Assembly (NCBI GenBank): GCA_964648865.1
Contig: CAZYLV010000004.1
Span: 2,740 to 66,739, forward strand
Direction of reading: 5' to 3'
Length of the DNA stretch: 64,000 nucleotides
Source of the DNA: an uncultured Gammaproteobacteria bacterium
Lineage (GTDB): Bacteria > Patescibacteriota > Patescibacteriia > 2-12-FULL-57-11
Shown: piece after piece, positions 1 through 64,000 of the stretch
Layout: each line of letters starts with the position of its first letter
Position numbering within the stretch: position 1 is the first letter of the stretch
The notes under the pieces: generated by a model
The model's input: only the letters and a program-made list of their open reading frames with translations
Databases searched by the model: none
What the model was told of the DNA's origin: nothing
Program-made: the position numbers and the translations under genes

Positions 1-403
1 CGGCACCCACGGCCAGGCGGATGCCGAGTGCGGCCACCGCGGCCTGCACGAAGTTGGAGAGCGGTCCGGCTCCGGCCACGAGCGAAGGGCCCCATTTGCG
101 GACCTTGAGGTTGTAGGGGTTGAACGGCACCGGCCGCGCCCAGCCGAAGCCGGCGACCACGGCCAGGAGCATGCCCAGGGGATCCACATGGACCGCCGGA
201 TTGAGCGACAGGCGGCCGGCGAGACGCGCCGTGTCGTCGCCGAGCATGGTGGCCGTGAAGGCATGGAAGAACTCGTGGATGGAGAGGGCCAGGACGATGG
301 ACGCCAGCCACAGCACCACGATCAGCGGCCGGCTGAAATCCAGGTAGTACGGGACGGGCAGGACGATGGTCTCCATGAGGGCTTGCCAGGGTATCGCGGG
401 CAT
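1..403 (-). CDS. M50-family zinc metallopeptidase (site-2-protease-like), partial; C-terminus lies beyond the window start
   Basis: Reverse-strand translation from the ATG at 401-403 gives MPAIPWQALMETIVLP...SIHEFFHAF...LSLNP. It has the HExxH motif (HEFFH) in a membrane context typical of peptidase M50. Confidence 0.6.
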   Translation of the reverse strand, partial: MPAIPWQALMETIVLPVPYYLDFSRPLIVVLWLASIVLALSIHEFFHAFTATMLGDDTARLAGRLSLNPAVHVDPLGMLLAVVAGFGWARPVPFNPYNLKVRKWGPSLVAGAGPLSNFVQAAVAALGIRLAVGA

Positions 404-435
404 GATAGCATACCGCGGCATTTGAATTCCCTCGT

Positions 436-618
436 ATGGCCCGCATCTGCGACACGTGTGGCCGCGGCCCCATCGTCAGCGCCACGCGCAGCCACTCCAA
501 CATCAAGACCAAGCACCGCCGGTTCGTGAACCTGCAGGTGAAGCGTTTCGCCGGGCGGACGCTCAAGGTCTGCACCCGCTGCCTCAAGACGCAGGCCAAG
601 GCCATGCGCGCGGCCTGA
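436..618 (+). CDS. rpmB: 50S ribosomal protein L28
   Basis: 60-aa ORF MARICDTCGRGPIVSATRSHSNIKTKHRRFVNLQVKRF... matches the L28 family pattern (C-x2-C, SHSN.KTKRR). Confidence 0.85.
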   Translation: MARICDTCGRGPIVSATRSHSNIKTKHRRFVNLQVKRFAGRTLKVCTRCLKTQAKAMRAA

Positions 619-669
619 GCAGGCGGACCGCAAACACCCCGTCTACCGACGGGGTGTTTCGTTCCTGCG

Positions 670-1119
670 CTACTCGGTCGCGGCCACGATGGTGAACCAA
701 CCCAGCGGGACGCGCCAGGAACCGACAGCCAAGGTGATGCGGCCCAACAGCGCACCGTCCGGCCGCGTCACGATCTGGTCCTCGATGGGACGGATCCAGA
801 AGGGGTTGGGGTCGCGGCCGTAGCGCAGCACGACGCGGCCGTCCGCCCGCTCCCAGCGGAACGGCCATGCTTCGCCGGCGCCGACGCGGTTCGCTCCGGT
901 CCCGTCGGCACGGAAGACCTTGCCGTGCCAGGAACCGGACCAAGGCGGCGCGAGGAAGGTGCCGTCGTACGTGCCCAGGAGCTCCGGCGGTTCGCTCCCC
1001 GAGCGGAAGTCACGGGCATACTGCCAGGCCGCCGGATGGACGTTGAGGAAGACGTAGACCAGCAGCAGGAGGAACAGGACCGCCGCCAGGACGTTCAGGA
1101 GGATGCGCAGGACGTGCAT
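670..1119 (-). CDS. hypothetical membrane-anchored protein
   Basis: 149-aa ORF with an N-terminal hydrophobic helix (LLNVLAAVLFLLLLVYVFL) and coding-like codon usage. Confidence 0.5.
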   Translation of the reverse strand: MHVLRILLNVLAAVLFLLLLVYVFLNVHPAAWQYARDFRSGSEPPELLGTYDGTFLAPPWSGSWHGKVFRADGTGANRVGAGEAWPFRWERADGRVVLRYGRDPNPFWIRPIEDQIVTRPDGALLGRITLAVGSWRVPLGWFTIVAATE

Positions 1120-1175
1120 GACCCGGGGGATTTACGGATAGCGACGCGTCCATTATACTCCCATCGCATTCGTTG

Positions 1176-1252
1176 CGGGCTATAGCGCAGTTGGCGAGCG
1201 CGCTTGCATGGGGTGCAAGAGGTCGCGGGTTCAAGTCCCGCTAGCCCGACCA
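1176..1252 (+). tRNA. tRNA-Pro (anticodon GGG)
   Basis: Cloverleaf folded by hand. Acceptor stem cgggcta/tagcccg with the C1:G72 pair typical of bacterial tRNA-Pro. D-arm gcgc/gcgc with GG in the loop. Anticodon stem cttgc/gcaag with loop atGGGgt. T-arm gcggg-ttcaagt-cccgc. Discriminator A and an encoded CCA. Confidence 0.85.
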
Positions 1253-1284
1253 AAAGCCCCTCCCATCCGGGAGGGGCTTTTCGC
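1253..1284. terminator. intrinsic terminator hairpin between tRNA-Pro and the convergent gene; it has flanking A- and T-runs, so it may be bidirectional
   Basis: aaaa-gcccctccc-atcc-gggaggggc-tttt. Confidence 0.6.
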
Positions 1285-1294
1285 GTCTGGACCG

Positions 1295-1960
1295 TCAGCC
1301 TTTGAGCTGCCGATAGACGTCGGCCGTGGCCAGCCAGGTGAAGGGCACGGTCACGAGCAGCCCGATACCCAGCGCCAGGACGCCCAGCAGGTTGACGCCG
1401 AAGGTGGCCAAGGCGAACAGGAAGAGCCGTCCGCGGTTCCCGGCCGTCAGGTTCCACGTGCGCTGCAACGCCTCCACCGGTCCGGTCTTCTGGTCCAGGA
1501 CGACATAGACCAACGGGGCGAAGGCCAACCCCAGATAGATGCCCGGGATGATGAGCAGCAGGAAGCCGATGCCCACGAGGATGCCGCCGAGCAGCGTCGC
1601 CAACAGGGCGTTGAGGAACGTCTTCGGGTCGACGACGAGCGACTTCAACTCATACTTCCTGCCGAAGACGGCCTCGAGGCTGAGCTGCGCCACGCCGACG
1701 GCCAGGTATTGCTGGGCCACCCAGCTCAGGAGGCCGAACAGCAGCCCGAACCACAGGCCGAAGAGGCTGGCGACGACCAAGGCCGCTTCCCCCTCCTCGA
1801 TGCGGTCCGGCGTCAGCAGGTCCACGACGATGGACGGGGCCTGCAGCGCGACGCCGACGCAGAAGATCAGCACCAGCACGCCGACGAAGAAGCCCGGACG
1901 CTTGGCGAAGGCGTCCCAGCCGCGCGAGAAGGCCGTGCCGACGGAAAGACGATGGGTCAT
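1295..1960 (-). CDS. polytopic membrane protein of unknown function
   Basis: 221-aa ORF with several predicted TM helices. No recognisable catalytic motif. Confidence 0.55.
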   Translation of the reverse strand: MTHRLSVGTAFSRGWDAFAKRPGFFVGVLVLIFCVGVALQAPSIVVDLLTPDRIEEGEAALVVASLFGLWFGLLFGLLSWVAQQYLAVGVAQLSLEAVFGRKYELKSLVVDPKTFLNALLATLLGGILVGIGFLLLIIPGIYLGLAFAPLVYVVLDQKTGPVEALQRTWNLTAGNRGRLFLFALATFGVNLLGVLALGIGLLVTVPFTWLATADVYRQLKG

Positions 1961-1969
1961 AGGCGATGG

Positions 1970-3454
<1,485 letters not shown>

Positions 3455-3850
3455 GGAAAACGATTACAAGCGATGTGAGAAGCCGGGAGGGCTTCGGAAA
3501 AACACGAATGCCCCACGGCTCGGTCTGAATATTGGTTTCGGCGAAGTGCCAAGTGGGTGCCCGCATCCGGCGTCCGGAGACGGCGGACATGGAGGCGCGG
3601 TAGCTCCCCGTGGTGCGGGGACCGCATCCCTTGCGCGTGTCAGCCCGGCCGGACCGTGGCCTGGTCGGAGGGACCGCGGGAAGGGACTCCCAAGAAGTAG
3701 GGTTGTCCCGAAACCAATGCCAGAGAGCGCATGAGGCTGCTCCCAGCATACCGGTCCGGGACGCCCAGCGTCCAGGAAGGACAAGGCGCGACCCTATCCC
3801 AAAACCGGCACGCTGTCAACCCGGCCGAAAGGAAAAAGCGCCGACCGAGG

Positions 3851-4684
3851 TCAGCGCGATGCGGGAGCGACGTACTTGTTGTCCGGCGGGACCCGCTGGA
3901 GGAAGTCGTCCATCTGATCGACCAATCGGCACAGCATCCGATCGAGGTCGAAGAGCATGGCCGGGATGCGCGTATCCTCGTACACGTAGGCGTCGCCGTC
4001 GAGAGGCAGGGACGCAGGGATGTCCCTGAACCGCTCAACCCAGGCTGCGCACGCGGCCAGGTAGCGCTCCGTGGACTCGCGACGCGCCTGCAGGAAGCGC
4101 TCACGCCCGCTTTCCGTGGCCAGCGCCACGCTCCAACACTCTGCCTCAGGCATCGGATAGGGCGCCGCACGCCGCGGATTGCGGAGTCCGTCGACCACGG
4201 TCAGGGCCAGGCCGTCGGCATGGGGCGTATACATGAGATCGAATCCCCCGCGCACGACCACCAGGCTCGGACGCTGCCTCCACCCACGCGCGATGCGGAT
4301 CGCAGTGCCCTCGACCGCAGGCCGGACCTCCCAGCGGAACTCCTCCTGGGGCACCTCGACGGTCAGCTTGTTGCCGGGTCGACGGTAGCGCCAGAGCACG
4401 TCACGGTCCTCCGCGCACCGCCGGCCCAACAAGCAAAGCCAGCCCGGAACCGGCGTGAACCGAAGCGCGTGGATCGTGCGGAAGGAACCCCAACGGGCCA
4501 CGTCCTCTCCCGAGAGGACACACACCGCGTACGTGAGACCCGGGTGCTCCTGGACCCGATATTCGAGGCCCGGTCCTCCACGATCCCAGATCTCCAGATG
4601 GCCGCGGAGCAGATGGTCATTGTCGATGACGCGGACGATCCGCTCCGTGATGAGCTTCAAGGTACTCGTCTCCACTCTTCTCAC
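3851..4684 (-). CDS. hypothetical protein, probably co-transcribed downstream of the CHASE2 cyclase
   Basis: 277-aa ORF starting 21-30 nt after the cyclase stop. The start is uncertain: GTG at 4684, or GTG at 4675 with a GAGGAG SD. No recognised domain. Confidence 0.5.
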   Translation of the reverse strand: MRRVETSTLKLITERIVRVIDNDHLLRGHLEIWDRGGPGLEYRVQEHPGLTYAVCVLSGEDVARWGSFRTIHALRFTPVPGWLCLLGRRCAEDRDVLWRYRRPGNKLTVEVPQEEFRWEVRPAVEGTAIRIARGWRQRPSLVVVRGGFDLMYTPHADGLALTVVDGLRNPRRAAPYPMPEAECWSVALATESGRERFLQARRESTERYLAACAAWVERFRDIPASLPLDGDAYVYEDTRIPAMLFDLDRMLCRLVDQMDDFLQRVPPDNKYVAPASR

Positions 4685-4705
4685 CTCCTCGTCGCGACCG
4701 TATCC

Positions 4706-6700
4706 TCACTTCGTCTTTTTGACAAGCGTCCCGTCCCAATCGGCCGGCGGCGGCTCTTGGAGGAACTGCTCGCAGCGGGCGATGTAATTCTGGAGCGACA
4801 CGTCCTCGGGCCGGGCGTGGGCCATCATATGGAAGGCGTCGCGGGCTTCCGTGAACTTCCGCGCCAGATAGAGCTCGCGCGCCTCGGTGAAGTGGGCGAC
4901 GGACATCTTCTGCTCTTCGGTCGCTTCCTCCGTACGGCAGACCACGGCGAAGATGTCGATGGGCTCCTTCTTGCCCTTCACGGCGACACGATCGAGCGGA
5001 CGCAGCAGGAAGCGCTCCCCCAGGAGTATCCGGGTGTGGTCGGAGACGATGATGTCCGTGCCGTAATCCTTGTTGAGCCCCTCGAGCCGCGCGCCGAGGT
5101 TCACGGCGTCGCCGAGCACGGTGTAGTCGAAGCGGGCGGTCGATCCCATGTTGCCGACGACCATCGGTCCCGAGTTGATGCCCACCCCGATGGCCAAGGC
5201 GACGCCCTCCGGGAAGGTGCCGTCGCCGTTCATCGCGGCGAGCGTCTCGCGCATGGCCAGCGCCGTCTCCACGGCATGGACGGCATGCTGCGCGTCGTCG
5301 AGCGGCGCGCCCCAGAAGGCCATGATGGCGTCGCCCATGTACTTGTCGAGCACGCCGTCGCGGGCGAAGACGAGCTTCGTCATGCCGTCGAGGTAGGCGT
5401 TGAGCACGGCGACGAGCTCTTCCGGCGCGAGCTTCTCCGAAATGGAGGTGAAGCCGCGCAGGTCGGAGAACAGCACGGTCATCTCGCGGCGCTCGCCGCC
5501 CAGGACGAGCTTCTCCGGATGCGCCATGAGGTCGCGCACCACGGCACCGGAGACGTAGCGCTCGAGCACGGTGCGGGTCCGCAGGCGTTCGTCCCGCTCG
5601 CGCAGCGAGCGCTCGACCGTGGTGGCGAAGGCCACGAGGACGACGGCGAGCGGCGGGTAGAAGATGTCCATGACGATGCCGCCGTCGAACAGCACGAAGG
5701 CCGTCGCGACGTATGCCAGCAGGAGCACGGCCACGAGCGGCCAGCCGATGCGCTGGCGGAACCGCAGCAGGGCCGCCGCGGCGGCCGCGGCCAGGAGCAC
5801 GATGAGCGCGTCGCGCAGCCACCCGGGCGGCTCCCGGAGCTGACGCCCGGCGCGCTCCGTCGCGATGGCGTTGGCGTGCACCTCGACCCCGGACATCTGT
5901 TCGCGCTTGGCGGTCGGCGTCGTCAGGACATCGTGGAAGTCCGGAGCCGTGGCGCCGACCAGCACGATGGCGCCCTTGAAGAGCGCGGGGTCCGCGCGCC
6001 CGGCCACCACGTCCGCCGCCGGGACCGTGGGGAAGCTGCCCTTCGGCCCGACGAAGTTGATGCGATAATTCCCCTCCTCCTGGGAGAAGACGTGCTCCGG
6101 GAACGCCGTCTCGAGGACGGCGCGGAAGAACGGCCGGTTGCGCTCGACGGTCACCCCGCGGACGGCGAGCGGCACGCGGCGGAAGACGCCGTCCTGGTCC
6201 GGAGGCGTGTTGACGAAGCCGACCGTCGCGGCCTCGGTGAGCTCCGGGATGGGCACGACGGGCCGCACGGCGACCGGCGCGTCATCGCCTGCGGCGCGGA
6301 CGAAGACGGCCTCGAGCGGCAGCACGACGTCGCCGGCCGCGCGCACCGCGTCGGCGAAGCGGGCGTCGTCACCGCACTCCTCGCGGCGCGGGTCGGGTAC
6401 GGCGCAGGTCGGCTCGGGGAAGTTCACGTCATACCCGATGGCCGCGGCCCCGGCGTCGGCGAGCGTCCGGACGATGTCGGCGTGCACGGACCGGCGCCAC
6501 GGCCACCGGCCGACCTCGCGCAGCGACGCGTCATCGATGGCCACGATGACGATGCCCTGCGGGGCCGGGTAACCGACGAAGAGCGCGTCGCCGAGCAGGC
6601 CCCGTGCGGAGGCGAACAACCCGAGCCGCGACGCCACGACCAAGACCGCCGCGATGGCGGCGGTCAAGAGGAGGGCGCGGCTGGCGCGGGGCGACGGCAT
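4706..6700 (-). CDS. CHASE2 sensor-domain adenylate/guanylate cyclase (class III) with a TPR-like C-terminus
   Basis: 664 aa. N-terminal TM, CHASE2-like extracytoplasmic region and a TM bundle, then a class III cyclase core (VTVLFSDLRGFT...YMGDAIMAFWGAP...NLGARLE). Confidence 0.85.
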   Translation of the reverse strand: MPSPRASRALLLTAAIAAVLVVASRLGLFASARGLLGDALFVGYPAPQGIVIVAIDDASLREVGRWPWRRSVHADIVRTLADAGAAAIGYDVNFPEPTCAVPDPRREECGDDARFADAVRAAGDVVLPLEAVFVRAAGDDAPVAVRPVVPIPELTEAATVGFVNTPPDQDGVFRRVPLAVRGVTVERNRPFFRAVLETAFPEHVFSQEEGNYRINFVGPKGSFPTVPAADVVAGRADPALFKGAIVLVGATAPDFHDVLTTPTAKREQMSGVEVHANAIATERAGRQLREPPGWLRDALIVLLAAAAAAALLRFRQRIGWPLVAVLLLAYVATAFVLFDGGIVMDIFYPPLAVVLVAFATTVERSLRERDERLRTRTVLERYVSGAVVRDLMAHPEKLVLGGERREMTVLFSDLRGFTSISEKLAPEELVAVLNAYLDGMTKLVFARDGVLDKYMGDAIMAFWGAPLDDAQHAVHAVETALAMRETLAAMNGDGTFPEGVALAIGVGINSGPMVVGNMGSTARFDYTVLGDAVNLGARLEGLNKDYGTDIIVSDHTRILLGERFLLRPLDRVAVKGKKEPIDIFAVVCRTEEATEEQKMSVAHFTEARELYLARKFTEARDAFHMMAHARPEDVSLQNYIARCEQFLQEPPPADWDGTLVKKTK

Positions 6701-6701
6701 G

Positions 6702-8609
6702 CTACGGGACGACCGTGACCGTGGCCGTGCCGGTGAAGGTCACGCCGTCGGTGAAACGCGCGGAGACGGTGACGGCGCCGCCGGAGGTGACTTGGGACGC
6801 GGTGAAGACGTTGGCCGCCAACGAACCCACCGGATCGCCGGTCATGCTCCAGACGGCGTCCGCGGTGACATCCCGCGCGCTGCCGTCGCTGTAGTGGGCC
6901 GTGGCCGTGAAGGCCTGGCCCATGCCGCCTTTGACCGTGGCCATGGCGGGCGCGACGCTGACGCGTTGCAGCGTCACCTGGACCTGCTGCGGCGGGAGGA
7001 CACGCACGGCAAAGGAACCGGCGAGACCGGCATAGGCGGCCTGCACCGTGGCGTCCCCGGCGGCCGAGGTCACGAGATCGCCGCGGGTGAGCGTGCCCAC
7101 CGGATCGCCGGCGAGCGCCCAGGCGGCCTCGACGGTGACGTCGCGCGTGGAGCCGTCTTCGTACGTGAGGATGGCGCGGAACTGCTGCGAGTCCGGCGTG
7201 TTCATGATGGTCCGGGTGCCGGTGACCGCCAGCGACGTGGGCGTGGATGCCGCGGGTTGGTTGGTGTTGGCGTTCGTCGGCGGTTGGTTGGTGTTCGTGG
7301 CCGTCGGCACGCTGACCTCGGCGTCCTGGTCCGCGGGCGGCTCCTCCGGCGTGGTGGTGGCCGTCGGCACCTCGTCACGCGTCGGACTCGGGAGGGGCAA
7401 GGCGGCGCGCGTGGGCATCTCCTGCCAGCCCATGGCGTCGGGGAACGCCGCGGCCATGGCCGTCATCAGCGCCTCGACGTCGGACCGCTCGCCCATCACC
7501 CGATCGCGCACCGCCTCCGGCACGGGGACGTCGGCGCCGTCGATCGCCGCGATGAGCAGGCGATGCTCCATGACGCGGCCGACCATGCGACGGACGCGAC
7601 GGCGCGCCGTCTCCGGGGACAGCTGCTGGAGCTCACGTTGCATCGCGCGCAGCCCGTCGACATAGGCCGCGAGCGTACGCTGCGCGCGGTCGCCCTTGCC
7701 GGCGCGCGCCAGGAGCACGGCCTCGGCGAAACGCCGCCCCTCGTAGGAGAGGCGCAGCTCCTGGCGGGCCTCCGGGTCGGTGGTCAACGCCAGCCGCAGG
7801 CGCTCGCCGAAACGGCGCAGCGGGTAGCGGACGTCGCCGGGCAGGACGTCGCCGAGCGCGGAGAGCCGCTGCTCGCGCCGGCGGCGGACGATCTCCAGGA
7901 ACCGCTCGTCCGCGGACATGTTCTTGCGGTACCAGGCGGAGCTGCGGAAGCGCTCGGCCATGGCGCGGCGCTGCATGGCGCCGGCCGCGCGGCCGTCCTT
8001 CTTGGGCATCCAGGCCTCCTCGCCGGAGCGCATCTCCTCCCATGAGGCCGCGGCCGAGAGCGGTGCGCCGCCCTCCGGCGCCTTGGCCACGCCGACCAGC
8101 CCGTCGACGACCTGCACGAAGTCGCCCGCCGGATCCGAGACGTCGGTCACGAAGGCCGTGCCGCGCACCGTGGCCACGACCGTCGAGGACTGCACGCTGA
8201 AGGCGGCATCCTGGTCGAGCAGCTTGGCGATGCGCGCCCAGACGCGGCCGGCGGTGACCCCGAGCGAGACGCGGGTCAGCGCGTGGTTCTCGGCATCGAC
8301 GGCCAGCTCCTGGACGACGACCTCGGCGCGCTCGTCGAGCCGCGCCGTGGCGCCGTCGTAGAAGTTGAGCGTGGCCTGGCTCTTGGCGTTGGTCTTGATC
8401 TGGTCGCCGACCGCGACCTCGGCGTCGGCCGCGACCGGCTGCCAGGATCCCCCGCCGCGACGCAGGAAGGCCTCCCCTTCGTCCACGGTGACCGTCGCCA
8501 CCGGCGCGGCGCGGTCCTCGGGAGCCGAGAGGGCCCAGGCATTGAGCCCGCCCACCACGGCCAAGATGAGCACGAGCAGCAGCGCCGCGAGGAAGGTCCG
8601 TTTCTTCAT
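6702..8609 (-). CDS. FecR-domain protein with a signal peptide, a central helical region and C-terminal Ig-like (Big_2-type) repeats
   Basis: 635 aa. N-terminal signal/TM, a FecR-like beta region (ATVTVDEGEAFL...VAVGDQIKT...ATLNFYDGATARLDE), a Pro/Thr linker and two repeated T-G-D-P-V-G-[ST]-L modules. Its stop lies 1 nt from the cyclase start. Confidence 0.75.
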   Translation of the reverse strand: MKKRTFLAALLLVLILAVVGGLNAWALSAPEDRAAPVATVTVDEGEAFLRRGGGSWQPVAADAEVAVGDQIKTNAKSQATLNFYDGATARLDERAEVVVQELAVDAENHALTRVSLGVTAGRVWARIAKLLDQDAAFSVQSSTVVATVRGTAFVTDVSDPAGDFVQVVDGLVGVAKAPEGGAPLSAAASWEEMRSGEEAWMPKKDGRAAGAMQRRAMAERFRSSAWYRKNMSADERFLEIVRRRREQRLSALGDVLPGDVRYPLRRFGERLRLALTTDPEARQELRLSYEGRRFAEAVLLARAGKGDRAQRTLAAYVDGLRAMQRELQQLSPETARRRVRRMVGRVMEHRLLIAAIDGADVPVPEAVRDRVMGERSDVEALMTAMAAAFPDAMGWQEMPTRAALPLPSPTRDEVPTATTTPEEPPADQDAEVSVPTATNTNQPPTNANTNQPAASTPTSLAVTGTRTIMNTPDSQQFRAILTYEDGSTRDVTVEAAWALAGDPVGTLTRGDLVTSAAGDATVQAAYAGLAGSFAVRVLPPQQVQVTLQRVSVAPAMATVKGGMGQAFTATAHYSDGSARDVTADAVWSMTGDPVGSLAANVFTASQVTSGGAVTVSARFTDGVTFTGTATVTVVP

Positions 8610-8685
8610 ACGCGGGACATGCTAGCAGAAACGGACCGAAGAAAAAAGCGGTCCGGGGTCCCCGTGGCGGGACCGACGGACCGCG

Positions 8686-10074
8686 TCAGCGGCTGCGCCG
8701 CTCCTCGGACCACTCGATCCCGAAGATGGCCTTCGGGAAGAGCAGCTCGGCGAGCGGCGGCACGTGCCGCTTCTTGTAGTGGCGGTGGTTGATCGGGGAG
8801 CGCTCCAGCACGCTGCGCAGGTAGTTGCGCAAGGTGTCGTACTGCCCCTCGATGTCCCAGCCGTACAGCTTGTGGTTGACTCCGACGACGTCGTAGTCCT
8901 CCGCGCTGTAGGCGTTGGCCATCCGCCGCCGTCGTCCTCCGAGCAGCGGGAAGACGGCCGTGGCCGCGCGGATGCCCGCGGCGCGTTCGGTGGCGTCGCG
9001 GAAGGTCAGGCGGAAGCGCACCAGGTCCGGCAGTTCGGTCGGATCGAGACGGTTCTTGAGCAGCAGCTTCCAGAGGATGGAGCCGAGCTGCTTCTGTCCG
9101 GGATCGAAGGCCACCGGCAGCACCGCGCCGTCCAGCGTCCGGAAGAGCCGGTAGCCGAAGGGCACCTCGCGCAGGCGCTCGCCGTCGCGCGGACGTTCGC
9201 CCGCGTCGAGCAGCCGCAGCGGCCGACACTCCTTCTCGGAGACGCCCACGTGCAGCACGCAGCCCACCACCGTGTCGCGCACGAAGAACATCTCTTCGAG
9301 CCGCAAGGTCAGCAGGTGCGTGATGAGCGCCAGCGGATCCTCCACCGCCAGCCGGCGCAGCTCCTCCTCCCGCATCGTCGGCAGCAGCCCGGCGGCCACA
9401 TCGCGCTTGCTGCGCGCGGCGACGATCCAGGAGAGCACGTGCTCCCCGAGTTGGCGGATGCGCATCTCGATCTCGAAGATCCGCAACGCCAGCACCAGGT
9501 CGCGCCGCAGGGTGAAGGCCACGATGCGCGGGAGCAGGTCGCCCTGTCCGCCGCCGTTGCGCATCACCGGCATCCGACCGAGCTCCACGAGCACCGCGGC
9601 GGGGTCCGCCTCGGCCTCGAGCTTGCCCACCGAGGAGAGCAGGAAACTGCTGGCCTCGGGGATGTGCGCGTCGCGGAAGCGACGGACCTCCTCGCGCGCC
9701 TTGCGGAAGCAGGCGCGCAACTGGACGTAGACCTCCTCGTCGCTGAACCGTCCGTCGATGCCGTAGCTGTCGCGGGCGATCCGCGCGAGGACCGCCGCGC
9801 GTTCGCCGGGGTCGGCCGCGCGCATCCGGTCGGCGAGCATGCGCACGCGCAGCACCTCGTGCTGGAAGTGCTGCGAGAGCCCCAGGCCGCGGCCGCGGCG
9901 GTCCTGGCGCAACGCGCCCATCCCCCGCCGGCTCACCGGCAGGATGGGGGTCAGCAGCACGTCTTCCGGCTCGTCGTCCGCAGGGAGCGCCGGCCGCGTG
10001 CGCGGCGCGACCAGCGGACCGGGTTGATCGAACCGCGGATGGACGGGATCGGCTCGGGTTTCCTCGGTTTCCAA
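8686..10074 (-). CDS. hypothetical protein
   Basis: ORF runs to 10095 (GTG). TTG at 10074 is preferred because it is preceded by AAGGAGG. No recognised domain; codon usage is coding-like. Confidence 0.5.
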   Translation of the reverse strand: METEETRADPVHPRFDQPGPLVAPRTRPALPADDEPEDVLLTPILPVSRRGMGALRQDRRGRGLGLSQHFQHEVLRVRMLADRMRAADPGERAAVLARIARDSYGIDGRFSDEEVYVQLRACFRKAREEVRRFRDAHIPEASSFLLSSVGKLEAEADPAAVLVELGRMPVMRNGGGQGDLLPRIVAFTLRRDLVLALRIFEIEMRIRQLGEHVLSWIVAARSKRDVAAGLLPTMREEELRRLAVEDPLALITHLLTLRLEEMFFVRDTVVGCVLHVGVSEKECRPLRLLDAGERPRDGERLREVPFGYRLFRTLDGAVLPVAFDPGQKQLGSILWKLLLKNRLDPTELPDLVRFRLTFRDATERAAGIRAATAVFPLLGGRRRRMANAYSAEDYDVVGVNHKLYGWDIEGQYDTLRNYLRSVLERSPINHRHYKKRHVPPLAELLFPKAIFGIEWSEERRSR

Positions 10075-10155
10075 GAGCGTCCTCCTTTCCCGCACCGTGC
10101 GGGAGCGTCATTCCTACCATCCATGAAAAAGGCCGGCAAGGCGCGGCCTGCCGGC

Positions 10156-10722
10156 TCAGCCGCGCGCGATGCGGGCGGGCTGGATGCGGGATACCCCGCT
10201 GACGTAGAGGCGGGCGTCCTCGTTGCGGCCGACCACCAGGCAATCGAGCCACAGGTCGCCCGTGGCATACGGCGCGAGCTTGCGGCCGAACGCGAGGGCG
10301 AGCAGCATCAGCTGCTGATGCAGCTTGCCGTACAGCTCGGTGCGCCGCAGCACGCGTTCCTCGCCGTCGCGGCCGAAGTCGTAGGCCTCGACCGAGCGCG
10401 GCCGACGGTCGCGCCCGACCAGCACGCGCACCTGCGGGTTGTAGTCCGCGGGGATGCGCTCCTGGAAGTAGGCGCCGTCGGGGTACCGCGTCACGTCGAG
10501 GAACCCGCTGACCGGCGTGGCCGCGACGCCCGAGTCGAAGCACGGCTGCTTCTGGAGCCACTCGCCCTTGGCGAGACGGATCCGGTTGAACTCGATGTCC
10601 AGGCCGTGCTTGGGCGCCGCGACGCCTTTGGGGAGGTGCGGCGAATCCTGGAACAGCATCTGGAAGTCGCGCCGCCTCGCCACGGGGTCGAAGTCCCCTT
10701 CTTCACGGATCGCTTCGTTCAC
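10156..10722 (-). CDS. hypothetical protein
   Basis: 188 aa with a GTG start preceded by GGAGAAGGAGGAGAGAG. No recognised domain. Confidence 0.5.
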   Translation of the reverse strand: MNEAIREEGDFDPVARRRDFQMLFQDSPHLPKGVAAPKHGLDIEFNRIRLAKGEWLQKQPCFDSGVAATPVSGFLDVTRYPDGAYFQERIPADYNPQVRVLVGRDRRPRSVEAYDFGRDGEERVLRRTELYGKLHQQLMLLALAFGRKLAPYATGDLWLDCLVVGRNEDARLYVSGVSRIQPARIARG

Positions 10723-10740
10723 GCTCTCTCCTCCTTCTCC

Positions 10741-10776
10741 GGAAACGAATCGGACCCCGTCCTGCGACGGGGTCCG
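10741..10776 (-). promoter_or_regulatory. stable leader hairpin followed by a U-rich run; attenuator-like element in the 5' leader of the 10722 gene
   Basis: cggaccccgtc-ctgc-gacggggtccg forms an 11-bp GC stem. On the mRNA it is followed by AUUCGUUUCC, and it ends about 20 nt upstream of the SD. Confidence 0.35.
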
Positions 10777-10883
10777 CCGTTTCCGATGTGTTGGCCGTCA
10801 GCCACGCACGGAACCGCGGACCCCGATGCAGGGGACCTTCTTCGTGAGGAAGATGCGGTGCGTGCGCTGCATAACGTGCTTCC

Positions 10884-10912
10884 ACTATACGAAAAAGGGA
10901 CGCGCCCGTCAA
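10884..10912 (-). promoter_or_regulatory. sigma70-type promoter (TTGACG, 17 nt spacer, TATAGT) embedded in the ndk terminator and reading into the 10722/8686 gene pair
   Basis: Minus-strand read: ttgacg ggcgcgtccctttttcg tatagt. Confidence 0.45.
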
Positions 10913-10922
10913 GGGCGCGTGC
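10892..10922 (-). terminator. intrinsic terminator of ndk
   Basis: Minus strand: gacgcgccc-ttgac-gggcgcgtc followed by ccttttt. Confidence 0.5.
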
Positions 10923-10925
10923 GCT

Positions 10926-11384
10926 TCAGCCGTAGATGAACTCGTAGTCGACCTTCTCGTATCGGAACAGCTCCCCCTCCCTGAAGAACCGCGCGATCTC
11001 TGCTTCCGCGTTCTCCGGCGAATCCGAGGCGTGGACCAGGTTCATGGTCCCCATGGACATGTCGCCGCGGATGGAGCCGGCATCCGCCTCGTTGCCGCGC
11101 GTCTTGCCGACGATGATGCGGACCGCGTCCACGCAGGCCGCGCCCTCGAGCGCCATGACCACGACGGGCGCGGACATCATGAACCTCTTGAGCTCCCCGA
11201 AGAACGGCTTGTCCTTGTGGTGGGCGTAGTGCTCGTCGAGATGCAGGTCCGAGAGGGCCATCATCTTCATGCCGATGATCTTGAGCCCCTTGAGCTCGAA
11301 GCGGCGGACGATCTCGCCCACCAGGTTCCGCTGCAGGGCGTCGGGCTTCATGATGACCAGCGTGCGTTCGATGGGGTTTGCCAT
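10926..11384 (-). CDS. ndk: nucleoside diphosphate kinase
   Basis: 152 aa; ERTLVIMKPDALQR...NLVHASDS matches the NDK signature. Confidence 0.9.
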   Translation of the reverse strand: MANPIERTLVIMKPDALQRNLVGEIVRRFELKGLKIIGMKMMALSDLHLDEHYAHHKDKPFFGELKRFMMSAPVVVMALEGAACVDAVRIIVGKTRGNEADAGSIRGDMSMGTMNLVHASDSPENAEAEIARFFREGELFRYEKVDYEFIYG

Positions 11385-11387
11385 ACG

Positions 11388-12548
11388 TCAAGTGGTTGTG
11401 TTGCGCAAAGGATACGGCTTCGCCGCGCGCCTGGCAAGGGCCCACAGCGCCACGTACCAGAAGGCCGCGAGCCATCCTGGGAAGCCGCCGCCCGCGAGCA
11501 GGCTGCCCGGCGCCCGTGCGAACAGTCCCAACAGGAAGAGCAGCAGCGCCGTGGGCGCGGCCAGCGCGGTGCCGAGGGCGAGGCCGGCCGCGTCCCACAA
11601 CCAGGACGCGGCGATGAGCGCGCCGCCGCCGATGGTCAGGAGCGGCACGAACGGCGCGGCCACGACGTTGGCCGGCAGGGCGACCACGGAGAACTCGCCG
11701 AAGGTGCCCACGGTGATCGGCAGGGTGGCGAGCGTCGCGCCGATGCCGTCGGCCGCGGCGGAGCGCGCCGTCTCCGGCATCCGCGCCGGCAACGCCTGGG
11801 CGACGTGCGGGGAGAGCCACAGCAGCCCGCCGGTCGCCGTCATCGACAGGGCGAAGCTGATGCTCCCGATGAGCCGCGGTTCCGCGGCGAGCATCGCCGC
11901 CGCGGCCGCGAGGAGCACGTTGGCGCGGTCGGGCGTGCGGCCGGCCTCACGCGCCGCGAGCACCAGGAGCGCCATGCAGGCGGCGCGCACGACCGGCGGC
12001 TCGGCGCCGGTGAACCCGGCGAACGCGGCGACGCCGACGGCGGTCGCCGCGGCCACGGCGCGCCGTCCCAAGCCGAGGAAGGACAGCAGCGGCATGAGCG
12101 CACCCGCGGCGATGGTCAGGTTGGCGCCGGAGACGGCGACGAGATGCGACGTGCCGGTGGCGCGGAAACGGCGGACGGTCTCGCGCGCCATGCCCGCCTT
12201 CTCGCCCACCGTGATGCCGAGGATGAGCTGGCCTTCCGGCCCGGGCATGGCCCGACGGACGAGATGCGCCGTCCGCGCCCGGGCGCGGGAGAACGCCTCG
12301 ACGGGCATGGGGAGCGGGAGCGGTCGGACGTGCGGACGCGCGGCGCCAAGCACAAGAAGCGCCAGCGCGATGGCCAGCACGCGTCGCGCACCGGACGCGC
12401 GTGCGGCCAGCGCCAGGACCGTCGCACACATCGATGCGAGCAGGAGCGGCTGACCGGCGCAGGCCAAACCCAGCAGGAACGCCACGGTGCACAACCGGAA
12501 CCGCCGCGACGGCGACGGGGCGATTTCCTCCAAAAACGGCAGCGGCAT
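11388..12548 (-). CDS. comEC: ComEC/Rec2-family competence-domain membrane protein (no metallo-beta-lactamase domain)
   Basis: 386 aa polytopic membrane protein with the THLVAVSGANLTI competence-domain motif. It ends 3 nt before ndk. Confidence 0.7.
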   Translation of the reverse strand: MPLPFLEEIAPSPSRRFRLCTVAFLLGLACAGQPLLLASMCATVLALAARASGARRVLAIALALLVLGAARPHVRPLPLPMPVEAFSRARARTAHLVRRAMPGPEGQLILGITVGEKAGMARETVRRFRATGTSHLVAVSGANLTIAAGALMPLLSFLGLGRRAVAAATAVGVAAFAGFTGAEPPVVRAACMALLVLAAREAGRTPDRANVLLAAAAAMLAAEPRLIGSISFALSMTATGGLLWLSPHVAQALPARMPETARSAAADGIGATLATLPITVGTFGEFSVVALPANVVAAPFVPLLTIGGGALIAASWLWDAAGLALGTALAAPTALLLFLLGLFARAPGSLLAGGGFPGWLAAFWYVALWALARRAAKPYPLRNTTT

Positions 12549-12586
12549 ACCTCTTCAGTATGCCGCGTCAGGAGTTCGCTCGATTG

Positions 12587-12883
12587 TCAAGAGGTTGCAG
12601 ACTCAGTCTTATTCAGGATCACCCGTGTGAGCCGATGGCCGTCGGCGTGGGCGCACAGACCCAGATACGAACTGATGTTCCCCGAGGTCACTCGACGCAA
12701 CATCCGTCGCGCCGTTTTCGTCCGTAGCACGGTCGCGTGCGGGAGAAGGACGTATCCGAGGAAGTCGATTCCTTGCTTCCAGGTCCGGATGACGACCTTC
12801 CGAGGATGCAGCGCCAACGCCAACCGCGACGCACGCTCCGACGACCGTCGGTCGGCGGATTCTGGCGCCTTCTGCGGAGACAA
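12587..12883 (-). pseudogene. C-terminal remnant of a reverse transcriptase (DGR/retron/group-II type); no catalytic domains present
   Basis: 98-codon ORF (TTG start) ...HPRKVVIRTWKQGIDFLGYVLLPHATVLRTKTARRMLRRV...SSYLGLCAHADGHRL. This matches the hpeKTkI...GxdFLGy...(S)YlGhlkH pattern of an RT C-terminus. The frame is closed by a TGA about 55 nt upstream, and a terminator lies immediately upstream. Confidence 0.5.
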
Positions 12884-12968
12884 GGGATTTCGGCGACCGC
12901 CATCCCCGCCTACCGGCAGGCAGGCGTGAACGACGGTTCACGAGCCTACTTTCCAAAACCAAGTGTAG

Positions 12969-13022
12969 AAAAAAATGAGGGGCTTGGGAACCAAGGTCCG
13001 AAGACCAAGATTCCCAAGCCCC
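12969..13022 (-). terminator. intrinsic terminator of the 13046 gene
   Basis: Minus strand: ggggcttggg-(nested ggtc/gacc)-cccaagcccc followed by UUUUUUU. Confidence 0.6.
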
Positions 13023-13045
13023 AAGGGTCCAAGACCCGAGTTCCG

Positions 13046-13909
13046 TTACTCCCGGAGGGAAGGCACCGAGTCGCACGAGCGGCCGTAGCCGTGCCAGTCG
13101 GCGTTCAACCCCACCTGCCCGCTGTCGCAGTAGAAGTAGACGTAGGGCACGCTCTGCCACTCGACCTCGTCCCTCTCGGGGACGTTGAGCTCGTAGCCGG
13201 CGGCGAAGAGACCGGGGATCTCGTCGTAGTCGATTGCCCGGATGAGCTCCGGGAACATCCAGGTGACGACGAGCATCTCGTCGGCGAGCGACTTCTTGGG
13301 GTCGCGCACCGCCTCGATGCTCCGGCGCTGCCGGTGCGTGTCGAGGTCGATCGCGACCCACTCGACGACCGGCTTGTGCGTCTCGTTGCCGGAGAGGAGG
13401 CGCAGGCGCTCGATTGGCTTGTCGCCGAAGCGCCTCTTGAGCTCCTTCGTGTCGCCCGAGTACGGACTCGGAGCGGAGCGCAGATGCTCCCAGCGCCAGT
13501 ACTTCTCGGCGCCGAAGACGCGCCGGATCTCGCTGGCGTGGGCCTCGAAGGTCTGCGCGACCCCCGTGTCTCCCTCGCCGAAGCGGATCCGGAGCGACCG
13601 GACGCAGAGCTTGCCCTCGGGCCACTCGGGTGCCGAGGCCGCGAGCTTGGCGAAGACCTCCTCGCCGAAGCCCCAGCCCTGCGCCTCGTTCGCCGCCTTG
13701 AAGCGCGCGAGTTGCGCCTCGACCGAGAGGACGAAGCTGAGGGGCTTCGCCGCCTCCTCGAGCTTGGCGAGGATGGCCTCGCGCATCGCGACCGCGAGGT
13801 CAGGGGTCTTGATGATCTGGAGCACGACGTCGCCGTCGAACCCCGCCCTGGCCAGGACGCGCTTGAACTCGATGTCCTGGCCCACCGTGATCTCGTGCAG
13901 GCTTGCCAT
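13046..13909 (-). CDS. hypothetical protein (287 aa from ATG 13909; the ORF-track GTG is at 13918)
   Basis: Coding-like frame with no recognised domain. It has its own promoter, a roughly 140-nt leader and its own terminator. ATG 13909 is preceded by GGAGGG at 8 nt. Confidence 0.55.
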   Translation of the reverse strand: MASLHEITVGQDIEFKRVLARAGFDGDVVLQIIKTPDLAVAMREAILAKLEEAAKPLSFVLSVEAQLARFKAANEAQGWGFGEEVFAKLAASAPEWPEGKLCVRSLRIRFGEGDTGVAQTFEAHASEIRRVFGAEKYWRWEHLRSAPSPYSGDTKELKRRFGDKPIERLRLLSGNETHKPVVEWVAIDLDTHRQRRSIEAVRDPKKSLADEMLVVTWMFPELIRAIDYDEIPGLFAAGYELNVPERDEVEWQSVPYVYFYCDSGQVGLNADWHGYGRSCDSVPSLRE

Positions 13910-14056
13910 GTGGCTCACCCTCCTTCACCGCTGTGGCTCACCTCCTCCGGGAACCGCCCCGGATTCGGCTGACCTGTCAAAAGCGGCGTCCTTTCGTTCT
14001 GGATCCCCGTTTCCACGGGGATGACAACGGCAAAACGCCACTTTCAACAACGGCCC

Positions 14057-14085
14057 AATATAGCAGGAAAAGTCCGTTTTGTCAA
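14057..14085 (-). promoter_or_regulatory. sigma70-type promoter (TTGACA, 17 nt spacer, TATATT) for the 13909 gene
   Basis: Minus strand: ttgaca aaacggacttttcctgc tatatt. The -35 hexamer directly abuts the glmS stop codon. Confidence 0.5.
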
Positions 14086-14088
14086 GGG

Positions 14089-15912
14089 TCATTCGACGGT
14101 AACCGATTTCGCCAAGTTCCTAGGTTTATCGACATCGAGCCCTTTGGCGACCGCGGCGCCGTAGGCCAAGAGCTGCAGCGGCACGACCATGAGGAGCGGG
14201 AGCAGCATCTCGTGGACCGCCGGAATGGGAAAGAAGACATCGGAGAGTTTGGGGACCTCGATGTCCCCTTCCGTGCCGATGGCGATGACCTTGCCTTGGC
14301 GCGCCCGCACCTCCTGCAGGTTGCCGAGCGTCTTTTCGTAGACGCTGTCCTTGGGCGCGAGGACGATGGAGGGGAATGTCGACGTGATGAGGGCGATGGG
14401 TCCGTGCTTCATCTCGCCTGCAGGATAGGCCTCGGCGTGGACGTAGGCGATCTCCTTGAGCTTGAGGGCGCCTTCCAGCGCCGCGGGGAACCCCATCTTG
14501 CGGCCGAGGTAAAAGGCCGACGGCGCCGCGGCGAGCATGGTCACGGCCGGCTCGAGCTCCGCGCGCCGCGCCAGGATGCCCTCGATGGCCGCGGGGATCC
14601 GCCCGAGTCCGGTGAGGATCTCGCGGCCTTCGGCGATGGAGATGCCGCGCATCCGCCCGAGCAGGAGCGCCAAGAGGGTCAGCACCGTGACCTGCCCGAG
14701 GAAGGCCTTGGTCGAGGCCACGCCGATCTCAGGTCCGGCGTCGATGTGGATGCCGCCGTCGGTCTCGCGCACCAAGGAGGAACCTGCGGCGTTGTTGATG
14801 CCGTAGACCTTGAGCCCTTTGCGCTTGAGCTCGCGCACCGCGGCGAGCGTGTCGGCCGTCTCGCCGGACTGGCTGACGGCGATGATGAGCGCGTCGTCCT
14901 CGACGTGGATCCTCTTGTAGCGGAACTCGCTGGCGACGACCGCGTCGGTGGGGATGCCGGAGAACTCCTCGAAGAGGTACTTGCCGATCATGCCGGCGTA
15001 GTGCGCGCTGCCGCAGCCGATGAGCACCACCCGACGCTTGGCGCGCAGCTCGGAAAGGGTCAGGTTGAGCCCGCCGAAGCGCGCCATGCCGTCGTCGAAG
15101 AGCACGCGGCCGGCGGCGGCGCGACGCACGACCTCCGGCTGCTCGTGGATCTCCTTGAGCATGAAGTGCGGCCACGTCCCCTTGTCGTAGCGCTCGACGT
15201 CCTGGGCGACGCGCTCCGCCGGCCGGTCCAACCAGATGTTGTCGAGCGTCATCACCTGGTAGTCCTCGCGGGAGACGCGCACCATCTCCCCGTCGTTGAG
15301 ATAGACGATGTCCTTGGTGAACGGCAGGATGGCGCCGACGTCCGAGGCCACGAGATGGCCGTCGTCGCCCACCCCCACCACGAGCGGGCTGCCCCGCCGC
15401 GCGGCGACGATCAGGTTGGGCTGGTCGGCGGCGACCACGGCGAGCGCGTAGCTGCCGCGCAACTCGCGGATGGCGAGCCGCACGGCCTCGCCCAGGTTCT
15501 CGCGGTAGTGCTTCTCCACGAGGTGCGCCACCACTTCCGTGTCCGTCTCCGAGACGAAGCGATGCCCCTCCTCCTCGAGGCGGCGCTTGAGGTGCGTGAA
15601 GTTCTCGACGATGCCGTTGTGCACCACGGCGATGCGTCCGTGGCAGTCACGGTGCGGATGGGCGTTCACCTCGTTGGGAGCGCCGTGGGTGGCCCAGCGC
15701 GTGTGGGCGACGCCGAGCGTCTCCGCGGCGCCGGTCGGCACGCGCGCCGCGAGCTCGGCCACCTTGCCGACGGCCTTGGTCACGGAGAGCGCGCCGTCAC
15801 CGACGAGCGCGATGCCCGCGGAGTCGTAGCCGCGATACTCCAGCCGCCGCAGCCCTTCGAGGAGCACGGGGGCCGCCGGGCGCGTGCCGATGGAGCCGAC
15901 GATGCCGCACAT
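14089..15912 (-). CDS. glmS: glutamine--fructose-6-phosphate aminotransferase (isomerising)
   Basis: 607 aa beginning MCGIVG. It has an N-terminal class II glutamine amidotransferase domain and two SIS domains. Confidence 0.92.
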   Translation of the reverse strand: MCGIVGSIGTRPAAPVLLEGLRRLEYRGYDSAGIALVGDGALSVTKAVGKVAELAARVPTGAAETLGVAHTRWATHGAPNEVNAHPHRDCHGRIAVVHNGIVENFTHLKRRLEEEGHRFVSETDTEVVAHLVEKHYRENLGEAVRLAIRELRGSYALAVVAADQPNLIVAARRGSPLVVGVGDDGHLVASDVGAILPFTKDIVYLNDGEMVRVSREDYQVMTLDNIWLDRPAERVAQDVERYDKGTWPHFMLKEIHEQPEVVRRAAAGRVLFDDGMARFGGLNLTLSELRAKRRVVLIGCGSAHYAGMIGKYLFEEFSGIPTDAVVASEFRYKRIHVEDDALIIAVSQSGETADTLAAVRELKRKGLKVYGINNAAGSSLVRETDGGIHIDAGPEIGVASTKAFLGQVTVLTLLALLLGRMRGISIAEGREILTGLGRIPAAIEGILARRAELEPAVTMLAAAPSAFYLGRKMGFPAALEGALKLKEIAYVHAEAYPAGEMKHGPIALITSTFPSIVLAPKDSVYEKTLGNLQEVRARQGKVIAIGTEGDIEVPKLSDVFFPIPAVHEMLLPLLMVVPLQLLAYGAAVAKGLDVDKPRNLAKSVTVE

Positions 15913-15922
15913 ACCCGCCTAT

Positions 15923-16744
15923 CTACTCACGCCCGACAAAGGCGCGCAACCGCTTGAGGAACGTCTCCGTGCCGTGGTCCTCGCCCATGCGCACCCGCGG
16001 CAGGGCCAGCGGATCGCTCGAGGTGGTGACCGCACCCTCGCGGATGGTGAAGGCATAGCGGATGCCGGCATCCTCGAGCATGGCCCGGACGGCATCGTTC
16101 TCCTCGCCGTTGGGGTAGGCGAAATACGGTTCGCGCACGGCCACCTCGCGTCCCAGGAAATCCACGGACGAGACGATCTCCTCGCGCGCCAGCTCCGGCC
16201 GGACCCGCGTCAGGATCTCATGCCAACGGGTGTGCGGAGCCAGCGTCCAGCCGGCATCGCGCATCTCGACGAGCAACTCCGGCGGCAGGTAGGACGCTGC
16301 GCGGTTGCCGGACGGTCCGGTCATCACGAAGACGGTGGCCGGATAACCGAACTCCCGAAGGATCGGGAAGGCTGCGGTGTAGGTGTCGCGGTTGCCGTCG
16401 TCGAAGGAGATGACCACGCTGCGCTCCGGCAGGACACGCGCCCCCTCGATCGCCTTGGCGAGGGCGGGCAGCGTGACGACCGTCCAGCCGTCATCCCGGA
16501 GCGCCTGCATCTGGCTGCGGAAGGTCGAGGTCGAGACGAAAAGGCCGTATGGATCGCGCGCGGGCAGCGCGCCGACGCGGTGGTACATGAGCACGGGGAC
16601 GCGAAGCTCGGGCACTCCCTCCGTCTCCATCTTTTCAAGAGGGAGCGGGACTCGGGTATCCCTCTCTTGCGAAGAGGAGGACGGAGGAGTCGCGCACCCG
16701 GCACCGATGAGCAGCAGGGCGACGATGAGCGAGGCAGCGCGCAT
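15923..16744 (-). CDS. polysaccharide deacetylase (NodB-homology) family lipoprotein
   Basis: 273 aa with a signal peptide and lipobox (LLIGAGC) and NodB motifs (VISFDDG, HT..H). Confidence 0.8.
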   Translation of the reverse strand: MRAASLIVALLLIGAGCATPPSSSSQERDTRVPLPLEKMETEGVPELRVPVLMYHRVGALPARDPYGLFVSTSTFRSQMQALRDDGWTVVTLPALAKAIEGARVLPERSVVISFDDGNRDTYTAAFPILREFGYPATVFVMTGPSGNRAASYLPPELLVEMRDAGWTLAPHTRWHEILTRVRPELAREEIVSSVDFLGREVAVREPYFAYPNGEENDAVRAMLEDAGIRYAFTIREGAVTTSSDPLALPRVRMGEDHGTETFLKRLRAFVGRE

Positions 16745-16759
16745 ACGACAAAGGCCGCG

Positions 16760-19171
16760 CTAGGCGGCCTCCGCGACGACGATGCTCACCAGACGCTTGG
16801 GCACGACGACCACCTTCCGGATCGGCCGTCCATGGATCCAGGGCCGGACCTTCTCCGAGGCGATGGCCCGCGCCTTCAGCGTCTCCTCGTCGATGTCCGC
16901 GGGCACGACGAGCGAATCGCGGTGCTTGCCGTTGACCTGCACGACGACGGTCACCTCGTCCTCGACGAGCAGAGACGCATCCGTGGTCGGCCAGGGCTCC
17001 TGGATGAGGAACGTCCCGTAGCCCAAGCGGCTCCACAGCTCGTCGGCAAGATGCGGCGCGAAGGGCGAGAGCATCTTCAGGAACAGCTCCCAATCCTCCT
17101 GCGGCACGCGCCCGGCCTTGGCGAAGGCGTTGGCCAGGATCATCAGGGCCGAGACGGCGGTGTTGAAGCGGAAGCCCTCGATGTCGGCGCCGACCTTGGC
17201 CAGCGTCTTGTGGGCCAGGCGATGCAGGACCGCATCCTGCTCGACCGCGACCAGCTCGGAGAGCCCGTGGACCTTCTCCAGGAAGCGGCGCACGCCGACG
17301 ATGCCCGAGGTGCTCCAGGGCTTGGCGTCCTCGAACGGCCCCATGAACATCTCGTAGATGCGCAGCGTGTCCGCGCCGTATGCGGCGATGACCTCGTCCG
17401 GGTTGACGACGTTGCCGCGGGACTTGGACATCTTCTGTCCGTCCTCGCCGAGGATGAGCCCCTGGTTCATCAGCCGCGCGAAGGGCTCCTCGAAGGGCAC
17501 GAGCCCCGCGTCATGGAGCACGGCCGTGATGAACCGGGCGTACAGCAGGTGGAGCACGGCGTGTTCGGCCCCACCCACGTAAAGGTCCACCGGGCACCAG
17601 GCGGCCACGGCCTCCGGATCGAAGGCCCGCCCGGCGTCGGTCGGCGAGCAGTAGCGCAAGAAATACCATGAGGAGTCGACGAACGTGTCCATGGTGTCGG
17701 ACTCGCGGCGTGCCGGGTTGCCGCAGCGCGGACAGGAGACGTCATGGAAGCTCTTGGAGCGCGCCAGCGGCGACTCGCCGGTAGGGCGGAAGTCGACGTC
17801 GTCCGGGAGCGTGACCGGGAGGTCCTTTTCCGGGACAGGGACCTCACCGCAGTCGTCGCACAGGATGATGGGGATGGGCGCGCCCCAGTAGCGTTGGCGG
17901 GAGACCAACCAGTCGCGCAGATGCCAGTGCACCGCGCGCTGCCCGGCGCCGGCGGCGATGAGCGCGTCGGTGATGGCCGCAGCGGCCTGGGCGTTGGTGA
18001 TGCCGTCATACTCCCCCGAGCGGACCATGATCCCCGCGCCGGTGTAGGCGCCCTCGCCGTGCGGGATGCCCGCAGGCGGTGCGATGACGAACAACGGATC
18101 GAAGCCGTAGGTCTGGGCGAAGCTCCAGTCGCGCTCGTCGTGCGCCGGAACGACCATGACCGCGCCGGTCCCGTATTGCGGCAGCACGTAGTCGGCGACC
18201 CAGAGCGGGATGGTCGCATCCGTCAGCGGATGCCGGACGGAGACCCCGAGCGCCACGCCGCGCTTCTCCGCGGCCTCGGTACGCTCGCGGTCGGCCTTGG
18301 CCGTGGTTTCCGCCACGAAGGCCTCGACCGCGGCACGGCGCTCCGCAGGCACGAGCGCGGGGACGAGCGGGTGTTCGGGGGCCAGCACCACGGCGACGAC
18401 GCCGAAGAGCGTGTCCGGCCGCGTGGTGAACACCGGCACGGCGAACTCCTCGCCCGCCTCGCTCACCCCACGGAAGACGACCTCCGCGCCCTCGCTCTTG
18501 CCGAGCCAGTTGCGCTGCATGGCCGTGATGCGGTCCGGCCAATCGATGCCGTCGAGCCCGGCAAGCAGCCGCTCGGCATACTGCGTGATGCGGAAGAACC
18601 ACTGCGAGAGCTCCTTCTGTTCCACCGGCGTGCCGCACCGCTCGCAGCAACCGTCGACGACCTGCTCGTTGGCCAGCACCGTCTGATCCTTGGGACACCA
18701 GTTGACCGGTGCCGTGGCCTTATATGCCAAGCCACGCTCGTGGAGCTTGAGGAACAGCCACTGCGTCCACGTATAGTAGGAAGGGTCCGACGTATCCACC
18801 TCGCGGTCCCAATCGTAGGCGAAACCGAGCGAGCGGATCTGCCGGCGGAAATTGGCGATGTTGGCTGCGGCGATCTCCTTGGGATTCTTCCGGACCTTGA
18901 TGGCGTAGTTCTCGGTCGGCAGGCCGAAGGCGTCCCAACCCATCGGGTGGAGCACATGCTGCCCTTCCATGCGGCGCTTGCGCACGAGGATGTCCGTGGC
19001 GGTGTAGCCCTCGGGGTGGCCGACGTGCAGCCCCTGCGCCGAGGGGTACGGGAACATGTCCAGGACATAGGCCTTGCGCCCGGGCGCGGGACGCTCCGGC
19101 GCGCGGAAGACGCCCGCCGCGAGCCAGCGGTCCTGCCAGTGCCTCTCGATGCCGGCATGGTCGTATCGCAT
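16760..19171 (-). CDS. leuS: leucine--tRNA ligase
   Basis: The ORF track extends to 19708, but a conserved MRYDHAGIERHWQ start places the ATG at 19171. It has the HVGHPEGY (HIGH) and KMSKS motifs. Confidence 0.9.
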   Translation of the reverse strand: MRYDHAGIERHWQDRWLAAGVFRAPERPAPGRKAYVLDMFPYPSAQGLHVGHPEGYTATDILVRKRRMEGQHVLHPMGWDAFGLPTENYAIKVRKNPKEIAAANIANFRRQIRSLGFAYDWDREVDTSDPSYYTWTQWLFLKLHERGLAYKATAPVNWCPKDQTVLANEQVVDGCCERCGTPVEQKELSQWFFRITQYAERLLAGLDGIDWPDRITAMQRNWLGKSEGAEVVFRGVSEAGEEFAVPVFTTRPDTLFGVVAVVLAPEHPLVPALVPAERRAAVEAFVAETTAKADRERTEAAEKRGVALGVSVRHPLTDATIPLWVADYVLPQYGTGAVMVVPAHDERDWSFAQTYGFDPLFVIAPPAGIPHGEGAYTGAGIMVRSGEYDGITNAQAAAAITDALIAAGAGQRAVHWHLRDWLVSRQRYWGAPIPIILCDDCGEVPVPEKDLPVTLPDDVDFRPTGESPLARSKSFHDVSCPRCGNPARRESDTMDTFVDSSWYFLRYCSPTDAGRAFDPEAVAAWCPVDLYVGGAEHAVLHLLYARFITAVLHDAGLVPFEEPFARLMNQGLILGEDGQKMSKSRGNVVNPDEVIAAYGADTLRIYEMFMGPFEDAKPWSTSGIVGVRRFLEKVHGLSELVAVEQDAVLHRLAHKTLAKVGADIEGFRFNTAVSALMILANAFAKAGRVPQEDWELFLKMLSPFAPHLADELWSRLGYGTFLIQEPWPTTDASLLVEDEVTVVVQVNGKHRDSLVVPADIDEETLKARAIASEKVRPWIHGRPIRKVVVVPKRLVSIVVAEAA

Positions 19172-19212
19172 ACCGGACGAGTGTAGCGGCCGCACCCCGC
19201 TCTGGCAACGCC

Positions 19213-19455
19213 CTAGCGCGGTCCCAGCAGCTCCCGTTCGAAGGCTGCGGCGCGCGCCTCGAAGCGTCCGAGGCGGGCCGTCATGTCGCGCATCTCGGCA
19301 CGGGTCAGGCGCGCCTGCTCGCTCAGCGCCACGAACCAGACCATGGACACGCCGAGGGCGAGCAGGAGCGTGAAGGCACGCGCGCCGTCGGAGAAGCGGT
19401 GCCGATGCCAGGGGACGTGCGAAGACGGATGGAGGACGCGCGGCATAGTCGGCAT
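19213..19455 (-). CDS. small bitopic membrane/coiled-coil protein (FtsB/DivIC-like septum-formation-initiator candidate)
   Basis: 80-aa ORF with one TM helix (FTLLLALGVSMVWFVAL) followed by a heptad-like charged region. It sits immediately upstream of leuS. Confidence 0.4.
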   Translation of the reverse strand: MPTMPRVLHPSSHVPWHRHRFSDGARAFTLLLALGVSMVWFVALSEQARLTRAEMRDMTARLGRFEARAAAFERELLGPR

Positions 19456-19673
19456 CAGTATAACAAAAAATCCCTCCGCGGGACTTTTTGCCTTTTTGCT
19501 GTTTGTGTTGTGAAGGTGCGGGAGGCTCCTCCCTCCGACCGGCGTGTCCCCCGCCTCGACGGTGCGAGGCGGTTTGGGGACGGACCCGTCGAGGAACCTG
19601 AGTCCCTCGCCGGGGACTCGCCGCGGGCTCGGAGTACGGGCGCGCGGCGAGGACCCGCAAGCGACTCCGCGGC

Positions 19674-20042
19674 TTACTGACGCAGGCCCTGCCAGCGCGT
19701 GCTGTCACGCCCGAAGGCCATGACCATGGCGTGCACGGCGCGACGGTTCTCCTCCTGGACGACCGAGACGCGGCCGCCGATCTCCCGGGAGATGCCCTGG
19801 GCGATCTCCGGCAGCACCGAGACGTTGCGGTCGAGACGGGCGATCATCCGCTCATAGCCGCGGCCGATGCCGTCCGCCGTACCGAGGATCGTCTTCGCCC
19901 CGTCCGCGAACGTGTCCGCCGGCGTCGTCGCCAAGGCGAACGAGAAGACGAAGAGGAAGAGGGCGAAGAGCAGCGATTCGAAGGTGTTCCGGTCCTTGCC
20001 GAACCACAGCGAATCAAGCGCCGTTTGGTTTTTGTTTTCCAT
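19674..20042 (-). CDS. hypothetical membrane protein
   Basis: 122 aa, ATG preceded by GAAGGGAGGTGA, with a TM helix (LLFALFLFVFSFAL). Confidence 0.5.
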   Translation of the reverse strand: MENKNQTALDSLWFGKDRNTFESLLFALFLFVFSFALATTPADTFADGAKTILGTADGIGRGYERMIARLDRNVSVLPEIAQGISREIGGRVSVVQEENRRAVHAMVMAFGRDSTRWQGLRQ

Positions 20043-20112
20043 ACGTCACCTCCCTTCAGGTTGTTTTTGTTTTGCCCCGCGAAGCGGGGCGGCCTCCTGC
20101 ATCGATGGACAT

Positions 20113-20141
20113 ACTATAGCATAAAAAGAGCCGCTTGTCAA
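20113..20141 (-). promoter_or_regulatory. sigma70-type promoter (TTGACA, 17 nt spacer, TATAGT) for the 20042 gene; the -35 lies in the loop of the upstream terminator
   Basis: Minus strand: ttgaca agcggctctttttatgc tatagt. Confidence 0.5.
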
Positions 20142-21208
20142 AAGCGGACCCGCTCCCCCAACTCCTGCAGCAGATGCCTGGCCAGCTCCCAGAACGCTTC
20201 CCGATGGCCGATGCGATGGACCTCGGCGGCGGGCGCCCGGTCCGCAAGCGGGACGTCCACGAGCAGGGACCCCACGCAGCGCTCCAAGAGCATCAGCCGA
20301 TACCGCGCGTCGAAGGCCTGATCGGCGGCGATCTGCGGGACCGCGGCGGCCGCCTCACGCCATTCCTGCGCGATCTGCAGGAACGCCTTGGGCGAGGGTG
20401 CGCGTTCCGTGCCCGCGGCCATCAGGTCGACCCAGACGTTGAACGCCCAGTCATACCACTGCGGTCGCCAGCTCCAATAGGCGTTGCTGAACAGCACGTA
20501 GCGGTCGATGCCCACGACGCAGACGTCCCTGGGGCCGAGGTGGCCGTGGGTGAAGACCATCGGCAGACCTTGTCCGAAGCGGGCGATGGCCGCGCGATAC
20601 CCCGTGACGAGACGCGCCAGCCGCTCGGGGTCGAGACGCCGGTCCGCCCGCGCCGACTGGTGCATCGTGAGCCAGCCCTCGAGCCGTCGCTCCATGAAGC
20701 GCGGGGCGGTCATGCCCCCCTTGCTCAGGAAGAAGGGTTGCCTGACGGCGCGGCGGAACTCCGCATAGAACTCGGCGTAGCGCCGGCGCTCCCGAGGCGA
20801 CGTGCTGGGCAACGAGTAGATCCGCAGCCCGCTGACCCGCTCCATGACCATGAGGCCGTAACCGCGCGCCGCCTGGAAGCGCTCGTGCAGCCTGACCTCT
20901 GGGACGCGGATCTTCTCCGTACCCCCGCCCTCCTGGCGGGCCAGGTCGTTGAGCAGGGTGAACTGCCGCATCAGGTCGGCCTCCTCGATCTCCAGCTTGA
21001 TGCCCTGGAGCTTGAGGATCGCCGGTGCATCCCGATACGCGCCGACGACGATCGCCGTGCCCGCTTTGGACGCCTCGTAGAGGACGCCGCGGGCGATCTC
21101 GCGCTCCGGCGAAAAGCCGATGCGCGCCGAGACCTCCTCGACGATCGCGGGGATGCGCTCGCCGAAGGATCCGTCCGTCTCCAGGTACTTCTCCGAAACC
21201 CGGTTCAT
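20138..21208 (-). CDS. phosphotransferase-family protein (APH/protein-kinase-like fold)
   Basis: 356 aa with a VFTHGHLGPRDV catalytic-loop-like motif and a D..W region typical of aminoglycoside-phosphotransferase-like kinases. Confidence 0.65.
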   Translation of the reverse strand: MNRVSEKYLETDGSFGERIPAIVEEVSARIGFSPEREIARGVLYEASKAGTAIVVGAYRDAPAILKLQGIKLEIEEADLMRQFTLLNDLARQEGGGTEKIRVPEVRLHERFQAARGYGLMVMERVSGLRIYSLPSTSPRERRRYAEFYAEFRRAVRQPFFLSKGGMTAPRFMERRLEGWLTMHQSARADRRLDPERLARLVTGYRAAIARFGQGLPMVFTHGHLGPRDVCVVGIDRYVLFSNAYWSWRPQWYDWAFNVWVDLMAAGTERAPSPKAFLQIAQEWREAAAAVPQIAADQAFDARYRLMLLERCVGSLLVDVPLADRAPAAEVHRIGHREAFWELARHLLQELGERVRF

Positions 21209-21248
21209 GTGCCCTCCGCGGCGACCGTAGCCGCAAGCGGGGAAAAGG

Positions 21249-22172
21249 TCAATGCGCCGCCTCCAGGAACGTCGAGGCGTCGATGGCCGCCATGCAGCCG
21301 GTGCCCGCGGCGGTCACTGCCTGGCGGTAGCGGGCATCGGCGACGTCGCCGCCGGCGAAGACGCCGGGCACCGAGGTGGCGCTCGAGCCGGGCCTCACCA
21401 CGATGTAGCCCTTGGCGTCCGTCTCCAGCTGGCCGCCGAGGAAGGCGGTGTTGGGCTCATGCCCGATGGCCGCGAAGACGCCGTCGACCTTCATCTCGGA
21501 GGTCTCCCCCGTCACGGTGTCCTTGAGCCGCACGCCGGTGACGCGCCCGACGTCGACGCCGAGGATCTCCTCGACCACGGCGTTCCAGAGGAAGGCGATC
21601 TTGGGGTTGGCCTTGGCGCGCTCCTGCATGATCCTGGAAGCCCGCAGCGCGTCGCGCCGCACCACGACCGTGACCTTGTTGGCGAAACGCGTCAGGAAGG
21701 TGGCCTCCTCCATGGCCGAGTCGCCCCCGCCGACGACGATGACCTCCTTGCCCTTGAAGAAGAACCCGTCGCAGGTGGCACAGGCGGAGACGCCCTTGCC
21801 GTACAGCTTCTTTTCGCTCTCGAGCCCGAGGCGCTTGGCCGAGGCGCCGGTAGCGATGATGAGCGTCTGTGCCTCGTACGTCCCGGACGCCGCGGTCACG
21901 CTGAAGGGACGCACCGAGAGGTCGACCGCCGTGACGGCCTCATCCTTGATGCGGGCGCCGAAACGCTCGGCCTGCTCGCGCATGGCGACGACGAGCTCCG
22001 GTCCCAAGATGCCTTTGGGGAAACCGGGGTAGTTCTCGACGTCCGTGGTGGTGGTCAGCTGGCCGCCGGGCTCGAGGCCGGAGAAGACGAGCGGCGCCAA
22101 GTCGGCGCGGGCGGCGTAGACGGCGGCCGTGTATCCGGCCGGACCGGAACCGATGATGATGACGCGTTCCAT
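21249..22172 (-). CDS. trxB: thioredoxin-disulfide reductase
   Basis: 307 aa with GSGPAG (FAD), CATC redox-active cysteines and GGGDSA (NADPH). Confidence 0.9.
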
Positions 22173-22221
22173 AGACGGAAACGGACGGGGCGAGGCCCCG
22201 CCCGAATGAGCTGCTGGGAAG

Positions 22222-22542
22222 TTAGGAAAGCGACGCGAGCTTCTCGCGGAGCGCCTGTTCTGTCTGGAGCCCGACCATCTGCTCGACCACCTGGCCGCCG
22301 CGGTACAGGATGATGGTCGGGATGGACATGACGCCGTACTTCTGCGCGTTCGCCGGGTTCGCGTCGACGTCGAGCTTGCCGATCTTGACCTTGCCGGCGA
22401 ACTCTTCCGAGAGTTTCTCCACGATCGGCCCCTGGATGCGGCACGGACCGCACCAGGCCGCCCAGAAATCCACCAGCACGGGCTCCGCGGCCTTGAGCAC
22501 TTCGGCGTCGAACGTGGCGTCTGTCAGGGTCACTGCGGGCAT
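22222..22542 (-). CDS. trxA: thioredoxin
   Basis: 106 aa from the ATG at 22542; the ORF track extends upstream through an Arg-rich artefact. It has the WCGPC active site, and its start is 1 nt from the infB stop. Confidence 0.85.
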
Positions 22543-22543
22543 A

Positions 22544-24550
22544 TCATTTGGCGGGCTTATCGAAGACGATCTTGCGGGTCTTCTTTTCCTCTTTATGGAA
22601 GAGCAGCGTATCACCTTCCGCGAGCGGTGCCGAGGTCTTGACCTTGAGGCCGCCCTCGGAACCCATGCGCAGCTCGGGCACCTCCTGTTTGCCGCTCTGG
22701 ACGGTCCGGACCTCGCCTTTGGCGACGTCCTCACCGGCGCGGCGGGCCTCGAAGGACAACCCCTTAACGATGCGCCCGTCCTCCACGCGGCCGCCGACGA
22801 TCTGCTCGTCGCGCTCGGTGCGGAAGATGGCCAGCACCTGCATGCGGCCGAAGTCGGTACGCACGACCTCCGGGGTGAGCATGCCCTCGAGCTGGGCGGT
22901 GAGGTCGTTGAAGAGGTCGTAGATGATCCTGTACGTCTTGAGGGCGACGCCCTTCTCGCGGGCCAGCTCGGCGACCTGCGGCGGCACGGCCACGTTGAAG
23001 CCCACGATCTGCGCCTGCGAGGCCTCGGCGCGCAGCACGTCGGCCTCGGTGACGTTGCCGAGCCCCTTGGAGACGACGTTGAGCCCCACCTCAGGATGGC
23101 TGAACTTCTCGAAGGACACCAGGATGGCCTCGAGCGAGCCGAGCACGTCGGCCTTGACGATGAGCGGCACGAGCTTCATCTCCTCGGTCGTCTCCGGCGC
23201 CGGCTTCTCCACCGTGGCGATCTTCTCGCCGGTGGCGCGGACCTGCCGGACGCGCGCGAGCTTCTTGCCCTCCTCCGGCACCTCGACCACGTCGCCGACC
23301 TGCGGGGCGACCTTGAAGCCGAGGATGCGCACCGGCATGCCCGGCGGGGCCTCGTCGAGGTTCTCGCCGCGGAAATCCTTCATGGCGCGCACGCGGCCGT
23401 AGAGCTCCGCGCCCACGGCCAGCTCGTCGTTGCGGCGGAGCGTGCCGTTCTGGACGAGCAGCGTGGCCACGACGCCCTCGCCCGGCGAGACGTGGCTCTC
23501 GATGACCGTGCCCTGGGCGCGGCGGTCGGGGTTGGCGCGGGTCTCGTCGCGCTTGAGGTCGGCCACGAGCAGGATGAGCTCCAGGAGCTTGTCGATGTTG
23601 AGCCCCGTCTTGGCCGAGATGGGCTGCATCGGCACGGGACCTCCCCAGTCCTCGGGGATGATGTTGAGCTCGGCGAGCTCGCGCTTGACCCGCTCCGGAT
23701 CGGCCTCGGGCTTGTCGACCTTGTTGATGGCCACGACGAACGGCAGCTTGGCGGCCTGGATGATCTTGACCGCCTCCTTGGTCTGCGGCTGCACGCCGTC
23801 GTCGGCCGCGACCACCAGGATGGCGATGTCGGCGATCTTGGCGCCGCGGGAGCGCATGGCCGTGAAGGCCTCGTGACCCGGCGTGTCGATGAAGGTGATG
23901 GTGCGCCCGTCCTTCTGCGTCTGGTAGGCGCCGATGTGCTGAGTGATGCCGCCCGCCTCCCCGGCCGCGACGTCGGCCGAACGGATGGTGTCCAGCAGCT
24001 TGGTCTTGCCGTGGTCGACGTGGCCCATGACGACGATGACCGGCGGGCGCACGACGAGCGACGCGGCGGCCTCGGCGCCGACGGCCTGCTTGATGACGTC
24101 GCCGGTGGCGACCGGCTCGGCTTCCCCCTCCTCGGCCTCGGCCGCGCGCACCTCGAAGCCGAGGTCCGAGGCCACCACCGCGGCCGTATCGTAGTCGACG
24201 CGCTCGTTGAGCGAGGCCAGGATGCCGTTCTTCATGAATTCCTGGATGACGCGGGTCACCGGGAGCCCCAGCTTGGCGGCGAAGTCGCGCACCGTGATGA
24301 CCTGCGGCAGTGCCACCGGCCCGCGCTCGGCGGCAAGCTTCTGCAGCTCGGCCACGGCCGCCTCCTTGGCGGCGACGCGCTTCTTCTCGAGCATCTGCAC
24401 GATGCGCGGCCAGGACTCGATGATCTTCTTGGCCGTGCGGTCGTCCACCTTGATGGCGCGTCGGCCGATGTCGAAACCGGCATCGGGGAGGATGCCGCGC
24501 AGGTCGTCCGGCGGGACGCGCAGTTTCCGGGCCAGCTCGGTGATGTTCAT
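22544..24550 (-). CDS. infB: translation initiation factor IF-2
   Basis: 668 aa with GHVDHGKT, DTPGH and NKVD G-domain motifs and IF-2 C-terminal domains. Confidence 0.92.
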   Translation of the reverse strand: MNITELARKLRVPPDDLRGILPDAGFDIGRRAIKVDDRTAKKIIESWPRIVQMLEKKRVAAKEAAVAELQKLAAERGPVALPQVITVRDFAAKLGLPVTRVIQEFMKNGILASLNERVDYDTAAVVASDLGFEVRAAEAEEGEAEPVATGDVIKQAVGAEAAASLVVRPPVIVVMGHVDHGKTKLLDTIRSADVAAGEAGGITQHIGAYQTQKDGRTITFIDTPGHEAFTAMRSRGAKIADIAILVVAADDGVQPQTKEAVKIIQAAKLPFVVAINKVDKPEADPERVKRELAELNIIPEDWGGPVPMQPISAKTGLNIDKLLELILLVADLKRDETRANPDRRAQGTVIESHVSPGEGVVATLLVQNGTLRRNDELAVGAELYGRVRAMKDFRGENLDEAPPGMPVRILGFKVAPQVGDVVEVPEEGKKLARVRQVRATGEKIATVEKPAPETTEEMKLVPLIVKADVLGSLEAILVSFEKFSHPEVGLNVVSKGLGNVTEADVLRAEASQAQIVGFNVAVPPQVAELAREKGVALKTYRIIYDLFNDLTAQLEGMLTPEVVRTDFGRMQVLAIFRTERDEQIVGGRVEDGRIVKGLSFEARRAGEDVAKGEVRTVQSGKQEVPELRMGSEGGLKVKTSAPLAEGDTLLFHKEEKKTRKIVFDKPAK

Positions 24551-24610
24551 GCGTGGCGCACTCTACCCGCGCGGGACACCCACGTCAACCGGTGCTATCA
24601 TGCTCCGCCT

Positions 24611-25360
24611 ATGCCGGACGCCCCCTCGGGGTTCCTCGCCATCGACAAGCCCGCGGGCTGGACCAGCCACGACGTCGTGGCCAAGCTCCGGCACATCACC
24701 GGGGTCAAGACCATCGGCCACGCCGGGACCCTCGACCCCTTCGCCACGGGACTGCTCATCGTCGGCATCGGCCGCGCGGCCACCAAGCGGCTGGCCGCAT
24801 TCCAGAAACAGGACAAGGAATACCTGGCGAGGGCGCGTTTCGATGGCACGAGCGACACGGATGACGTCACGGGGACGATCACTCACCCCCCAGCCGCGTC
24901 CGTGGGTGATGCGAAGCCAGGGCTCCCGACGGCGCGCAGCGCAGCGAGCACCGGCGGGATGGCGCAGCAGCAGGACCTACGGACGCGGATACAAGCCGCC
25001 TTCGCCGCCGAGGTCGGCACCCGCCCGCAGGCGCCGCCGGCCTACGCCGCCAAGAAGGTCGGCGGCAAGAAGATGTACGAGCTGGCCCGCGCCGGGAAAG
25101 CCGTCGACGCCAAGCCCGTCCCCATCACGATCGCCGCCATCGACGTCACGCGCATCGCCTGGCCGGAGGTCGACTTCACCATCACCTGCTCGACCGGCAC
25201 CTACGTCCGCGCCGTGGCCCGCGACGTCGGCGAGCGGCTCGGGACCGGCGGCTATCTCACGGCGCTCCGCCGCACGCGCAGCGGCGACATCGGCATCGAA
25301 AAAGCGCTCTCCCTGGAGCGCCTCACCGCGGACACCTGGACCTCCTTCTTATGGACATAA
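24611..25360 (+). CDS. truB: tRNA pseudouridine(55) synthase
   Basis: 250 aa from the ATG at 24611 (in frame within the long artefactual ORF). The catalytic GTLDPFATGLL motif is present. Confidence 0.85.
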   Translation: MPDAPSGFLAIDKPAGWTSHDVVAKLRHITGVKTIGHAGTLDPFATGLLIVGIGRAATKRLAAFQKQDKEYLARARFDGTSDTDDVTGTITHPPAASVGDAKPGLPTARSAASTGGMAQQQDLRTRIQAAFAAEVGTRPQAPPAYAAKKVGGKKMYELARAGKAVDAKPVPITIAAIDVTRIAWPEVDFTITCSTGTYVRAVARDVGERLGTGGYLTALRRTRSGDIGIEKALSLERLTADTWTSFLWT

Positions 25361-25444
25361 GCATCGCCTGGATCGTCTTCGGGCTCTTCGTGGCGGCCGG
25401 CATCTGGGTCTGGTTCGTCATCGAGTAGGACGCTCGACGTGGGT

Positions 25445-26401
25445 CTAGGACTCGGCGAGGCCCTGCTCGACCGCCGCGACGATCTCCTCGAGCGAGAGGG
25501 CCGTCGGCTCGATATGCTGCGGGTTGATGCCGCCGTTCTGCAGCGTGTTGGCCATGACGTCGTAGAACCACATCGGCAGCGCCTCCACCCGCCCCGGTGC
25601 GCCGAGCGCCTCCGCCGGCACGTCGAGGTTGCGCCGCACGGCCTCGGCGTCGCGGATGCGCGTCATGATCGGCCGCAGGTCCACGTTGCGCTTCTGGTTG
25701 CTGATGAGGTTGATGTGGCCCGTGCCCAGCCGCTGCACGACCAGGTCCACGTGGAAGTAGGCGCGCAGGAACCCGGGCAGGGCGATGTTGTCGCTCTCGA
25801 GCACGGCCACCTTCCAGGCGCCGCGCTTCCCTTTGACGGAGAACTCCCGCCCTTTCCCCGTGGCCTTGAGTTCCTTCCACTCCTTGGGGTTCTCCTCAAG
25901 CCGCTGACGTTGCTCGCGGACGTGGGCGCGGAAGAGCCGGAGCACCATCTCGAGCAGCGAGCCGGGGTCGTCGCGGTGGACGCGGTTGTAGGTGGACATG
26001 AGCCCGGACAGCCCGAAGGCCCGATCGAGCGGGTCGGCGGAGAGCGTCCCCTTCCCTTCCAGGTCGTCGCGCTTGGCGTAGGCCAGGAGCTTTTGGAGCG
26101 CCGGGTCCTTGTCGACGCCGAGCGTCTTCGCCACGAGCGTCGCCGCGCTGTCCTTGGTGGCGCGGCCGGCCGCCGAGTGATGGTCGAACATGCCGCCGCC
26201 CAAGTCGATGGGCAGCGTGCCCTTGGCCTCGAGCTCCGCCGCGGTCGTGCCGTCCGGCAGCGCCGTCCAAAAGACGACCTCGGCCTTGGCGATGCCGGGG
26301 AAGCGCTTCTCCCCGTAGTCCTGGAGCAGGAGCACCGCGGCGACGGTGTCCGGCTGGACCTTGGGGAAGATGGCGATGGTGTGCACCGGGCGCGGCTCCA
26401 T
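25445..26401 (-). CDS. hypothetical protein (weak DHH-phosphoesterase-like motif GGGMFDHH)
   Basis: 318 aa from the ATG at 26401; the ORF track extends upstream through an Arg-rich artefact. No confident family assignment. Confidence 0.45.
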   Translation of the reverse strand: MEPRPVHTIAIFPKVQPDTVAAVLLLQDYGEKRFPGIAKAEVVFWTALPDGTTAAELEAKGTLPIDLGGGMFDHHSAAGRATKDSAATLVAKTLGVDKDPALQKLLAYAKRDDLEGKGTLSADPLDRAFGLSGLMSTYNRVHRDDPGSLLEMVLRLFRAHVREQRQRLEENPKEWKELKATGKGREFSVKGKRGAWKVAVLESDNIALPGFLRAYFHVDLVVQRLGTGHINLISNQKRNVDLRPIMTRIRDAEAVRRNLDVPAEALGAPGRVEALPMWFYDVMANTLQNGGINPQHIEPTALSLEEIVAAVEQGLAES

Positions 26402-26525
26402 ACCCGGACATTCTACTATAGATAAAAGAAACCGGCGGAGAAGGAGGGCATCCCGTGAGGGACGCGCCGTACCTTCTCCGCCGTGTGTCCCGCCGAGGCG
26501 GAATCGCGCCCGGAGGCGCGGTGCG

Positions 26526-27923
26526 CTACTTCCGCGAGACCTCCAGCGCCACCGCCTCGAGCTCCGCGACGATCTCCCCGAGGGGGATCTTCGTGGGCGG
26601 GGTGTCACCGTAGGAGTGGCCGCCGTTGAGGATGCAGCCGAACTTGGGATCGTGGAACCACAGGCGCGGCTCCCGCTTGAGGAGCTCGCGCGCGATCCGC
26701 TCGATGGGAACGGTCCGGTCCGTGAGCACCGAGACGTTGCCCTTGTCGTTGACCACCACGATGATCCGCACGGGGTAGCGTCGGAACGCCGCCCGCGGGA
26801 ACCGCGTGTTGCGCGCGACGGCCGGATCGACGTGGCTGATCACCACCCCGAACCCACCGCCGAACCTGGTGACGACCACCCCGTCGAGGAGGTCGTCGGC
26901 CTTGTCGTTCTGGATGGACGACTGGGCCACGATGTTGACGAGGACGTTGTCCCCCTCGTCCCAGACCTCCTGCTCGCTCTTGCCGAGCGCCACCAGGTTG
27001 CGCAGGTGGCTGGCGAGGGTGAAGTGCCGGAAGTCGGTGCCGGCCTGCGTCTCCTCGCGGAAGAGCGCGCCGTAGACCTTGTTGGCCTCCAGCGACTCCG
27101 TCGTCGGGAGGTCCAGCGTGCCCTCGGCCAGGCCGACCCGGACCTTGAAGTCCGCCTCGATGACCGCGAGCGTCCAGTCGACGACCATGTCCATGGTCCA
27201 GTCGACCGGCTTCATGGCCTCGCGCTCCTCCGGCGTCCAGGTGGCGGGCTTGCACAGCTCGCGCATCAGGTACACCACGGAGTTGTTCGCGTGCTTGAGC
27301 AGCCCGGTCCCGTTGTTGCGCCCCGCGAGGAGCACGTAGTGGAGCGCGATGCGCTCCCGCACGTCGGTCACGGTCCGCTCGACCACGTCGTGAGCGTTGA
27401 CCTCGCGGCCGCGGTACCAGACCGTGCCGGCGAAGGCGCGCTTGCGGCCGCGTTCGGTGCCGGTGATCCACTCGTGGGTGGCCACGAAGAGTCCGTCGAG
27501 GCCCCACTTCTGGATCAACCCGAGGTCCAACGCCACGCACTCGCATGCGCTCGCCGTCCCGCGGGTCTGGTACTTGTTCCGACCGAGATCGATCGGATAG
27601 GTGAGCCCCTGGCGCCAGCGGCGCTCGAGGGCCTCGGTCGGCCGGTTGCCGCCCGAGAGGATGCCCCGCGGGTTCTTGTAGACCCGGTCGCCGCCCCAGA
27701 ACGAGGCGTTGACCTCGCTCCACGACTTCCTGAGCCCGAAGGTCAGGAAGAGGAAGAGCGCGAGGACCTTCTCGAACGGGGGGTTCTGCGGGAGGATGAC
27801 GCCGTCGACCTCGTCGATCGGCATCCCCTGGATCATCCGGCTCTCGACCTTCGGCGCCGGCTGCGCCTTGCGGGTGCCGCCGAACTTCTTGTTGAAGGCC
27901 GTAATCGGGTTCTTGTTCGCCAT
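26526..27923 (-). CDS. hypothetical protein (465 aa)
   Basis: ATG at 27923 preceded by GGAGAG. No recognised domain. Expressed from its own canonical promoter with a roughly 215-nt leader. Confidence 0.55.
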   Translation of the reverse strand: MANKNPITAFNKKFGGTRKAQPAPKVESRMIQGMPIDEVDGVILPQNPPFEKVLALFLFLTFGLRKSWSEVNASFWGGDRVYKNPRGILSGGNRPTEALERRWRQGLTYPIDLGRNKYQTRGTASACECVALDLGLIQKWGLDGLFVATHEWITGTERGRKRAFAGTVWYRGREVNAHDVVERTVTDVRERIALHYVLLAGRNNGTGLLKHANNSVVYLMRELCKPATWTPEEREAMKPVDWTMDMVVDWTLAVIEADFKVRVGLAEGTLDLPTTESLEANKVYGALFREETQAGTDFRHFTLASHLRNLVALGKSEQEVWDEGDNVLVNIVAQSSIQNDKADDLLDGVVVTRFGGGFGVVISHVDPAVARNTRFPRAAFRRYPVRIIVVVNDKGNVSVLTDRTVPIERIARELLKREPRLWFHDPKFGCILNGGHSYGDTPPTKIPLGEIVAELEAVALEVSRK

Positions 27924-28145
27924 CGCACTCTCCTCGTGGGCCCCGGGATTGGGGCGGGCGTCCCGCCTTGGCGGGACATTTTTGACCGTCCCCACCATGG
28001 GGCCGGCCGCCTAACCCTCAGGACCGAAAATCCGATCCGAACGGTTCGACGGCCAGCCAGGCCTCGGGAAAGCGCGTTCTAAGCCTGTGTTGTCAATGTC
28101 CGGCGCGTCATCGCCGGGCACGATTTGCCCATTCAATGACGGGCT

Positions 28146-28174
28146 TTTATACCATATCCTCCAGGTTTTGTCAA
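28146..28174 (-). promoter_or_regulatory. sigma70-type promoter (TTGACA, 17 nt spacer, TATAAA) for the 465-aa gene
   Basis: Minus strand: ttgaca aaacctggaggatatgg tataaa. Confidence 0.5.
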
Positions 28175-28264
28175 GAGTGCCTGTACAGCCAATTTGGCTC
28201 AACACAAAGAAAACGCCGCCCAGCGAGAGCTGGACGGCTGCGGAATCGCTTGGGTTTTCGGCAA

Positions 28265-29473
28265 TCAGGCGAATTCCAGGGCCTGGATGAACCGCGTCTC
28301 GAGCTCGGCAGCCCCGAAGGGCAGGTCCCCGAGGTACGGATCGCCCTCGTGACGGTTGGCCACGCAGGCGCCGTGCTGGTCGAGGTAGATCGGGCTCCAG
28401 TCGACGAACCCGGGCGCCGAGGCCTGGGCCGCGCGCTGCTCGCTCAGACGCTGGCCGTGGAAGGCCAGGCGCAGGCGACCGGCGGCCACGATCAGCCGCT
28501 CGCGGACCGCGCCCTTGTTGCCGATCACCTGGGCGAAGAACCCGCCGTCCTCGACGCGGACCGCCACGTCCGCGCCCTGGACGTGCTCGCGGATCCAGGC
28601 TGCGGCCAGCGGGCTCGGGCTCCGGCAGACGGCCAAGGCCAGCGGACCGAGCGTGCCGGAAGCGTCCGGCAGGCCCACCGTGACGAGCCGACCGCTCGCC
28701 GACCAGTCGGCCTCGGCCTGGCGGAGCCAGGCACGGGTGGCGAGCGCCGCGCGCATCGCCGTCTTGCCGAAGGTCCACGGCCGGCGCTGCAGCCGCATCC
28801 AGGCGCTGAGCGCCGGGATATTGGCCGTCTCCGGCTTGTTGAGGCCCCCGGAGACCATGCGGTCGAAGAGCAGCCCGGCCAGCACGCGGCTGCCCTCCTC
28901 GGCCTCGGCCCTGGACGTCTTGCCGCGGTCGGCGAGCAGCCACAGCACGCGGACGACCATCTCCGGGGTGGGAGCCACCCCGGGGTACCACGGCTCGCAG
29001 GCCTTGGGGTCGCCGCGCACCCAGTCGCCCGGCTCGGAGAACCCGGCGGCCATGTGCATGCAGACCCGCTCGAGGACCTGCTCCGGGCCGCGGCCCTCGA
29101 AGACCCCAGCGCCGTCGCCCACCCCGAGCAGCAGGTATCCCTCCCGCTCGAAACGCCGGCTGAGCGGCTCCCCCGGCTCCTCCGCATCGGGCGGGGGCTC
29201 GAGGTCGCGCATCCAGTGCGGCCCCATGGCGGCGCGGACGATCCGCGCTCCAGGCTCGACCGAACCCTTCCAGTACGGATGGCGGGTCAACGCCGCCGCC
29301 GCCACCCAGCCCGCCACGCCCGTGCGCGGGATGACGATGGTATGCCGGAGCGGCACGCCCCTCTCCTGCGGCTCCTCAGTGGGAGCGTCGCTGGAGGAGG
29401 CGGGCCCCCAGGCCTGCGCTTGCCCCTGCCGGGCTTCCTGCCGCCGGTCGCGGCGCTTTCCCCTCCGTCCCAT
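28265..29473 (-). CDS. hypothetical protein (402 aa)
   Basis: ATG preceded by GAGAGGAGGAACGGA. No recognised domain. Divergent from rny. Confidence 0.5.
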   Translation of the reverse strand: MGRRGKRRDRRQEARQGQAQAWGPASSSDAPTEEPQERGVPLRHTIVIPRTGVAGWVAAAALTRHPYWKGSVEPGARIVRAAMGPHWMRDLEPPPDAEEPGEPLSRRFEREGYLLLGVGDGAGVFEGRGPEQVLERVCMHMAAGFSEPGDWVRGDPKACEPWYPGVAPTPEMVVRVLWLLADRGKTSRAEAEEGSRVLAGLLFDRMVSGGLNKPETANIPALSAWMRLQRRPWTFGKTAMRAALATRAWLRQAEADWSASGRLVTVGLPDASGTLGPLALAVCRSPSPLAAAWIREHVQGADVAVRVEDGGFFAQVIGNKGAVRERLIVAAGRLRLAFHGQRLSEQRAAQASAPGFVDWSPIYLDQHGACVANRHEGDPYLGDLPFGAAELETRFIQALEFA

Positions 29474-29771
29474 TCCGTTCCTCCTCTCGTTTCCCTCGTC
29501 CTCCGGACCATCCGGAAAGACCGGTCAATCTAGCACAATTCTTGCTCCCGGTCAACCCCCGTGCTAGAGTCGCCGAAGAGTCTTGAATCGTACCTGCGGC
29601 ACTCCACGCACCGGTCGTACCTGTCGCCGATAGGGAAACTGCCATGAGGAACGCACTCGCATCGTCTCTCGCTCCGTCCGGACGGCCGACCGCGCTCGGC
29701 CGGCCTTTGCGTTGACTCCCGACACGTTTCCACGGTGAGAGGTGCCGGCGCCGGAAGGCCGCCTGACACCT

Positions 29772-31298
29772 ATGTCCCCCGTTTTCCTCATCCTCACTGC
29801 CCTCCTCGGCGCCGCCGCGGGAGGCGCGGTCGGTTTTGCGCTCCGCCAGAAGCTGGCGGCCGGCAAGATCGGCTCCGCCGAGGCCAAGGCCCAGCAGATC
29901 CTCAGCGACGCCAAAGCCCAGGCCCAAAAGGCCGCGCTGGACGCCAGCGACAAGGGGCTCAAGCTCGTCGAAGACGCCAAGCGCGAGGCCGCGGCCCTGC
30001 GCAACGAGCTCAACGAAGAGAAGAAGCGCGTCGAGAAGCGCGAGGCGCTCTTCGACCAGAAGCTCCTGGAATTCCAGGACAAGGTCACCAAGCTCGCGGA
30101 GAAAGCCGCGGCCGTCGAAGCCGACCGGGCCGCCACGGCGGCACTCAAGGACGAGCAGATCGAGAAGCTCCAGGCCATCGCCGGTCTGACGCGCGACGAG
30201 GCCGCCGAGCGGCTCATGGCCCTCGTCGAGGAGGCGCAGAAGGAGGAGATCGTCTCGCGCATCCGCAAGATGGAGCAGGTCACCGCCGAGGACCTCGAGG
30301 TCAAGGCCAAGAACGTCCTGGCCACGACCATCCAGCGGCTGGCGTCCTCGCACGCCGTCGACACCACGACGACCGCCGTACAGCTGCCCTCCGACGACAT
30401 GAAGGGCCGCGTCATCGGCAAGGAGGGACGCAACATCAAGGCCATCGAGAACCTCACCGGCTGCGAGCTCATCGTCGACGACACGCCCGGCATCATCACC
30501 ATCTCGGGTTTCTCGCCCGTCCGCCGGCAGATCGCCAAGCGCGCGCTCGACAAGCTGCTCGCCGACGGCCGCATCCACCCCGGCCGGATCGAGGAAGCCG
30601 TCGAGGAGGCCAAGAAGGAGCTCAACCAGGACATGAAGAAAGCCGGTGAGGACGCGCTCTACGAGCTCGGCATCACCGGCGTCGACCCCAAGCTGATACA
30701 GATCCTCGGGCGGCTCAAGTTCCGCACGAGCTACGGCCAGAACGCGCTCCAGCACTCCATGGAGGTCGCCCAGCTCGCCACCCTCATGGCCGAGGAGCTC
30801 GGCGCCGACATCACCGTCTGCAAGAAGGGCGGCCTGTTCCACGACATCGGCAAGGCCGTGGACCATGACATCCAGGGCTCGCACCCGGAGATCGGCTACA
30901 ACATCATGAAGAAGTTCGGCTTCCCGGAGGAGCTCTGCTACCAGTCCATCGGCCACCACGAGGACAAACCGAGGACGCTCGAGGCGATCATCGTGAAGGC
31001 CGCCGACGCCATCTCCGGCGCCCGGCCCGGCGCGCGCAAGGACACGCTCGCCGAGTACGTCCGCCGGCTCGAGGAGCTCGAGAACGTGGCCACGTCCTTC
31101 CCCGGGGTCGAGAAGGCCTACGCCATCCAGGCCGGCCGCGACCTGCGCGTCTTCGTCTCGCCCAAGGCCGTGGACGACTTCGCCGCCTACCGGTTGGCCA
31201 AGGACATCGCCAGCCGCATCGAGAGCGAGCTCAAGTACCCCGGCGAGATCCGCGTCACCGTCATCCGCGAGACGCGCGTGATGGAGGTCGCCCGGTGA
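29772..31298 (+). CDS. rny: ribonuclease Y
   Basis: N-terminal TM helix, coiled coil, KH domain (GRVIGKEGRNIK) and HD domain (HSMEVA...GLFHDIGK). An alternative GTG start lies at 29742. Confidence 0.9.
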   Translation: MSPVFLILTALLGAAAGGAVGFALRQKLAAGKIGSAEAKAQQILSDAKAQAQKAALDASDKGLKLVEDAKREAAALRNELNEEKKRVEKREALFDQKLLEFQDKVTKLAEKAAAVEADRAATAALKDEQIEKLQAIAGLTRDEAAERLMALVEEAQKEEIVSRIRKMEQVTAEDLEVKAKNVLATTIQRLASSHAVDTTTTAVQLPSDDMKGRVIGKEGRNIKAIENLTGCELIVDDTPGIITISGFSPVRRQIAKRALDKLLADGRIHPGRIEEAVEEAKKELNQDMKKAGEDALYELGITGVDPKLIQILGRLKFRTSYGQNALQHSMEVAQLATLMAEELGADITVCKKGGLFHDIGKAVDHDIQGSHPEIGYNIMKKFGFPEELCYQSIGHHEDKPRTLEAIIVKAADAISGARPGARKDTLAEYVRRLEELENVATSFPGVEKAYAIQAGRDLRVFVSPKAVDDFAAYRLAKDIASRIESELKYPGEIRVTVIRETRVMEVAR

Positions 31299-31300
31299 GC

Positions 31301-32104
31301 ATGGAGATCCTCGTCTTCGGCGACGTCATGGGCCGCATCGGCCGCAAGGCGCTCGCCGCCACGCTCCCCGCCTGGAAGGAGCGCGTCCGTCCGGACCTGA
31401 TCGTCGCCAACGGCGAGAACCTGGCGCACGGCAAGGGGGTCACCGAGGGCACGGCGCAGGAGCTCTTCGACGCCGGCGTCGACGTGCTGACCGGCGGCAA
31501 CCACGTCTTCGAGGCCCATGGCGAGCTCATGCTCGCCTCCCCGCACTGGCGCGAGCGGCTGTTGCGGCCGGCCAACTACCCGGACACCCGGCCCGGCCAA
31601 GGCGCGATCCTCCTCGACGTCGGCGGGGTCCCGACCCTTGTGGTAAACTTGCTTTGCCAGGTGTTCATGAAGCAGGGCGACGAGGTGGAGAACCCCTTCA
31701 CGTCCTTCGACCGCATCCTGGCGCGGTACCCGGAGGCGAAGGTGGTGCTCGTGGACCTGCACGGCGAGGTCACCTCGGAGCGCGTCGGCTTCGGCCTGCA
31801 CGCCGCGGGGCGTGCCGCCGCCGTCTGGGGCACGCACACCCACGTGCCCACCGCCGACACGCGCATCCTTCCCGAGGGCACGGCCTACCAGACGGACGTC
31901 GGCATGACCGGCTACGCCGACGGCGTCATCGGCATCGACGCCGCCGCGCCGCTCGCGGCCTTCCGCGCCGGGACGCCGCTCAAGGGCGCGGAGCTCCCCG
32001 AGACGGGGCACGCGGTGGCCAACGCCCTGCACGTCAGCGTGGATCCGGAGAGCGGTCGGGCCTCCCACGTCGAACGGCTCCAAGAGTACGTCACTGTCAG
32101 CTGA
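31301..32104 (+). CDS. ymdB: TIGR00282/YmdB-family metallophosphoesterase
   Basis: MEILVFGDVMGRIGR...ANGENLAHGKG...GNHVF motifs. It follows rny directly, as in Firmicutes. Confidence 0.85.
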   Translation: MEILVFGDVMGRIGRKALAATLPAWKERVRPDLIVANGENLAHGKGVTEGTAQELFDAGVDVLTGGNHVFEAHGELMLASPHWRERLLRPANYPDTRPGQGAILLDVGGVPTLVVNLLCQVFMKQGDEVENPFTSFDRILARYPEAKVVLVDLHGEVTSERVGFGLHAAGRAAAVWGTHTHVPTADTRILPEGTAYQTDVGMTGYADGVIGIDAAAPLAAFRAGTPLKGAELPETGHAVANALHVSVDPESGRASHVERLQEYVTVS

Positions 32105-32105
32105 T

Positions 32106-32387
32106 ATGAACAAAGCCGAGCTCGCCGCAGCGCTTGCGGAAAAACTCCAGCTCCCCAAGGCCCAGACGGAGCGCATGATCGAGGCCTTCACGGAGGTCGT
32201 CACCGGGACGCTCAAGTCCGGGGGCGAGGTGAACATCGCCGGCTTCGGCGCCTTCCAGGCGCGGACCCGCAAGGGCCGCACCGGGGTCAATCCCAGGAAC
32301 CCCGCCGAGAAGATCCAGATCGCCGACGTGGTGGTGCCCAAGTTCAAGGCCGGCAGCAACCTCAAGAAGGCGCTCAAAGGCGAATAA
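32106..32387 (+). CDS. hup: HU-family DNA-binding protein
   Basis: 93 aa: MNKAELAAALAEK...GFGAFQARTRKGRTGVNPRNPAEKIQI. Confidence 0.9.
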   Translation: MNKAELAAALAEKLQLPKAQTERMIEAFTEVVTGTLKSGGEVNIAGFGAFQARTRKGRTGVNPRNPAEKIQIADVVVPKFKAGSNLKKALKGE

Positions 32388-32388
32388 G

Positions 32389-32417
32389 AAAACCGCCCGG
32401 TCGACCGGGCGGTTTTC
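32389..32417. terminator. bidirectional intrinsic terminator between hup and the convergent proS
   Basis: aaaaccgcccgg-tcga-ccgggcggtttt. Confidence 0.65.
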
Positions 32418-32424
32418 TTGTCGA

Positions 32425-33693
32425 TCACTTCTTCATGCCCGTCCAGGCGCGGACGGCGGCGAGCAGGTCTGCGCGCGGGAGGAGATCGGCCTTCTCGGCA
32501 CCCCGTTCTTTCCACTCCACGGCATCCTTGGCGAGCGTCTTCTCGGAGACCACGAGCCGGAGCGGGATGCCGATGAGGTCGGCGTCGGCGAACTTCTCGC
32601 CCGGCGCGGCGTCCTCGCGGTCGTCCCAGAGCACCTCGAGACCTGCCGCCTCCACGTCGGCGACGAGCGTCTCCGCGGATGCGGCGACCTCTTCCGGCTT
32701 CTTGCCGCCGATGGACACCAGGTGCACGTCGAACGGCGCCACGCTGCGCGGCCAGACGATGCCCTTGTCGTCGTGATGCACCTCGACGATCGTCCCCATG
32801 ACGCGCGACGGCCCGATGCCGTAGCAGCCCATCAGCACCTCGCGTTTCTTGCCGTCGGCGTCGTCGACCGTGAAGCCGAACGCGTCCGTGAACCGGGACT
32901 TCAACGGGAAGATGTTGCCGACTTCGATGGCCTTGTCGACCTTGATCGTCCCTTCTTTGCAGCTGGGGCAGGCGTCGCCCTCTTTCACCTCGGCGATCTC
33001 CTTGTTCTGGGCGAAGCCGCACTTCCCGCAATGGAAGATGAGGTCCTCACCCGAGTCCGTGAGGACCTGAAACTCGTGGCTGTACTTGGAGAAGACGCCG
33101 CCTGATGCCTCGACGACGAGCGCCTCCAGCCCGCAGCGCCGGTAGACGGCGAGGTAGGCGTCCTTGGCCCGCTCGTAGAACCGCTCGAAGTCCTCTTGCG
33201 TGAGGTGGAAGCTGTAGAGGTCCTTCATCGAGAACTCGCGACCGCGGAGCAGGCCCGACTTGGCCCGCGGCTCGTTGCGGAACTTGTCCTGGATCTGGTA
33301 GACGGCCACCGGCAGGTCCTTGTACGAGCGCACGAACTGCTGCACCAGCGGCGTGACGATCTCCTCGTGCGTCGAGCCGAGCGCGTATTCCTTGCCTCCG
33401 TGGCCCTCGAGCTTGAAGAGCACGTCGATCTCGTCCCAACGGCCGGTCGTAGTCCACGGCTCCTTGGGGGTCAGCGCGGGCATCAGCACCTCCTGCGCCC
33501 CGAGCGCGTCCATTTCCTCGCGGACGATGCGCTTGACCTTATCGAGCACGCGCAAGCCGAGCGGCAGATAGGTGAAGATGCCGGCGGCGAGCTGGTTGAC
33601 GAAGCCGCCCTGCACCAAGAGGCGCGCGTTGGCGGAGTCGGCGTCGTGGGGGGCGGTCTTCCGGGTCTTGGCGAACAGCTGGGAGTAGCGCAT
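32425..33693 (-). CDS. proS: proline--tRNA ligase (short form without the bacterial editing insertion)
   Basis: 422 aa with class II aaRS motifs and a C-terminal anticodon-binding domain. Confidence 0.9.
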   Translation of the reverse strand: MRYSQLFAKTRKTAPHDADSANARLLVQGGFVNQLAAGIFTYLPLGLRVLDKVKRIVREEMDALGAQEVLMPALTPKEPWTTTGRWDEIDVLFKLEGHGGKEYALGSTHEEIVTPLVQQFVRSYKDLPVAVYQIQDKFRNEPRAKSGLLRGREFSMKDLYSFHLTQEDFERFYERAKDAYLAVYRRCGLEALVVEASGGVFSKYSHEFQVLTDSGEDLIFHCGKCGFAQNKEIAEVKEGDACPSCKEGTIKVDKAIEVGNIFPLKSRFTDAFGFTVDDADGKKREVLMGCYGIGPSRVMGTIVEVHHDDKGIVWPRSVAPFDVHLVSIGGKKPEEVAASAETLVADVEAAGLEVLWDDREDAAPGEKFADADLIGIPLRLVVSEKTLAKDAVEWKERGAEKADLLPRADLLAAVRAWTGMKK

Positions 33694-33750
33694 ATCGCGG
33701 GAAATCTACCACGCGTCCCGGAAAAGAAAAAGACGCGCCGGGGGGCGACG

Positions 33751-34464
33751 TCAGTCGAGCGTGATGACGAGCTCCTGCGCGGGACGCGGGAAGATCTCGT
33801 CGCCGCAGTCGCGCAGCATCAGGCAACGCTCGGTCACCTGCCGGAGCGGCCGGTCCGCGACCCGGACGGTCCAATAGGGATGCAGCTCGACCGGGCCGAC
33901 CAGCCGCGGGGAAGCCTCCCAGCTGCGCCATTCGAGGACGTACTCCTGGACCTCCTCCACGCAGACCTCCATCGGCACGATGCGGATCGGACGCGGCACG
34001 CCCGCGTCCGGACGGTCCGGGACGACGGGTCGCCGTGCGAGCGCCTCCAGGCCGTGGAGGGCGGCGTGCAGGCCGCCGGCGATGGCCAACGCGCCCGCCA
34101 GGGAGAGCGCCACGATGCCGACGGCGATGGCCAGACCTCGCACGAGCTGGAGCGCCGTGGCCGCAGCGGAAGCGACCCTCTCGCAGACCTCCATGGCGAT
34201 CCGCTCGGCCATGGCCCAGACCCCGAGCCGTGTCGCGCAGCGCAGCAGGTCGTTCTCGTAGGCGAGCGACGCGGCGTAGGTCCGCAGCGGCGTCTCGCTC
34301 TCACGGTAGGACTCCCGCGGCTCCGGCGCGGGTCCGCGCTCTCCGGTGAGCGCCGCGTGCCAGCGTGCGGCCGTGACGCTCCATGCGGAGAGCAATCGCA
34401 GATGGGCGATGGCGAGGCCGTGGACGTAGCCCGCCAACGCCTCGCGGAACCGGTTTTCTCGCAC
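33751..34464 (-). CDS. hypothetical membrane protein
   Basis: ORF extends to 34515 (TTG). GTG 34464 is preferred because it is preceded by AGGAGG. Several TM helices in the C-terminal half. Confidence 0.5.
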   Translation of the reverse strand: MRENRFREALAGYVHGLAIAHLRLLSAWSVTAARWHAALTGERGPAPEPRESYRESETPLRTYAASLAYENDLLRCATRLGVWAMAERIAMEVCERVASAAATALQLVRGLAIAVGIVALSLAGALAIAGGLHAALHGLEALARRPVVPDRPDAGVPRPIRIVPMEVCVEEVQEYVLEWRSWEASPRLVGPVELHPYWTVRVADRPLRQVTERCLMLRDCGDEIFPRPAQELVITLD

Positions 34465-34516
34465 GTTCACCTCCTGCCCTGCATCTTCCGAGGAAACCGC
34501 CCCGGCTGTCAACAAA

Positions 34517-34551
34517 AAAAGAGGGTCCTCAGGGACCCCCGGTCGCCGCGC
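34517..34551 (-). terminator. intrinsic terminator of the 34553 gene
   Basis: Minus strand: gggtcc-ctga-ggaccc followed by UCUUUUUUUG. Confidence 0.55.
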
Positions 34552-34552
34552 C

Positions 34553-35089
34553 TCAGATGACGTCGGGCGACGTCGGTACCGTCATCGGCGGGAACGCCGT
34601 CACGGCATCGTCGCAGTCGCGCTCGATGATTCCGAGCGCAGCGTCGAACCCGTCGTAGCACTCCGCGAGCGTGTCATGGCAGTCCCGCAACGCGTCCTGC
34701 TGACCGTCCAGCAGGCCCGCGCTGTCGTCGGCGACCTCCGCGTTCCGCTCGATGCAGGCCGCGACCAGCCGCTCGCTCTCCGCGACGAGCTGCCGCTCCC
34801 GCCGCTCGTCCGTGACGCCGCGGCGCAGCAGGATGAGCCGCCGTGCCGCCTCCAGACAGGGCTGGTCCGTGACCGCGAGGATGTCGCGGATCTCGCTCCG
34901 CAACATCCGGCGCGCGTCGTCCGGCGTCATGCCGGGGAAGCCGACCGGCTCCTCCGGCAGGACCACCAGCACCGAAGCCGACACGGTGCCGGACGACTCC
35001 TGCGGGGCATCGAGCCGTCCGCAGACGAACCCCGCTCCGCATGCGATGCCGACGACCGCGGCGAACCCCCACACTTGTCTCTCTCGCAT
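34553..35089 (-). CDS. hypothetical lipoprotein
   Basis: 178 aa with a signal peptide and lipobox (VVGIACGAG). Translationally coupled to the upstream small ORF. Confidence 0.5.
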   Translation of the reverse strand: MRERQVWGFAAVVGIACGAGFVCGRLDAPQESSGTVSASVLVVLPEEPVGFPGMTPDDARRMLRSEIRDILAVTDQPCLEAARRLILLRRGVTDERRERQLVAESERLVAACIERNAEVADDSAGLLDGQQDALRDCHDTLAECYDGFDAALGIIERDCDDAVTAFPPMTVPTSPDVI

Positions 35090-35101
35090 CTCTCCTCCTC
35101 C

Positions 35102-35239
35102 CTACGGCTCGGCGACGCTCGGCTCGTACGGGGTGCGGTTCTCGTCGCCGCACCGCTGCACGAGGCTGATCGCGCCGATCAAGAGCAGCATGATGACCAC
35201 AAGGGGCCAGTTCAGGTCCGAACCCTTGTCTCTCTTCAT
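35102..35239 (-). CDS. small single-TM protein (45 aa)
   Basis: ATG 35239 preceded by AAGGAGGTGAG. The ORF track extends to GTG 35302. Sequence MKRDKGSDLNWPLVVIMLLLIGAISLV... Confidence 0.35.
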   Translation of the reverse strand: MKRDKGSDLNWPLVVIMLLLIGAISLVQRCGDENRTPYEPSVAEP

Positions 35240-35357
35240 CTCACCTCCTTGGACCGGACGGATGGGCGAGGCGACGCGGGGAGAGTGTGCGCCGCTGCTC
35301 ACGCATCCATCGCGTCCAAGGAAGCCGCTCCTCCGGGAGCACCAGCGGGTGGTGCGC

Positions 35358-35392
35358 CCGGAGAAGAACCGGATACCGCTCCGGTGGGCGTT
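35358..35392 (-). repeat. family-A structured intergenic repeat, copy A4 (terminator-like hairpin)
   Basis: Minus sense cgcccacc-ccgga-gcggta-tccgg-ttcttctcc, directly after the stop of the 35393 gene. Confidence 0.55.
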
Positions 35393-35824
35393 TCACTCCA
35401 TGGCGAGGGACGTCGTGTCCCGACAGATGCGGGACTCCGCCTGCTCGTCGACGCGCCCGTCGCAGTCGTTGTCGACCGCGTCGGAGACCTCGCAGTAGTC
35501 CGGGTGGACGCGCGGATCGCCGTCGTCGCAGTCGCGGCCGCCGCAGGCCACCGAGGCCTCGCCGTCGTTGTCGTCGTCCGCCAACCGGTGGATGCACGTC
35601 CGGCCGCCGCCGATGCACACCTCCCACTCGCAGTCCGAGAGATGGGTGACGGTCGTACCGGGACCGTACTCGCGCACCGCGGCGGCCTCGATGGCCGCGC
35701 GGCGCTCGGCGCGGATGCGCGCGTACTCCGCGGCGCGGCGCGTGACGTACTGGTCGAGCGCGGCACAGCCGCTGCAGGCGACGATGATGGCTGACGCCTG
35801 GAGCAGCACGATGAAGCTCTTCAC
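35393..35824 (-). CDS. lipoprotein with MopE-like putative metal-binding Cys/Asp repeats
   Basis: GTG 35824 preceded by GGAGGG; the ORF runs to 35851. Lipobox IIVACSGC. Repeats of the C-x-D-x-D-x-D-G type (DNDCDGRVDE, CGGRDCDDGD). Confidence 0.6.
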   Translation of the reverse strand: MKSFIVLLQASAIIVACSGCAALDQYVTRRAAEYARIRAERRAAIEAAAVREYGPGTTVTHLSDCEWEVCIGGGRTCIHRLADDDNDGEASVACGGRDCDDGDPRVHPDYCEVSDAVDNDCDGRVDEQAESRICRDTTSLAME

Positions 35825-35911
35825 GTTGGACCCTCCTTCCCAGGCCGCCACCGCACCGCGGTGATGGGCTGGGGAAAGGGCCGGAATGTCGCTTCCGGTG
35901 GGCGATGCGAC
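35825..35911 (-). repeat. family-A structured intergenic repeat, copy A1, carrying an X-type 3' segment shared with B1
   Basis: Hairpin ccggaa-tgtcgc-ttccgg (plus strand 35881-35898), then ccctttcccc, a 10-bp palindrome caccgcggtg and the SD. Confidence 0.6.
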
Positions 35912-36709
35912 TCAGGGCCGCGCGTCGAGGTCGTCAAGCAGCGTGACGCGCGAGAGCGCGATGCGGTCGTAATCGGAGACCGACGCGACCGGCGACCCCA
36001 GCGTGTAGTTGACGAAGAAGGCGTCCTCGACGATCCGCGACCGGAAGCGCGCGCTCGGCGCGAACACCGCGTCGGCGACGGCCGGAGCGATGGGCCGCAG
36101 CACGCCGCCGACATCGACGACGTAGAGCCGGTCCGGGGCGCTTTCCAGGCCGAGGACATAGGTCCCGGGGCGGACCGTGACGTTGCTGCCGGCGAGCGGG
36201 ATGCCGCTGAGCACTTCGCCGGAGACCACCATGACGTGATTGCAGATGTGGCTGCGGACGCCATCCTCGAGCCAGTGGTGCACCGGGCCTGCGGCCGTAT
36301 CTTCGCCGAACCAGGACATCAACTCGATCTCCGAAGGGAAGACATGCCGCCGACCGTCACGTCCGATGACGTAGACCTGATAGCTGCCCTCCCAACGCAC
36401 AAGCGCGCCGGGTGCAAGGTCGCGACCGTCGGACCGCAGGCAGGTGCGGCAGTGGCATCCGCCGCCGATACCCGGGGAGGCCTGCAAGAAGCCGCACACA
36501 GGCGGGCGACCGGGTTCCGGCTCCTCACACCCCGGCGCGGGCGGTCCGGCATCGCTGCCGGCATCCCTTCCCGCGTCCGTCCCGCTGTCGACGGGAAGCG
36601 CCGCGTCCGGCACGCCGACGTCGACCAGATGCGGCTCCGGGCAGGCCGGAGCCGTCCGTGCACCGCAGCCGCTCGTGCTGAACGCGAGCGCGAGAATCAG
36701 GGAACGCAT
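35912..36709 (-). CDS. hypothetical lipoprotein (265 aa) with an Asp/Gly/Pro-rich N-terminal region
   Basis: ATG 36709 preceded by GGAGGAGG. Lipobox LAFSTSGC. Confidence 0.55.
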   Translation of the reverse strand: MRSLILALAFSTSGCGARTAPACPEPHLVDVGVPDAALPVDSGTDAGRDAGSDAGPPAPGCEEPEPGRPPVCGFLQASPGIGGGCHCRTCLRSDGRDLAPGALVRWEGSYQVYVIGRDGRRHVFPSEIELMSWFGEDTAAGPVHHWLEDGVRSHICNHVMVVSGEVLSGIPLAGSNVTVRPGTYVLGLESAPDRLYVVDVGGVLRPIAPAVADAVFAPSARFRSRIVEDAFFVNYTLGSPVASVSDYDRIALSRVTLLDDLDARP

Positions 36710-36790
36710 CGTTTCCTCCTCCCAGACCGTCTCACGTGAGGCGGTCTCGGAAAAGGGCCGGAATGTCGCTTCCGGTGGGCGCCGTGGCCG
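36710..36790 (-). repeat. family-A structured intergenic repeat, copy A2
   Basis: Hairpin ccggaa-tgtcgc-ttccgg (36758-36775) plus a 24-bp palindrome agaccgtctcacgtgaggcggtct (36724-36747) abutting the SD. Confidence 0.6.
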
Positions 36791-37048
36791 TCAGTGCACG
36801 CGGGGGCACGTCCAGGCATCGAGGATCTCCGGACACGGTCGCTCGGACTGCGGGACCGTCCGACGGTCCCATGGGTCGAGCAGGTCGCAATGGAGCTCGA
36901 CCGGCTCGTCCGGCGAGGAGCGCTCCCCCTCCCAGGCGGGCGAGGTGAACAGATGCGGCTCAAGCCACGCCTCGGATGGCCGTGCGGGCCGCGACGGCAC
37001 GCCGCACGCCGCGAGCAGCACCACGGAAAGGAACATGAAACGCTGCAC
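36791..37048 (-). CDS. small lipoprotein (about 86 aa)
   Basis: ORF track runs to 37075, but that ATG lies inside the palindrome. GTG 37048 has GGAGGAG at 6-8 nt and gives M-QRFMFLSVVLLAACG (lipobox). Confidence 0.4.
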   Translation of the reverse strand: MQRFMFLSVVLLAACGVPSRPARPSEAWLEPHLFTSPAWEGERSSPDEPVELHCDLLDPWDRRTVPQSERPCPEILDAWTCPRVH

Positions 37049-37125
37049 GTCTCTCCTCCTCCCAGACCATCTCATGTGAGCTGGTCTCGGAAAAGGGCCC
37101 GATGTCGCTCGGGTGGGCGCTGCCG
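37049..37125 (-). repeat. family-A structured intergenic repeat, copy A3
   Basis: Hairpin cccga-tgtcgc-tcggg (37098-37113) has the stem changed on both sides with the loop conserved. Palindrome agaccatctcatgtgagctggtct (37064-37087) shows a G-C to A-T covariation relative to A2. Confidence 0.6.
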
Positions 37126-37725
37126 TCAGCGGCAGAACAGATCCTCGTCGGTCATACCATCGCAGTCGTTGTCCATGCCGTCGCAGACTTCGACAGACGG
37201 ACCGACTTCACGGATACAGGCGCTCCATCGCCCTGCGGAGCAGGTCTGGACGCCGCGCGCGCACTCGCCGAGGTCCGTGCCGCACAGCTGTGTATCCCCC
37301 TCCATGCAGCTGCAGCCCTCGTCGACCACGCCGTCGCAGTCGTTGTCGAGGCCGTCACAGGTCTCGGCGCCATCCGGGACGCACCCCACGATCTCGATGG
37401 TCGCGAGCGTGGTGACATGCGGACGCGGCGTATCGAGATGCGTTTCGTACGCGGTCACCTCGCCATCCTCCCAACAGACCACCGCCAGGGCGACGGCCGA
37501 GGCGACGATGTTGAACGTCAGGATCGCCAGGGCGTAGTTCCGCCAGCGCCCCGAGGGGTCCGTGGCCCGCACCGCCGCCTTCTCCTCACGGAGGACCTCG
37601 TTGAGCCGCCGCTCCGCCTCGAGCTGGGCCGCCCAGGCATTGCGGTAGTCGTCGTGCGGCTGGGGCGAGAGACGCCGAAGCGTCCAGACCACGGACCGCA
37701 GCAGGAGCATGCGCATCGTGCGCAT
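37126..37725 (-). CDS. membrane protein with C-terminal MopE-like Cys/Asp repeats
   Basis: ATG 37725 preceded by GGAGGGAAG; the ORF runs to 37851. TM helix YALAILTFNIVASAVALAVVCW. Repeats CDGLDNDCDGVVDEG and CDGMDNDCDGMTDED. Confidence 0.55.
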   Translation of the reverse strand: MRTMRMLLLRSVVWTLRRLSPQPHDDYRNAWAAQLEAERRLNEVLREEKAAVRATDPSGRWRNYALAILTFNIVASAVALAVVCWEDGEVTAYETHLDTPRPHVTTLATIEIVGCVPDGAETCDGLDNDCDGVVDEGCSCMEGDTQLCGTDLGECARGVQTCSAGRWSACIREVGPSVEVCDGMDNDCDGMTDEDLFCR

Positions 37726-37860
37726 CTTCCCTCCACTTCTTGTGAGACGAGAGAGGCATCCTCTCCCCCAAACCGCCACCGGAGTGACGGGCTGGGAAAA
37801 GGACGGGAGGGCGTCGAGCCGGGCTCGATGTCCCTCCCTACGGACCGCCACACGTGCGCC
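37726..37860 (-). repeat. family-B structured intergenic repeat, copy B1
   Basis: Long bipartite hairpin gggaggg-cgtcgagc-cgg-gctcgatg-tccctccc (37805-37838). It shares gggctggg-aaaagg and the downstream X segment with A1. Confidence 0.55.
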
Positions 37861-39318
37861 TTACGGCCCGGCGGGCATGTCGTGGTTGTACCAGTAGAGC
37901 CAGCCGGAGGTCTCGTCGATCTCCGCCGGGTCGATCGTCGCCGGATCGGTCGGCACGACGACGTATCCGCTCGTCCAGCCCAAGTCGACCTCGCACGAGC
38001 CGCTGTAGTCGCGACGGAACACGCTGTACGACGAGCACAGCAGTCCGCCCCAGGCGAAGCGCACGGACGGGTCCGTGCCGATGTCCCGGATCGTCCACTG
38101 GCGGTCGGCGACGCCGTAGCGGCGCACGCCCGTCGCGAGGTCCACCCAGCTGACCATCGTCCCGGGACGGGCACCGACCTGCTCGACCGTCGCCGTGAGG
38201 CGCGCGGCCGCGTAGGTCTCGTCCGGGACGACCACCGCGTTGGCGCAGATGGTGTACGGATGCCATCGCGGGTCCGGCGGGAACCGGAACCAGTCGATGA
38301 ACTCGCGCATGGAGCGGAACTCGAAGATCCTCTGGGGGATTTCGAGATCCGTCCCGTAGCGGAGCGTCGGGTCGCTGACCGTGCGGAAGAGCCCGCTCGG
38401 CCGCGCATCCGGGCTGGCCGCGTACCAGGGCTCCGGCCCGCGCACCACACCCTCGCAGCGCGGGGTGCCGCCACCCGGGTCCTCGGCCAGACGCAGCAGG
38501 CCGTGCTCCGGTACGTCGATGTACCGGCCGACCTGCGGACAACCGATGAAGTTCGTGCCGCTCTCGGCGTCCGCGACGCTTCCGATGGGAAGCGCCCACT
38601 GCAGCGCGCGGCTGCGGTAGACCTCGGGATCGGCGAACGTGATGTAGATGACCACGTCCTCCGTGTACCAGGTGCTGCCGTCGGTCGGCGGTGCGACAGG
38701 GACGGCGATGCCGTCCGTGGCGAGCGCCTCGGCGGTCACGTCCTGGACGAGGACCGGCGGAAGCCGGACGTCGTCCACATGCACGCGAATCCGGAAGAGA
38801 TCGTCCGGGTCGCCGGCCCGCAGCTCGGGCCGGATGCGCAGGGTACGGACGTCCGTGGGGCCGAACAGCTCGACCCACAGGAAGTAACCGTCCTCGTTCC
38901 ACGGCTCACGCTCGCCCGTGCACCGCGTGTAGGGCATGGCCGCGTACGTGCCACCCTCCGGGACGACGCTCTCGCAGGACAGCGGCTGCTCGCAGAACGA
39001 GAGCAGGTCCTGGTAGTCCCGCGGATCACGGGGCGCCTCGACCTCACGCGTGTGGTGGCAGTCGCCGCCTTCGCAGGCGTCGACCGTCTCCGCGTCGCCG
39101 TCGTCGCAGTCGGCCACGCTCGTGCACAGGCCGGCCTCGACGGTCCGTTCGTGGTTGCAGAAGCCGGAGTCGGCCTCGCACCAGTCGAGCGTCTGGTCAT
39201 CGCGGTCGTCGCATTCGGCGTCCGCCTCGCAGCCGACCATCTCGTGGATGATCTCGATCCGCTCCGTGGAACAGGCCGAAATCAGCGCGGCGCTCACCGC
39301 ACACAGAAGCATCCGCAT
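37861..39318 (-). CDS. lipoprotein (485 aa) with N-terminal Cys/Asp-rich repeats and a large C-terminal domain of unknown function
   Basis: Start at the in-frame M44 (ATG preceded by AAGGAGGA); the ORF track extends to 39447. Lipobox LISAC. Repeats CEADAECDDRDD, CDDGDAETVDAC. Confidence 0.6.
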   Translation of the reverse strand: MRMLLCAVSAALISACSTERIEIIHEMVGCEADAECDDRDDQTLDWCEADSGFCNHERTVEAGLCTSVADCDDGDAETVDACEGGDCHHTREVEAPRDPRDYQDLLSFCEQPLSCESVVPEGGTYAAMPYTRCTGEREPWNEDGYFLWVELFGPTDVRTLRIRPELRAGDPDDLFRIRVHVDDVRLPPVLVQDVTAEALATDGIAVPVAPPTDGSTWYTEDVVIYITFADPEVYRSRALQWALPIGSVADAESGTNFIGCPQVGRYIDVPEHGLLRLAEDPGGGTPRCEGVVRGPEPWYAASPDARPSGLFRTVSDPTLRYGTDLEIPQRIFEFRSMREFIDWFRFPPDPRWHPYTICANAVVVPDETYAAARLTATVEQVGARPGTMVSWVDLATGVRRYGVADRQWTIRDIGTDPSVRFAWGGLLCSSYSVFRRDYSGSCEVDLGWTSGYVVVPTDPATIDPAEIDETSGWLYWYNHDMPAGP

Positions 39319-39450
39319 CGCTTTCCTCCTTGTTGTACAGAACTGCCGATGACTTGAGGGCGTTTCCCACCGTGGGAAGCGCTCTCGAGAAATCGGGGGA
39401 GGTCGCCGTCGAGCCGGGCTCGACGGACGCCTCCCCGAGAGGCGCACGGA
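39319..39450 (-). repeat. family-B structured intergenic repeat, copy B2
   Basis: ggggagg-tcgcc-gtcgagc-cgg-gctcgac-ggacg-cctcccc plus a second hairpin gcgtttccc-accgt-gggaagcgc and a shared cgatgacttgagg segment. About 85% identical to B3. Confidence 0.55.
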
Positions 39451-40053
39451 CTACGGGCCATCCGCGTCGAGGAGGTTGTCCACCTCGCGCAGCAGGTCCT
39501 CCGGCGCCATCGTCCCGTCGAGATCGATGACGCCCGGCAGGAAGCGCGTGGGCAGCACGTGCACGCGGTGCTGACGGTCGCTCGTCGGCGCGTAGGCCCG
39601 CACCTCCGCCTCGGTCTTCCGTCGTCCCTCGCGGATGTCTCGAGGGATGCGACGCGCGAGCCGCTCCTCGTCCGTGAGGTGGATGTAGAACTTCCGCGCG
39701 GAGAGCGGAGCCTCCACGTGCAGCGCCAGCGCCCCCTCGAGGACGACCATCGGGGCCGGGGCGATGACCTCGATGCCGCTCGGCTCCGACGTGCGCATGT
39801 CGTAGACCGGCACCTCGGCGGACGCGCCGGCCGCGAGCGTCCGGAGAGCCACGGCGCAGCACTCGAGGTCGATGGCCCGCGGGTCGATCCACTCGTAGGG
39901 CTCACCGCGCGCCTCCGCCGCCTGCTTGTGGCGCAGTCCGCGGTACCAGCGGTCCAAGGTGACGACCGTCGCACCGAACCGCTTGGCCATGAGGGCCGCG
40001 AGCGTCGTCTTGCCGCAGCCGGCGCCGCCGGCCAGGATGACGATGTCTGTCAC
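39451..40053 (-). CDS. uridine kinase / phosphoribulokinase-family P-loop kinase
   Basis: GTG 40053 preceded by AGGAAGGAGAG; the ORF track extends to 40461 through an Arg-rich artefact. ILAGGAGCGKTTLA Walker A motif; about 200 aa. Confidence 0.7.
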   Translation of the reverse strand: MTDIVILAGGAGCGKTTLAALMAKRFGATVVTLDRWYRGLRHKQAAEARGEPYEWIDPRAIDLECCAVALRTLAAGASAEVPVYDMRTSEPSGIEVIAPAPMVVLEGALALHVEAPLSARKFYIHLTDEERLARRIPRDIREGRRKTEAEVRAYAPTSDRQHRVHVLPTRFLPGVIDLDGTMAPEDLLREVDNLLDADGP

Positions 40054-40175
40054 TGTGCTCTCCTTCCTGGGAATACGTCGATGACTTGAGGACGTTTCCC
40101 TTGTGGGGAACCGCACTCGAGAAATCGGGGGAGGACGCCGGTCGAGCTGGGCTCGACAGACGCCTCCCCGCCTCC
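40054..40175 (-). repeat. family-B structured intergenic repeat, copy B3
   Basis: ggggagg...gtcgagc-tgg-gctcgac...cctcccc (40128-40169) plus the hairpin cgtttccc-ttgtg-gggaaccg. Confidence 0.55.
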
Positions 40176-40382
40176 TCACTTGCCCTTGATGGCCTTGCCC
40201 AGCGCTGCGATGGCGCGACCGAGCAGGATGAAGGGCCAGCCGAAGATCCACCGCACGATGCGCATGTAGAAGCGCATCACCGCGGTGCTCCAGGCGTCTC
40301 CGCCCAGGATGTTGGCCACCCCGGCGGACATGACCACGGTCAAGAGCAGGATACCGAGCACCGGTCCGACCAGCTGTTCCAT
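40176..40382 (-). CDS. small two-TM membrane protein (68 aa)
   Basis: ATG 40382 preceded by GGGAGG. Sequence MEQLVGPVLGILLLTVVMSAGV...WIFGWPFILLGRAIAALG. Confidence 0.4.
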   Translation of the reverse strand: MEQLVGPVLGILLLTVVMSAGVANILGGDAWSTAVMRFYMRIVRWIFGWPFILLGRAIAALGKAIKGK

Positions 40383-40593
40383 CACGTCCTCCCGTCGCCC
40401 TCCGGAAGAGAGCGGCGGCAGGAAGCGACAACGCGGCCGGCCGGTCACCTGTGCGGGCCATGGGAAAGCACGGGTGACGCGGCGCGACCGCGCGGTTCGG
40501 GCCAGACTGGGCCTGCAGCTCTCCCCAGAGACGCGGTTCCCAAAGAACGGCCCAAGATAACGGAAAAGCCGGGTCGTGTCAACCCGGCTTCCC

Positions 40594-42402
<1,809 letters not shown>

Positions 42403-42480
42403 AAGCGGAGCGCGGGGAGCATACGCGCTCCCGCCGGGAAAATCAAGAGCGGCCCCGTTGGGGGTCGCTCTTGTGCTTGG

Positions 42481-42981
42481 TTAGCGGGGGTAGACCTCGA
42501 GGGTCACGTACTTGATGCCCCAGCGCTTGGCCTCCTCGCGCGTCTCCATCCAGATGTCGGCGCGATACCGGTACCGGGCGTTCATGCGGTCCTCGACGAT
42601 GAAGATCTTGTCGCCGTAGATCTCGGGGATCTTCACGCGAGTGCCGATGGGCAGGAAGTTGGCCGCCAGCACGCCGTCGCGGACATGGGTGCCCGACGCG
42701 GTGATGAACGGCGTGTCATCGGTCTGGTCCGGGGTGGACGAGTAGGCCGTGACCGGCACGTTCTTGTAGACCTTCTTCCCGGGCGCGTCGGCCGCGGGGG
42801 CGAAGGTGTCCTGGTCCGGCTGCGCCTGAGGAAGCTCGGCGGCGAAGGCCGTCTTCACCAGGATGTCCCCGGCGGCCGTCGCCTCGGCCTTGGCGGCCGT
42901 CGCGGAGACGTCCGTCATGAGCCCGGCCAGCACGAGACAAGCCACGAGCTGCAGGCTGATTTTGCGGGAAGTCTGGATCAT
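42481..42981 (-). CDS. 3D-domain (MltA-like) secreted protein
   Basis: ATG 42981 chosen (signal-peptide-like MIQTSRKISLQLVACLVLAGL). C-terminal 3D domain ...GTRVKIPEIYGDKIFIVEDRMNARYRYRADIWMETREEAKRWG. Confidence 0.65.
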   Translation of the reverse strand: MIQTSRKISLQLVACLVLAGLMTDVSATAAKAEATAAGDILVKTAFAAELPQAQPDQDTFAPAADAPGKKVYKNVPVTAYSSTPDQTDDTPFITASGTHVRDGVLAANFLPIGTRVKIPEIYGDKIFIVEDRMNARYRYRADIWMETREEAKRWGIKYVTLEVYPR

Positions 42982-43228
42982 AGGGTCGGTTGCCGCTTCT
43001 GGCAGCAAACGCGAGACCCTATCACAAACCGCGGGTTTTGTCAACCCTGCGACCCCGCCGGGGAGATCGAATTCCTGGTAGCCGAAGACGATGCGGGCCA
43101 TAGAAAAACGGGGCCTGCTGCCCCGCGAAATCAAGCCGTTTCGCGACTCGTGGACACCTGGAATCTGCGGGCAAGAGCATACCCCGCCCCGGCGGACCTG
43201 TCGAGCCTGGTATCCACAGGCGAATTCG

Positions 43229-43780
43229 CTAAGGACGTTCTTGGTCGGTTTCCCATTCGCGTGGATTGTTTGCGATGTATGCGCGGATGGCATGGAGGTG
43301 GCGTTCGGACCGGATGATGCGTTCGTGGTAATTGCGTTGCCATATCGGTAAACCAAACGTGTCGCCGATCCTACTGATTCTGTGGGTCGTTATGGCCTTG
43401 AACGTACGTACCAATTCGCCCAGGTCCGGGGCGTCATAAATGTCGCCCCTACGACCGATGAAACGCCGTTGTCCGTAGGGGCGTGATTCATCACGCCCAG
43501 GTCCAGCCGGATCGGGAATCCACATGACGACACCATGGACATGATTGGGCATGACAACCCATGAATCGGGGATGGTCGGAAACCGATCCGACAGACGGCG
43601 CCACGTTTCATCCACGATCCGCCCGGCATCATTCAATCGCATTTCCCCGTCAACGACGTCGCCAAACAGGCATTCCCGGTGTTTGACCACGACCGTCACG
43701 AAATACGCGCCGGGAGAAGCGTAATCGAAACCGGGCAGGCGGATGGAGCGTCGCCGGTGGGTGTCCGGGTTGAAGGGCAT
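43229..43780 (-). mobile_element. REP-associated tyrosine transposase (RAYT; IS200/IS605 TnpA-like HUH Y1 transposase), apparently intact
   Basis: 183 aa with AYFVTVVV, the HUH motif MPNHVHGVV and the C-terminal WQRNYHERIIRSERHLHAIRAYIANNP (catalytic-Tyr region). Confidence 0.75.
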
Positions 43781-43885
43781 GCTTCTAGCCTACGCCCAGC
43801 AGCGATGCGCCGAAATGTCAAGGTGCCCACGCTTATTGACCTTCAAAGAAGGAACGGCTATAGTTCTCGCCGTATTCCGAAAAAC

Positions 43886-43961
43886 GCAGCGGTCGCTCAG
43901 CTGGTCGAGCCGGGGCCTCTTAAGCCCAGGGCCCTGGGTGCGATCCCCAGCCGCGGCACCA
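43886..43961 (+). tRNA. tRNA-Lys(CTT)-like gene with atypical features; possibly a pseudogene or tRNA-like element
   Basis: 76 nt with the cloverleaf foldable by hand. Acceptor stem gcagcgg/ccgcggc has one A-G mismatch. D-arm gctc/gagc with GG. Anticodon loop ctCTTaa. T-arm ctggg-tgcgatc-cccag has G55 instead of U. CCA is encoded, and a plus-strand terminator follows. Confidence 0.4.
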
Positions 43962-43995
43962 ACCGGCGCCCCCGTCAGTGGGCGCCTTTTCGATT
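43962..43995 (+). terminator. intrinsic terminator downstream of the tRNA-Lys-like gene
   Basis: ggcgccc-ccgtcagtg-ggcgcc followed by ttttcg. Confidence 0.5.
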
Positions 43996-44000
43996 CCCTT

Positions 44001-44426
44001 CTACTTCCGCAGCCTCTTCAGGAGCATCGCGTCGAGCGACCAGGCGCCCGGGCCGTGCAGGAAGACGAGCAGGGAGGCCGCGGCGAGCAGCAGCTCGAAC
44101 TCGTAGCCCATATAGCTGGAGAGCCCCTTGGCCGCCAGGATGGCCACGGCCATGTTGATGACGAACGCCGCGCCCCAGACGCGGGACAGCAGCCCGATGA
44201 CGAGGAGCGCACCGCCGACCGTCTCGACCACGCCGACGAACGGCGCGAAGAAGGCGGGCGCGGGGATGCCGATCTTCTCGAAGAAGCCGACGGTCATCGC
44301 CGTGTTCTGGAGTTTGGGCAGGCCGTGCACGAGGAAGGTGACGCCGACGGTGGCGCGCAGGGCGAGGAGCCCGAGCGCCGCGGTCCATGGTCGCCTGAGC
44401 TGCGGGGGATCGATGAGCGTCTTCAT
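44001..44426 (-). CDS. DoxX-family membrane protein
   Basis: 141 aa with four TM helices and the DoxX pattern (GLPKL...GALLVIGLL). Confidence 0.8.
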   Translation of the reverse strand: MKTLIDPPQLRRPWTAALGLLALRATVGVTFLVHGLPKLQNTAMTVGFFEKIGIPAPAFFAPFVGVVETVGGALLVIGLLSRVWGAAFVINMAVAILAAKGLSSYMGYEFELLLAAASLLVFLHGPGAWSLDAMLLKRLRK

Positions 44427-44519
44427 AAGTGATGGTGTTTCGTCCAGTGTAGCGGTTTTCCGGGAACGAAAAAAGCGGCGACTCTCCCCGGTCGCCGCCT
44501 GCCTGCCTGTCGCGGGCGC

Positions 44520-45713
44520 TCAGCGGATGGCGAGCTCCGCGCCCACGAAGGGGTCGAACGTCAACGGCGAGATGATGACGCGCCGCCGCTTGTCCTTGAA
44601 CGGCTTGTCGACGTGGCCGTGTCCGACCACCTCGATGCCGTGGCTCGTCGCGAGCCTGCGGACACGCTTGACGTCCTTCTCCGGGAGGATGAGCGCATAG
44701 CCCGCCCCCATGTTGTAGTTCGCGTACATGTCCCGCTCGGGGACCTTGCCGTGCCGCTGGATGAAGCGGAACACCGGCTGCGGCGTGGGGATCCCGTCGA
44801 CCACGTAGGTGAAGGGTTTCCGCAGACGCATCAGCTTGCGCCAGCCGTGGCCCGTGACGTTGATCCCGTAGTGGATGTCCACGCCGGCCTCGAGCAGGTC
44901 CTGGACCAGGTCCGTGTAGATCACGGTCGGCGCCAGCAGCGCCTCGCCGAAGCATGAGCCGTCGTCGAGCCGGGCCAGGTAGCCGTCGCGCGTCTTCTCG
45001 GCGATCTCGCGCGCCAGCGTCAGCCCGTTGGCATGGATGCCCGAGGATGACAGCAGTACGATGGCGTCGCCCGCCGCGACGTCGCAGCGGATGACGCGCT
45101 TCTTGTCCGCGATGCCGTAGGCGGCGCCGGAGAGCTCCACCGTGTCGGGCGCGATGATGCCTTTGAGGATGGGCGTCTCGCCGCAACCCCAGGCGGCCCG
45201 GGCCAATGTGCAGCCCTTGGCCACGCCCCGGGCGTACTCGATGCAGCGTTCCTCGTCCGCGAACCATCCGCCGCTGCCGGCCGCCAGGTGCATGCCGACG
45301 ACGAGCGGGGCGACGCCCAGGGTAGCCATGTCGTTGACGATCATGGCGACGACGTCCTGTCCGATGGCGCGCCAGTGCGCCGCGGTCCGCAGGCCGGATC
45401 GCCCGAGCGCGGACGCGACGGCAGCCTTGTCGGCCAGGGCCAACGCGCGGCCCAGTCCGTCGACGACCAGGTTCTTGGTGCCCAGGCCCTCGACGACGAA
45501 GCCGAGGTAGTGGCCGTGCCCCTTGACGAGGTGCACGCTCTCCCCGCGGCTCCAGGCCACGTCCTCGTAGCCGAAGCGTCCCAGGTTCTTGGCGTGCGCC
45601 AGCGTGCCCAAGGCCTCCTTCATGAAGAGCACCTTGGCGGGATCGACGTCGTCGTAATCGACCCCCGCCTGTGCGTACGCGTCCTTCTTCTGCGGTTCCG
45701 AATCTCCTGCCAT
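44520..45713 (-). CDS. AIR-synthase-related (PurM-like superfamily) protein
   Basis: ATG 45713 preceded by GGAGGAG; the ORF runs to TTG 45731. N-terminal ...YAQAGVDYDD... and a PurM-like N/C domain pattern. The exact enzyme is not assigned. Confidence 0.6.
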   Translation of the reverse strand: MAGDSEPQKKDAYAQAGVDYDDVDPAKVLFMKEALGTLAHAKNLGRFGYEDVAWSRGESVHLVKGHGHYLGFVVEGLGTKNLVVDGLGRALALADKAAVASALGRSGLRTAAHWRAIGQDVVAMIVNDMATLGVAPLVVGMHLAAGSGGWFADEERCIEYARGVAKGCTLARAAWGCGETPILKGIIAPDTVELSGAAYGIADKKRVIRCDVAAGDAIVLLSSSGIHANGLTLAREIAEKTRDGYLARLDDGSCFGEALLAPTVIYTDLVQDLLEAGVDIHYGINVTGHGWRKLMRLRKPFTYVVDGIPTPQPVFRFIQRHGKVPERDMYANYNMGAGYALILPEKDVKRVRRLATSHGIEVVGHGHVDKPFKDKRRRVIISPLTFDPFVGAELAIR

Positions 45714-45771
45714 GCGCTCCTCCGCGCGCAACCTTGCCAGAGCTCGAGAAAACGCACAATATGGAGCGCAT

Positions 45772-45846
45772 GCGCCCCTAGCTCAACGGATAGAGCTCCG
45801 GTCTTCGGAACCGGCGATGGGGGTTCGATTCCCTCGGGGCGCACCA
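45772..45846 (+). tRNA. tRNA-Arg (anticodon TCG)
   Basis: Acceptor gcgcccc/ggggcgc. D-arm gctc/gagc. Anticodon stem ccggt/accgg with loop ctTCGga. T-arm ggggg-ttcgatt-ccctc. Discriminator A and encoded CCA. Confidence 0.85.
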
Positions 45847-45867
45847 GCGCTCCGCAACATCTTCCCT

Positions 45868-46518
45868 ATGCCCCCAAAGAAGACCGCCAAGCTCGAGAAG
45901 GCCCTGGCCTGCAAGGTCGTCCGCCATCCGCATGAGTTCCTGCGCGAGCTCCTCAACCTGCGCAACGAGCATCCCGAGCGCGAGCCCGAGATCGACCGCA
46001 AGATCCGCGAGACCTTCGAGTGCGAGCGCGCCCCGTTCATCCTGGACATGTCCGGCTTCTCGCGGACCGTCATCAAGCACGGCATCATCCACTACCTGGC
46101 GATGATCCGCCGCATGGTCAACGTGGCCATGCCCGCCATCACGGACAACAAAGGCGAGCTGGTGAAGCAGGAAGCCGACAACATCTTCGCCGTCTTCGCG
46201 GACCCGACGGACGCCGTGCACGCCGCCCAGGACGTCATCCGCGGGCTGGACGCGCTCAACACCGTGTTGCCGGACGAGAAGGACATCTACGTCTCCATCG
46301 GCATCGGGTACGGCGACATCCTGCTCGTCCCCGGCGAGGACTACTTCGGCAACGAGCTCAACCAGGCCTCCAAGCTCGGCGAGGACATCGCCGAGAAGGG
46401 CGAAGTGCTGCTCACCGAAGCTGCGCACGCCAAGATCACGGATCCCGACCTGAAATTCGAGAAGGTCGGCGCCTCCATCTCCGGCGTCAACCTCAAGTAC
46501 TACCGGCTCAAGAAGTGA
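45868..46518 (+). CDS. stand-alone adenylate/guanylate-cyclase-like (class III nucleotide cyclase) catalytic-domain protein, 216 aa
   Basis: ATG at M53 of the track ORF, 22 nt after the tRNA. Motifs FILDMSGFS, NIFAVFADPTDAVHAAQDV and SIGIGYGDILLVPGEDYFGNELNQASKLGE resemble the cyclase core. Confidence 0.55.
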   Translation: MPPKKTAKLEKALACKVVRHPHEFLRELLNLRNEHPEREPEIDRKIRETFECERAPFILDMSGFSRTVIKHGIIHYLAMIRRMVNVAMPAITDNKGELVKQEADNIFAVFADPTDAVHAAQDVIRGLDALNTVLPDEKDIYVSIGIGYGDILLVPGEDYFGNELNQASKLGEDIAEKGEVLLTEAAHAKITDPDLKFEKVGASISGVNLKYYRLKK

Positions 46519-46560
46519 ACAAAAAACGCCCCCACTCAGCAGGGGCGTTTTTGGTTCAGC
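46519..46560. terminator. bidirectional intrinsic terminator between the cyclase-like gene and the convergent pilT
   Basis: aaaaacgcccc-cactcagc-aggggcgttttt. Confidence 0.6.
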
Positions 46561-47620
46561 CGTTGGTGCGCTCCTTTGGCCGGACGACGAGCGTCTCGGC
46601 GGCATCCTGCGTGATGAGCCCTTGGGCCACCAGCCGCTTGAGGTCCTGCGCCAGGGTGGACATGCCGTACTTGGCGTTGGTCTGGATGGTCGTGTCGATC
46701 TGGGCGGATTTGCCCTCCCGGATGAGGTTGGCGATGGCCGGGACGCTGAGCATCACCTCGCGCGCCGCGATGCGCCCGCCGCCGCGCTTGGGCAACAGCT
46801 GCTGGGTGACCACGGCCCGCAGCACCGAGGCCAGCTGCACGCGGATCTGGTCCTGCTGATAGGGCGGGAAGACGTCGATGACGCGCTCGATGGTCGTGGC
46901 CGCGCTGTAGGTGTGCAGCGTCGCGAAGACGAGGTGCCCGGTCTCGGCGAGGGTCAGCGTGGTGGCGATGGTCTCGAGGTCGCGCATCTCGCCGACCATG
47001 ATGACGTCCGGGTCCTGACGCAGCAGGTGCTTGAGCCCCTCGGCGAAGCTGCGCATGTCGTCGCCCAACTGGCGCTGGCGGATGAGGGACTTCCCGGGAG
47101 GGAACAGGAACTCGATGGGATCCTCGAGGGTGATGATGTTGGCCGCGGTGCGGTCGTTGATGAGGTTGATGAGCGTGGCCAGCGTCGTCGATTTTCCGGA
47201 GCCGGTAGGTCCGGTGACGAGGATCAGCCCATGCGGGAGCTTGGTCAGGTCGGCCACGGCCTGCGGCAGGGAGAGCTCGGCGACGCTCGGGATCTTGACC
47301 GGCACGAGGCGCGCGGCCAGGCCGTATGCCCCTTTCTCCTTGTGGACGTTGACGCGGAAGCGCGCGCCCGCCGTGGTGTAGGCGGTGTCGAGCTCGAGGT
47401 CGGCCTCGAAGCGCGCCAACTGCTCTTTGGTGAGCATGGCCTCCACCAGCTGGCGGATGGCGACGGCGGACAGCGGCTTGGCGCCCTTGGCCGGAGCGAG
47501 CACGCCGTCGACGCGCAGCGTGGGCGGCTGGTCCGCGACGAGGTGCAGGTCGGAGGCCTTGGCGGCGACGGCCGTGGCGAACAGCGCGTCGGCGGCGGCC
47601 TTGGCGCGGGGGGCGGGCAT
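46556..47620 (-). CDS. pilT: type IV pilus retraction ATPase PilT
   Basis: 354 aa with Walker A GPTGSGKST, Asp box, Walker B and the PilT-specific region. Confidence 0.9.
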   Translation of the reverse strand: MPAPRAKAAADALFATAVAAKASDLHLVADQPPTLRVDGVLAPAKGAKPLSAVAIRQLVEAMLTKEQLARFEADLELDTAYTTAGARFRVNVHKEKGAYGLAARLVPVKIPSVAELSLPQAVADLTKLPHGLILVTGPTGSGKSTTLATLINLINDRTAANIITLEDPIEFLFPPGKSLIRQRQLGDDMRSFAEGLKHLLRQDPDVIMVGEMRDLETIATTLTLAETGHLVFATLHTYSAATTIERVIDVFPPYQQDQIRVQLASVLRAVVTQQLLPKRGGGRIAAREVMLSVPAIANLIREGKSAQIDTTIQTNAKYGMSTLAQDLKRLVAQGLITQDAAETLVVRPKERTNG

Positions 47621-47632
47621 AGCTCGCCTATT

Positions 47633-48322
47633 CTACCATCCTTTGACGGCGATGGCCTGCTCGGCCGCGGCCACTTGGGCCTCCTGCTTGCTCGTGCCCT
47701 CGCCTTTGGCGACGAGCTGGTCGCCGAGGAACACGCCTACCACGAAGCGCTTGGCGTGGTCCGGGCCGGTCTCCTCGAGCACGCGATAGCTCGGCGTCAC
47801 GCCGAGACGCTCCTGGGCCGCCTCCTGGAAGCGGCTCTTGGGATCGACATACAGCTGATGTTCCAGGATGTAGGGCAGGCGCGAGAGCAGCGTCCGACCG
47901 ATGAAGTCGCGGCAGGACTCCATCCCCTGGTCGAGATACAGCGCGCCGACGACGGCCTCGTAGGCGTTGGCCAGGATCTGCAGGCGCGCCTTGGAGCCGG
48001 TGTCCTTGGCTTCGCCGCGGGAGAGGTACAGATGCCGTTCGACGTCGAGCGCGCGGGTCACCTCCCCGAGCATCGTGGCGTTGACCAGCGCGGAGCGCCA
48101 GGTCGTGAGTTCGCCTTCGGGGTTGGGATAGTTCCGGTAGAGGTGTTCGGTGACGACGAGCTCGAGCACCGCATCGCCCAGGAACTCCAGCCGCTCGTTG
48201 TGGTCGAGCGGGAAGTCGGGGTGCTCGTTGAGGTAGGAACGGTGGACGAGGGCCTGACGGAGCAGCTCCGCGTCGCGGAAGGTCGCGCCGAGGGACTGCT
48301 GGAGGACGTCGAGATCGGTCAT
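47633..48322 (-). CDS. rnc: ribonuclease III
   Basis: 229 aa with the [12 protein letters not shown] signature and a C-terminal dsRBD. Confidence 0.92.
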
Positions 48323-48813
48323 GCGGCAGGTGGTTTGGGCTTCTCTTCCTTCTTGTCGTTCTTGGGCGGCTCGAGGTCGACCTTCTTGAGCTCGCCGGCC
48401 TCGACACGGTCACGGTAGATGGCGCCGAGCACGCCGTTGACGAAGCGCCCGGACGACTCCCCGCCGAAGGTCTTGGCCAGCTCGATGGCCTCGTTGATGG
48501 CCACCTTGGAGGGTACCGTCTCCGACCAGATGAGCTCGGAGATGCCGAGGCGCAGGATGTTCTTGTCGACGAGCGTGATGGCCTCGAGCGGCCACTCCGG
48601 GGCGTACTTCACGATGGTCGCGTCGATGTCCTGTTGGTGAGCGAGCACGCCGTCGAGCAGCTCCTGGATGAAGCCGTGGTCGTCGAACTCCGGCGCGAAC
48701 TCACGGAGCTGGTACGTCAAGGTCCCGGGGACGCTGCCGGGCTTCTGCCCGTTGAAGTCCCATTGGTAGAGGACCTGCATGGCGATCGTCCGCGCGAGAT
48801 GCCGGTTGCTCAT
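48319..48813 (-). CDS. nusB: transcription antitermination factor NusB
   Basis: ATG 48813 (AGGAGG upstream); the ORF runs to GTG 48867. Overlaps rnc by 4 nt. NusB fold pattern. Confidence 0.8.
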
Positions 48814-48863
48814 ATCGTCGTGCCTCCTAAGGAGCGAAAGGGCGAAAGAACGAAAGACGAGGA

Positions 48864-49169
48864 TCACTCGTCTTTCTTGGCGTCCTCCTCGTGCGCGTGG
48901 TCGTGGCTGGCGTGGTCGTGTGCGGCCCCGCTCAGCGTGGGTGCCGCGGCCTTGGCCTTCTCGGCCCGCTTGAGGGCCTTGCCCGCGGCCGCCTTGGCGG
49001 CAGGCAGCACCTGGCGCCCGGCGTAGTGGCCGCAGAATCGGCAGGCCATATGCGGGAGCACCGGCTTCTTGCAGCGCGGGCAGGTGCCGATCTGCATGCG
49101 CTTCAACGCGAAATGCGAGGCGCGGCGGCGCTTGTGGCTCGAGGTGCGGCGATGTCCAGGCAAACCCAT
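48864..49169 (-). CDS. rpmF: 50S ribosomal protein L32 with a C-terminal Ala/Lys- and His-rich extension
   Basis: [19 protein letters not shown]...[20 protein letters not shown] matches the L32 zinc-ribbon core. A roughly 45-aa tail ends ...[18 protein letters not shown]. Confidence 0.8.
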
Positions 49170-49192
49170 AGCGGGAGGTTCAGTTCGTCGGC

Positions 49193-49221
49193 ACTATAGC
49201 GCCCGCGCCGGAACTTGGCAA
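49193..49221 (-). promoter_or_regulatory. sigma70-type promoter (TTGCCA, 17 nt spacer, TATAGT) for rpmF-nusB-rnc
   Basis: Minus strand: ttgcca agttccggcgcgggcgc tatagt. Confidence 0.5.
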
Positions 49222-49245
49222 GACCCCCGGGTCGACCGGATGCCG

Positions 49246-49277
49246 AAGCGCCGCCCCCGAGGGAGCGGCGCTTTTTT
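49246..49277 (+). terminator. plus-strand-oriented terminator-like hairpin with no annotated plus-strand gene upstream
   Basis: gcgccgc-ccccgaggga-gcggcgc followed by tttttt, just before the convergent gyrA stop. A-run on the minus-sense side. Confidence 0.35.
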
Positions 49278-49282
49278 CCTTC

Positions 49283-51766
<2,484 letters not shown>

Positions 51767-51772
51767 ACGGGA

Positions 51773-52315
51773 TCAGCGGGGGTTCGGGACGGTGGACGTC
51801 GCGGCGAGACGTTCGCTCATGGCATCGATCGCGCCCTGCAGCGAGGCGGCCGCGGCGGCGTTGGTCGCGGCGGTGCTCGTGGGGGCGAGCGCGCCGAGCC
51901 GGGCGCTGATGCGGCCGAACTGCTCGGCGACGCGCGCCCGCACCTCGCTCACGCTCTCCCCGGCAGGGGTGCCGGGACCGGCGAGCACGGCCGCGCGCAG
52001 CGCGACGAGCCAACCGATGGCCAACGCCACGGTGAAGATGCCGGCGCCGATGAAGACGCCGCGCCGGCGGCGGTCGTGGCTGGCGGCGTCGAGCGCATAG
52101 CCCTCGTGCCGCGGCAGCCCGCGGTAGACGGCGCGCTCGAAGGCCTCGACCTCGGGGCGGAAGCGCGGATCCTCCTCCGGCACGCTGCCGACGGGGCCGG
52201 GCATCTGTTCCTCAAAACCAAGCGGCTCCTGCTCGTGGACGGCGCGCTCCTCGCCCGTGGCACGCTCCCGGACGTACTCGCGCAGGTCCTGGTCGCTGCG
52301 GCGCTCGGTGGGCAT
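51773..52315 (-). CDS. hypothetical membrane protein
   Basis: 180 aa with an acidic N-terminus, one TM helix (VFIGAGIFTVALAIGWLVAL) and an Ala-rich tail. Confidence 0.5.
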   Translation of the reverse strand: MPTERRSDQDLREYVRERATGEERAVHEQEPLGFEEQMPGPVGSVPEEDPRFRPEVEAFERAVYRGLPRHEGYALDAASHDRRRRGVFIGAGIFTVALAIGWLVALRAAVLAGPGTPAGESVSEVRARVAEQFGRISARLGALAPTSTAATNAAAAASLQGAIDAMSERLAATSTVPNPR

Positions 52316-52316
52316 A

Positions 52317-52979
52317 TCAGCTGCGGCTGAAGAGGTAGAACGCGGTGGACTCCTGCGGCAGGTCCTTGCGCGCGAGCTTGAGCTTCTCGACCTTCTCCGG
52401 CGTGCCGCCGATCTCGCGGAAGAACTTCTCCGGCGCGTCGAGCTTCATGGCGATGTCCTTGTCCGCGAAATGCATGGGGATGACCACGCGCGGCTCGAGC
52501 CGGTTGACGATCTCCACGGCCTCGGCGGCGCCGATGGTCGAACCCTGCCCGCCGACCGGCACGAAGAGCACGTCGATGTCCTCGAGCCGCGAGAGTTCGG
52601 TGTCGGTCAACGGATGGCCGATGTCGCCCAGATGCGCCAGGGAAAGGTCGCCGATCTCGAAGCGGAAGAGGGTATTGGGCCCTTCCTTCTTGCCTTTGGG
52701 CGCGCCGTGCCGCGAGGGGATGCCGTAGACGAAGATCTCCTTCACCTCGTACTCGCCCGGACCGCGGATGATGAACGGCTCCCCGCCGACGAGCTCGGCC
52801 GCGCTATGGGCGAGGTGCTCGTGGGAGAGCGTCACGAGGTCCCCGGCAAGTCCACGCGGCAGCTTGACCCCCATGTCGTGCGGGAAGGGATCGGTGACGA
52901 TGGCCACCTCGTCCGTCTCGGTCTTCGCCAGGATACGGAAGCAGGAAAGCCCGTGCCAGGTGATCGTCAGGGAGGCCAT
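52317..52979 (-). CDS. MBL-fold metallo-hydrolase
   Basis: 220 aa with the HxHxDH-type motif (SHEHLAH) and downstream His/Asp ligands. Confidence 0.8.
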   Translation of the reverse strand: MASLTITWHGLSCFRILAKTETDEVAIVTDPFPHDMGVKLPRGLAGDLVTLSHEHLAHSAAELVGGEPFIIRGPGEYEVKEIFVYGIPSRHGAPKGKKEGPNTLFRFEIGDLSLAHLGDIGHPLTDTELSRLEDIDVLFVPVGGQGSTIGAAEAVEIVNRLEPRVVIPMHFADKDIAMKLDAPEKFFREIGGTPEKVEKLKLARKDLPQESTAFYLFSRS

Positions 52980-53038
52980 ACAAAAAAAGGCGATCGGAAC
53001 GCCCGTACTGTACCAGCCGAGGTGCCGGAAATCAATGG

Positions 53039-53725
53039 CTATTCGAAGAGCTCGATGACGCCCTGGTAATACTCGATCTCGCCCAAAACGTCCTCCCGCG
53101 TCACGTCATGCTCGACCCCGGACCAGCCCTCCTCGAAGGCCTTGATCTTGCCGCGGATCTCCGGCCCCCACTTCTCGGAGCGCTCGGCCATGGCGGCCAG
53201 GACGGCGATCTTGCTTTCGATCTCCTTCTGCTCGGCCTTGTAGCGTTCGATGTGCAGGTCGCACTCCCCGCTCTTCTCGCCCAGGCACATCTCCTGGATC
53301 TCGCGGGAGACGCGGTCGTGCACGGCGAGCTTGGCCTCGACCACCGCGGCGCGCTCGTCCGGCGAGAAGAAGACCTCGAAGAGCGCCCCGCCCTGGCGGA
53401 CGTCTTCGACGCGGCCGCCCTTGGCCAGGAAGTTGAGGTACTTCTCCTTGAGCCCGCGACGCGCAAGCTCCTCCTGGAGATAGCGGTCCTCGCGCACCCG
53501 ACCTTCGGCGTCGTGGATACGCGCGAAGGCGCGACGGAACGGCCAGATCTCCTTGCCGAAGGCGACGATGTGCCGTTCGATCTCGGCCACGGGGGTCGCG
53601 TCGTCCGCGGCGAGCCGCTCCACTTCGGCGAGCATCGCGGCGCGCCGCGCCGCATCGAAGAACGCCGGGGCCTTTTCGACGGAGAAGCGCAGCAGGTCCA
53701 GGGTGTGTTGGAAGGGGTGCGGCAT
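53039..53725 (-). CDS. hypothetical protein
   Basis: ATG 53725 (MPHPFQHTLDLLRF...); the ORF track extends to 54007 through an Arg-rich artefact. No recognised domain. Confidence 0.5.
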   Translation of the reverse strand: MPHPFQHTLDLLRFSVEKAPAFFDAARRAAMLAEVERLAADDATPVAEIERHIVAFGKEIWPFRRAFARIHDAEGRVREDRYLQEELARRGLKEKYLNFLAKGGRVEDVRQGGALFEVFFSPDERAAVVEAKLAVHDRVSREIQEMCLGEKSGECDLHIERYKAEQKEIESKIAVLAAMAERSEKWGPEIRGKIKAFEEGWSGVEHDVTREDVLGEIEYYQGVIELFE

Positions 53726-53726
53726 A

Positions 53727-54302
53727 TCAGTCCTCGCCGAACATGTCGACGGCCTCCGGCTGCGGGCGTTCCGGCGCCGCGGCGGGCGCGGACGGCCCGC
53801 GTTCCACGCGGTCCGCGCCGGAGAACCCGCCGAGGGCGCCGCCGCCTGGGCGCGACGCCTCGCGCGCCGCCTGGCCGATGGCGCGCCCGCCGACCGCCGG
53901 GGCCTGGGCGCGGTGCGCGGACGGCTCCTCCTTTTTGGCGGCGGGACCGCGCGCGAGCGCCTTGGTGATCTCGGCCTTCTTCTTCTCTTCCTCGACCATC
54001 CGCTCACGCATGGTGAGCATCTTGCGGGCGGCCACGACCTTCGGGTCCGGCCCCTTGGCGGCCGATGCCTCCTTGATCTGCCGATCGAACCCGGCGGCCG
54101 TGGTGTGGCGCGACGAGGCCTTGAAGAGGCCCTCGTCCTTCATCTTCTTGAGGAACTTCTGCGCCTGGTAGCCTTTGACGCTGCCGCTGTGGGCCGGATT
54201 GATGCCAGCCTTGCGCATCAGGGAATCGACCATGCCGCGCTTGGCGCTGGTCAGGTTCTTCTGCACCACGGTCTTGAGCGCCTTGCGGGAGACGTCGGAC
54301 AT
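53727..54302 (-). CDS. hypothetical basic protein
   Basis: 191 aa, Lys/Ala-rich. TATATAAT lies 8 nt upstream of the ATG, suggesting a leaderless or short-leader mRNA. Confidence 0.5.
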   Translation of the reverse strand: MSDVSRKALKTVVQKNLTSAKRGMVDSLMRKAGINPAHSGSVKGYQAQKFLKKMKDEGLFKASSRHTTAAGFDRQIKEASAAKGPDPKVVAARKMLTMRERMVEEEKKKAEITKALARGPAAKKEEPSAHRAQAPAVGGRAIGQAAREASRPGGGALGGFSGADRVERGPSAPAAAPERPQPEAVDMFGED

Positions 54303-54344
54303 ACGTACCTATTATATACGTCCGCGCCCGCGGCCTGTAGGGGC

Positions 54345-54373
54345 TTGCCAATATCGGGCCGTTCGGCTACATT
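54345..54373 (+). promoter_or_regulatory. sigma70-type promoter (TTGCCA, 17 nt spacer, TACATT) for rpsA
   Basis: ttgcca atatcgggccgttcggc tacatt; about 70 nt before the rpsA ATG. Confidence 0.45.
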
Positions 54374-54443
54374 CCCGGCACCTCATATCCACCCCTCCGG
54401 GGGACTTGGTGGCGGAAAAGCCCCAGGTTAAGAGACGTTTCCC

Positions 54444-55583
54444 ATGTCAGACGCAACGCAGACCAAAGCCCCGATGACCGAATTCGAGCGCCTCCTCGAG
54501 GAGAGCGGCATGACCGCCATCCCCAAGGTCGGCGACGTGGTCACGGGCACGGTCATTTCCTTCGCCAAGAACGAGGTCCGCATCGACATCCCCAGCTTCA
54601 AGACCGGCGTCGTGCGCGGCCGCGAGATCTTCTCCGAATCCGCCGAGGTCGCCGCGCTCAAGCCCGGCGATGAGGTCGAGGCCACGGTGCTGGCGCTCGA
54701 GAACGAGCACGGCAACCTGGAGCTGTCCTTCCGCTCGGCCGGCCACCGCAAGGCCTGGGACGCCATCCTCACCGCCCACAAGGCCGGTGCGGCGCTCGAG
54801 GTGACCATCGTCGAGGCCAACAAGGGCGGCCTCATGGTCCGGGTCAACCACATGATGGGCTTCCTGCCGGTCTCGCAGCTGGCGCCGGAGCACTACCCGC
54901 GCGTCACCGGCGGCGACAAGTCCAAGATCCTCGAGAAGCTCAAGTCCTTCGTCGGCCAGAGCCTCAAGGTGAAGGTGCTCGACGCCAACGAGGCCAACGA
55001 GAAGCTGATCGTCTCGGAGAAGGCCGTCTGGGAAGACGAGCAGGCCGCGGTCATCGCCAAGTACAAGATCGGCGACACCGTCACCGGCACGGTCACCGCG
55101 CTCACGGACTTCGGTGCCTTCGTGAAGTTCGACACGCTCGAGGGCCTGGTCCACATCTCGGAGATCGCCTGGCAGCGCATCGACCACCCGCGCGACGTCC
55201 TCCAGGTCGGCCAGGAGGTCACGTGCCAGGTCATCGGCATCCAGGGCTCCAAGATCTTCCTCTCCATGAAGAAGCTCGTCGACGACCCCTGGAAGAACGT
55301 CGGCGACAAGTACCACGTCGGCCAGATCGTGCGCGGCAAGATCATCAAGGCCAATCCCTTCGGCTTCTTCGTGGAGCTGGACCCGGACATCCACGGGCTG
55401 GCCCACGTCAGCGAACTCTCGCACAAGCCGGTCAAGGATCCGCTCGAGGTCGCCAAGGTCGGCGAGGAGAAGACCTTCAAGATCGTCTCCATCGAGCCGG
55501 AGAGCCATCGGCTCGGCCTCTCCCTGAAGGCGCTCGAGGAAGCGCCCAAGGCCGAAGAGAAGACCGAGGCCGCCGCGGCCTGA
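54444..55583 (+). CDS. rpsA: 30S ribosomal protein S1 (short, four S1 domains)
   Basis: 379 aa with repeated S1 motifs (GDVVTGTV..., GDTVTGTV..., GQIVRGKI...). Confidence 0.9.
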
Positions 55584-55632
55584 GTCCCAAACCGCTCCCG
55601 CATCCGCGGGGGCGGTTTTGCGTCTCGGGCGG

Positions 55633-55662
55633 TTGCCCGCGCGGCCCGGAACCCTCTATACT
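55633..55662 (+). promoter_or_regulatory. sigma70-type promoter (TTGCCC, 18 nt spacer, TATACT) for ftsH
   Basis: ttgccc gcgcggcccggaaccctc tatact; 14 nt before the ATG. Confidence 0.4.
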
Positions 55663-55676
55663 TCCAGAGGAAACCT

Positions 55677-57584
55677 ATGAAAATCTCCCGACAGCTCATC
55701 ATCTTCCTGGTCCTGCTCGCCGTCTTCGTCGGGCTCCTCTCGACCATGTCGCTCGACCTCACCGGTGTGGCCAAGGTGGACCTGCCGACCGTCGCCCGCC
55801 ACATCGAGGAAGGCAAGGTCCGGAAGATCGAGATCGACGGCGACGCGGTGCTCATCGAGCTCACCGACGGCCGCAAGGAACGCAGCATCAAGGAGGCGCA
55901 GGACAGCTTCGCCGCGCAGATGGCCTCCTTCGGCATCTCGGCCGAGGAGCTCTCGAGCGTGGCCGTTGAAGTGAAGGAGATCTCCCCGGTGACGCTGTGG
56001 GTCGGGACGCTCTTGCCCATCATCCTGCCGCTCCTCATCATCGCCGGCTTCATCATGTTCATGATGCGGCAGGTGCAGGGCGCCAACACGCGGGCCATGA
56101 CCTTCGGCCAGAGCGGCGCACGCGAGATCCCCAAGGACACCAAGGACCGCATCACCTTCAAGGACGTGGCCGGCGTCAAGGAAGCCAAGGAGGAGCTCAC
56201 CGAGATCGTCGAGTTCCTCAAGTCGCCCAAGAAGTTCGCCGTGCTCGGCGCCAAGATCCCCAAAGGCGTGCTGCTCATGGGCTCGCCCGGCACCGGCAAG
56301 ACGTTGCTCGCCCGCGCCGTGGCCGGCGAGGCCAACGTGCCTTTCTTCCACATCTCCGGCTCGGAGTTCGTGGAGATGTTCGTCGGCGTCGGCGCGGCCC
56401 GCGTGCGCGACCTCTTCACCCGGGCCAAGAAGCACGCGCCGTGCATCGTCTTCATCGACGAGATCGACGCCGTCGGCCGCCAGCGCGGCGCGGGCCTCGG
56501 CGGTTCCCACGACGAGCGCGAGCAGACCCTGAACCAGATCCTGGTGGAGATGGACGGCTTCGAGCCCAACCAGGGCGTCATCGTGATGGCCGCCACCAAC
56601 CGCCCGGACGTCCTCGACCCGGCGCTGCTGCGCCCCGGCCGCTTCGACCGCCGGGTGACGCTCGATCCCCCGGACATCCAGGCCCGCGAAGCCATCCTCA
56701 AGATCCACGCCCGGGGCAAGCCGCTCGCCGATGACGTCGACCTGCGCAAGATCGCCGAGCGCACGCCCGGCTTCACCGGCGCCGACCTCCAGAACCTGCT
56801 CAACGAGGCCGCCATCCTGGCGGCGCGGCAGAACAAGCGCATCGTCGGCATGGGCGAGATCCTGCCGTCGATCGAGAAGGTCCTGCTCGGTCCGGAGCGC
56901 AAGAGCCACATCCTCACGGAGCGCGAACGGCTCGTGACGGCATACCATGAGGGCGGACACGCGCTCGTGGCCCACGAGCTCAGCCATACCGATCCGGTGC
57001 GCAAGATCTCCATCGTCTCCCGCGGCATGGCCGCCGGCTACACCCTCAAGCTCCCCACCGAGGACCGCCAGATGCGCACCCGCGCGGAGTTCCTCGACGA
57101 CATCGCGGTGGCGCTCGGCGGGTACGTGGCCGAGCGGCAGGTCTTCGGCGACCTCACGACCGGTTCCTCCAACGATATCAAGAACGCCAACCGCATGGCA
57201 CGCGCGCTCGTCACCCGCTACGGCATGAGCGACGCGCTCGGTCCGCGGACCTTCGGCGAACAGGAGGAGATGATCTTCCTCGGCAAGCAGATCAGCGAGG
57301 TGCGCGACTACTCCGACAAGACCGCGCAGCTCGTGGACGAGGAGATCGCCCGCATCGTCACCGAGGCCATGAAGGTCGCCGAGGGCATCCTCAAGAAGAA
57401 ACGCGCCAAGCTCGACGAGATCGCCGACCTGCTGCTCGAGAAGGAGACCATCGAGCAGGAGGAGTTCGAGGCGCTCTTCGAGGAACATCCCCACCTCACC
57501 AGGCCCACGGTCGAGATCCCGTCGGCGGCGCGCCCCGCCAAAGGCCCGGGCCCGGCGCTCAAGCCCAAAGAAGCCGCAGCGTAA
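55677..57584 (+). CDS. ftsH: ATP-dependent zinc metalloprotease FtsH
   Basis: 635 aa with two TM helices, AAA+ domain ([12 protein letters not shown]) and an HEGGH zinc motif. Confidence 0.95.
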
Positions 57585-57600
57585 CCCATAACCAGGAGGT

Positions 57601-58608
57601 ATGCCCAAGAACGAACAGACGCTGTATCGCCACGTGCTCGCCGACGCCTGGAAGCTCGCCTGGCGACGGCGCGGCCTCTGGCCCTTCGCCTTCTTCGCCT
57701 CGCTGGCGGCGACCGGCGGCATCGTCGACGTGATCCTGCGCAGCGGCGACGACATCTTCCGGGCCGAGGTGGCCCGCCTGGCGGGGGCGCCCGCCGCATC
57801 CGTGGCGCAGATGCTGCGGCTGGTCGGCCCCACGGTGCTCTCCGCGCCCCCCGGCTGGCTCGTGCTCTCCGCCGTCCTCGGGATGCTGGTGGTGGCCGCC
57901 CTCGTCTGGGTGGCGCTGGTCTGCCAAGGCGCGCTCATCGCCGGCATCTCCGCCGACGAGCTGAAGACCGACTCGCGCAAGGCGCTCGGCCGCGGCATCG
58001 CCGCCTTCTGGCCGCTCTTCGGCATCAACGTCATCTACCGCGTGCTCATCGCGGCGACGGTCTTCGCCACGGCCGTGCCCTTCGCCGCCGCGCTCGAGCG
58101 CAGCGCGCCGGGGACCATGCTGCTGTACCTGCTGACCTACGTGGCATTCGTGCTCGTGGGCACCATGCTCGCCATCATCGCCGTCTTCACGGCCGTCGAC
58201 GTCACGGCCTCCGGTTCGTCGCTCTGGCACGCCGCCAAGAACGCGGCGCGCACCTTCGGCCGCCACTGGGTGATCTCGCTCGAGGCGGCGCTGGTGGTCT
58301 TCGGCATCGACGTCCTGGCAGGCGTGGCGCTCCTCATCGGCGCGACGCTGCTCTCCGTGCCGCTCGTGCTCTTCCTGCTCGTCATGCGGGCCATCGGCAC
58401 GGCCGCCGGCATGTGGGTCTTCCTCACGGTCTTCCTGGCGCTGCTCTCCGGCTGGATCATCCTCTTGGCCTCCTTCGCCACGACGCTGCGCTACGCCGTC
58501 TGGACGCTGCTCTATGAGCGGCTGCAGTCCCGCTCCGTGACCGCCAAGATCGTCCGCGTCCTGCGCGCCATCCCGACCGTGTTCCGGGAGGCCGGCGCAC
58601 GCCGTTGA
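57601..58608 (+). CDS. polytopic membrane protein of unknown function
   Basis: 335 aa with at least 6 TM helices. Confidence 0.5.
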   Translation: MPKNEQTLYRHVLADAWKLAWRRRGLWPFAFFASLAATGGIVDVILRSGDDIFRAEVARLAGAPAASVAQMLRLVGPTVLSAPPGWLVLSAVLGMLVVAALVWVALVCQGALIAGISADELKTDSRKALGRGIAAFWPLFGINVIYRVLIAATVFATAVPFAAALERSAPGTMLLYLLTYVAFVLVGTMLAIIAVFTAVDVTASGSSLWHAAKNAARTFGRHWVISLEAALVVFGIDVLAGVALLIGATLLSVPLVLFLLVMRAIGTAAGMWVFLTVFLALLSGWIILLASFATTLRYAVWTLLYERLQSRSVTAKIVRVLRAIPTVFREAGARR

Positions 58609-58619
58609 TCCCCCGCCCC

Positions 58620-60323
58620 ATGGCCGACCAGACCCCCGCCCCGCACCTCCCAAAGATCGCCGAATCGGCCACCGCCGAGCGACTCGGCGAGAAGATGCAG
58701 GCCATCGAGCTGCGGGCCAAGGAACAGGAGGTCGCGGTCAAGGCGGCCTCGATGGGCGTCCCCTACATCGACCTGGTCGGGTTCGCCATCAGCCCGGAGG
58801 CGCTCTCGCTGGTGCCGCGCGAGCAGGCCGAGGCGCTCCAGGCCATCTGCTTCCTCTCGACCGGCGACGAGGTGCGCGTCGGCGCCGTGGACCCGGCGAC
58901 GCCCGAGGTCCAGGAGCTGCTCCACCAGGTGCGCGAGCGCGCCAACTCCAACGGCGCCGTCTACATGGTCTCGCCGCACAGCTTCAAGACGGCCGTGAAG
59001 CTCTACGACGCGCTCCCCAGGATCCGCAAGATCGTCAAGGGCGTGGAGATCTCCGAGGCCGACCTGGGACGCTTCGCCGGCGCCGGCGGCGACTTCACCA
59101 CGCTCCAGGCCGAGCTCAAGAAGGCCACGGTCACCGACGTCGTCACCATCATCATCGCCGCGGCCCTGAACGCCAACGCCTCGGACGTCCACGTCGAGGC
59201 CGAGGAGGGGGGCATCGCCGTGCGCTTCCGCCTCGACGGCATCCTCCACGATGTGGCCACGCTCGGGCGCGACCTCTGGCCCAAGGTGGCCAGCCGCATC
59301 AAGCTGCTCGCCGGGCTCAAGATCAACGTCACAGACCGCCCGCAGGACGGCCGCTTCACCATCTTCCTCACCAAGGACAAGATCGACGTCCGCGTCTCCA
59401 TGCTGCCGACCACCTGGGGCGAGTCCGTGGTGATGCGCCTCCTGCGCGCCTCGGGCGCCGGCAAGTCCGCGGACTTCCTGAACCTCGGCATCCGCGGCCG
59501 GGCCTTCGAGGAGCTCAAGAAGCAGGTCGAGCGGCCGAACGGCATGATCGTCACCACCGGCCCTACCGGCTCCGGCAAGACGACCACGCTCTACTCGGTG
59601 CTCAAGCACCTCAACTCGCCGGAGATGAAGATCATCACCCTCGAGGACCCGGTCGAGTACAAGCTCGAGGGCATCAACCAGTCGCAGATCGACCACAGCA
59701 AGGACTACACCTTCGCCAAGGGGCTGCGCTCCATCCTCCGCCAGGACCCGGACGTGGTCATGGTCGGCGAGATCCGCGACCTCGAGACCGCCGAGATCGC
59801 CATCCAGGCGGCGCTCACCGGCCACCTCGTGGTCTCGACCATCCACACCAACTCGGCCTCCGGCGCCATCCCCCGCTTCCTCTCGATGGGCGTGAAGCCC
59901 TTCCTGCTCGCGCCCGCGCTCAACGCCGTCATCGGCCAGCGGCTGGTGCGCCGCATCTGCCAGGAGTGTCTCGAAGAAGACCGGCTCGACGACGCCACCG
60001 TGGCGAGGGTCAAGAAGATCCTCGGCGCCATCCCCGAGGCATCCGGCGAGAAGGTCGACCTGGCGAAGCTGGCGTTCTGGAAGGGCGGCGGCTGCACGGC
60101 CTGCATGGGGCTCGGCTACAAGGGCCGCATCGGCATCTACGAGATCATGATCATGGACAAGGACATCGAGAAGGTCATCCTCTCGGAGAAGGTCTCGGAG
60201 TATGAGATGCAGGAGATCGCCGTCTCCAAGGGCATGGTCACCATGGTCCAGGACGGGCTCTTGAAGGCGCTCGACAAGATCACCTCGGTCGAGGAAGTCT
60301 TCCGCACGGCGAGCGAGGGTTAA
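58620..60323 (+). CDS. pilB: type II/IV secretion ATPase (PilB/GspE family)
   Basis: ATG 58620 (a TTG at 58605 is in frame). Walker A GPTGSGKTTT, Asp/His boxes and the tetracysteine motif (CQEC...CTAC). Confidence 0.85.
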   Translation: MADQTPAPHLPKIAESATAERLGEKMQAIELRAKEQEVAVKAASMGVPYIDLVGFAISPEALSLVPREQAEALQAICFLSTGDEVRVGAVDPATPEVQELLHQVRERANSNGAVYMVSPHSFKTAVKLYDALPRIRKIVKGVEISEADLGRFAGAGGDFTTLQAELKKATVTDVVTIIIAAALNANASDVHVEAEEGGIAVRFRLDGILHDVATLGRDLWPKVASRIKLLAGLKINVTDRPQDGRFTIFLTKDKIDVRVSMLPTTWGESVVMRLLRASGAGKSADFLNLGIRGRAFEELKKQVERPNGMIVTTGPTGSGKTTTLYSVLKHLNSPEMKIITLEDPVEYKLEGINQSQIDHSKDYTFAKGLRSILRQDPDVVMVGEIRDLETAEIAIQAALTGHLVVSTIHTNSASGAIPRFLSMGVKPFLLAPALNAVIGQRLVRRICQECLEEDRLDDATVARVKKILGAIPEASGEKVDLAKLAFWKGGGCTACMGLGYKGRIGIYEIMIMDKDIEKVILSEKVSEYEMQEIAVSKGMVTMVQDGLLKALDKITSVEEVFRTASEG

Positions 60324-60742
60324 ACCGCACGGACCGATCGCATCTTGCCGCGATGGCTGAACTCCAGCCATCGCGTGCGCTTTTCCGGGAGGAGATGCGC
60401 GACCTTCTCCGCCCACTCCACGACGACCACGGCGTTCTCGAGGACGAAGTAATCCGCGACCCCGAGTCCCAGGAACTCGGCGTCGGATTTCAGGCGATAG
60501 GCGTCGAGATGCACGAGCTGATGGATCCGCGGATGCGGCGCGGCGTGCACGTGCATGAGCGTGAAGGTGGGACTCGTGATCTTCTCGGCCACGCCCAGGT
60601 GCGCCGCGAGCCGCTGCACGAAGGCCGTCTTTCCTGCGCCGAGCGGCCCGGTGAGCGCGAGCGTCTCGCCGCCGCGCAGGTCGTGTGCCGCCTGCTGGGC
60701 GAAGGCATCGAGCTTGGCGAGCGTGGAGATGTCGAATCGCAT
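60320..60742 (-). CDS. tsaE: tRNA threonylcarbamoyladenosine biosynthesis protein TsaE
   Basis: ATG 60742 (MRFDISTL...); the ORF track extends to 60883. P-loop GPLGAGKT and SPTF motif. Confidence 0.8.
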   Translation of the reverse strand: MRFDISTLAKLDAFAQQAAHDLRGGETLALTGPLGAGKTAFVQRLAAHLGVAEKITSPTFTLMHVHAAPHPRIHQLVHLDAYRLKSDAEFLGLGVADYFVLENAVVVVEWAEKVAHLLPEKRTRWLEFSHRGKMRSVRAV

Positions 60743-60800
60743 GTTCGTAGGGGCGTGATTCATCACGCCCGTCCGAGTTCCCAGCCGGAATCCGGCGCCA
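60743..60800. repeat. roughly 55 bp copy of an internal segment of the RAYT gene (hairpin ggggcgtga-ttca-tcacgcccc preceded by GTAG), spanning the tsaD stop and tsaE start
   Basis: 27 of 28 nt identical to 43471-43499 (gt[c/t]cgtaggggcgtgattcatcacgccc), then cagccgga and atcc/gg similarity with indels. Confidence 0.55.
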
Positions 60801-61794
60801 GCGTCAGCGGGTCGGCGAAACGCTTTTGCTTCAACGCGAAGTATCCGGCCGCGGCGATCATCGCGGCGTTGTCTGAGGTCCACGGCAGATCGGGCTCGGC
60901 ATAGCGCGCCCGCGGCAGGCGCTCGGCCACGGCCGCGGCAAGCAGCGTGCGCAGCCGCGTGTTGGCCGCGACGCCGCCGCCCAAGAGCACCGTCTTAGCA
61001 CGTGCTCTCTTGGCTGCGGCAATGGTCTTCGTCACGAGCACCTCGCAGACGGCTTCTTCGAACGACGCACAGAGGTCGGCGGGCTTGGGTTTCTTCCCCC
61101 GTGCTTCCAGGATGCCGCGCACCGCGGTCTTGAGCCCCGAGAAACTGAAATCGAAATCCCTAGAAGCGATCATCGGCCGCGGCAGCTTCACCGTGCGCGG
61201 ATCGCCTTTCCTCGCGAGTGCCGCGACGGCCGGTCCGCCCGGATACCCGAGCCCCAAGAGCTGCGCCACCTTGTCGAAGGCCTCGCCGGCGGCATCGTCG
61301 CGCGTCGCGCCGAGCAGCTCATACTGCCCGAGCCTCTTCACGCGCAACAGCTCGGTGTGTCCGCCGGAGACGATGAGCGCCACGGCGGGGAAAGCGATGC
61401 GCGGGTTGGTGAGCCAATTAGCGGCGATATGGCCCTCGATGTGGTTGACGGCCAGGAGGGGCACGGCGCGCCGTGCCCCTACAGACCAGAGCCAGGCCAA
61501 CGTACGGCCGACATCGACGCCGACACGAAGCGACGTGATGAGCCCGGGTCCGGCCGTCACGGCGATGGCGTCGGCCTTGGGGCGGCGCACGTCGCCGAGG
61601 AGCTTCTTCAGCACCGGGAAGATGGTCTCGGCGTGTTCCCGCGCCGCGACCTCCGGCACCACGCCGCCGTACTTCTTGTGGATCAGCACCTGGGAAGCGG
61701 TCAGCACCTTCTCCACACGGAACTTCCCACGCTCCGCCGTGAGGAGCGCGAGCGAGGTCTCGTCGCAGGAGGTTTCGATGCCCAGGATGCGCAT
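60763..61794 (-). CDS. tsaD: tRNA N6-adenosine threonylcarbamoyltransferase TsaD
   Basis: ATG 61794 (MRILGIETSCDETS...); the ORF track extends to 61941. Kae1/TsaD metal-binding HxEGH and GGVAAN motifs. Confidence 0.9.
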   Translation of the reverse strand: MRILGIETSCDETSLALLTAERGKFRVEKVLTASQVLIHKKYGGVVPEVAAREHAETIFPVLKKLLGDVRRPKADAIAVTAGPGLITSLRVGVDVGRTLAWLWSVGARRAVPLLAVNHIEGHIAANWLTNPRIAFPAVALIVSGGHTELLRVKRLGQYELLGATRDDAAGEAFDKVAQLLGLGYPGGPAVAALARKGDPRTVKLPRPMIASRDFDFSFSGLKTAVRGILEARGKKPKPADLCASFEEAVCEVLVTKTIAAAKRARAKTVLLGGGVAANTRLRTLLAAAVAERLPRARYAEPDLPWTSDNAAMIAAAGYFALKQKRFADPLTLAPDSGWELGRA

Positions 61795-61801
61795 GCAGGC
61801 G

Positions 61802-61830
61802 ATTGTACGGGCGAAACGGGGGCGAGACAA
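61802..61830 (-). promoter_or_regulatory. sigma70-type promoter (TTGTCT, 17 nt spacer, TACAAT) 7 nt upstream of the tsaD ATG; implies a leaderless mRNA
   Basis: Minus strand: ttgtct cgcccccgtttcgcccg tacaat cgcctgc ATG. Confidence 0.45.
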
Positions 61831-61934
61831 TACGCTTTTGTAGTCCCCGCACCCACACCAAAGAAAAGTGAGTGCGAGAGATTCGCCTTTGTTTAGAGCA
61901 AACTTTAACGCTTGTAGACAATGTAACTTAGTGA

Positions 61935-61963
61935 TTGACATTAGTTATGAGTGCATGTAAACT
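61935..61963 (+). promoter_or_regulatory. textbook sigma70 promoter (TTGACA, 17 nt spacer, TAAACT) in the low-GC island
   Basis: ttgaca ttagttatgagtgcatg taaact; about 20 nt upstream of the 61986 ATG. Confidence 0.5.
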
Positions 61964-61985
61964 GCTACTTGCTAATGTCTAAGCT

Positions 61986-63461
61986 ATGGCACTAATCGAT
62001 CGAGAGGAGGTTCTGAAGGTGCTTCGCGGATTCAATCCTTGGTGGGCCACTGGGAAAATTCCCGACTCCTTTCTCAAAAAACTGAAGAGAACACCATACT
62101 TTGAGGTGGAAAAGATACTCGACGTCGCTGGACTAAAGAGAGCGATTGTTTTGTCCGGTCCCAGACGAGTTGGGAAGACGACGATTTTGTATCAAATCGC
62201 CAACTCGGCGATTTACGAAAGACGGATTCATCCGTCGCAGGTGCTCTATCTAACCCTTGAACATCCGGTGCTGAAGCTGATGCCTATCGACGAGATCCTC
62301 AACATTTACGACCAAGAGATTGCTCCGTCCGGCAAAGAAAAGTGGGTGCTCCTAGACGAGCTCCAATACATTGATGAGCCGACTAAATGGCTGAAGATTC
62401 TGGTCGACCAGCACCCCGACTGGAAAATTATCGTCACCGGATCGGCAAGCATAGTTTTTCGATCGAAGGACAAGGAGTCTGGAGTCGGACGGTGGGTTAC
62501 TGTTCTGGTACCACCGTTGTCCTTCTACGAGTACATCGCCCTGAGACATGAAGAGCATAAAAATAATGTTACACCTCCAGAGATTCCTGAGGATGTAAAC
62601 CCTCTAAACCTTGGCGCTCTCAATTCGCGCGACCGACAACAGCTACTAAGCCAACTCAAACCGCTAAAAAGAGAGTTCAATACCTATCTACTTCAGGGCG
62701 GCTTCCCCGACACGGCACTTCAAGAAGACCTTTCACTCGCACAACGGCTGCTCAGAGAAGACATCGTCGACAAGGTTCTAAAGAGAGACATGGCAGCGTT
62801 TTATGGTGTGAGGAAACTACAAGAACTGGAGCGCCTCTTCGTTTACCTTTGCATCCACAATGGCGAGGTCGTAAACGAGCAAACAATCAGCAATGAGCTT
62901 AACATCAGTCGTCCGACAGTATCGTCACTTCTGAGAAACCTTGAAGGGGCACACCTTATAAGGCCATTGAGCGGACTATCCCTAACAGGGAAGAAGGCGT
63001 TGAAGGGGCGTGTCAAATGGTACCTAACTGACCCATCAATCAGAAACGCGGTTCTCCTTAGGGGAACAGAAATGTTGAATGATCCACGGGATTTGGGGAT
63101 GGTCGTAGAATCAGTGGTAATTAACCAGTTGGCCACATACTCGTACCCCACCAGGCCTAGGCTTGGTTATTGGAAAGACAGGAAGGGTCGTGAGGTGGAC
63201 CTAATCATTGATGCACCGACAAAAAAACGTGTTGCGGTTGAGGTTAAGTATCGAGAGGATCCGAGAATCAGCTCTGACGATGGAATGACTAGATACCTTG
63301 AGGGCAATCCGGATGCCCAAGGCATTGTTGTTACTAAAGACGCTGAAGACTTTGAGACCCAGGCAGCAAATAACGGACAATGGTCTGTAACCTTAATCCC
63401 AGCATACGTCTTTCTCTATATCTTGGGGCATTTTGAACGCCGTAGACATAAGAAGGTTTGA
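61986..63461 (+). CDS. AAA+ ATPase of the AAA_14/DUF4143 (COG1373) family
   Basis: 491 aa with Walker A GPRRVGKTT, Walker B WVLLDELQ and a C-terminal DUF4143-like region. Local GC is about 48% against about 70% in the flanks. Confidence 0.8.
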   Translation: MALIDREEVLKVLRGFNPWWATGKIPDSFLKKLKRTPYFEVEKILDVAGLKRAIVLSGPRRVGKTTILYQIANSAIYERRIHPSQVLYLTLEHPVLKLMPIDEILNIYDQEIAPSGKEKWVLLDELQYIDEPTKWLKILVDQHPDWKIIVTGSASIVFRSKDKESGVGRWVTVLVPPLSFYEYIALRHEEHKNNVTPPEIPEDVNPLNLGALNSRDRQQLLSQLKPLKREFNTYLLQGGFPDTALQEDLSLAQRLLREDIVDKVLKRDMAAFYGVRKLQELERLFVYLCIHNGEVVNEQTISNELNISRPTVSSLLRNLEGAHLIRPLSGLSLTGKKALKGRVKWYLTDPSIRNAVLLRGTEMLNDPRDLGMVVESVVINQLATYSYPTRPRLGYWKDRKGREVDLIIDAPTKKRVAVEVKYREDPRISSDDGMTRYLEGNPDAQGIVVTKDAEDFETQAANNGQWSVTLIPAYVFLYILGHFERRRHKKV

Positions 63462-63531
63462 AACCCTGGACAGAATCCGAGACTCCGAGTAAGTCAGGGG
63501 GCAGGTCTTCACAACAGAAAGGACCGAGGCG

Positions 63532-64000
63532 ATGGAACGGTTGGTCATCGAGAAAACGCTCGGCATCCCGGCCGAGGAGGTGCTCGCCAAACAGCACAAC
63601 CTCTGGATGGGCATCAGCAACAGCGGATGGTTCGAGGAACATCTCGAACAGATCGTGCTCTGGGCACTCGCCCACACCAAGGAGAAGCTCCTGGTCGTCG
63701 TGCCCGGTCGGCTGTGGGCGGTCAACCTCCACCACGTCGACAAAAAGAGCCGCGCCCGCGCGCTCCGTCTCGCCTTCGCCAAGGAGGCGCAGTACTATAA
63801 GCGGATCCACGACGCGCTGCCGGCGGACGCCGAGGGCCGCGTGCGCATCGTCGGCTACGACGAAATCCTGACGGCCGGATACGTCCACTGGCGCGAGCTG
63901 TTCTACCGCGCCTTCAGTGAGGAAGGGCCGTTCTACGACCGCGTCATGGACATCGCGCGGGACTACCTCGCCAGCCGAGGCCGCACGATCAACAAGGACC
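63532..64000 (+). CDS. cyclodipeptide synthase (CDPS)-like protein, partial (C-terminus beyond the window end)
   Basis: N-terminal 156 aa align by eye to AlbC-type CDPS: HNLWMGISNSGWFEE (compare HALIGISAGNSYFSQ), ...IVLWALAH..LLVVV (compare VMLLQWAGQRF..VVYVD), and later RVRIVGYDEIL...YRAFSEEGPFYDRVMDIARDY. Confidence 0.45.
   Translation, partial: MERLVIEKTLGIPAEEVLAKQHNLWMGISNSGWFEEHLEQIVLWALAHTKEKLLVVVPGRLWAVNLHHVDKKSRARALRLAFAKEAQYYKRIHDALPADAEGRVRIVGYDEILTAGYVHWRELFYRAFSEEGPFYDRVMDIARDYLASRGRTINKD

Follow-up and report, generated by a model that had tools for sequence, protein, structure and literature searches.

This locus raises the question of how two adjacent genes for proteins of no named family are controlled, and whether the long 5' leader of the first is a regulatory RNA. 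The analysis covered a 64,000-nucleotide (64-kb) stretch of a contig from an ultrasmall, uncultivated bacterium of the Patescibacteria (the window). The initial annotation had placed a perfect TTGACA-17-TATAAA promoter about 215 nt upstream of the gene for a 465-aa protein (here B), paired with the gene for a 318-aa protein (C). The locus is composed as follows.

28215 to 28238, minus strand: intrinsic-terminator-like hairpin at the end of the upstream 402-aa gene A (10-bp stem with 8 GC pairs, then GTTTTCTTTG)
28146 to 28174, minus strand: sigma-70-type promoter, in which 17 nt that end in TGG (extended -10) separate TTGACA (28174-28169) from TATAAA (28151-28146)
27924 to 28140, minus strand: leader RNA over its full length of about 216 nt, which begins at the predicted start, an invariant G, and extends up to, but does not include, the ATG
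27921 to 27935, minus strand: Shine-Dalgarno (SD) sequence GAGGAG (27935-27930) and ATG (27923-27921) of the 465-aa gene, as read in the sequence
26526 to 27923, minus strand: gene B, 465 aa, predicted degenerate DHH/DHHA1-fold protein, with GAGGAG 8 nt before the ATG
26402 to 26525, minus strand: B-C intergenic region with three hairpins (MFE -66.9, z = -4.38)
25445 to 26401, minus strand: gene C, 318 aa, predicted DHH/DHHA1 phosphoesterase that keeps its DHH motif intact, assigned by fold and motifs

The promoter matched the consensus at 11 of 12 positions and carried, in addition, the TGn of an extended -10. Sites scoring at least 11/12 numbered three in the whole 64-kb window against 0.04 expected under a first-order Markov model, and the hexamers and their spacing were invariant across seven related loci (TTGACAA-N13-(T/A)GGTATAAA); this rarity and invariance bore out the promoter that had been proposed. 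Its spacing of 17 nt, within the usual 16–18 nt, its retention in relatives and its sensible distance from the gene are those of a sigma-70-type promoter. The TATAAA site was missed by the automated promoter scan for the sole reason that the scan accepts nothing but T as the sixth base of the -10 hexamer. To judge from the sequence, the terminator-like hairpin upstream sets the promoter at 28174-28146 apart as a transcription unit of its own. The predicted first nucleotide of the transcript is the invariant G that lies 6 nt past the -10 (28140), and leader and B would be carried on one transcript.

The leader had a GC content of 65% and, in the window sequence, a minimum free energy of -116.7 kcal/mol, with a z of -5.45 relative to dinucleotide-shuffled sequences. 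It could be aligned across loci whose B proteins share only about 48% identity, and the alignment gave a fold of seven helices and 53 pairs, with these parts from the 5' end.

28108 to 28140, minus strand: P1/P1a hairpin, which opens the leader at its 5' end and in which GUCAU...AUGAC surrounds GGGC-AAAUCGU-GCCC (helices 1 and 2)
28082 to 28107, minus strand: P1b hairpin region, with the conserved loop CAUUGACAAC (28098-28089; consensus CMUUGAMAAY) (helix 3)
28059 to 28081, minus strand: variable linker, whose CGCGCUUUCC (28076-28067) complements GGAGAGUGCG (27933-27924)
28003 to 28058, minus strand: P2, a 22-bp hairpin with the invariant core CGAACCGU / AGGGUUAG (helix 4)
27990 to 28002, minus strand: P3 hairpin CCCC-AUGGU-GGGG, conserved (helix 5)
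27977 to 27987, minus strand: single-stranded junction GGUCAAAAAUG, consensus GUSAAAAAUG, with AAAAAUG invariant (columns A198-G204 of alignment A2)
27960 to 27977, minus strand: P4 hairpin GUCCCGCC-AAGG-CGGGAC, conserved (helix 6)
27940 to 27955, minus strand: P5 hairpin GCCCC-AAUCCC-GGGGC, stopping 4 nt before the SD (helix 7)

Paired cells made up 90.9% in this fold, as compared to 38–50% when the partners were slid, and compensatory changes were seen in 21 pairs against 5–10 in the slid controls. None of 500 shuffles reached the observed percentage paired, the number of pairs or cells changed on both sides or the covariation score, and three of 500 matched the number of further pair types, in a test that ignores kinship and drew on seven full sequences of one narrow clade. 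P2 was 96.6% paired with eight compensatory pairs (e.g. 119:164, UA:4 CG:3; 120:163, GC:4 CG:3) and held two conserved purine-purine mismatches either side of AACC/GGUU. Compensatory change affected five of the eight pairs of P4 and three pairs of P5 (e.g. 245:256, CG:4 UA:2 UG:1), whilst pair 4:32 of P1 occurred as AU:3, UA:2 and UG:2. The weakest helix was P1b, with 75.6% paired cells, two compensatory pairs and, in the window, 3 bp only (GCC/GGC). P3 gains an outer stem in four loci (L005, L007, L008 and L009).

About 60 positions of the leader were invariant, many of them unpaired, and the invariant stretches persisted despite about 40% overall sequence divergence; AAUGG and UCGUGCC in P1/P1a were conserved. 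The leader thus combines a covarying fold with conserved unpaired nucleotides in the manner of an aptamer. Downstream, the order of P5, SD and ATG or GTG was constant in 7/7 loci. The claim of a long structured leader was upheld by its conservation and covariation in relatives. Two of the three hairpins originally named, cccca-tgg-tgggg and gtcccgcc-aag-gcgggac, correspond to P3 and P4; the third, cgaaccg-ttcgg, did not survive as a local hairpin, since its CGAACC pairs with GGUUAG inside P2 in the conserved fold. Two loop contacts found by eye, between the P1b loop UUGAC and the junction GUCAA and between the P1b and P5 loops, fitted the window, L001 and L003 and failed in L005-L009; the leader showed no alternative (switching) pairing that was conserved.

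G-U cells (39) outnumbered A-C cells (9), which favours the minus (sense) strand, and paired cells amounted to 90.9% on the minus strand against 82.6% on the plus strand. No sense-strand hairpin followed by a U-tract was listed among terminators in 27924-28140, and no U-run follows P2 to P5, so the suggestion of an attenuator was not sustained. In the window, GGAGAGUGCG spans the SD plus the spacer as far as the ATG, and its duplex with the linker was predicted at -21.1 kcal/mol (z = -3.0, p = 0.01) with an SD unpaired probability of 0.27. An analogous pairing of linker with SD and start, of non-homologous sequence, was found in L005 (p = 0.007), and a weaker one in L009 (p = 0.10). Little or no sequestration was predicted for L001, L003, L007 and L008, where the unpaired probability was 0.69–0.86, so that it cannot be the universal mechanism. 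A candidate expression platform is inconsistent among the seven sequences, with SD pairing predicted in three loci and not in the four others, and no terminator listed in the leader of the window.

The leader occurred once per locus, always abutting the start of B, with scores of 153–203 bits under a model of the leader (R1) whose training sequences match by construction. It adjoined B also in L008 and L009, where the upstream gene A is missing, and an eighth, partial copy in L133 was interrupted by a contig end, giving a distribution of eight loci in one narrow Patescibacteria clade. Unrelated leaders were used by sister lineages whose gene order is the same. In L130 and L131, outside the clade, B orthologues of 37% and 47% identity each follow a TTGACA promoter and a leader, of about 260 nt (z = -4.95) and 215 nt (z = -6.3), respectively; as homologues of the motif these leaders were rejected, with best scores of 0.9 and 5.3 bits with filters off. 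An 8.8-bit match in L005 and L006, considered as a second P1a hairpin near RNase Y, had no counterpart in the window. The DNA pattern CGAAC-N18-32-GGTTRGGC-N20-50-AAAAATG proved too loose in genome contigs, with 120 matches in unrelated phyla, and a model scan of 80 of the 120 loci gave nothing above 16 bits and no match at the pattern site. A stricter pattern gave no matches in metagenome contigs, a pattern scan of viral contigs gave six chance matches of which the model confirmed none, and tblastn confirmed none of 210 pattern stretches from a metagenome search for loci related through the B protein. The clade is apparently absent from the JGI metagenome collection.

Comparison with known RNAs showed that the leader belongs to no described family, in agreement with the initial annotation. 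At gathering thresholds, Rfam 15 returned three tRNAs only for the whole window, and 4227 Rfam models at E<=10 gave the leader no match. The sole sub-threshold matches in 25000-30000 were PyrR201 on the plus strand (24.6 bits; gathering 49) and EcpR1 (21.5 bits; gathering 60). Rfam searches of five relatives at E<=5 likewise found nothing in their leaders. A literature search found no structured regulatory RNA described for Patescibacteria (Candidate Phyla Radiation), and nothing on leaders of DHH genes beyond work on the c-di-AMP riboswitch.

The proteins encoded downstream were compared by sequence and predicted structure. As the initial annotation had stated, Pfam, NCBIfam, PHROGs and PADLOC held no family for either; by predicted fold, however, C is of the DHH/DHHA1 type and B appears to be, so that two families of 'hypothetical' proteins gain a predicted fold assignment. 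C had 282 homologues at E<=0.001, of which the few with a name were from Patescibacteria or Uhrbacteria. Across 53 homologues, D18, D66, D73, H74, H75, D112, D113, Q288, N289, G290 and G291 were invariant, so the FDHH motif at which the initial annotation had hinted is real (D73, H74, H75); by their order and spacing, D18, D66, D73-H74-H75 and D112/D113 would correspond to DHH motifs I to IV, with DHH itself as motif III. The predicted structure of C (pLDDT 92.3) had DHH-family proteins as all of its top 16 PDB matches, including NrnA (4ls9), GdpP (5xt3), Rv2837c, family II pyrophosphatase (PPase II) and RecJ2. No match to Pfam DHH (PF01368) or DHHA1 (PF02272) was found at E<=1, nor any DHH match of the C profile among PDB sequences, and membership of the superfamily is accordingly assigned by fold and motifs. 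With NrnA, Rv2837c/CnpB (5jju), GdpP and TM1595 (5o25), C shares the two-domain fold (Foldseek probability 0.84–0.99) and the DHH triad; it also has other aspartates that do not vary and, where those proteins have GGGH, an NGG motif towards its C-terminus. It differs in an identity of 10–13%, in QPD rather than DxD in the motif I region, and in global TM-scores of 0.2–0.3, low values that are expected for two hinged domains and are not proof.

The B family is very rare, with seven homologue clusters and eight representatives at E<=1e-30 among 1.84 billion; a profile search for further homologues gained the L130 protein only. The N-terminus of B is variable. N116-K117-Y118-Q119 stands in place of DHH and is invariant in seven B sequences (alignments A1 and A5), whilst NGGHS is retained. 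The predicted structure was of medium confidence (pLDDT 72.6) and matched RecJ, Cdc45, NrnA, TM1595 and C-Ala with probabilities of 0.9–0.98 but E-values of 4.5e-3 at best. B may thus resemble RecJ (2zxr, probability 0.98) and Cdc45 (6cc2) in fold; it lacks the DHH histidines and differs from such proteins in being bacterial and 465 aa long, with an extra helical insertion and no replication context. The B and C families were linked by hhalign with 94% probability, and their C-terminal domains are homologous. By predicted fold, B and C would be distant paralogues within the DHH/DHHA1 superfamily. Gene A was rejected as a third paralogue (hhalign probability 0.2%). A resemblance to MYG1/UPF0160 found no support in Pfam PF03690, which matched neither protein at E<=1. 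The neighbouring genes encode RNase Y and YmdB, and in relatives also an HD-domain protein; an intact enzyme and a degenerate paralogue in this company point to nanoRNA or nucleotide turnover.

A strong conserved promoter and a maintained, undescribed fold directly before a gene of predicted degenerate DHH type make the leader probably a new lineage-specific regulatory RNA. The reading that we favour, at a probability of roughly 55%, is a new, clade-restricted cis-regulatory RNA of gene B that acts on translation initiation and/or mRNA stability. The first 216 nt or so of the transcript from 28174-28146 would fold as P1/P1a, P1b, P2, P3, P4 and P5 and act on B in cis, after transcription initiation. 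AAUGG, UCGUG, UUGAMAA, the CGAACC/GGUUAG core with its mismatches and GUSAAAAAUG may form the surface for a trans-acting factor. In the default fold of the window, the linker (28076-28067) would pair with 27933-27924 and close the SD and start region, and binding of the factor to the core would then shift translation of B. A protein is favoured over a small molecule as effector because the fast-evolving B orthologues of sister lineages have equally long, structured and non-homologous leaders; B and/or C would be the simplest candidates since both are predicted to have single-strand nucleic-acid-binding folds. Fold class and leader turnover thus suggest protein binding to the leader. The rne 5' UTR and the pnp and rnc leaders of E. 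coli are autoregulatory leaders of ribonuclease genes and similarly place a long structured 5' UTR before a gene of nucleic-acid-degrading fold; such autoregulation would account for lineage-specific co-divergence of leader and protein. There is, however, no homology to those leaders, B has no DHH catalytic motif, and binding or cleavage of the leader by B or C is putative. On the favoured reading, the leader would be a covariation-supported Patescibacteria regulatory RNA with a defined promoter, fold and target gene and, were B the effector, a pseudo-nuclease would be co-evolving with its own leader.

A metabolite as effector would instead make the leader a new riboswitch class, with the core as aptamer for a nucleotide-derived ligand (c-di-AMP, pApA or pGpG, pAp, 2',3'-cyclic NMP or other nanoRNA) and the linker-SD helix as expression platform, tuning synthesis of the DHH/DHHA1 phosphoesterases that would degrade such ligands. 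The many invariant unpaired positions in a covarying scaffold, the predicted SD-sequestering helix of the window and L005, a fold shared with enzymes acting on nanoRNA, pApA and c-di-AMP (NrnA, GdpP, Rv2837c) and the adjacent RNase Y, YmdB and HD-domain genes fit this proposal. So does the likeness to translational riboswitches such as ydaO/kimA (RF00379), where a long covarying multi-helix leader likewise lies directly before the SD, has unpaired nucleotides that do not vary, hides the SD in a helix in some members and is tied to nucleotide-phosphoesterase-type genes. Unlike those, this leader resembles no Rfam model, lacks a consistent expression platform over seven sequences and is confined to eight loci of one clade; its replacement in sister lineages is unusual for a sensor of a universal metabolite, a mild argument, and B, the gene directly controlled, has no DHH catalytic motif. 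We regard such a riboswitch as possible but doubtful. Reliance on scavenged nucleotides is generally reported for Patescibacteria, and the narrower proposal of a lineage-specific aptamer that senses an RNA or second-messenger breakdown product (nanoRNA, pApA, c-di-AMP, 2',3'-cNMP) and turns on a salvage or degradation module of the DHH family is rather unlikely.

Structure without sensing was also weighed. A passive 5' UTR, in which the 5' hairpin and compact structure block 5'-end-dependent decay and fix low translation, is consistent with a P1 that begins at about +3 of the predicted transcript and with the finding that every B orthologue examined has a long and highly stable leader, though the sequences differ, as under selection for structure. 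It leaves unexplained the invariant single strands AAAAAUG, UUGAMAA and AAUGG and the helix core that keeps its purine-purine mismatches across about 40% divergence, and appears rather improbable. The leader's own strong promoter straight after a terminator, and conservation that exceeds that of the variable B N-terminus, could instead mark a trans-acting small RNA, independent or processed off before the SD and linked to B by chance. Such an RNA is very unlikely: no terminator separates leader from B on the sense strand, the leader strictly adjoins the SD in every locus, it is limited to genomes with this B subfamily and replaced as B diverges, and neither a second copy nor an obvious target-pairing region was found within 64 kb. 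On the plus strand, the reverse complement of P4 with AUUUUUGA (27960-27985) resembles an intrinsic terminator, which might end an antisense RNA over the start of B, in that a 7-bp hairpin with six GC pairs precedes ATTTTTGACC and every relative keeps the A-run unchanged. The G-U excess and better minus-strand pairing argue against it, no plausible plus-strand promoter lies in 27780-27960, and it would account for only about 25 of some 216 conserved nucleotides, which renders it highly improbable. Finally, a 490-aa ORF can be read from the in-frame ATG at 27998, and gene callers gave 489–544 aa to relatives and 490 aa to the Logan copy of this gene. That the leader is an N-terminal extension of B is nonetheless scarcely tenable, as the extensions cannot be aligned as protein and vary in length and frame, the nucleotide alignment has indels of 1, 2 and 13 nt, which are not multiples of three, the upstream ATG sits in the P3 loop and is missing from L003, and all loci have a good SD ahead of the conserved start.

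The cis-regulatory reading concerns B, and it is uncertain that one promoter drives both B and C. The intergenic region is 90% identical in L001, too close a relative to inform. Its last hairpin has a 12-bp GC stem followed by the U-rich GGUUUCUUUUAU, and this terminator-like element between the genes makes a shared transcript doubtful. C, which has no SD, begins 8 nt after the end of TATAGTAGAAT, which itself follows GGUUUCUUUUAU.

Gene B of the window is preceded by a genuine 5' leader RNA, undescribed until now, whose fold is supported by covariation and whose strong promoter is conserved. The leader adjoins a rare gene predicted to encode a degenerate DHH/DHHA1 protein (i.e. gene B, 465 aa), and an intact DHH/DHHA1 phosphoesterase gene (i.e. 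gene C, 318 aa) comes next. Leader helices were named P1 to P5 from 5' to 3'.

Features of the window
29473-28265, minus strand: gene A (402 aa), upstream of the leader promoter
28238-28215, minus strand: intrinsic-terminator-like hairpin at the end of gene A
28174-28169, minus strand: -35 element TTGACA, about 40 nt downstream of that hairpin
28151-28146, minus strand: -10 element TATAAA, separated from the -35 by a 17-nt spacer ending in TGG
28140-28108, minus strand: P1/P1a, beginning near position +3 of the inferred transcript
28107-28082, minus strand: P1b, the weakest helix, presenting CAUUGACAAC
28081-28059, minus strand: variable linker
28058-28003, minus strand: P2, a 22-bp hairpin with the invariant core CGAACCGU/AGGGUUAG
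28002-27990, minus strand: P3
27987-27977, minus strand: invariant junction GGUCAAAAAUG
27977-27960, minus strand: P4
27955-27940, minus strand: P5
27935-27930, minus strand: Shine-Dalgarno (SD) sequence of gene B, 3' of P5
27923-27921, minus strand: ATG of gene B, 3' of the SD
27923-26526, minus strand: gene B, with GAGGAG 8 nt ahead of its ATG
26525-26402, minus strand: B-C spacer with three hairpins (MFE -66.9, z = -4.4)
26401-25445, minus strand: gene C
20113-20141, minus strand: second promoter, TTGACA-17-TATAGT with TGn, leader of about 65 nt
14057-14085, minus strand: third promoter, TTGACA-17-TATATT with TGn, leader of about 135 nt

The TTGACA-17-TATAAA promoter of the initial annotation (28174-28146) was found as described. 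When both strands of the 64-kb window were scanned, it was one of three sites with at least 11 of 12 promoter matches, every one with a TGn extension, as compared to 0.04 expected under a first-order Markov model (the window is 68% GC). An automated promoter scan overlooked it solely through requiring T at the last -10 position. In six of seven loci the -35 is preceded, at a distance of 12-30 nt, by a semi-conserved element, RGCCRWTTYGNCT (28180-28210, minus strand, in the window, with equivalents in the related loci L001-L009); the spacing of the element to the -35 is variable, the window copy is an inverted repeat (GCCAA-A-TTGGC), and the element may serve as a transcription-factor site or be UP-like. 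Hairpins (e.g. ccccgtggaaacgggg) were also present in the leader behind the third promoter.

Homologues of gene B formed only 7 clusters in 5.8 billion proteins, and the contigs of all seven (L001-L009) provided the comparison set. Alignment of the B proteins placed the true starts directly 3' of a conserved non-coding block, several relatives having been given over-extended starts by gene callers. From TTGACAA-N13-(T/A)GGTATAAA through the start codon, the region was alignable in all seven distinct loci with identities to the window of 83%, 70% and 58-63%; B protein identity was 86% for L001 and otherwise 44-49%. RNAalifold gave a consensus fold of 50 pairs, to which a P1b hairpin was added by inspection, producing the 53-pair structure used for the pairing tests. 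Standard pairs occupied 90.9% of cells in this structure as compared to 38-50% when the 3' partners were slid by 1-3 columns, and 21 pairs were changed on both sides as compared to 5-10 when slid. No column shuffle out of 500 matched the observed percentage paired, the both-side-changed pairs or cells, or the covariation score, and three reached the observed count of further pair types. The window leader by itself folded at -116.7 kcal/mol (z = -5.45). The long structured leader noted initially, for which a comparative alignment had been proposed, is thus folded and covarying across these loci. Two of the three hairpins noted with it are P3 and P4, whereas cgaaccg-ttcgg really belongs to P2, in whose core AACC/GGUU is flanked by two conserved purine-purine mismatches. 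The alignment was used to build a covariance model, which found exactly one full-length copy per training locus (a match by construction), no further copies elsewhere in the window, and, in locus L133, an eighth one truncated where the contig ends.

More distant B orthologues were reached via C homologues in loci L130 (B 37% and C 69% identical to the window) and L131 (47% and 66%). Each has a TTGACA promoter and a very stable leader:

L130 247-542: structured leader of about 260 nt, z = -4.95
L131 3575-3826: structured leader of about 215 nt, z = -6.3

The motif gave no match to these leaders at default filters, and with filters off it scored no higher than 5.3 bits; the two leaders may represent analogous regulatory RNAs. 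The motif is restricted to a clade in which C is at least ~73% identical to the window protein, and a long structured leader before B is a trait wider than this clade. The leader represents a solid new RNA motif from a poorly understood phylum, though a narrowly distributed one.

Could the conservation reflect something other than a leader of gene B? On the plus strand, the reverse complement of P4 with AUUUUUGA resembles an intrinsic terminator, also scored with ATTTTTGA (27960-27985), but no gene or promoter lies upstream of it on that strand. G-U cells exceeded A-C cells (39 vs 9), so that the fold is better on the B-sense strand (90.9% of cells paired vs 82.6% on the opposite strand), and this bias makes it very improbable that the conserved feature belongs to the opposite strand. 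A coding extension of B is harder still to credit: an in-frame ATG (27998) within the P3 loop is absent from L003, indel lengths are not multiples of three, and the putative N-terminal extensions are unalignable. The leader region is non-coding.

The preferred reading, with a probability of about 0.55, is that the leader would act in cis on the translation or stability of gene B, with a protein as the favoured effector. No Rfam family was found for the leader when the whole window was searched at gathering thresholds, the stretch 25000-30000 at E<=10, or five relatives at E<=5, in agreement with the initial failure to recognise a riboswitch class. Because of leader turnover and the fast evolution of B, a co-evolving protein partner is, by inference, favoured over a universal metabolite, and a metabolite riboswitch appears unlikely. 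A passive stabilising UTR is marginally less likely again, and a trans-acting sRNA improbable. The attenuator option raised initially did not hold, as no hairpin with a U-tract was found on the sense strand and the leader is therefore not a classical attenuator. For cis action on translation, the window linker segment CGCGCUUUCC (28076-28067) can base-pair with the complementary segment GGAGAGUGCG (27933-27924), covering the SD together with the spacer that leads to the ATG. Compared with shuffled tails, this duplex (-21.1 kcal/mol) had z = -3.0 and p = 0.01; by such pairing the linker would sequester the SD. In L005, a linker unrelated to that of the window pairs with the local SD (p = 0.007), and L009 pairs with its own SD and AUG (p = 0.10). 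Predicted unpaired probabilities of the SD were 0.27 in the window, 0.09 in L005 and 0.33 in L009 vs 0.69-0.86 in L001, L003, L007 and L008, where linkers are short or absent. As SD exposure differs between loci, sequestration is plausible in the window yet is not the way in which the conserved core acts universally, and the leader yielded no alternative pairing that is conserved.

Searches of Pfam, NCBIfam and PHROGs at E<=1 gave no family for B or C, in keeping with the initial view that neither was assignable; by fold, that view failed for C, which matches the DHH family, and B matches weakly. PADLOC gave two weak matches (E 0.006 and 0.024), which were treated as chance. The AlphaFold model of C (pLDDT 92.3) had only DHH-family proteins as top structure matches (i.e. 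NrnA 4ls9, family II pyrophosphatase, GdpP 5xt3, Rv2837c and RecJ2). Residues D18, D66, D73-H74-H75, D112/D113 and QNGG (288-291) were invariant in 53 C sequences, upholding the weak DHH hint reported initially. Protein C had 282 homologues at E<=0.001, the few named ones being from Patescibacteria or Candidatus Uhrbacteria; these names place the window in a high-GC CPR bacterium. Many are of 510-550 aa (e.g. P0044, P0045, P0019 and P0070), and two of these, P0044 and P0045, carry PF13563 (2',5' RNA ligase/2H phosphoesterase), which suggests that the family acts in RNA-end or cyclic-phosphate chemistry. B and C share a C-terminal domain (BLASTP E = 1e-4; hhalign 94%). The B model (pLDDT 72.6) weakly matched RecJ, Cdc45, NrnA and TM1595; B has NKYQ at the DHH position and keeps NGGHS, residues by which it is judged a probable non-catalytic paralogue. 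Out of 1.84 billion representatives, exhaustive HMMER searching recovered only 8 for B at E<=1e-30.

Whether one promoter drives both B and C is uncertain because of a terminator-like hairpin between them: in the last spacer hairpin, a GC stem of 12 bp leads into GGUUUCUUUUAU. Downstream, TATAGTAGAAT ends 8 nt ahead of the C ATG, which no SD precedes. Expression of C may depend on read-through or be separate, and C may be leaderless. The spacer is conserved in L001, a relative too close to inform.

Window neighbours include thioredoxin reductase, thioredoxin, IF-2, TruB, RNase Y and a YmdB-like protein. Gene order was kept among loci as RNase Y (divergent), A, B, in some an HD-domain gene, C, TruB (convergent) and IF-2. 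Gene A is present in L001, L003, L005 and L007 and missing from L008 and L009; the HD gene is missing from the window and L001.

Gene of about 200 aa between B and C
L003 5768-6361
L005 4443-5054
L007 3588-4193
L133 1627-2235

Its product had an HD domain (PF01966) in L005, L007 and L133, weak in the latter two, and none was recorded for L003. Searches of Pfam, NCBIfam, PHROGs and PADLOC returned no family for gene A, and no relationship between proteins A and B was detected (hhalign probability 0.2%). Gene A carries a promoter-like site of its own (TTGACC-17-TAGATT, 29555-29527) as well as its own terminator. BLAST nucleotide matches running out of RNase Y coding included the upstream stretch 29512-29741 in L003, L005, L007 and L008, with identities of 70-81% measured over the entire match; L009 gave two separate matches (29559-29630 and 29802-29946). 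The 29512-29741 stretch is a candidate for a conserved 5' UTR of RNase Y. Elsewhere, Rfam called a tRNA at 43886-43958 (plus strand, 45.4 bits) for which ARAGORN made no call; by eye it has the anticodon loop CUCUUAA (Lys-CUU) and an A-G mismatch in the acceptor stem, and a promoter-like site (43836-43864) accompanies it.

Follow-up and report, generated by a model that had tools for sequence, protein, structure and literature searches.

The DNA analysed here, a window of 64,000 nt, comes from an uncultivated, groundwater-type bacterium of the Candidate Phyla Radiation, Uhrbacteria-like and of high GC content. Between proS (32425-33693) and typA (40594-42402), ten genes fill positions 33751-40382; all are on the minus strand, as are the array features given below, and they are named g10 to g1 in the direction of transcription. 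This gene count, first given in a preliminary description of the window, is borne out by the GC3 of the called frames (0.85-0.94) and by proteins in the NCBI/Logan collection identical to nine of the ten calls (all those looked up, the 45-aa g3 being left out). Anchoring is predicted for nine products, comprising five lipoproteins (g8, g6, g5, g4 and g2) and four membrane proteins (g10, g7, g3 and g1). Lipoboxes were called by a PROSITE PS51257-style rule, with the cysteine at position 15-17 and a lysine or arginine within the first seven residues, which all five of those originally listed match; hydrophobic segments were likewise found in the small proteins g10 and g3 (68 and 45 aa), as well as in g7 and g1. 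The set is therefore overwhelmingly extracytoplasmic by rule-based prediction, as are its lipidation and surface exposure, in keeping with the cell-surface character originally suggested. Apart from the kinase g9, no array protein has a recognisable enzyme domain, and the view that none has a recognisable enzymatic surface function holds.

Transcription of the array is presumed to begin immediately 3' of typA, at a hairpin and promoter (40554-40593) identified by a promoter/terminator scan. The sigma-70-like signal consists of a -35 TTGACA inside the hairpin that follows the typA stop codon, a 17-nt spacer and a -10 TATCTT overlapping the hairpin's 3' end, and the GCCGGGTTGACA...CCCGGCTTTTC composite is also found directly 3' of typA in two relatives (L005 and L043; relatives are given L numbers throughout). 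An intrinsic terminator (34521-34540; terminator scan and sequence), consisting of GGGGGUCCCUGAGGACCCUC then U7, marks the end of the g10-g2 unit, such that the scan assigns the array a single promoter and a single strong terminator. As the g2-g1 junction combines this terminator with a promoter-like TTGACA, g1 is probably transcribed as a unit of its own.

The first gene, g10 (40176-40382; GC3 0.90), encodes a 68-aa small membrane protein lacking cysteine, with a hydrophobic segment at residues 8-26; the 76-aa gene following typA in L043 contains a segment 48% identical to it. It is followed by g9 (39451-40053), the 200-aa product of which is a cytoplasmic nucleoside kinase belonging to the uridine kinase/PRK family. 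Its earlier designation as a uridine-kinase-like P-loop gene is upheld by a match to PF00485 (62.9 bits, E 4.5e-17, cut-off 22) and by a full-length alignment to the Thermus uridine kinase 3asy (E 4.7e-19), in which the P-loop, the Asp in LDRWY and the RRxxRD lid are all matched; it scores below the NCBIfam udk equivalog cut-offs (72.9 vs 180). Just one close relative, of 78% identity, was found, the remainder being at most 39% identical. Neither L005 nor L043 has the kinase between typA and g8, and L046 carries it beside g7 instead of g8. The enzyme, which would function in cytoplasmic nucleoside salvage, shows no link to the surface proteins and is best read as a passenger.

The conserved anchor gene of the array is g8 (37861-39318), encoding a 485-aa lipoprotein (lipobox ISAC) with two CTDC-like Cys/Asp repeats (approximately residues 29-90), then a beta-rich middle and, at approximately 304-414, a divergent version of the domain found in g5. 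No Pfam or NCBIfam model matches it above threshold, the sole profile match being a sub-threshold 14.2 bits to Dicty_CTDC; its tblastn relatives come mostly from Myxococcota, and L017, the one of them that was checked, reaches 65.9 bits with the same model, relating the g8 repeats to genuine Dicty_CTDC repeats. The g8 family comprises 10 clusters among 5.8 billion proteins, with those bearing an organism name coming from Uhrbacteria/Patescibacteria MAGs, which agrees with the original proposal of a lineage-specific module. Ten homologues are 40-63% identical to g8, always with typA nearby. Of the two lipoproteins proposed for structure prediction, g5 gave a confident AF2 model of its domain, but that of g8 was poor (pLDDT 57), and a Foldseek search with the latter returned only non-significant CBM-like beta-sandwich matches.

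The 265-aa lipoprotein g5 (35912-36709; lipobox STSGC) has a disordered Asp/Gly/Ala-rich, Cys-rich linker and then a C-terminal domain of approximately 135-160 aa, for which Pfam has no model and which is predicted with pLDDT 84-96 over residues ~100-265. Alignment by hhalign of g8 residues 304-414 with g5 residues 96-209 gave a probability of only 74% (E 2.8e-5), pointing to a domain of about 135 aa common to g5 and, divergently, g8. A profile of the g5 domain matched 5,028 cluster representatives (2,156 with E<=1e-30), and in 145 of the best 150 of these 5,028 matches it lies at the N or C terminus of the protein. Its fusion partners include S8, C25, trypsin, M23, GH18, Big and fn3 modules, along with ice-binding-like and beta-helix ones, and the four members with an organism name are all from Patescibacteria (Uhrbacteria or Veblenbacteria). 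Furthermore, in L003, L008 and L009 a trypsin-like protease adjoining the g8 homologue bears a g5-type domain. This terminal position on surface proteases, peptidoglycan hydrolases, a chitinase and Ig/fn3 proteins suggests that the domain targets proteins to the cell wall or surface layer, or binds there.

The preliminary description had counted three MopE-like proteins. Profile searches placed PF11617 in g4 and g7, alongside PF00485 in g9, but not in g8. The 199-aa membrane protein g7 (37126-37725; PF11617 42.4 bits, E 8.4e-11, cut-off 27) has a hydrophobic segment at residues 66-84, 13 cysteines and two MopE-type motifs, with DNDCDG occurring twice in the Cys-rich, presumably extracellular region after the membrane segment. 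The 143-aa lipoprotein g4 (35393-35824; 38.3 bits, E 1.6e-9, same cut-off) has one complete motif plus a DDDNDG loop, and its orthologues in L005, L041 and L044 are 53%, 66% and 85% identical, respectively. The motif core in both, DNDCDG, is a DxDxDG-type acidic loop, which would favour structural Ca2+ and disulfides over copper.

The remaining genes are smaller or fast-changing. The 85-aa lipoprotein g6 (36791-37048; lipobox LLAAC) has four cysteines, a homologue of 56% identity in L044/L045 and no Pfam or NCBIfam family match, while g3 (35102-35239; GC3 0.94) encodes a 45-aa single-pass membrane protein (segment 9-27) that is 82% identical in L044/L045. The 178-aa, N-terminally anchored g2 product (34553-35089), with seven cysteines and a lipobox-like GIAC giving a PS51257-type match, has no family match in Pfam, NCBIfam or a profile search; it is evolving fast, retaining only 46% identity in L044 against 82-85% for its neighbours there. 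The 237-aa membrane protein g1 (33751-34464; GC3 0.88), which has two central hydrophobic segments, no signal peptide, no significant family and its own TTGACA-containing upstream region, is 84% identical in L044. No significant structural or sequence match gives a function to g8, g5, g6, g2, g1, g3 or g10.

Structured spacers of two types, A and B, occupy seven of the nine internal junctions, the exceptions being g3-g2, where the genes are 12 nt apart, and g2-g1, with its terminator and TTGACA; the initial impression that such elements separate every gene fails at these two. The first A copy (40079-40170; repeat families D5/D6; fold z = -3.96), upstream of g9, consists of a nested GC-rich hairpin, GGGGAGG[GTCGAGCCCAGCTCGAC]CCUCCCC, then CGAUUUCU and a second hairpin, whilst the second (39347-39437; z = -3.90) forms the 5' leader of g8. 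The two are 85-93% identical and their hairpin motif is confined to the array, and the same two-hairpin architecture, built from different stem sequences, precedes the g8 homologues of L005, L041 and L043. The g8-g7 spacer (37759-37842; covariance-model score 56.9 bits; z = -2.95) is chimeric, an A-type hairpin (37813-37842) being followed by a B element (37759-37804). Further B elements precede g6 (37053-37113; z = -4.67; covariance-model score 54.7 bits), g5 (36713-36781; repeat families D3/D9; z = -4.09; 54.0 bits) and g4 (35831-35904; z = -3.53; 52.6 bits); that upstream of g6 comprises a small hairpin, CCCUUUUCC and a hairpin with the Shine-Dalgarno GGGAGGAGG as its 3' arm, stopping 4 nt short of the start codon. 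Similarly, the g4-g3 spacer (35243-35385; 40.7 bits) has a B-like element (35325-35369) and after it a long, very stable hairpin, the 3' arm of which covers the g3 Shine-Dalgarno; it folds at -92.9 kcal/mol (z = -6.73), and the same arrangement exists in L044.

In the B hairpin, a CCUUUUCC tract base-pairs with the Shine-Dalgarno, rich in purines, that serves the following gene. Searches with the covariance model locate B nowhere but in this array, in six related genomes and with compensatory changes; copies on which the model was not trained turned up in four further genomes. Pairing extends to 92.5% of the cells in the B alignment (84% in shuffles), and double changes occur at 8 of 16 pairs, both values coming from a model-fitted alignment, which favours structure. 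The 3' arm ends 3-7 nt ahead of the start codon in nine copies; roughly half of the B copies instead have their purine-rich arm ~33 or 86 nt away, so that it is not the functional Shine-Dalgarno there. The U-tracts of the elements are short for terminators, and the terminator scan left them uncalled. As these elements are genuine, confined to the array and conserved in structure among related genomes, the suggestion that the genes could be co-regulated through them is plausible.

The synteny comparison that had been proposed found the order typA, g8 homologue, g5-like gene and g4-like gene across L005, L041, L043 and L044, with proS following in L005 and L044. While proS and typA are 81-93% identical, g8 is only 40-63%, g6 56% and g2 46% identical. 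Gene content also differs between relatives, and every differing junction falls at an element: L044 has an extra gene for a 144-aa non-secreted, cytoplasmic protein between B copies; in L046, which lacks g8, g9 is followed directly by B and g7; and L005 is missing six genes of the window's array and has two others, with a g6-like gene following g5. Copies of A flank g9, and in L043 they flank a 70-aa gene. Beyond typA, a 3D-domain protein is encoded in the window as well as in L005.

We consider it somewhat better than an even chance (about 0.55) that the locus is an operon specific to this lineage, serving the envelope or adhesion, in which hairpins tune expression and the kinase is a passenger. 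The promoter in the hairpin after typA would drive the nine genes g10-g2 as far as the strong terminator, with g1 separate. A lipid anchor (g8, g6, g5, g4 and g2) or a membrane helix (g10, g7 and g3) would keep eight of the nine products on the outside of the cytoplasmic membrane, their exposed parts being drawn from a few reusable modules: the ~135-aa domain and disulfide-rich acidic repeats, MopE-type in g4 and g7 and CTDC-type in g8, whose most likely ligand is structural Ca2+ and not copper. Such proteins may form or decorate the cell surface, in envelope organisation or in attachment to a host or substrate, and they evolve fast, within a gene set that changes from one related genome to another. 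The A and B elements each begin with a terminator-like hairpin plus U-rich tract, and at B, pairing of CCUUUUCC with the next gene's Shine-Dalgarno may hold back translation of read-through transcripts until the hairpin opens. The preliminary description is partly confirmed in its observations and partly supported in its interpretation.

A narrower version of this explanation, its probability largely overlapping, is a cell-wall complex, in which the g5-type domain would bind peptidoglycan or a secondary wall polymer and g8 and g5 would position or regulate wall-modifying enzymes (trypsin-like protease, M23), serving envelope growth or division and not adhesion. Wall-binding modules are usually terminal, as is this domain, and its fusions to M23 peptidases, trypsin-like and S8 proteases and GH18, the domain-bearing protease beside g8 homologues in three genomes and the 3D-domain protein beyond typA are all in its favour. 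In a PDB fold search the EccB1 repeats recur as top matches; these resemble the wall-binding PlyCB, wall binding by EccB1 itself being a proposal (PMC4769845). However, that fold match is non-significant (E 0.06, TM 0.16), the window's array has no catalytic wall enzyme, and the Ig/fn3, ice-binding-like and beta-helix partners equally fit a general surface-display module; this narrower reading is unlikely. Lower still is the likelihood of a cassette-type variable array, in which the spacers serve as recombination or insertion sites and single genes, the kinase and other non-secreted ones among them, are gained, lost and reshuffled as in an integron. The location of the differing junctions in L044, L046 and L005, the duplication of A around g9 and the 70-aa gene, and the shared orientation of all genes would fit, but there is no adjacent integrase (wherever flanks are seen, they are typA and proS), and the attC core pair (RYYYAAC...GTTRRRY) is absent from all spacers on both strands. 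The elements are also strand-specific and include the ribosome-binding site, as expression signals would, and homologous recombination between repeated spacers would account for loss and duplication without a dedicated system. An equally slim prospect is that there is no functional unit, the interval merely tolerating unrelated lineage-specific genes between duplicated terminators and ribosome-binding sites. Most of the proteins lack detectable relatives or function, content varies strongly between relatives, and the cytoplasmic kinase and 144-aa protein lie among secreted ones; yet g8, g5-type and g4-type genes recur together where relatives' contigs span that part, membrane or lipid anchoring of nine of ten products is far above any genome average, members share domains, there is a single promoter and a single terminator, and the inner stems of the spacers show covariation, not mere copying.

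Least probable of all, and by a wide margin improbable, is MopE/CorA-like acquisition of copper or another metal, whereby the Cys/Asp-repeat proteins would capture metal at the surface for uptake. The proteins are acidic and Cys-rich, PF11617 exceeds the Pfam threshold in g4 and g7, and g4 weakly matches the MopE* structure 2vov (E 0.011). That match covers only residues 6-49 of the 336-residue chain, which leaves a copper role without support; moreover, g7 has no PDB sequence relative, g8 has no MopE motif, and none of the ten proteins matches a metal-transporter or chaperone family in Pfam or NCBIfam. Nothing links the operon to copper handling. PF11617 itself is a ~30-aa Cys/Asp motif described as lacking specificity for MopE/CorA (PMC6189053), and the earlier label of MopE-like metal binding overreaches. 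The copper site of MopE* and CorA, made up of two His plus a kynurenine (PMC3423442, PMC3912023), is a different feature from the short Cys/Asp motif of g4 and g7, which has counterparts in PF11617-like motifs of teneurins and algal proteins (PMC3278476). The Cys/Asp repeats of g8, unlike the MopE motif, are of a divergent Dictyostelium-CTDC type.

The interval between proS (32425-33693) and typA (40594-42402) is occupied by ten minus-strand genes, as the preliminary description had proposed, with open reading frames lying at 33751-40382 and having a G+C content of 0.85-0.94 at third codon positions, against 0.38-0.55 at second positions, in a window of 68% G+C overall. These are referred to as g10 to g1 in the order of transcription, from the typA side. 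Identical proteins were found in the NCBI/Logan collection for all nine of the sequences queried (237, 178, 143, 265, 85, 199, 485, 200 and 68 aa), while g3 (45 aa), outside that query, is 82% identical to its counterpart in L044, one of the loci with relatives of these genes in other genomes and metagenomes (prefixed L). The surroundings encode HU and a YmdB-like phosphoesterase as well as TypA/BipA, ProRS (422 aa) and, beyond typA, a 3D-domain (MltA/RlpA-like) protein (42481-43356, minus strand), which has a counterpart with an almost identical C-terminal part in L005 (7223-7864); this neighbour of the array may act on the cell wall. At 43886-43958 on the plus strand, Rfam reports a tRNA (45.4 bits) where ARAGORN makes no call, which may be an atypical tRNA or tRNA-like structure.

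The products of g8, g6, g5, g4 and g2 are predicted lipoproteins; the lipoboxes ascribed to them earlier (with the cysteine at position 16, 15, 15, 17 and 17, respectively) match a rule in the style of PROSITE PS51257, comprising an N-terminal K or R, a hydrophobic stretch and the pattern [LIVMFWSTAG]2-[LIVMFYSTAGCQ]-[AGS]-C, with the cysteine at position 15-35. The lipobox cysteine is invariant across the alignment of the g8 family. The small transmembrane proteins likewise held up, as hydrophobic segments in g10, g7, g3 and g1. Only the Cu-binding_MopE family (PF11617) in g4 and g7 and PF00485 in g9 exceeded the Pfam thresholds, with no other significant Pfam or NCBIfam match to any array protein; in NCBIfam, g9 was the sole protein with one. 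Weak matches to YcgN (g4), NNH7 and TAL (g1) and the T7 o-spanin (g3) were set aside as noise, and a literature search on surface lipoproteins of the Candidate Phyla Radiation, to which the high-GC, Uhrbacteria-like host belongs, found nothing relevant.

Directly after the typA stop codon lies a hairpin (40554-40593, minus strand) containing a TTGACA -35 sequence, followed after 17 nt by a -10 sequence; the same composite of hairpin and promoter is present in L005 (about 9790-9830) and L043 (about 1600-1640). A strong intrinsic terminator follows g2, leaving g1 behind its own TTGACA-containing leader. The putative sigma-70-like promoter after typA and this terminator would thereby delimit a nine-gene unit.

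Among the loci whose contig extends to typA, g8 homologues are found downstream of it, either directly or a few genes off, in L003/L004, L005, L008, L009 and L043. The core trio of g8, a g5-type and a g4-type gene is present in L005 and L041, with L043 and L044 each showing part of the core set within their contigs, and proS ends the array in both L005 and L044. L005 is without g10, g9, g7, g3, g2 and g1 and carries a different 270-aa lipoprotein. In L044 (501-935, plus strand) and L045 (861-1295, plus strand), an extra 144-aa gene is situated between the g6 and g5 homologues with a B element, one of two types of structured spacer (A and B) discussed below, on either side. Its product, absent from the window, has no signal peptide or membrane segment, and so resembles g9 in being non-secreted within the array. 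The order in L046 (1-1185) differs from that in the window in that no g8 separates g9 from g7: an A element and a g9 homologue (77% identity) are followed directly by a B element and a g7 homologue. The array proteins evolve much faster than those flanking them, with identities of 40-63% for g8, 46% for g2 and 56% for g6 against 81-93% for TypA and ProRS, the ProRS of L044 being 93% identical to that of the window.

The earlier suggestion of lineage specificity is borne out by g8, which has just ten relatives in a set of 5.8 billion clustered proteins; those with a name belong to MAGs of 'Candidatus Uhrbacteria bacterium' and 'Patescibacteria group bacterium'. An identical g8 is present in the DNA runs SRR34646260 and SRR14787580; a metagenome scan with its C-terminal half returned three loci, two of them known already. 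Its N-terminus carries two repeats of the form GC-x-x-D-x-x-CDD-x-D-x-x-T-x-D-x-C-E-x-x-x-G-x-C-x-H, which share 40-50% identity with a set of repeat proteins dominated by Myxococcota, both sets being secreted and disulfide-rich. A scan of a genome collection with the full g8 alignment found mostly Myxococcota loci and no Uhrbacteria, because the Cys/Asp repeat captured the search, making the result of use just for naming the repeat. Against Dicty_CTDC (PF00526), g8 scored 10.7 bits as a whole protein and 14.2 bits as isolated repeats, below the gathering threshold of 27, whereas L017, from a Myxococcota-type MAG and the sole tblastn relative checked, is a clear CTDC-repeat protein at 65.9 bits; g8 is therefore at most a divergent relative of this family. 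It also differs from CTDC-repeat proteins in having just two repeats, followed by approximately 400 residues without relatives beyond a small Uhrbacteria clade. In L009 (1587-4801), tandem g8 paralogues of 483 and 527 aa are found, the second of which has three Cys/Asp repeats rather than two.

Structure prediction, which had been put forward for the 485-aa and 265-aa lipoproteins, gave a confident AF2 model for the C-terminal 160 residues of the latter, g5 (pLDDT 84-96), and a poor one for g8 (pLDDT 57, from 10 sequences). Since Foldseek matched the g8 model only non-significantly, to beta-sandwich and CBM structures, no fold is assigned to it. The g5 domain (approximately 135-160 aa) is modelled as two beta-beta-beta-alpha halves. 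Searched against 1.84 billion cluster representatives, its profile matched 5,028, and 2,156 of these matches reach E<=1e-30. Pfam holds no model for this domain, and a PDB profile search found no sequence relative, its sole matches being spurious ones to the antibody 'AVYYC' motif. The top PDB fold matches, to EccB1 and EccB5 repeats, are non-significant, and wall binding by EccB1 is itself just a hint (PMC4769845). In 145 of the 150 best matches, out of the 5,028, the domain either follows the signal-peptide region directly or forms the very C-terminus, and its fusion partners include subtilases, C25 and trypsin-like proteases, M23 peptidase, GH18, Ig-like and fn3 domains. Ten members were queried, of which four clusters were named and two had an organism (Uhrbacteria and Veblenbacteria); the annotations of those with an organism are hypothetical proteins and one M23 family metallopeptidase. 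Profile-profile comparison aligned residues 304-414 of the g8 family with the domain (probability 74%, E 2.8e-5), and the domain also occurs in the trypsin-like protease that adjoins the g8 homologue in three further Uhrbacteria loci. On the basis of these architectures, we read it as a candidate terminal surface- or wall-targeting/binding module, akin to the SLH, LysM, CWB and PlyCB/EccB-type modules of monoderms in its terminal position, at the very N- or C-terminal end of secreted enzymes and Ig/fn3 proteins, but resembling none of these families in sequence. Confirmation of such a role would help to annotate thousands of hypothetical proteins, given a family of around 5,000 representatives.

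The uridine-kinase-like gene reported within the array is supported by PF00485 (the PRK/uridine kinase fold and its P-loop), which scores 62.9 bits in g9 where the cut-off is 22, and by a full-length alignment to the Thermus uridine kinase (3asy/3w8r, E about 4e-19), in which the P-loop, the Asp of the (D/E)xxY nucleoside site and the RRxxRD lid of Udk are all aligned. It is unlike Udk in falling far under the NCBIfam equivalog cut-offs (72.9 bits against 180 for NF004018, and 69.5 against 220 for TIGR00235) and, as we read the Thermus alignment, in apparently having Ser at the specificity-determining position, which in the characterised uridine/cytidine kinases UCK2 and ttCK is presumably His or Tyr. 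One relative alone exceeds 40% identity. The protein is predicted to be a divergent nucleoside-salvage kinase, a passenger of the array without connection to the envelope. PDB relatives of g9 include the recent deposit 'Uridine kinase P10' (9y3v/9y4b/9y4w; E 9e-11).

The spacers had been described as carrying an A or B element at every junction. The elements do exist, at seven of the nine internal junctions, but the gap between g3 and g2 measures only 12 nt and the terminator takes their place between g2 and g1. All seven spacers bearing them fold better than shuffled controls (z -3 to -6.7). A constitutes the leader of g8, with a second copy ahead of g9, and L005, L041 and L043 keep its architecture in front of their g8 homologues. 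B, found ahead of g7 to g3, opens with a small hairpin; a CCCUUUUCC tract and a longer hairpin follow, and in the outer stem of the latter the tract is paired with GGGAGGAGG. A covariance model trained on eight copies, from the window and L005, detected five copies in the window, every one of them on the gene strand and within the array; the other ~57 kb gave no match. Untrained copies in L041, L043, L044 and L046 are likewise all intergenic and on the gene strand, while neither the Uhrbacteria loci of lower GC nor four loci with a Myxococcota or Deltaproteobacteria label gave a match. Among 18 distinct copies, 92.5% of cells are paired compared with 84% in shuffles (none of 1000 as high) and double changes are seen in eight of the 16 pairs (20 of 1000 shuffles), figures that are somewhat overstated because the alignment was fitted to the covariance model. 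The 3' arm ends 3-7 nt ahead of the start codon in nine copies, and is therefore the Shine-Dalgarno sequence in these; in the remainder it is ~33 or ~86 nt upstream, with more hairpins after it.

The region's most stable fold (-92.9 kcal/mol, z = -6.7) is the spacer between g4 and g3 (35243-35392, minus strand), where a B-like element is followed by a site with GGAGGAG and a possible mini-ORF and then by a long hairpin over the g3 Shine-Dalgarno, an arrangement shared with L044. The possible mini-ORF behind GGAGGAG has six codons (TTG GAC GCG ATG GAT GCG TGA). Between g8 and g7, the purine arm of B (GAGAGGATG) forms a Shine-Dalgarno-like sequence with an ATG that opens a 61-codon ORF (37586-37771, minus strand) out of frame with g7; this is probably not a gene, as the ATG is not kept in L005. 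In the lower-GC Uhrbacteria loci L003, L008 and L009, the g8 homologue has its own TTGACAA-N17-TAnnnT promoter and no A or B elements, this promoter being followed in L003 and L009 by another conserved leader (TTCGAGCTCTACGAA...GGTCTCTCTGAGGCC...).

The best-supported reading of the array is as an envelope or surface operon that is specific to the lineage and evolves rapidly. The proteins it encodes would be tethered to the outer face of the membrane, with Ca2+/disulfide-type repeats and a terminal binding domain as their building blocks, with leaky terminator-like hairpins and stems occluding the Shine-Dalgarno setting their relative expression along the operon, and with the kinase riding as a passenger. 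A copper-acquisition module might be proposed instead. Automated annotation would label g4 and g7 'copper-binding MopE'. Three MopE-like proteins had been noted, a resemblance that stands for g4 (38.3 bits) and g7 (42.4 bits) at the PF11617 cut-off of 27 and fails for g8, which gave no match even at E<=10. The two resemble MopE/CorA in their ~30-aa Cys/Asp motif, C-DG-x-DNDCDG-x-x-DE, and in their predicted surface association, but MopE and CorA are proteins of methanotrophs, which the present host is not, and motifs of the PF11617 type, which have a wide distribution that takes in Myxococcota as well as eukaryotic teneurin-like proteins, are not diagnostic of copper binding. The copper site of MopE* and CorA is composed of two His residues and kynurenine (PMC3423442, PMC3912023). 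As g4 aligned with only residues 6-49 of the 336-residue MopE* chain (2vov, E 0.011), with no homology detected to the remainder, the g7 ectodomain matched nothing in the PDB at E<=10, and PF11617 is described as too unspecific for identifying MopE/CorA homologues (PMC6189053), the copper role drawn from this resemblance is unsupported and the copper module is rejected. The DNDCDG cores of both proteins are acidic loops of the DxDxDG type, and structural Ca2+ and disulfide bonding are more likely than copper to account for the motif. A narrower version of the surface operon, in which the products form a cell-wall complex, is compatible with the data, if unproven, whereas the view that there is no functional unit at all is disfavoured by the recurring core set, the bias towards anchored products and the presence of just one promoter and one terminator.

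The interval could also be viewed as a cassette-type variable array whose genes are exchanged at the spacers, and the plasticity of gene content at these sites is real. As in integron cassettes and CALINs, short co-oriented genes of mostly unassigned function are separated by hairpin-forming repeats, and content varies among relatives. However, the integron features tested are absent: no intI integrase with attI and Pc adjoins the array, which has typA and proS as its immediate neighbours, in the window as well as in relatives with contigs reaching them, and no attC core pair of R'' (RYYYAAC) and R' (GTTRRRY) was present on either strand of the 11 intergenic regions. Furthermore, the elements include the ribosome-binding site and are located on the coding strand, and the chromosomal site is fixed. 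Membership of an integron is therefore rejected.

In itself, the array is ordinary, since nothing in it contradicts expectation for genomes of this kind, which are rich in unannotated surface proteins. Two aspects deserve follow-up: the large, unmodelled family of terminal domains, and the array-specific, covarying spacer that pairs with the Shine-Dalgarno, with its cassette-like gene turnover. A far-reaching version, which we regard as rather improbable, would make the typA-proS interval a dedicated plastic surface-gene array, A and B an undescribed class of intercistronic RNA gating translation through pairing of U-tract and Shine-Dalgarno, possibly in response to temperature or a signal, while marking points of gene exchange, and the g5-type domain a new Patescibacteria surface-anchoring or host-binding module in thousands of proteins. 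Bacteria of the Candidate Phyla Radiation presumably live in attachment to other cells, and to our knowledge almost nothing is known of their surface proteins; the locus offers a small syntenic set of anchored proteins with which their surface biology could be tested.

We know of few cis-regulatory RNAs from the phylum of this host, and B, a hairpin predicted to occlude a ribosome-binding site and conserved in six genomes through compensatory changes, offers a concrete candidate. At gathering thresholds, Rfam identified nothing but tRNAs across the whole window, and Rfam 15, which includes the fourU and ROSE thermometers, gave no match at E<=1 in 33600-40700. B resembles RNAs that sequester the Shine-Dalgarno, such as fourU, ROSE and translational attenuator hairpins, in that a U-rich CCUUUUCC pairs with a purine-rich Shine-Dalgarno (GGGAGGAGG) at the base of a hairpin, and in roughly half of the copies this stem immediately precedes the start codon. 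It is unlike fourU and ROSE in being intercistronic, rather than in the 5' leader of a heat-shock or virulence gene, in having a terminator-like hairpin ahead of it and in occurring in up to five copies per operon.

Follow-up and report, generated by a model that had tools for sequence, protein, structure and literature searches.

Two-hairpin RNA modules of terminator ancestry at the gene junctions of a lipoprotein operon in an Uhrbacteria-like bacterium

Every long spacer of a nine-gene lipoprotein operon from an Uhrbacteria-like CPR bacterium (uncultivated Patescibacteria) bears a two-hairpin module, in which the pyrimidine tract behind a terminator-like hairpin serves as one strand of a second hairpin. 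With a probability of roughly 0.55, we read these spacers as leaky terminator-derived hairpins joined to SD-occluding hairpins, together forming one cis-acting RNA module that punctuates the operon. Fourteen copies were found across three related lineages. The operon lies on the minus strand of the 64-kb stretch of DNA that was analysed (here called the window), running from ~40.55 kb to 34.51 kb, and is flanked by bipA and proS in a conserved housekeeping synteny. All module copies are bracketed by a single sigma-70-type promoter and a single canonical terminator. A scan of 32-41 kb picked out no sigma-70-like site other than this promoter (TTGACA-17-TATCTT, 40554..40582, minus strand), whose -35 hexamer falls in the loop of the hairpin that terminates bipA. 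The same scan returned no promoter-like site between the operon promoter and the terminator, and none 3' of any module. The operon ends in a canonical intrinsic terminator, GGGGGUCCCUGAGGACCCUC followed by U7 (34514..34540, minus strand); in the operon region the terminator scan recovered this one only and none at the modules. The genes downstream of modules encode mainly lipoproteins (85-aa, 265-aa and a 143-aa MopE lipoprotein), and gene content between modules varies among lineages.

Read on the minus (sense) strand, the module consists of a first hairpin (hp1), a pyrimidine tract YCCUUUU(U)CC, and a second hairpin (hp2). Hp1 starts 7-22 nt past the upstream stop codon, and its stem is followed by a 1-4 nt C-rich spacer and then a U3-5 tract. 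In A-type copies the hp1 stem is only 5-6 bp (-7 to -9 kcal/mol). Hp2 is an irregular helix of 17-26 bp with conserved internal mismatches; its predicted folding energy ranges from -21 to -37 kcal/mol at 37 °C, and from -32 to -50 kcal/mol when computed for 15 °C. At its base the pyrimidine tract pairs with a purine tract, GGRAG(N)GAGG. In 8 of the 14 copies this purine tract doubles as SD for the following gene; in the other six it is not the real SD and is found 40-110 nt ahead of the start codon. Unconstrained folding gives hp1 and hp2, including the pairing between U tract and purine tract, for all 14 copies. The original prediction missed this pairing: the ccuuuucc tract and the SD that it described pair with each other at the base of its 'palindrome' hairpin. 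The 24-bp palindrome is indeed present in A2 and A3, but it is just the top of hp2.

Four spacers, A1 to A4, had been placed correctly and read correctly on the minus strand in that prediction, and the repeats are real: a 33-nt consensus allowing up to three mismatches matches 35872-35904 and 36749-36781, with none expected from 100 shuffles. The count of four was incomplete, since a fifth module lies at 37726-37860 and related spacers at 39319-39450 and 40054-40178. All coordinates that follow are on the minus strand, and the scores in bits are those of covariance model R1, run with filters off. Module A3 (37049..37125; 78.3 bits, E 3e-18) has the box CGCCCACC at 37112-37119 and, as claimed, the hp1 CCCGA-GCGACA-UCGGG (37098-37113). 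Its hp2 (37054-37097, -27.7 kcal/mol) is closed by pairing between CCUUUUCC and GGAGGAGG; the latter is the SD for the 85-aa lipoprotein, whose gene starts with the GTG at 37048. In module A2 (36710..36790; 88.3 bits, E 8e-21) the box at 36774-36781 is followed by the hp1 CCGGAA-GCGACA-UUCCGG (36758-36775) and an hp2 (36714-36757, -28.7 kcal/mol) that takes in the SD for the 265-aa lipoprotein, whose gene starts with the ATG at 36709. This hp1 sequence had been ascribed to three copies; only A1 and A2 carry it. Module A1 (35825..35911; 77.2 bits, E 6e-18; box 35897-35904, hp1 35881-35898) has an hp2 (35831-35880, -30.1 kcal/mol) with a longer upper stem of different sequence; its base contains GGAAGGAGGG, the SD for the 143-aa MopE lipoprotein, whose GTG start codon is at 35824. 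Module A4 extends together with an extra hairpin over 35240..35392 (41.8 bits, E 9e-9). Its box is at 35383-35390, its hp1 reads ACCGGA-GCGGUA-UCCGGU (35368-35385; a 5-bp ccgga/tccgg stem flanked by a further a and t), and in its hp2 (35328-35366) CUUCUCCGGG pairs with CCCGGAGGAG, which is SD-like but not the real SD. The A4 U tract has decayed to UUCUUCUCC, and pairing is nonetheless retained. A third hairpin in A4 (hp3, 35244-35324) pairs CUUCCUUGG at its base with CCAAGGAGG, the real SD; the 45-aa gene that it serves has its ATG start codon at 35239.

The three further spacers lie upstream in the operon and have B-type hp1 stems or hairpins related to them. The fifth module, IG-3 (37726..37860; 29.4 bits, E 1e-5), separates the 485-aa lipoprotein gene from the gene for a 199-aa MopE-motif protein. 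Its hp1 (37805-37838) is B-type, longer than and different from the A-type, and in its hp2 (37759-37803) UCCUUUUCCC pairs with GGGGGAGAGGA. The real SD, GGAGGGAAG, is further downstream than this purine tract, and a third hairpin (37749-37766) would be able to compete for the tract. IG-1 (40054..40178), between the genes for a small membrane protein and a PRK-like kinase, has a B-type hp1, GGGGAGG...CCUCCCC (40128-40169), then CGAUUUCUC, and a second hairpin (40079-40127) with the SD outside its base. IG-2 (39319..39450; hp1 39396-39436, hp2 39347-39395), between the kinase and the 485-aa lipoprotein genes, is a direct repeat of IG-1.

Substitutions in both hairpins preserve pairing. In a MAFFT alignment, all six pairs of hp1 are kept (100% paired), three of them with changes in both partners; for hp2 pairing is 87.5%, and three pairs likewise differ in both partners. 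Four different hp1 stems share the loop GCGNNA, with loop positions 1-3 and 6 invariant. For the basal and lower hp2 helix we used a 13-copy alignment fitted by hand to the structure; in it, 88% of positions are paired and 6 of 15 pairs have changed on both sides, among them a C-G to U-A change between the U tract and the SD. These hp2 pairing values were reached by none of 500 shuffles, and slid registers pair at 44-69%. In the related lineage hp3 of A4 retains its fold, with a G-C pair replaced by A-U. The predicted G-C to A-T covariation between the palindromes of A2 and A3 is real and involves position 6 of the 24-mer, which pairs with position 19. Below the palindrome the stem runs on as a helix of 8-10 bp in which the U tract is paired with the SD and G.U pairs are invariant. 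Folds of the sense strand are better than those of the antisense strand by 2.9 kcal/mol on average, and in 9 of the 14 copies.

Copies are restricted to the operon. With filters off, the covariance model found them only at 35317-37813 and nowhere else in the 64-kb window. In ~1 Mb of related loci the same model, again with filters off, found copies inside the syntenic operon and none outside it (those of locus L008, too, are confined to the operon). Scanning 185,579 species genomes for the exact pattern yielded no more than two matches, in Ancylobacter and Micromonospora, both due to chance, as they lie inside coding sequence and form no hairpin; the same kind of scan found no copy in viral contigs. 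None of 80 metagenome loci located through ProRS had a copy, but these have ProRS identities of at most 70% and mostly a much lower GC content. Copies are also absent from a relative with 71% ProRS identity, from five loci with distant homologues of the 265-aa protein (L090-L094), and from two outgroup loci with homologues of the 485-aa lipoprotein (lipo485; L097 and L098). A search of the window against Rfam 15 at gathering scores gave three tRNAs and no match to the module, and relaxing the threshold to E of 5 within 34400-40700 added one spurious lncRNA match. The module appears to be a local, lineage-specific and putatively regulatory structure, not a genome-wide mobile repeat.

Hp1 is terminator-derived. 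Real terminators in the window consist of a stem followed by U4-7, several end in CUUUUCC, and those of this genome often have just U4 and then CC; the layout of hp1 and its U tract, a GC hairpin with a UUUU(U)CC tail, matches them. In both outgroup loci the lipo485 orthologue is monocistronic and ends in a terminator, GGGG...CCCC followed by UUCUUUC, facing a convergent gene. This terminator occupies the position of the B-type hp1, which makes hp1 its positional homologue. Unlike intrinsic terminators and attenuators, the modules are operon-internal without a downstream promoter and do not sit at the end of a transcription unit, their stem and U tract are parted by the C-rich spacer, the A-type stems are short, and the U tract is reused as a strand of the next hairpin. 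No hp1 passed the terminator-scan criterion. The original prediction had set the repeats against independent terminators. The copies are homologous and structured, with compensatory changes, so they did not arise independently as terminators, but 'rather than terminators' went too far given the terminator-like hp1.

The comparisons so far show the anatomy of the module, its restriction to the operon, its conservation in three lineages, its compensatory changes and its terminator descent; from these features we infer how it may act. Hp1 could be a leaky attenuator, a hairpin protecting 3' ends, or both, rather than a full stop. In transcripts that read through, the pyrimidine tract would turn into the 5' strand of the hp2 base, opposite the 3' strand GGRAG(N)GAGG that is usually the SD of the next gene, so that the stable helix (-21 to -37 kcal/mol) would hold the downstream RBS closed. 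By a crude estimate, SD pairing probabilities are 0.91 and 1.0 for the genes after A1 and A2, and mostly 0.1-0.6 for other strong-SD starts in the window, an estimate that is noisy because start codons were chosen crudely. Translation of the downstream cistron would then need an event that opens hp2; candidates are RNase III cleavage of hp2, occupation of hp1 and its U tract by some factor, and ribosomes coming in from the preceding cistron. The anti-SD strand lies 25-40 nt past the upstream stop and is thus beyond reach of a terminating ribosome. Any U-rich terminator tail will tend to match a purine-rich SD, and the pairing could thus be partly incidental. In known SD-sequestering hairpins, such as fourU thermometers and structures involved in coupling, an upstream U/C run likewise pairs with the SD and the hairpin base lies before the start. 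Inhibitory intergenic structures in translational coupling, of which the operon coupling model is an example (PMC4538824), share with the module an intergenic position within an operon. The module differs from SD-sequestering hairpins in that hp2 is far too stable to melt, which also led us to reject a fourU or ROSE RNA thermometer even though a U run does pair with the SD. It differs further in being repeated at at least five junctions of one operon, and its downstream genes encode lipoproteins and not heat-shock proteins.

A rather unlikely alternative is that the spacers are relics without present function, old terminators and 5' leaders copied when genes were added or duplicated, kept alike by recent duplication and gene conversion, their U-tract:SD pairing a by-product of composition. 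The terminator descent of hp1 and the six purine tracts that are not SDs would fit this. So would the identity of A1 and A2 at 32 of 33 nt of hp1 and its flanks, which, as their sister-lineage orthologues differ from each other, suggests gene conversion. Between the two closest lineages, spacer divergence is also near that of four-fold sites (identity 0.76-0.92 vs. 0.70-0.83 in six genes; the 45-aa gene has 1.0). When the more distant lineage is compared, however, spacer identity is 0.72 vs. 0.53-0.59 at four-fold sites, and it is only in this comparison, among the three lineages, that selection on the spacers is clear. Pairing-preserving substitutions in hp1, hp2 and hp3, the retention of A4 pairing despite the decayed U tract, and the persistence of long spacers in an otherwise compact genome also argue against relics. 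The original prediction favored a dispersed REP-like element or a DNA site for a dimeric regulator; a REP/MITE-like mobile element or such an operator now seems highly improbable. The palindromic structure, the several copies between non-paralogous genes, and the lineage-dependent gene content between modules are what one would expect of it. REP/BIME elements of enterobacteria are short imperfect palindromes just after stop codons in operons, as the module hairpin is, and can stabilise upstream mRNA. The modules, though, are not dispersed: no copy falls outside a 2.5-kb stretch of the 64 kb with filters off, no relative has one outside the operon, and none occurs in the species-representative genomes or viral contigs. 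They are bipartite and include the SD, and the module foot reads CCCA or CCCC, not GTAG. Moreover, the inverted repeats depart from perfect symmetry in a conserved way that is specific to G.U pairs, and the palindrome changes in sequence among copies with its pairing and a conserved internal mismatch kept, which together with the G.U-containing helix points to an RNA hairpin and not a DNA operator.

The remaining two readings concern what might act on the module. If the spacers were intercistronic processing sites, RNase III would cut hp2 and free the downstream SD, leaving hp1 as a stabilising 3' hairpin. We consider this unlikely as the main account, but it is compatible with the occlusion reading that we prefer and would supply its opening step. 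Consistent with processing, hp2 is an irregular 17-26 bp helix with conserved mismatches between cistrons, hp1 lies directly 5' of it, and hp2 is too stable to open spontaneously; an RNase III orthologue is encoded in the window (47636-48322, minus strand), as is RNase Y. A2-type helices, however, fall at the short end of the RNase III substrate range. The intercistronic RNase III sites of phage T7 are similar: there, too, irregular hairpins of a related kind recur along a polycistronic mRNA, from one cistron boundary to the next, and a cut leaves a 3' hairpin on the upstream fragment, as the hypothetical cleavage of the module would. The module host is a cell, not a phage, and the module hairpin base holds the SD. 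Still more doubtful is that the box CGCCC(A/C)C and the GCGNNA loop of hp1 are the site of a hypothetical RNA-binding protein co-regulating the cistrons. The box is retained in 10 copies, including one (L5_2) in which hp1 has been swapped for a different hairpin, and four loop positions are invariant across the four stems. Yet this conservation is no more than shallow divergence predicts, and B-type copies at equivalent junctions have neither box nor loop.

To our knowledge, gene regulation in CPR/Patescibacteria is still poorly understood. The locus offers a concrete, testable CPR cis-element, in which former terminators have apparently been reused as operon-internal punctuation with predicted strong RBS occlusion. 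The variable secreted lipoproteins of the operon probably form the surface of this cell-dependent organism, and the locus is an illustrative case of operon growth by appending gene-plus-junction units. A bolder extension, which we think has a slim chance of being right, is that the module is a portable 'junction cassette' copied as genes are gained, lost and shuffled in a fast-evolving operon of surface lipoproteins, with the box and GCGNNA hairpin as operator of a hypothetical RNA-binding regulator or nuclease that unlocks all buried RBSs together; the regulon would then be built into a single mRNA. The narrow distribution, in three related lineages, and the reliance on predictions from sequence make the general importance modest.

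Several other candidates were rejected. An integron attC array would likewise place structured repeats between promoterless co-oriented genes with variable content among relatives, but we found no R'' (RYYYAAC) or R' (GTTRRRY) core sites at module ends and no integrase nearby. Pfam calls of the operon neighbourhood included no recombinase. The module locus, unlike attC arrays, has housekeeping genes on either side, bipA and proS, and its G.U pairs point to RNA and not to single-stranded DNA as in attC. A promoter scan and inspection by eye gave no ECF-type or sigma-70 match inside the modules, and no small ORF in the spacers is conserved. The downstream sequence contains no complement that could be a pseudoknot partner for the GCGACA loop. 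Some minimum-energy folds show a short, inconsistent helix closing the box against the start-codon region. All genes of the window from that of the 85-aa lipoprotein through that of the 178-aa protein share one frame with single stops between them, and the 485-aa and 199-aa genes are likewise in a common frame separated by a single stop. Stop-codon readthrough and a SECIS-like hairpin were rejected because spacer lengths in sister lineages (such as 101, 88 and 154 nt) are not multiples of three, and we therefore treat the shared frame as a coincidence.

Between 40.6 and 34.5 kb the minus strand is the sole coding strand for genes, and it encodes, in order, a 68-aa membrane protein, a PRK/uridine-kinase-like protein, a 485-aa lipoprotein (lipo485), a 199-aa protein with MopE-type Cys motifs, an 85-aa lipoprotein, a 265-aa lipoprotein, a 143-aa MopE-motif lipoprotein, a 45-aa membrane peptide and a 178-aa protein. 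A pattern scan found only one sigma-70-like promoter in this interval, TTGACA-17-TATCTT (40582–40554, minus), and only one canonical terminator, a stem followed by U7 (about 34540–34514, minus); the nine genes were therefore treated as a single operon. It is flanked by bipA and proS, and the surrounding housekeeping synteny is kept in relatives: gyrA, L32, nusB, rnc and bipA make up one flank, and proS, HU, ymdB, rny and truB the other. The window, with a G+C of ~68%, contains genes for both RNase III and RNase Y. In the protein collection, ProRS relatives carry the labels Candidatus Uhrbacteria or Patescibacteria, and the 265-aa protein was also found on an 89.5-kb NCBI contig and an identical Logan contig. 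ProRS itself (32425–33693, minus) is a short bacterial-type enzyme of only 422 aa, probably without the editing insertion, as in other Patescibacteria; its gene has a promoter of its own and lies between two terminators. Five consecutive operon genes (34553–37075, minus) share one reading frame, with single stop codons between them and spacers open in frame, and separately two more (37126–39450, minus) are in one frame with single stop codons between. The sister lineages do not keep this shared frame, which is probably a coincidence in a GC-rich genome.

Every operon spacer of at least 77 nt carries a two-hairpin module. Four of these spacers, A1 (35825–35911), A2 (36710–36790), A3 (37049–37125) and A4 (35240–35392), had been described in the original prediction, and their sequences were confirmed on the minus strand. 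These copies are far above chance, with none expected in a consensus search and E values of 8e-21 to 9e-9 with R1, a covariance model of the module. The hairpin ccggaa-gcgaca-ttccgg, previously assigned to three copies, occurs only in A1 and A2; the stem of A3 is cccga/tcggg and A4 has (a)ccgga-gcggta-tccgg(t). A fifth copy, in spacer 37726–37860 (R1, 29 bits), has a different and longer first hairpin, which is also found in spacers 39319–39450 and 40054–40178.

Unconstrained minimum-energy folds of the sense RNA gave the same picture in every copy. The first hairpin (hp1) is predicted to start 7–22 nt past the stop codon in the window copies, and a pyrimidine tract, YCCUUUU(U)CC (the U tract), lies 1–4 nt downstream of it. 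This tract is the 5′ strand of the predicted basal helix of the second hairpin (hp2), and a purine tract, GGRAG(N)GAGG, is the 3′ strand. The 24-bp palindrome reported earlier is only the upper part of hp2 in the predicted folds. The purine tract of A1, A2 and A3 doubles as the Shine-Dalgarno (SD) sequence of the next gene; for A4 a third long hairpin is predicted, with the real SD in its base. In the 37726–37860 copy the purine tract has two predicted partners, the U tract and a CCUCUC tract further downstream, which in the absence of this pairing covers the real SD; when the U tract is blocked in silico, the predicted fold moves to the purine tract:CCUCUC pairing. A-type hp1, with a short stem and GCGNNA loop, is weak (predicted −7 to −9 kcal/mol). 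The predicted stability of hp2 is −21 to −37 kcal/mol at 37 °C and −32 to −50 kcal/mol at 15 °C, and in this model hp2 is too stable for spontaneous opening.

Our main reading, with a probability of roughly 0.55, is that each junction would combine a leaky terminator or 3′-end hairpin, formed by hp1 and the U tract, with an hp2 that locks the next ribosome-binding site, the same U tract being reused as the anti-SD strand. Expression of the downstream cistron would be set by the frequency of read-through and by hp2 opening, for which RNase III cleavage, a factor on hp1 and the U tract, and incoming ribosomes are candidates.

Syntenic loci of two related lineages were found by exact-protein look-ups. 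In L004–L007 ProRS is 93% and the 265-aa protein 82% identical to the window proteins; in L008 and L009, from the Hainich aquifer, the values are 84% and 59%. Together with the window these lineages hold 14 module copies, all identical in architecture. In eight of them the next gene has the purine tract as its SD; in the remaining six the tract lies 40–110 nt before the start and more hairpins follow it. The three lineages do not carry the same genes between modules. An additional gene in L005 (861–1295) encodes a 144-aa protein without a signal peptide. L008 has other genes at two positions; it encodes an unrelated 270-aa lipoprotein, and its weak homologue of the 85-aa protein is placed differently (9056–9868 and 10912–11232, respectively). 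Modules bound each of these three genes. L008 is without the PRK/uridine-kinase-like gene and the small membrane gene. In the window the PRK-like gene is bracketed by two ~105-nt direct repeats (40054–40178 and 39319–39450, minus), each running from a long GGGGAGG...CCUCCCC hairpin through CGAUUUCUC to a second hairpin, which looks like the insertion of a gene together with a junction copy. Cluster proteins diverge much faster than flanking housekeeping proteins (43–85% vs. 80–93% identical).

A MAFFT alignment of seven A-type modules showed hp1 100% paired, with three of six pairs changed on both sides; its four stems are CCGGAA, CCCGA, CUGGGA and (A)CCGGA, and its loops GCGACA, GCGGUA or GCGUUA. 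In the same alignment hp2 was 87.5% paired with three pairs changed on both sides, and slid-register controls gave 37–61% pairing. A second alignment, built by hand from 13 distinct copies, covered the basal and lower parts of the hp2 helix. In it 88% of cells were paired and both partners had changed at 6 of 15 pairs, among them a C-G to U-A exchange between the U tract and the SD strand, and none of 500 shuffles matched the observed pairing or covariation score. Because the structure guided this alignment and its sequences are mutually related, it is supportive rather than conclusive. The main rival, that the modules are functionless relics kept alike by duplication and gene conversion, draws on the near identity of A1 and A2 in hp1 while their sister-lineage orthologues differ from each other; we consider it unlikely. 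The substitutions preserve structure, which speaks against a purely neutral view. Spacer identity is near four-fold-site identity in the closest lineage pair, and a clear excess is seen only with the more distant lineage (0.72 vs. 0.53–0.59). Invariant G·U pairs in the basal helix of hp2, better folding of the sense than the antisense strand (9/14 copies; mean advantage 2.9 kcal/mol) and differing upper-stem sequences favour an RNA structure over a DNA operator.

The leaky-terminator component can be compared with real terminators, whose form we took from the 3′ flanks of all well-supported genes in the window: GC stems of 8–14 bp, then U4–7, several ending CUUUUCC, among them the terminator of bipA, immediately before the operon. 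The module U tract has the same form, and the module differs in a short C-rich spacer before it and, in A-type copies, a weak stem. In two outgroup loci the lipo485 homologue (54% identical in L097, 45% in L098) forms a monocistronic unit with its own TTGACA promoter, and ends in a terminator, GGGG...CCCC+UUCUUUC, opposite a convergent gene. The long hp1 after the window lipo485 matches this terminator in position and, in part, in sequence. We conclude that hp1 and the U tract derive from a terminator; the operon, we also conclude, grew by genes appended behind retained, weakened terminators. The earlier view that these are not independently arisen terminators is supported, but its contrast with terminators as such is too strong.

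An Rfam search returned no matching family, and we rate the module as a cis-acting intercistronic mRNA structure matching no curated RNA family. By analogy, it would work like a combination of intrinsic attenuators, SD-sequestering hairpins and possibly T7-like processing sites. It differs from RNA thermometers in an hp2 that is too stable, from attC sites in having neither core sites nor an integrase, and from full terminators in being internal to an operon. REP elements are dispersed, whereas the module is not: with filters off, R1 found no further copy in the 64-kb window, none in 865 kb of loci from 80 ProRS relatives except L004/L005 and L008/L009, and none in eight further loci. The exact pattern of CGCCC(A/C)C box, loop and U tract had only two matches in 185,579 species genomes, both chance occurrences in coding sequence, and none in viral contigs. 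The suggested dispersed REP-like element is contradicted by copies confined to the operon in the window and the relatives searched; the anticipated conservation in related genomes held for two lineages but not for the other relatives' loci searched. The module is local and lineage-specific, and its distribution narrow. Two more A-GCGNNA-U hairpins lie inside coding sequence on the minus strand, GCGGA-GCGAGA-UCCGC (34886–34901), within the last gene of the same operon, and CGCGGA-GCGCUA-UCCGCG (51426–51443); these coding-sequence hairpins (R1, 7–10 bits) are probably chance matches.

Elsewhere in the window, a 491-aa ORF with the P-loop motif GPRRVGKT (61986–63461, plus) lies inside a low-GC stretch at 62–64 kb (52.5% vs. 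~68% G+C for the window), and this ORF may have been acquired horizontally. Compact terminator-promoter fusions occur at 40593–40554, 14046–14085 and 20102–20141 (minus). In these, a near-consensus promoter has its −35 TTGACA within or beside the hairpin loop of the terminator of the gene upstream, and the terminator U tract falls in the promoter spacer; in two of the three, GGGCCGTT lies just past the −10 hexamer.

Follow-up and report, generated by a model that had tools for sequence, protein, structure and literature searches.

Why similar G+C-rich hairpins stand between the genes of one short minus-strand block is the question raised by this locus of an uncultured bacterium. Within the window (the whole 64,000-nucleotide stretch of DNA analysed, hereafter 64 kb), a preliminary description had recognised two related families of structured intergenic repeats, A and B, and had proposed that they insulate neighbouring genes and might be recognised by a RAYT-type protein encoded nearby. 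We consider it probable, though well short of assured, that each B element is an RNA module of composite build, placed between cistrons of a single operon whose promoter would lie at 40582-40554 and whose terminator would lie at 34540-34521.

Anatomy of the intergenic elements

The three B elements had been placed exactly, and each turned out to be an entire minus-strand intergenic gap. B1 (37726..37860) makes up the complete 135-nt gap between g7 and g6 and has orthologues in three related loci (L003, L009 and L049); B2 (39319..39450) is the complete 132-nt gap between g8 and g7, with a counterpart of its leader half in L009; and B3 (40054..40175) is the complete 122-nt gap between g9 and g8, with an orthologue lying 5' of a kinase gene in L048. 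All three carry, starting 6-22 nt after the stop codon, a G+C-rich stem-loop of 14-18 bp with the core GTCGAGC-NNN-GCTCGAC, which we call hairpin 1. On the minus strand it occupies 37805..37838 in B1 (14 bp, -23.4 kcal/mol, tail GUCCUUUUCCC), 39396..39436 in B2 (18 bp, -34.5 kcal/mol, tail CGAUUUCU) and 40128..40169 in B3 (18 bp, -32.7 kcal/mol, one U-G wobble in the mRNA sense, tail CGAUUUCU), and the U-tract tails reported earlier, GUCCUUUUCCC and CGAUUUCUCGAG, are indeed present. Allowing up to 2 mismatches, the core GTCGAGCNGGGCTCGAC is confined to B1, B2 and B3 within the 64 kb, as had been claimed, with 6 strand-hits against 0.37 expected, a count reached in 0 of 100 shuffles; the folding z-scores relative to shuffled controls are -2.95, -3.90 and -3.96 for B1, B2 and B3, respectively.

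The resemblance does not extend evenly over the three copies. B2 matches B3 at 87% identity across 92-112 aligned nt, including the second hairpin and the CCTCAAGTCATCG segment, which bears out the similarity first described for this pair, and the leader type common to both is a 49-nt long hairpin on the minus strand (39347..39395 in B2, with GCAGUUCUGUACAAC next and then GGAGG, the ribosome-binding site, at 39325-39329; 40079..40127 in B3, CGAUUUCUCGAG...CUCAAGUCAUCG). B1 has only hairpin 1 in common with them and carries an A-type leader. The grouping of the three as one repeat family does not hold: "family B" is not a single family, and each member is hairpin 1 joined to the structured leader of the next gene. 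The altered outer stem of B1 is real, but it need not be the compensatory change that it was taken for, as a one-base register shift explains it equally well; GGGAGG...CCTCCC is present in B1, B2 and B3. The observation that structured elements lie on the mRNA-sense strand between every gene pair of the block can be extended, with such elements found at all seven junctions from g9 to g2, two of them copies beyond the range first described (35825-35911 and a weaker one at 35240-35392).

In the A-type leader a pyrimidine tract comes first, followed by a hairpin and then by a purine tract. In B1 this module spans 37755..37807 on the minus strand, where hairpin 2 is enclosed by pairing between the pyrimidine tract UCCUUUUCCC and GGGGGAGAGGA; it scores 78 bits with R2, a covariance model built from the B1 orthologues only. 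The A elements themselves, all on the minus strand, follow the same plan. A2 (37049..37125, between g6 and g5) has a small hairpin with the loop GCGACA, followed by CCCUUUUCC paired with GGAGGAGG around hairpin 2, and is a weak R2 match (E = 0.9). A1 (36710..36790, between g5 and g4) and A0 (35825..35911, between g4 and g3) share the A2 design, with the hairpin 2 of A0 being the nearest to that of B1, and A(-1) (35240..35392, between g3 and g2) is a degenerate version read by eye (blastn identity of 67-68% over 64-66 nt, E = 0.001-0.01). The kinship between the downstream half of B1 and family A was thus rightly noted, but the segment cccagccc...ggtggcgg finds its best match in A0 and not in A1. 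By blastn, the downstream half of B1 matches 35832-35885 at 72% identity (54 nt, E = 4e-4) and 36714-36762 at 72% (50 nt), and R2 finds A0 at 35828-35884 (E = 2e-6) and A1 at 36711-36761 (E = 0.004).

The A-type leaders are placed differently with respect to the ribosome-binding site. A1 and A2 show a fourU-like feature in which the pairing CCUUUUCC:GGAGGAGG engages the ribosome-binding site; in B1 the paired purine tract sits 25 nt upstream of the real site, and such tract pairing is absent from B2 and B3. B1 has in addition a hairpin 3 (37749..37763, minus strand; GAGAGG-AUG-CCUCUC), taken from its minimum free energy fold, which cannot form together with the tract pairing and whose CCUCUC has the true ribosome-binding site (GGAGG, 37730-37734) as an alternative partner. 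Its sequence is kept in L003, L009 and L048, and from these predicted folds we infer that hairpin 3 may switch between the two states. The conserved AUG of hairpin 3 was also considered as the start of an upstream open reading frame, which we rejected because the resulting peptides differ among the window, L003 and L009. The predicted probability that the ribosome-binding site is unpaired is 0.003 in A1 and A2, 0.09 in B2, 0.11 in B1 and 0.22 in B3, compared with a median of 0.21 for control genes with a good site. In a genome of 68% G+C nearly every leader is predicted to be paired, and against this background only A1, A2 and A(-1) stand out clearly.

Conservation at orthologous junctions

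In related contigs from metagenomes, orthologous elements occupy corresponding gene junctions, and there they are better conserved than the genes around them (86-93% identity vs 71% in flanking coding DNA). For B1, identity to the copies in L003 and L009 is 86-88%; the B2 leader agrees at 93% with the sequence preceding the L009 orthologue of g7, and B3 at 89% with its counterpart in L048; the 71% refers to the flanking g7 coding DNA, whose third codon positions are 60-62% identical. The named homologues of g7 come from Candidatus Uhrbacteria and Patescibacteria (43-45% identity); from these homologues and the typA-g7 synteny, the bacterium is probably of the Patescibacteria type. A scan of genome contigs with the g7 protein alignment retrieved only a Cys-rich N-terminal motif, in Myxococcota and others, and as it gave no useful orthologues those loci served as negative controls. 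The search for g6 homologues returned mostly MopE-domain proteins and was set aside, one of its loci (P0018/L050) being an unrelated contig of 37% GC.

The same relatives uphold the idea that these elements are modular chimeras, with hairpin 1 and the leader recombining independently. Where the window reads g8-B2-g7-B1-g6-A2-g5-A1-g4, L003 reads g7-B1'-g4, so that its B1 element precedes a different gene, and L048 has g8 and g6 separated by an A-type hairpin 1 fused to a B1-type leader.

In the B2/B3 leader hairpin, the sequence of the 3' arm (GGGAAACGYCCTCRAGTCATCG) is very strongly conserved. This suggests a sequence-specific partner, a protein or a promoter, for which the operon model has no place, and to that extent it speaks against the model.

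Structure and covariation

The A/B1 module keeps its pairing as its sequence diverges. In its alignment 92% of cells are paired, compared with 54-65% in slid controls; double changes occur in 6 of 18 pairs; and the covariation score was reached by 0 of 500 shuffles (pair counts were also made on the four orthologues alone). For the B1-type elements, the mRNA-sense fold is more stable than the antisense fold by 5-12 kcal/mol, with 3-8 G-U pairs, and the inner stem of the B1 hairpin 1 is wholly different in L003 with pairing retained. A simple descriptor of a pyrimidine tract pairing with a purine tract around a hairpin gave 15 matches in the window against 1-20 in shuffles, so that the tract pairing is not significant on its own, and MAFFT alignment of all leaders followed by RNAalifold yielded 0 pairs.

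The B2/B3 leader hairpin behaves differently. Within its clade 16 of 18 pairs are invariant, which leaves almost no covariation support, and the antisense strand of B2 folds 10 kcal/mol better than the sense strand. Distant relatives have a 68-nt leader hairpin before g7, whose position and basal motif GAUUUYCGAG had suggested kinship with the B2/B3 leader. Homology between the two found no support from R1, a model built from L008 (two copies) and L006 that finds L011 (E = 0.02) but neither B2 nor B3.

Long stems of this kind also invite a reading as processing sites. Intercistronic hairpins of phage T7 early mRNA and the T1/CsrA site of ColE7 serve to cut or mask polycistronic messages in this way, and here RNase III-type enzymes could cut, or a CsrA-like protein could mask, the mRNA between cistrons. 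The stems, from 18 bp in hairpin 1 to about 20 bp in the B2/B3 leader with single bulges, would suit such a role, as would sequence conservation above structural need and the recurrence of (U)ACAAC directly 5' of GGAGG and of AGGAUG at the tip of hairpin 3, both of which recall the CsrA motif RUACARGGAUGU (PMC2896534). However, the likeness to that motif is weak, because GGA belongs to any ribosome-binding site, and the tips of hairpin 1 are wholly different between sister lineages, which argues against a sequence-specific reader of this hairpin, such that we think processing or masking quite unlikely as the main role of the elements.

Transcription of the block

With no promoter and no strong U-tract between its genes, the block reads as a single minus-strand operon for secreted proteins, in the order g9-g8-g7-g6-g5-g4-g3-g2-g1. 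The sole sigma70-like promoter upstream of it (40554..40582, minus strand; TTGACA-17-TATCTT) overlaps the typA terminator, and a canonical U-rich terminator after g1 (34521..34540, minus strand) is the likely operon end. A sigma70 scan found no promoter-like site in any of the gaps.

What had been proposed, that a terminator hairpin insulates each gene, survives in part. B1-B3 do have the stem-loop of an intrinsic terminator after the stop codon, but their U-tracts are too weak to count as the U-rich part, and a terminator consensus scan (at least 5 U in 8 nt) called none of the elements. The next 8 nt after hairpin 1 contain 4 U in B2 and B3 (UUU-C-U) and 5 U in B1, where the longest run is 4, compared with 5-7 U in runs of 5-7 at the four operon-end terminators of the window (that of typA excluded). 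Full insulation would moreover leave the downstream genes untranscribed, given the lack of promoters in the gaps. In lower-GC relatives a canonical intrinsic terminator occupies the B1 position, and 3 of the 5 terminators found after g7 there (L011 and both of L008) share the bipartite shape of hairpin 1, at 14-15 bp, followed by 6-7 U, those of L005 and L006 having only 4 U.

These relatives also lend an argument to the reading of one transcription unit per gene, with hairpin 1 as an efficient terminator and a promoter of a type missed by our scan within the conserved leader. The same junctions in lower-GC relatives hold a terminator, a sigma70 promoter and a leader; in the B2/B3 leader, conservation of the 3' arm exceeds what pairing needs; the hairpin at the B2 position of L003 has a proper U6 tract; and B3 and L048 have CGTA 16 nt after GGAAAC, which makes ECF-like GGAAAC-N16-CGTA the candidate leader promoter. 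That candidate -10 is absent from B2 and L009, however, which have GCAG there, and the block genes include no recognised sigma or anti-sigma factor (Pfam/NCBIfam). Sigma70 promoters are, besides, obvious elsewhere in the genome and its relatives as plain TTGACA-N17-TAnnnT, yet none is seen in these gaps, and the A gaps, at just 77-87 nt, are filled by two hairpins and a ribosome-binding site. Separate units therefore appear unlikely to us, and we continue with the single-operon reading.

Mobility and recombination

A reading of the elements as repeats in the REP or MITE sense finds no support. Searches of the 64-kb window and 3.8 kb beyond it found no A or B copy outside the 5-kb block (35.2-40.2 kb), including none near the RAYT-like open reading frame at 43229-43780. 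The pattern GGGAGG-N1-9-TCGAGCNNNGCTCGA-N1-9-CCTCCC, sought in genome and JGI metagenome contigs, occurred in 0 of 185,579 species-representative genomes, among which the source genome is evidently not included, and 3 times in JGI metagenomes, on contigs of 41%, 61% and 73% GC that carry no homologue of any block gene; we read these three as sporadic, unrelated look-alike single hairpins. The A and B copies are inherited in place and are not mobile. At gathering thresholds Rfam recognised only 3 tRNAs in the window; its E-value mode gave one chance match (E = 1.5) over 35000-40700, and six related loci yielded nothing relevant.

A RAYT-like gene 3 kb from palindromic, extragenic elements makes their spread by its transposase a natural thought, and the gene matches NCBIfam REP_Tyr_transpos (E = 4e-16). 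It has, however, its own, different REP, the GTAG-headed palindrome GTAGGGGCG-N10-CGCCC at 43428-43452, 43474-43498 and 60746-60770, and is therefore not linked to A or B, which have no GTAG head. Together with the orthologous positions of the copies in relatives and the lack of any copy flanking the gene or elsewhere in about 68 kb, this makes RAYT-driven spread extremely improbable and speaks against the earlier suggestion that the protein might recognise either family.

Recombination at the DNA level is a further reading. Junctions of a cassette array, whether integron-like or substrates for homologous exchange, would account for the gene-content differences of relatives falling exactly at element boundaries. 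Gene order does change at these boundaries, the co-oriented genes lack promoters of their own, and the hairpin tips look homogenised within each genome (three times GTCGAGC..GCTCGAC in the window, copies of GTGCKCUNCG in L003). Against this, attC core pairs (RYYYAAC...GTTRRRY) are absent from both strands of 35000-40700, no recombinase was recognised among the block genes and the RAYT-like ORF (Pfam, NCBIfam), and the B2/B3 unit, from GGGGAGGCGTC to AGTCATCG, lacks both terminal inverted repeats and a target-site duplication (CTCTC|..|GCAGT vs GAGGC|..|ACGTA). Leader conservation is also stronger than a recombination site requires, and the B1-type structures favour the sense RNA through their G-U pairs, so that we find a cassette array highly unlikely. 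A diversity-generating template and variable repeat was rejected as well, the differences between B2 and B3 being C/T, G/A, A/T and C/G changes plus indels that are not confined to adenines.

Comparison with known systems

Several described systems share parts of this design. Pneumococcal BOX elements and integron attC sites are modular intergenic repeats that, like the elements here, are strongly structured and lie between co-oriented genes. Unlike them, the A and B elements are not dispersed and have neither attC cores nor signs of mobility, and their modules correspond to the end of a gene on the 3' side and the leader of its follower on the 5' side. Enterobacterial REP and BIME sequences act as 3' stabilisers within operons, for example at malE-malF; REPs are short sequences with a GTAG head, scattered through genomes in hundreds of copies and tied to RAYT genes. 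Both kinds are extragenic palindromes between co-transcribed genes that may protect the upstream mRNA, but the longer B elements stay at one locus in conserved synteny, and the GTAG-headed palindrome of this genome is another sequence. FourU-type RNA thermometers are leaders that sequester the ribosome-binding site, and A1 and A2 (with B1 in modified form) resemble them in having a four-U run with C flanks that forms A-U and G-U pairs with the purine-rich ribosome-binding site; the likeness is structural only, the paired tract of B1 is an upstream decoy, and B2 and B3 are without the module.

In the ColE7 operon, an intercistronic terminator has been described between cei and cel, the T1 stem-loop, which reduces read-through and also affects how stable the next cistron is and how it is translated (PMC2896534). 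Like hairpin 1, it is a G+C-rich stem-loop just past the upstream stop codon, within an operon and beside the downstream ribosome-binding site. Unlike it, the elements here recur at seven successive junctions and have a shorter U-tract that doubles as a strand of a second helix.

A model for the elements

On our best reading, the elements combine hairpins acting as leaky terminators or 3'-stabilisers with leaders that occlude the ribosome-binding site, such that read-through, stabilisation and translation control would all be set between cistrons. The ancestral state at the B1 position would have been a terminator hairpin whose U-tract was weakened in the high-GC lineage, and hairpin 1 would now serve as a leaky terminator, as protection of the 3' end, or as both, presumably setting the relative levels of the cistrons. 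In B2 and B3, the 49-nt leader hairpin of the next gene begins within the short U-tract. In the A elements as in B1, a pyrimidine tract downstream of hairpin 1 pairs with the purine tract on the far side of the second hairpin. The purine partner is the ribosome-binding site itself in the short A form, and in B1 it is a decoy whose release would free CCUCUC to cover the real site. Similarity among the copies probably stems from an old local duplication (B2 and B3), and also from the exchange of modules upon gene gain or loss and from homogenisation of hairpin tips within the genome, with transposition probably playing no part.

A bolder version seems doubtful to us but is perhaps worth stating: that the A/B1 module is a new riboregulatory relay of this high-GC, Uhrbacteria-related (Patescibacteria) lineage and that the B2/B3 hairpin is the site of a dedicated factor. 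Such a relay would consist of the terminator's pyrimidine tract, the decoy ribosome-binding site, the CCUCUC anti-site and the true site, arranged in two exclusive folds, and some signal or protein would use it to switch the translation of successive secreted cysteine-rich proteins.

Biological significance

The A and B elements are not a new kind of genetic element, and because they are inherited in place without mobility, they amount to fairly ordinary punctuation of gene expression. They also carry a caution for repeat searches, as structured spacers that are local and syntenic mimic a dispersed family inside a single window. Since regulation in uncultured bacteria of the Patescibacteria type is almost unknown, the case nevertheless has some value, and it provides a small, testable set of RNA modules outside Rfam (one covariance model with eight members). 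In this high-GC lineage, single genes with their own terminator, promoter and leader have seemingly been compacted into one operon, with the old terminator hairpins and leaders retained as fused spacers that are conserved above the proteins they separate.

Structured elements between the genes of a predicted operon

Between 33.7 and 42.4 kb every gene lies on the minus strand, in the transcriptional order typA (40594-42402), g9 (40176-40385; a small membrane protein of 69 aa), element B3, g8 (39451-40053; a kinase of the PRK/uridine-kinase family), B2, g7 (37861-39318; a Cys-rich lipoprotein of 485 aa without a Pfam match), B1, g6 (37126-37725; with a MopE motif), A2, g5 (36791-37048), A1, g4 (35912-36709), A0, g3 (35393-35824; also with a MopE motif), A(-1), g2 and g1 (34553-35089). 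Scanning 33.0-44.5 kb revealed a sole sigma70-like site for the block (40582-40554) and U-rich terminators solely after typA and after g1. Because this genome elsewhere carries, between its genes, plain promoters rich in AT and terminators whose U runs are 5-7 long, such signals can be recognised where present, and finding none in the seven gaps carries weight; on these signals, the block is predicted to be one operon. Within 40386-40593, the typA terminator and the -35 box of the operon's promoter overlap. The g9 5' UTR that comes next, about 165 nt long, folds very strongly (-120 kcal/mol over all 208 nt of 40386-40593) and had no match in Rfam.

Identical copies of the proteins were confined to one NCBI contig of 89.5 kb and to short Logan contigs. 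The closest named g7 homologues come from MAGs of Candidatus Uhrbacteria and Patescibacteria, relatives in which the typA-g7 synteny is retained. Window G+C is 68%, and third-position G+C is lower in the block genes (0.83-0.91) than in the other window genes (mostly 0.90-0.97). A perfect or near-perfect GGAGG precedes the start by 4-13 nt in all nine block genes (34553-40385), versus about 6 of 33 other, crudely called window genes with uncurated control starts. Past the window's right end, directly downstream of its last gene, lie a cyclodipeptide synthase gene (PF16715; 2262-2966 of locus L051) and then an acetyltransferase.

Anatomy of the elements

B1 (37726-37860), B2 (39319-39450) and B3 (40054-40175) are exactly three intergenic gaps, with the coordinates given in the preliminary description; all fold far better than shuffles, and their core GTCGAGCNGGGCTCGAC is confined to these copies in the 64-kb window. 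That description's likening of B2 to B3 also held (87% identity from the hairpin 1 foot through ...AGTCATCG); the outer stem of B1, which it took for a compensatory change, is equally well explained by a register shift, with GGGAGG...CCTCCC present in all three copies. On the mRNA sense, gaps run from stop codon through 6-22 nt, hairpin 1, a short pyrimidine/U tract, a leader structure and GGAGG to the start codon. B1-B3 have a long, B-type hairpin 1 (14-18 bp), and A0-A2 a small one (5-6 bp, with a conserved GCGACA loop). The B2/B3 leader is an irregular long hairpin of 49 nt (CGAUUUCUCGAG...CUCAAGUCAUCG), and that of B1 is A-type, with a UCCUUUUCCC tract paired with GGGGGAGAGGA across hairpin 2. 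The elements are thus composites, 'family B' being heterogeneous with two leader types, and the reading of them as modular, structured and present between every gene is supported.

Many elements have a recurrent (U)ACAAC or ACAA motif immediately before the ribosome-binding site (CUGUACAACAAGGAGG, CCGUACAACGGAGG, CCCUACAAUUCUGGAGG), at 39330-39345 in B2 and in the metagenomic loci L009 (55-62, 1676-1683), L048 (789-796) and L003 (610-618); the motif may enhance translation, mark a point of cleavage or act as a CsrA-like site.

Covariation in the A/B1 module

A covariance model, R2, seeded solely with four B1 orthologues, matched A0 (E = 2e-6), A1 (E = 0.004), A2 (E = 0.9) and two modules of L003 (4504-4561, E = 2e-8; 552-605, E = 3e-6), with no further matches in the window and control loci. 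Across the resulting eight-member alignment, which was fitted to the model so that counts are biased towards structure, 92% of cells were paired versus 54-65% with slid partners, both sides had changed in 6 of 18 pairs, and the covariation score was reached by none of 500 shuffles. The four B1 orthologues alone gave 97% of cells paired and double changes in 3 of the 7 hairpin-2 pairs. From these matches and counts, B1 is genuinely related to family A, as had been proposed. A/B1 is the better-supported family; the hairpin of B2 and B3 hardly varies, leaving almost nothing for a covariation test.

Conservation in place and exchange of modules

In L009 (g7 61% identical), the B2 leader lies upstream of g7 (93% identical) and B1 downstream (88%, GTCGAGCTCCGCTCGAC tip included), while in L048 (g8 78% identical) B3 precedes the kinase (89% identical). 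Flanking g7 coding DNA is less conserved (71% overall, 60-62% at third positions). These orthologous leader pairs (B2-L009, B3-L048) are closer than the paralogues B2 and B3, and the B2/B3 duplication is therefore older than these lineages. L003 (g7 63% identical) carries after g7 a B1 element whose leader barely differs from its counterpart in the window and whose hairpin 1 has a wholly different inner stem (GCGUGCUCUUCGUGAGCGC) with pairing retained; since L003 lacks g6 and g5, this element sits before the g4 orthologue. Downstream of the L048 kinase, where g7 is missing, the sequence immediately before g6 joins a hairpin 1 of A type to a B1-type leader. The elements, each known from three or four related lineages only, are inherited in place, with recombining modules.

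Hairpin-1 tips are alike within a genome and not between orthologous positions, with GUCGAGC..GCUCGAC three times in the window (37805-37838, 39396-39436, 40128-40169) and GUGCKCUNCG three times in L003 (approximately 2035-2071, 3641-3674 and 4478-4506), a pattern that points to local homogenisation, by concerted evolution or gene conversion among neighbouring hairpins.

Lower-GC relatives (L005, L006, L008, L011; g7 45-57% identical) have g7 with its own TTGACA-N17-TAnnnT promoter and leader, followed by a long bipartite hairpin built like hairpin 1. In L011 and both L008 copies this hairpin reads GAGAGGG...CCCUCUC and, with the UUUUCUUUU tail after it, makes a canonical terminator; the L005 and L006 tails have fewer U. 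Compared with these, CCCUCCC-GUCCUUUUCCC of B1 looks like a G+C-enriched remnant of the g7 terminator.

The g7-family 5' leaders of lower-GC Patescibacteria-type relatives share a conserved 68-nt hairpin (GAUUWUCGAGCU..GAAACGGUCUC-loop-GAGGCCGUUUC..AGCUCGAUAAUC) just downstream of the sigma70 promoter (L008 1487-1554 and 3151-3218; L006 9881-9948; L011 493-565), without a match in Rfam. A second model, R1, recovered the L011 copy from outside its seed (E = 0.02); homology of the B2/B3 hairpin to this leader hairpin was not confirmed. Over its C-terminal half, g4 shares about 30% identity with the C-terminal portion of a trypsin-like protein convergent to g7 in these relatives (L005 6533-6940; L006 11506-11862; L008 4869-5198).

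Relation to known systems

The elements had no match in Rfam, and attC sites, MITEs and DGR repeats were rejected. A reading of the elements as a repeat family served by the RAYT was not supported across the roughly 68 kb of source genome searched. The RAYT-like ORF (43229-43780, minus strand) has GTAG-headed palindromes of its own, which bear no relation to A or B. The ORF matches NCBIfam REP_Tyr_transpos in two stretches (E = 4e-16; 59 bits against a family cut-off of 80). An in-frame inverted pair of these palindromes (CGTAGGGGCGTGATTCATCACGCCC, CGTAGGGGCGACATTTATGACGCCCC; 43423-43504) fills the gap between the stretches, and an identical 21-mer with GTAG head at 60746-60770 is a third copy; the arrangement resembles insertion of a REP doublet into the gene for its own transposase.

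At L047 1849-1929 (JGI contig Ga0326726_10033993, 73% GC) lies a bipartite hairpin resembling the B type, GGGAGGCUCAUCGAGCUCGGCUCGAUGAGCCUCC, with a pyrimidine tract after it. This segment matches B1 at 69% identity across 81 nt, has no block-gene homologue nearby and is read as convergent design in an unrelated high-GC organism.

A proposed model for intercistronic control

Among described systems, the nearest analogue of the A/B elements is the leaky kind of intercistronic terminator exemplified by ColE7 T1 (PMC2896534). The weak U-tract of hairpin 1 would allow read-through with some termination remaining, and the hairpin itself may protect upstream 3' ends.

Leaders are predicted to cover the ribosome-binding site of the next gene, with modelled unpaired probabilities of 0.003 in both A1 and A2, 0.09 in B2, 0.11 in B1 and 0.22 in B3, against a median of 0.21 for control genes with a good site. 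FourU-type structures occlude the ribosome-binding site, and the A module appears to resemble them. The B1 purine tract has two possible partners, the pyrimidine tract or CCUCUC; the latter pairing is hairpin 3, kept in all four B1 orthologues. Pairing with the pyrimidine tract would free CCUCUC for the true ribosome-binding site, the arrangement of the predicted minimum-free-energy fold. B1 could thus plausibly act as a two-state relay. Through G-U pairs, the sense strand is favoured by 5-12 kcal/mol in B1-type elements, but not in B2. As intercistronic modules specific to their lineage, the elements each combine a hairpin of apparent terminator origin with a structured leader.
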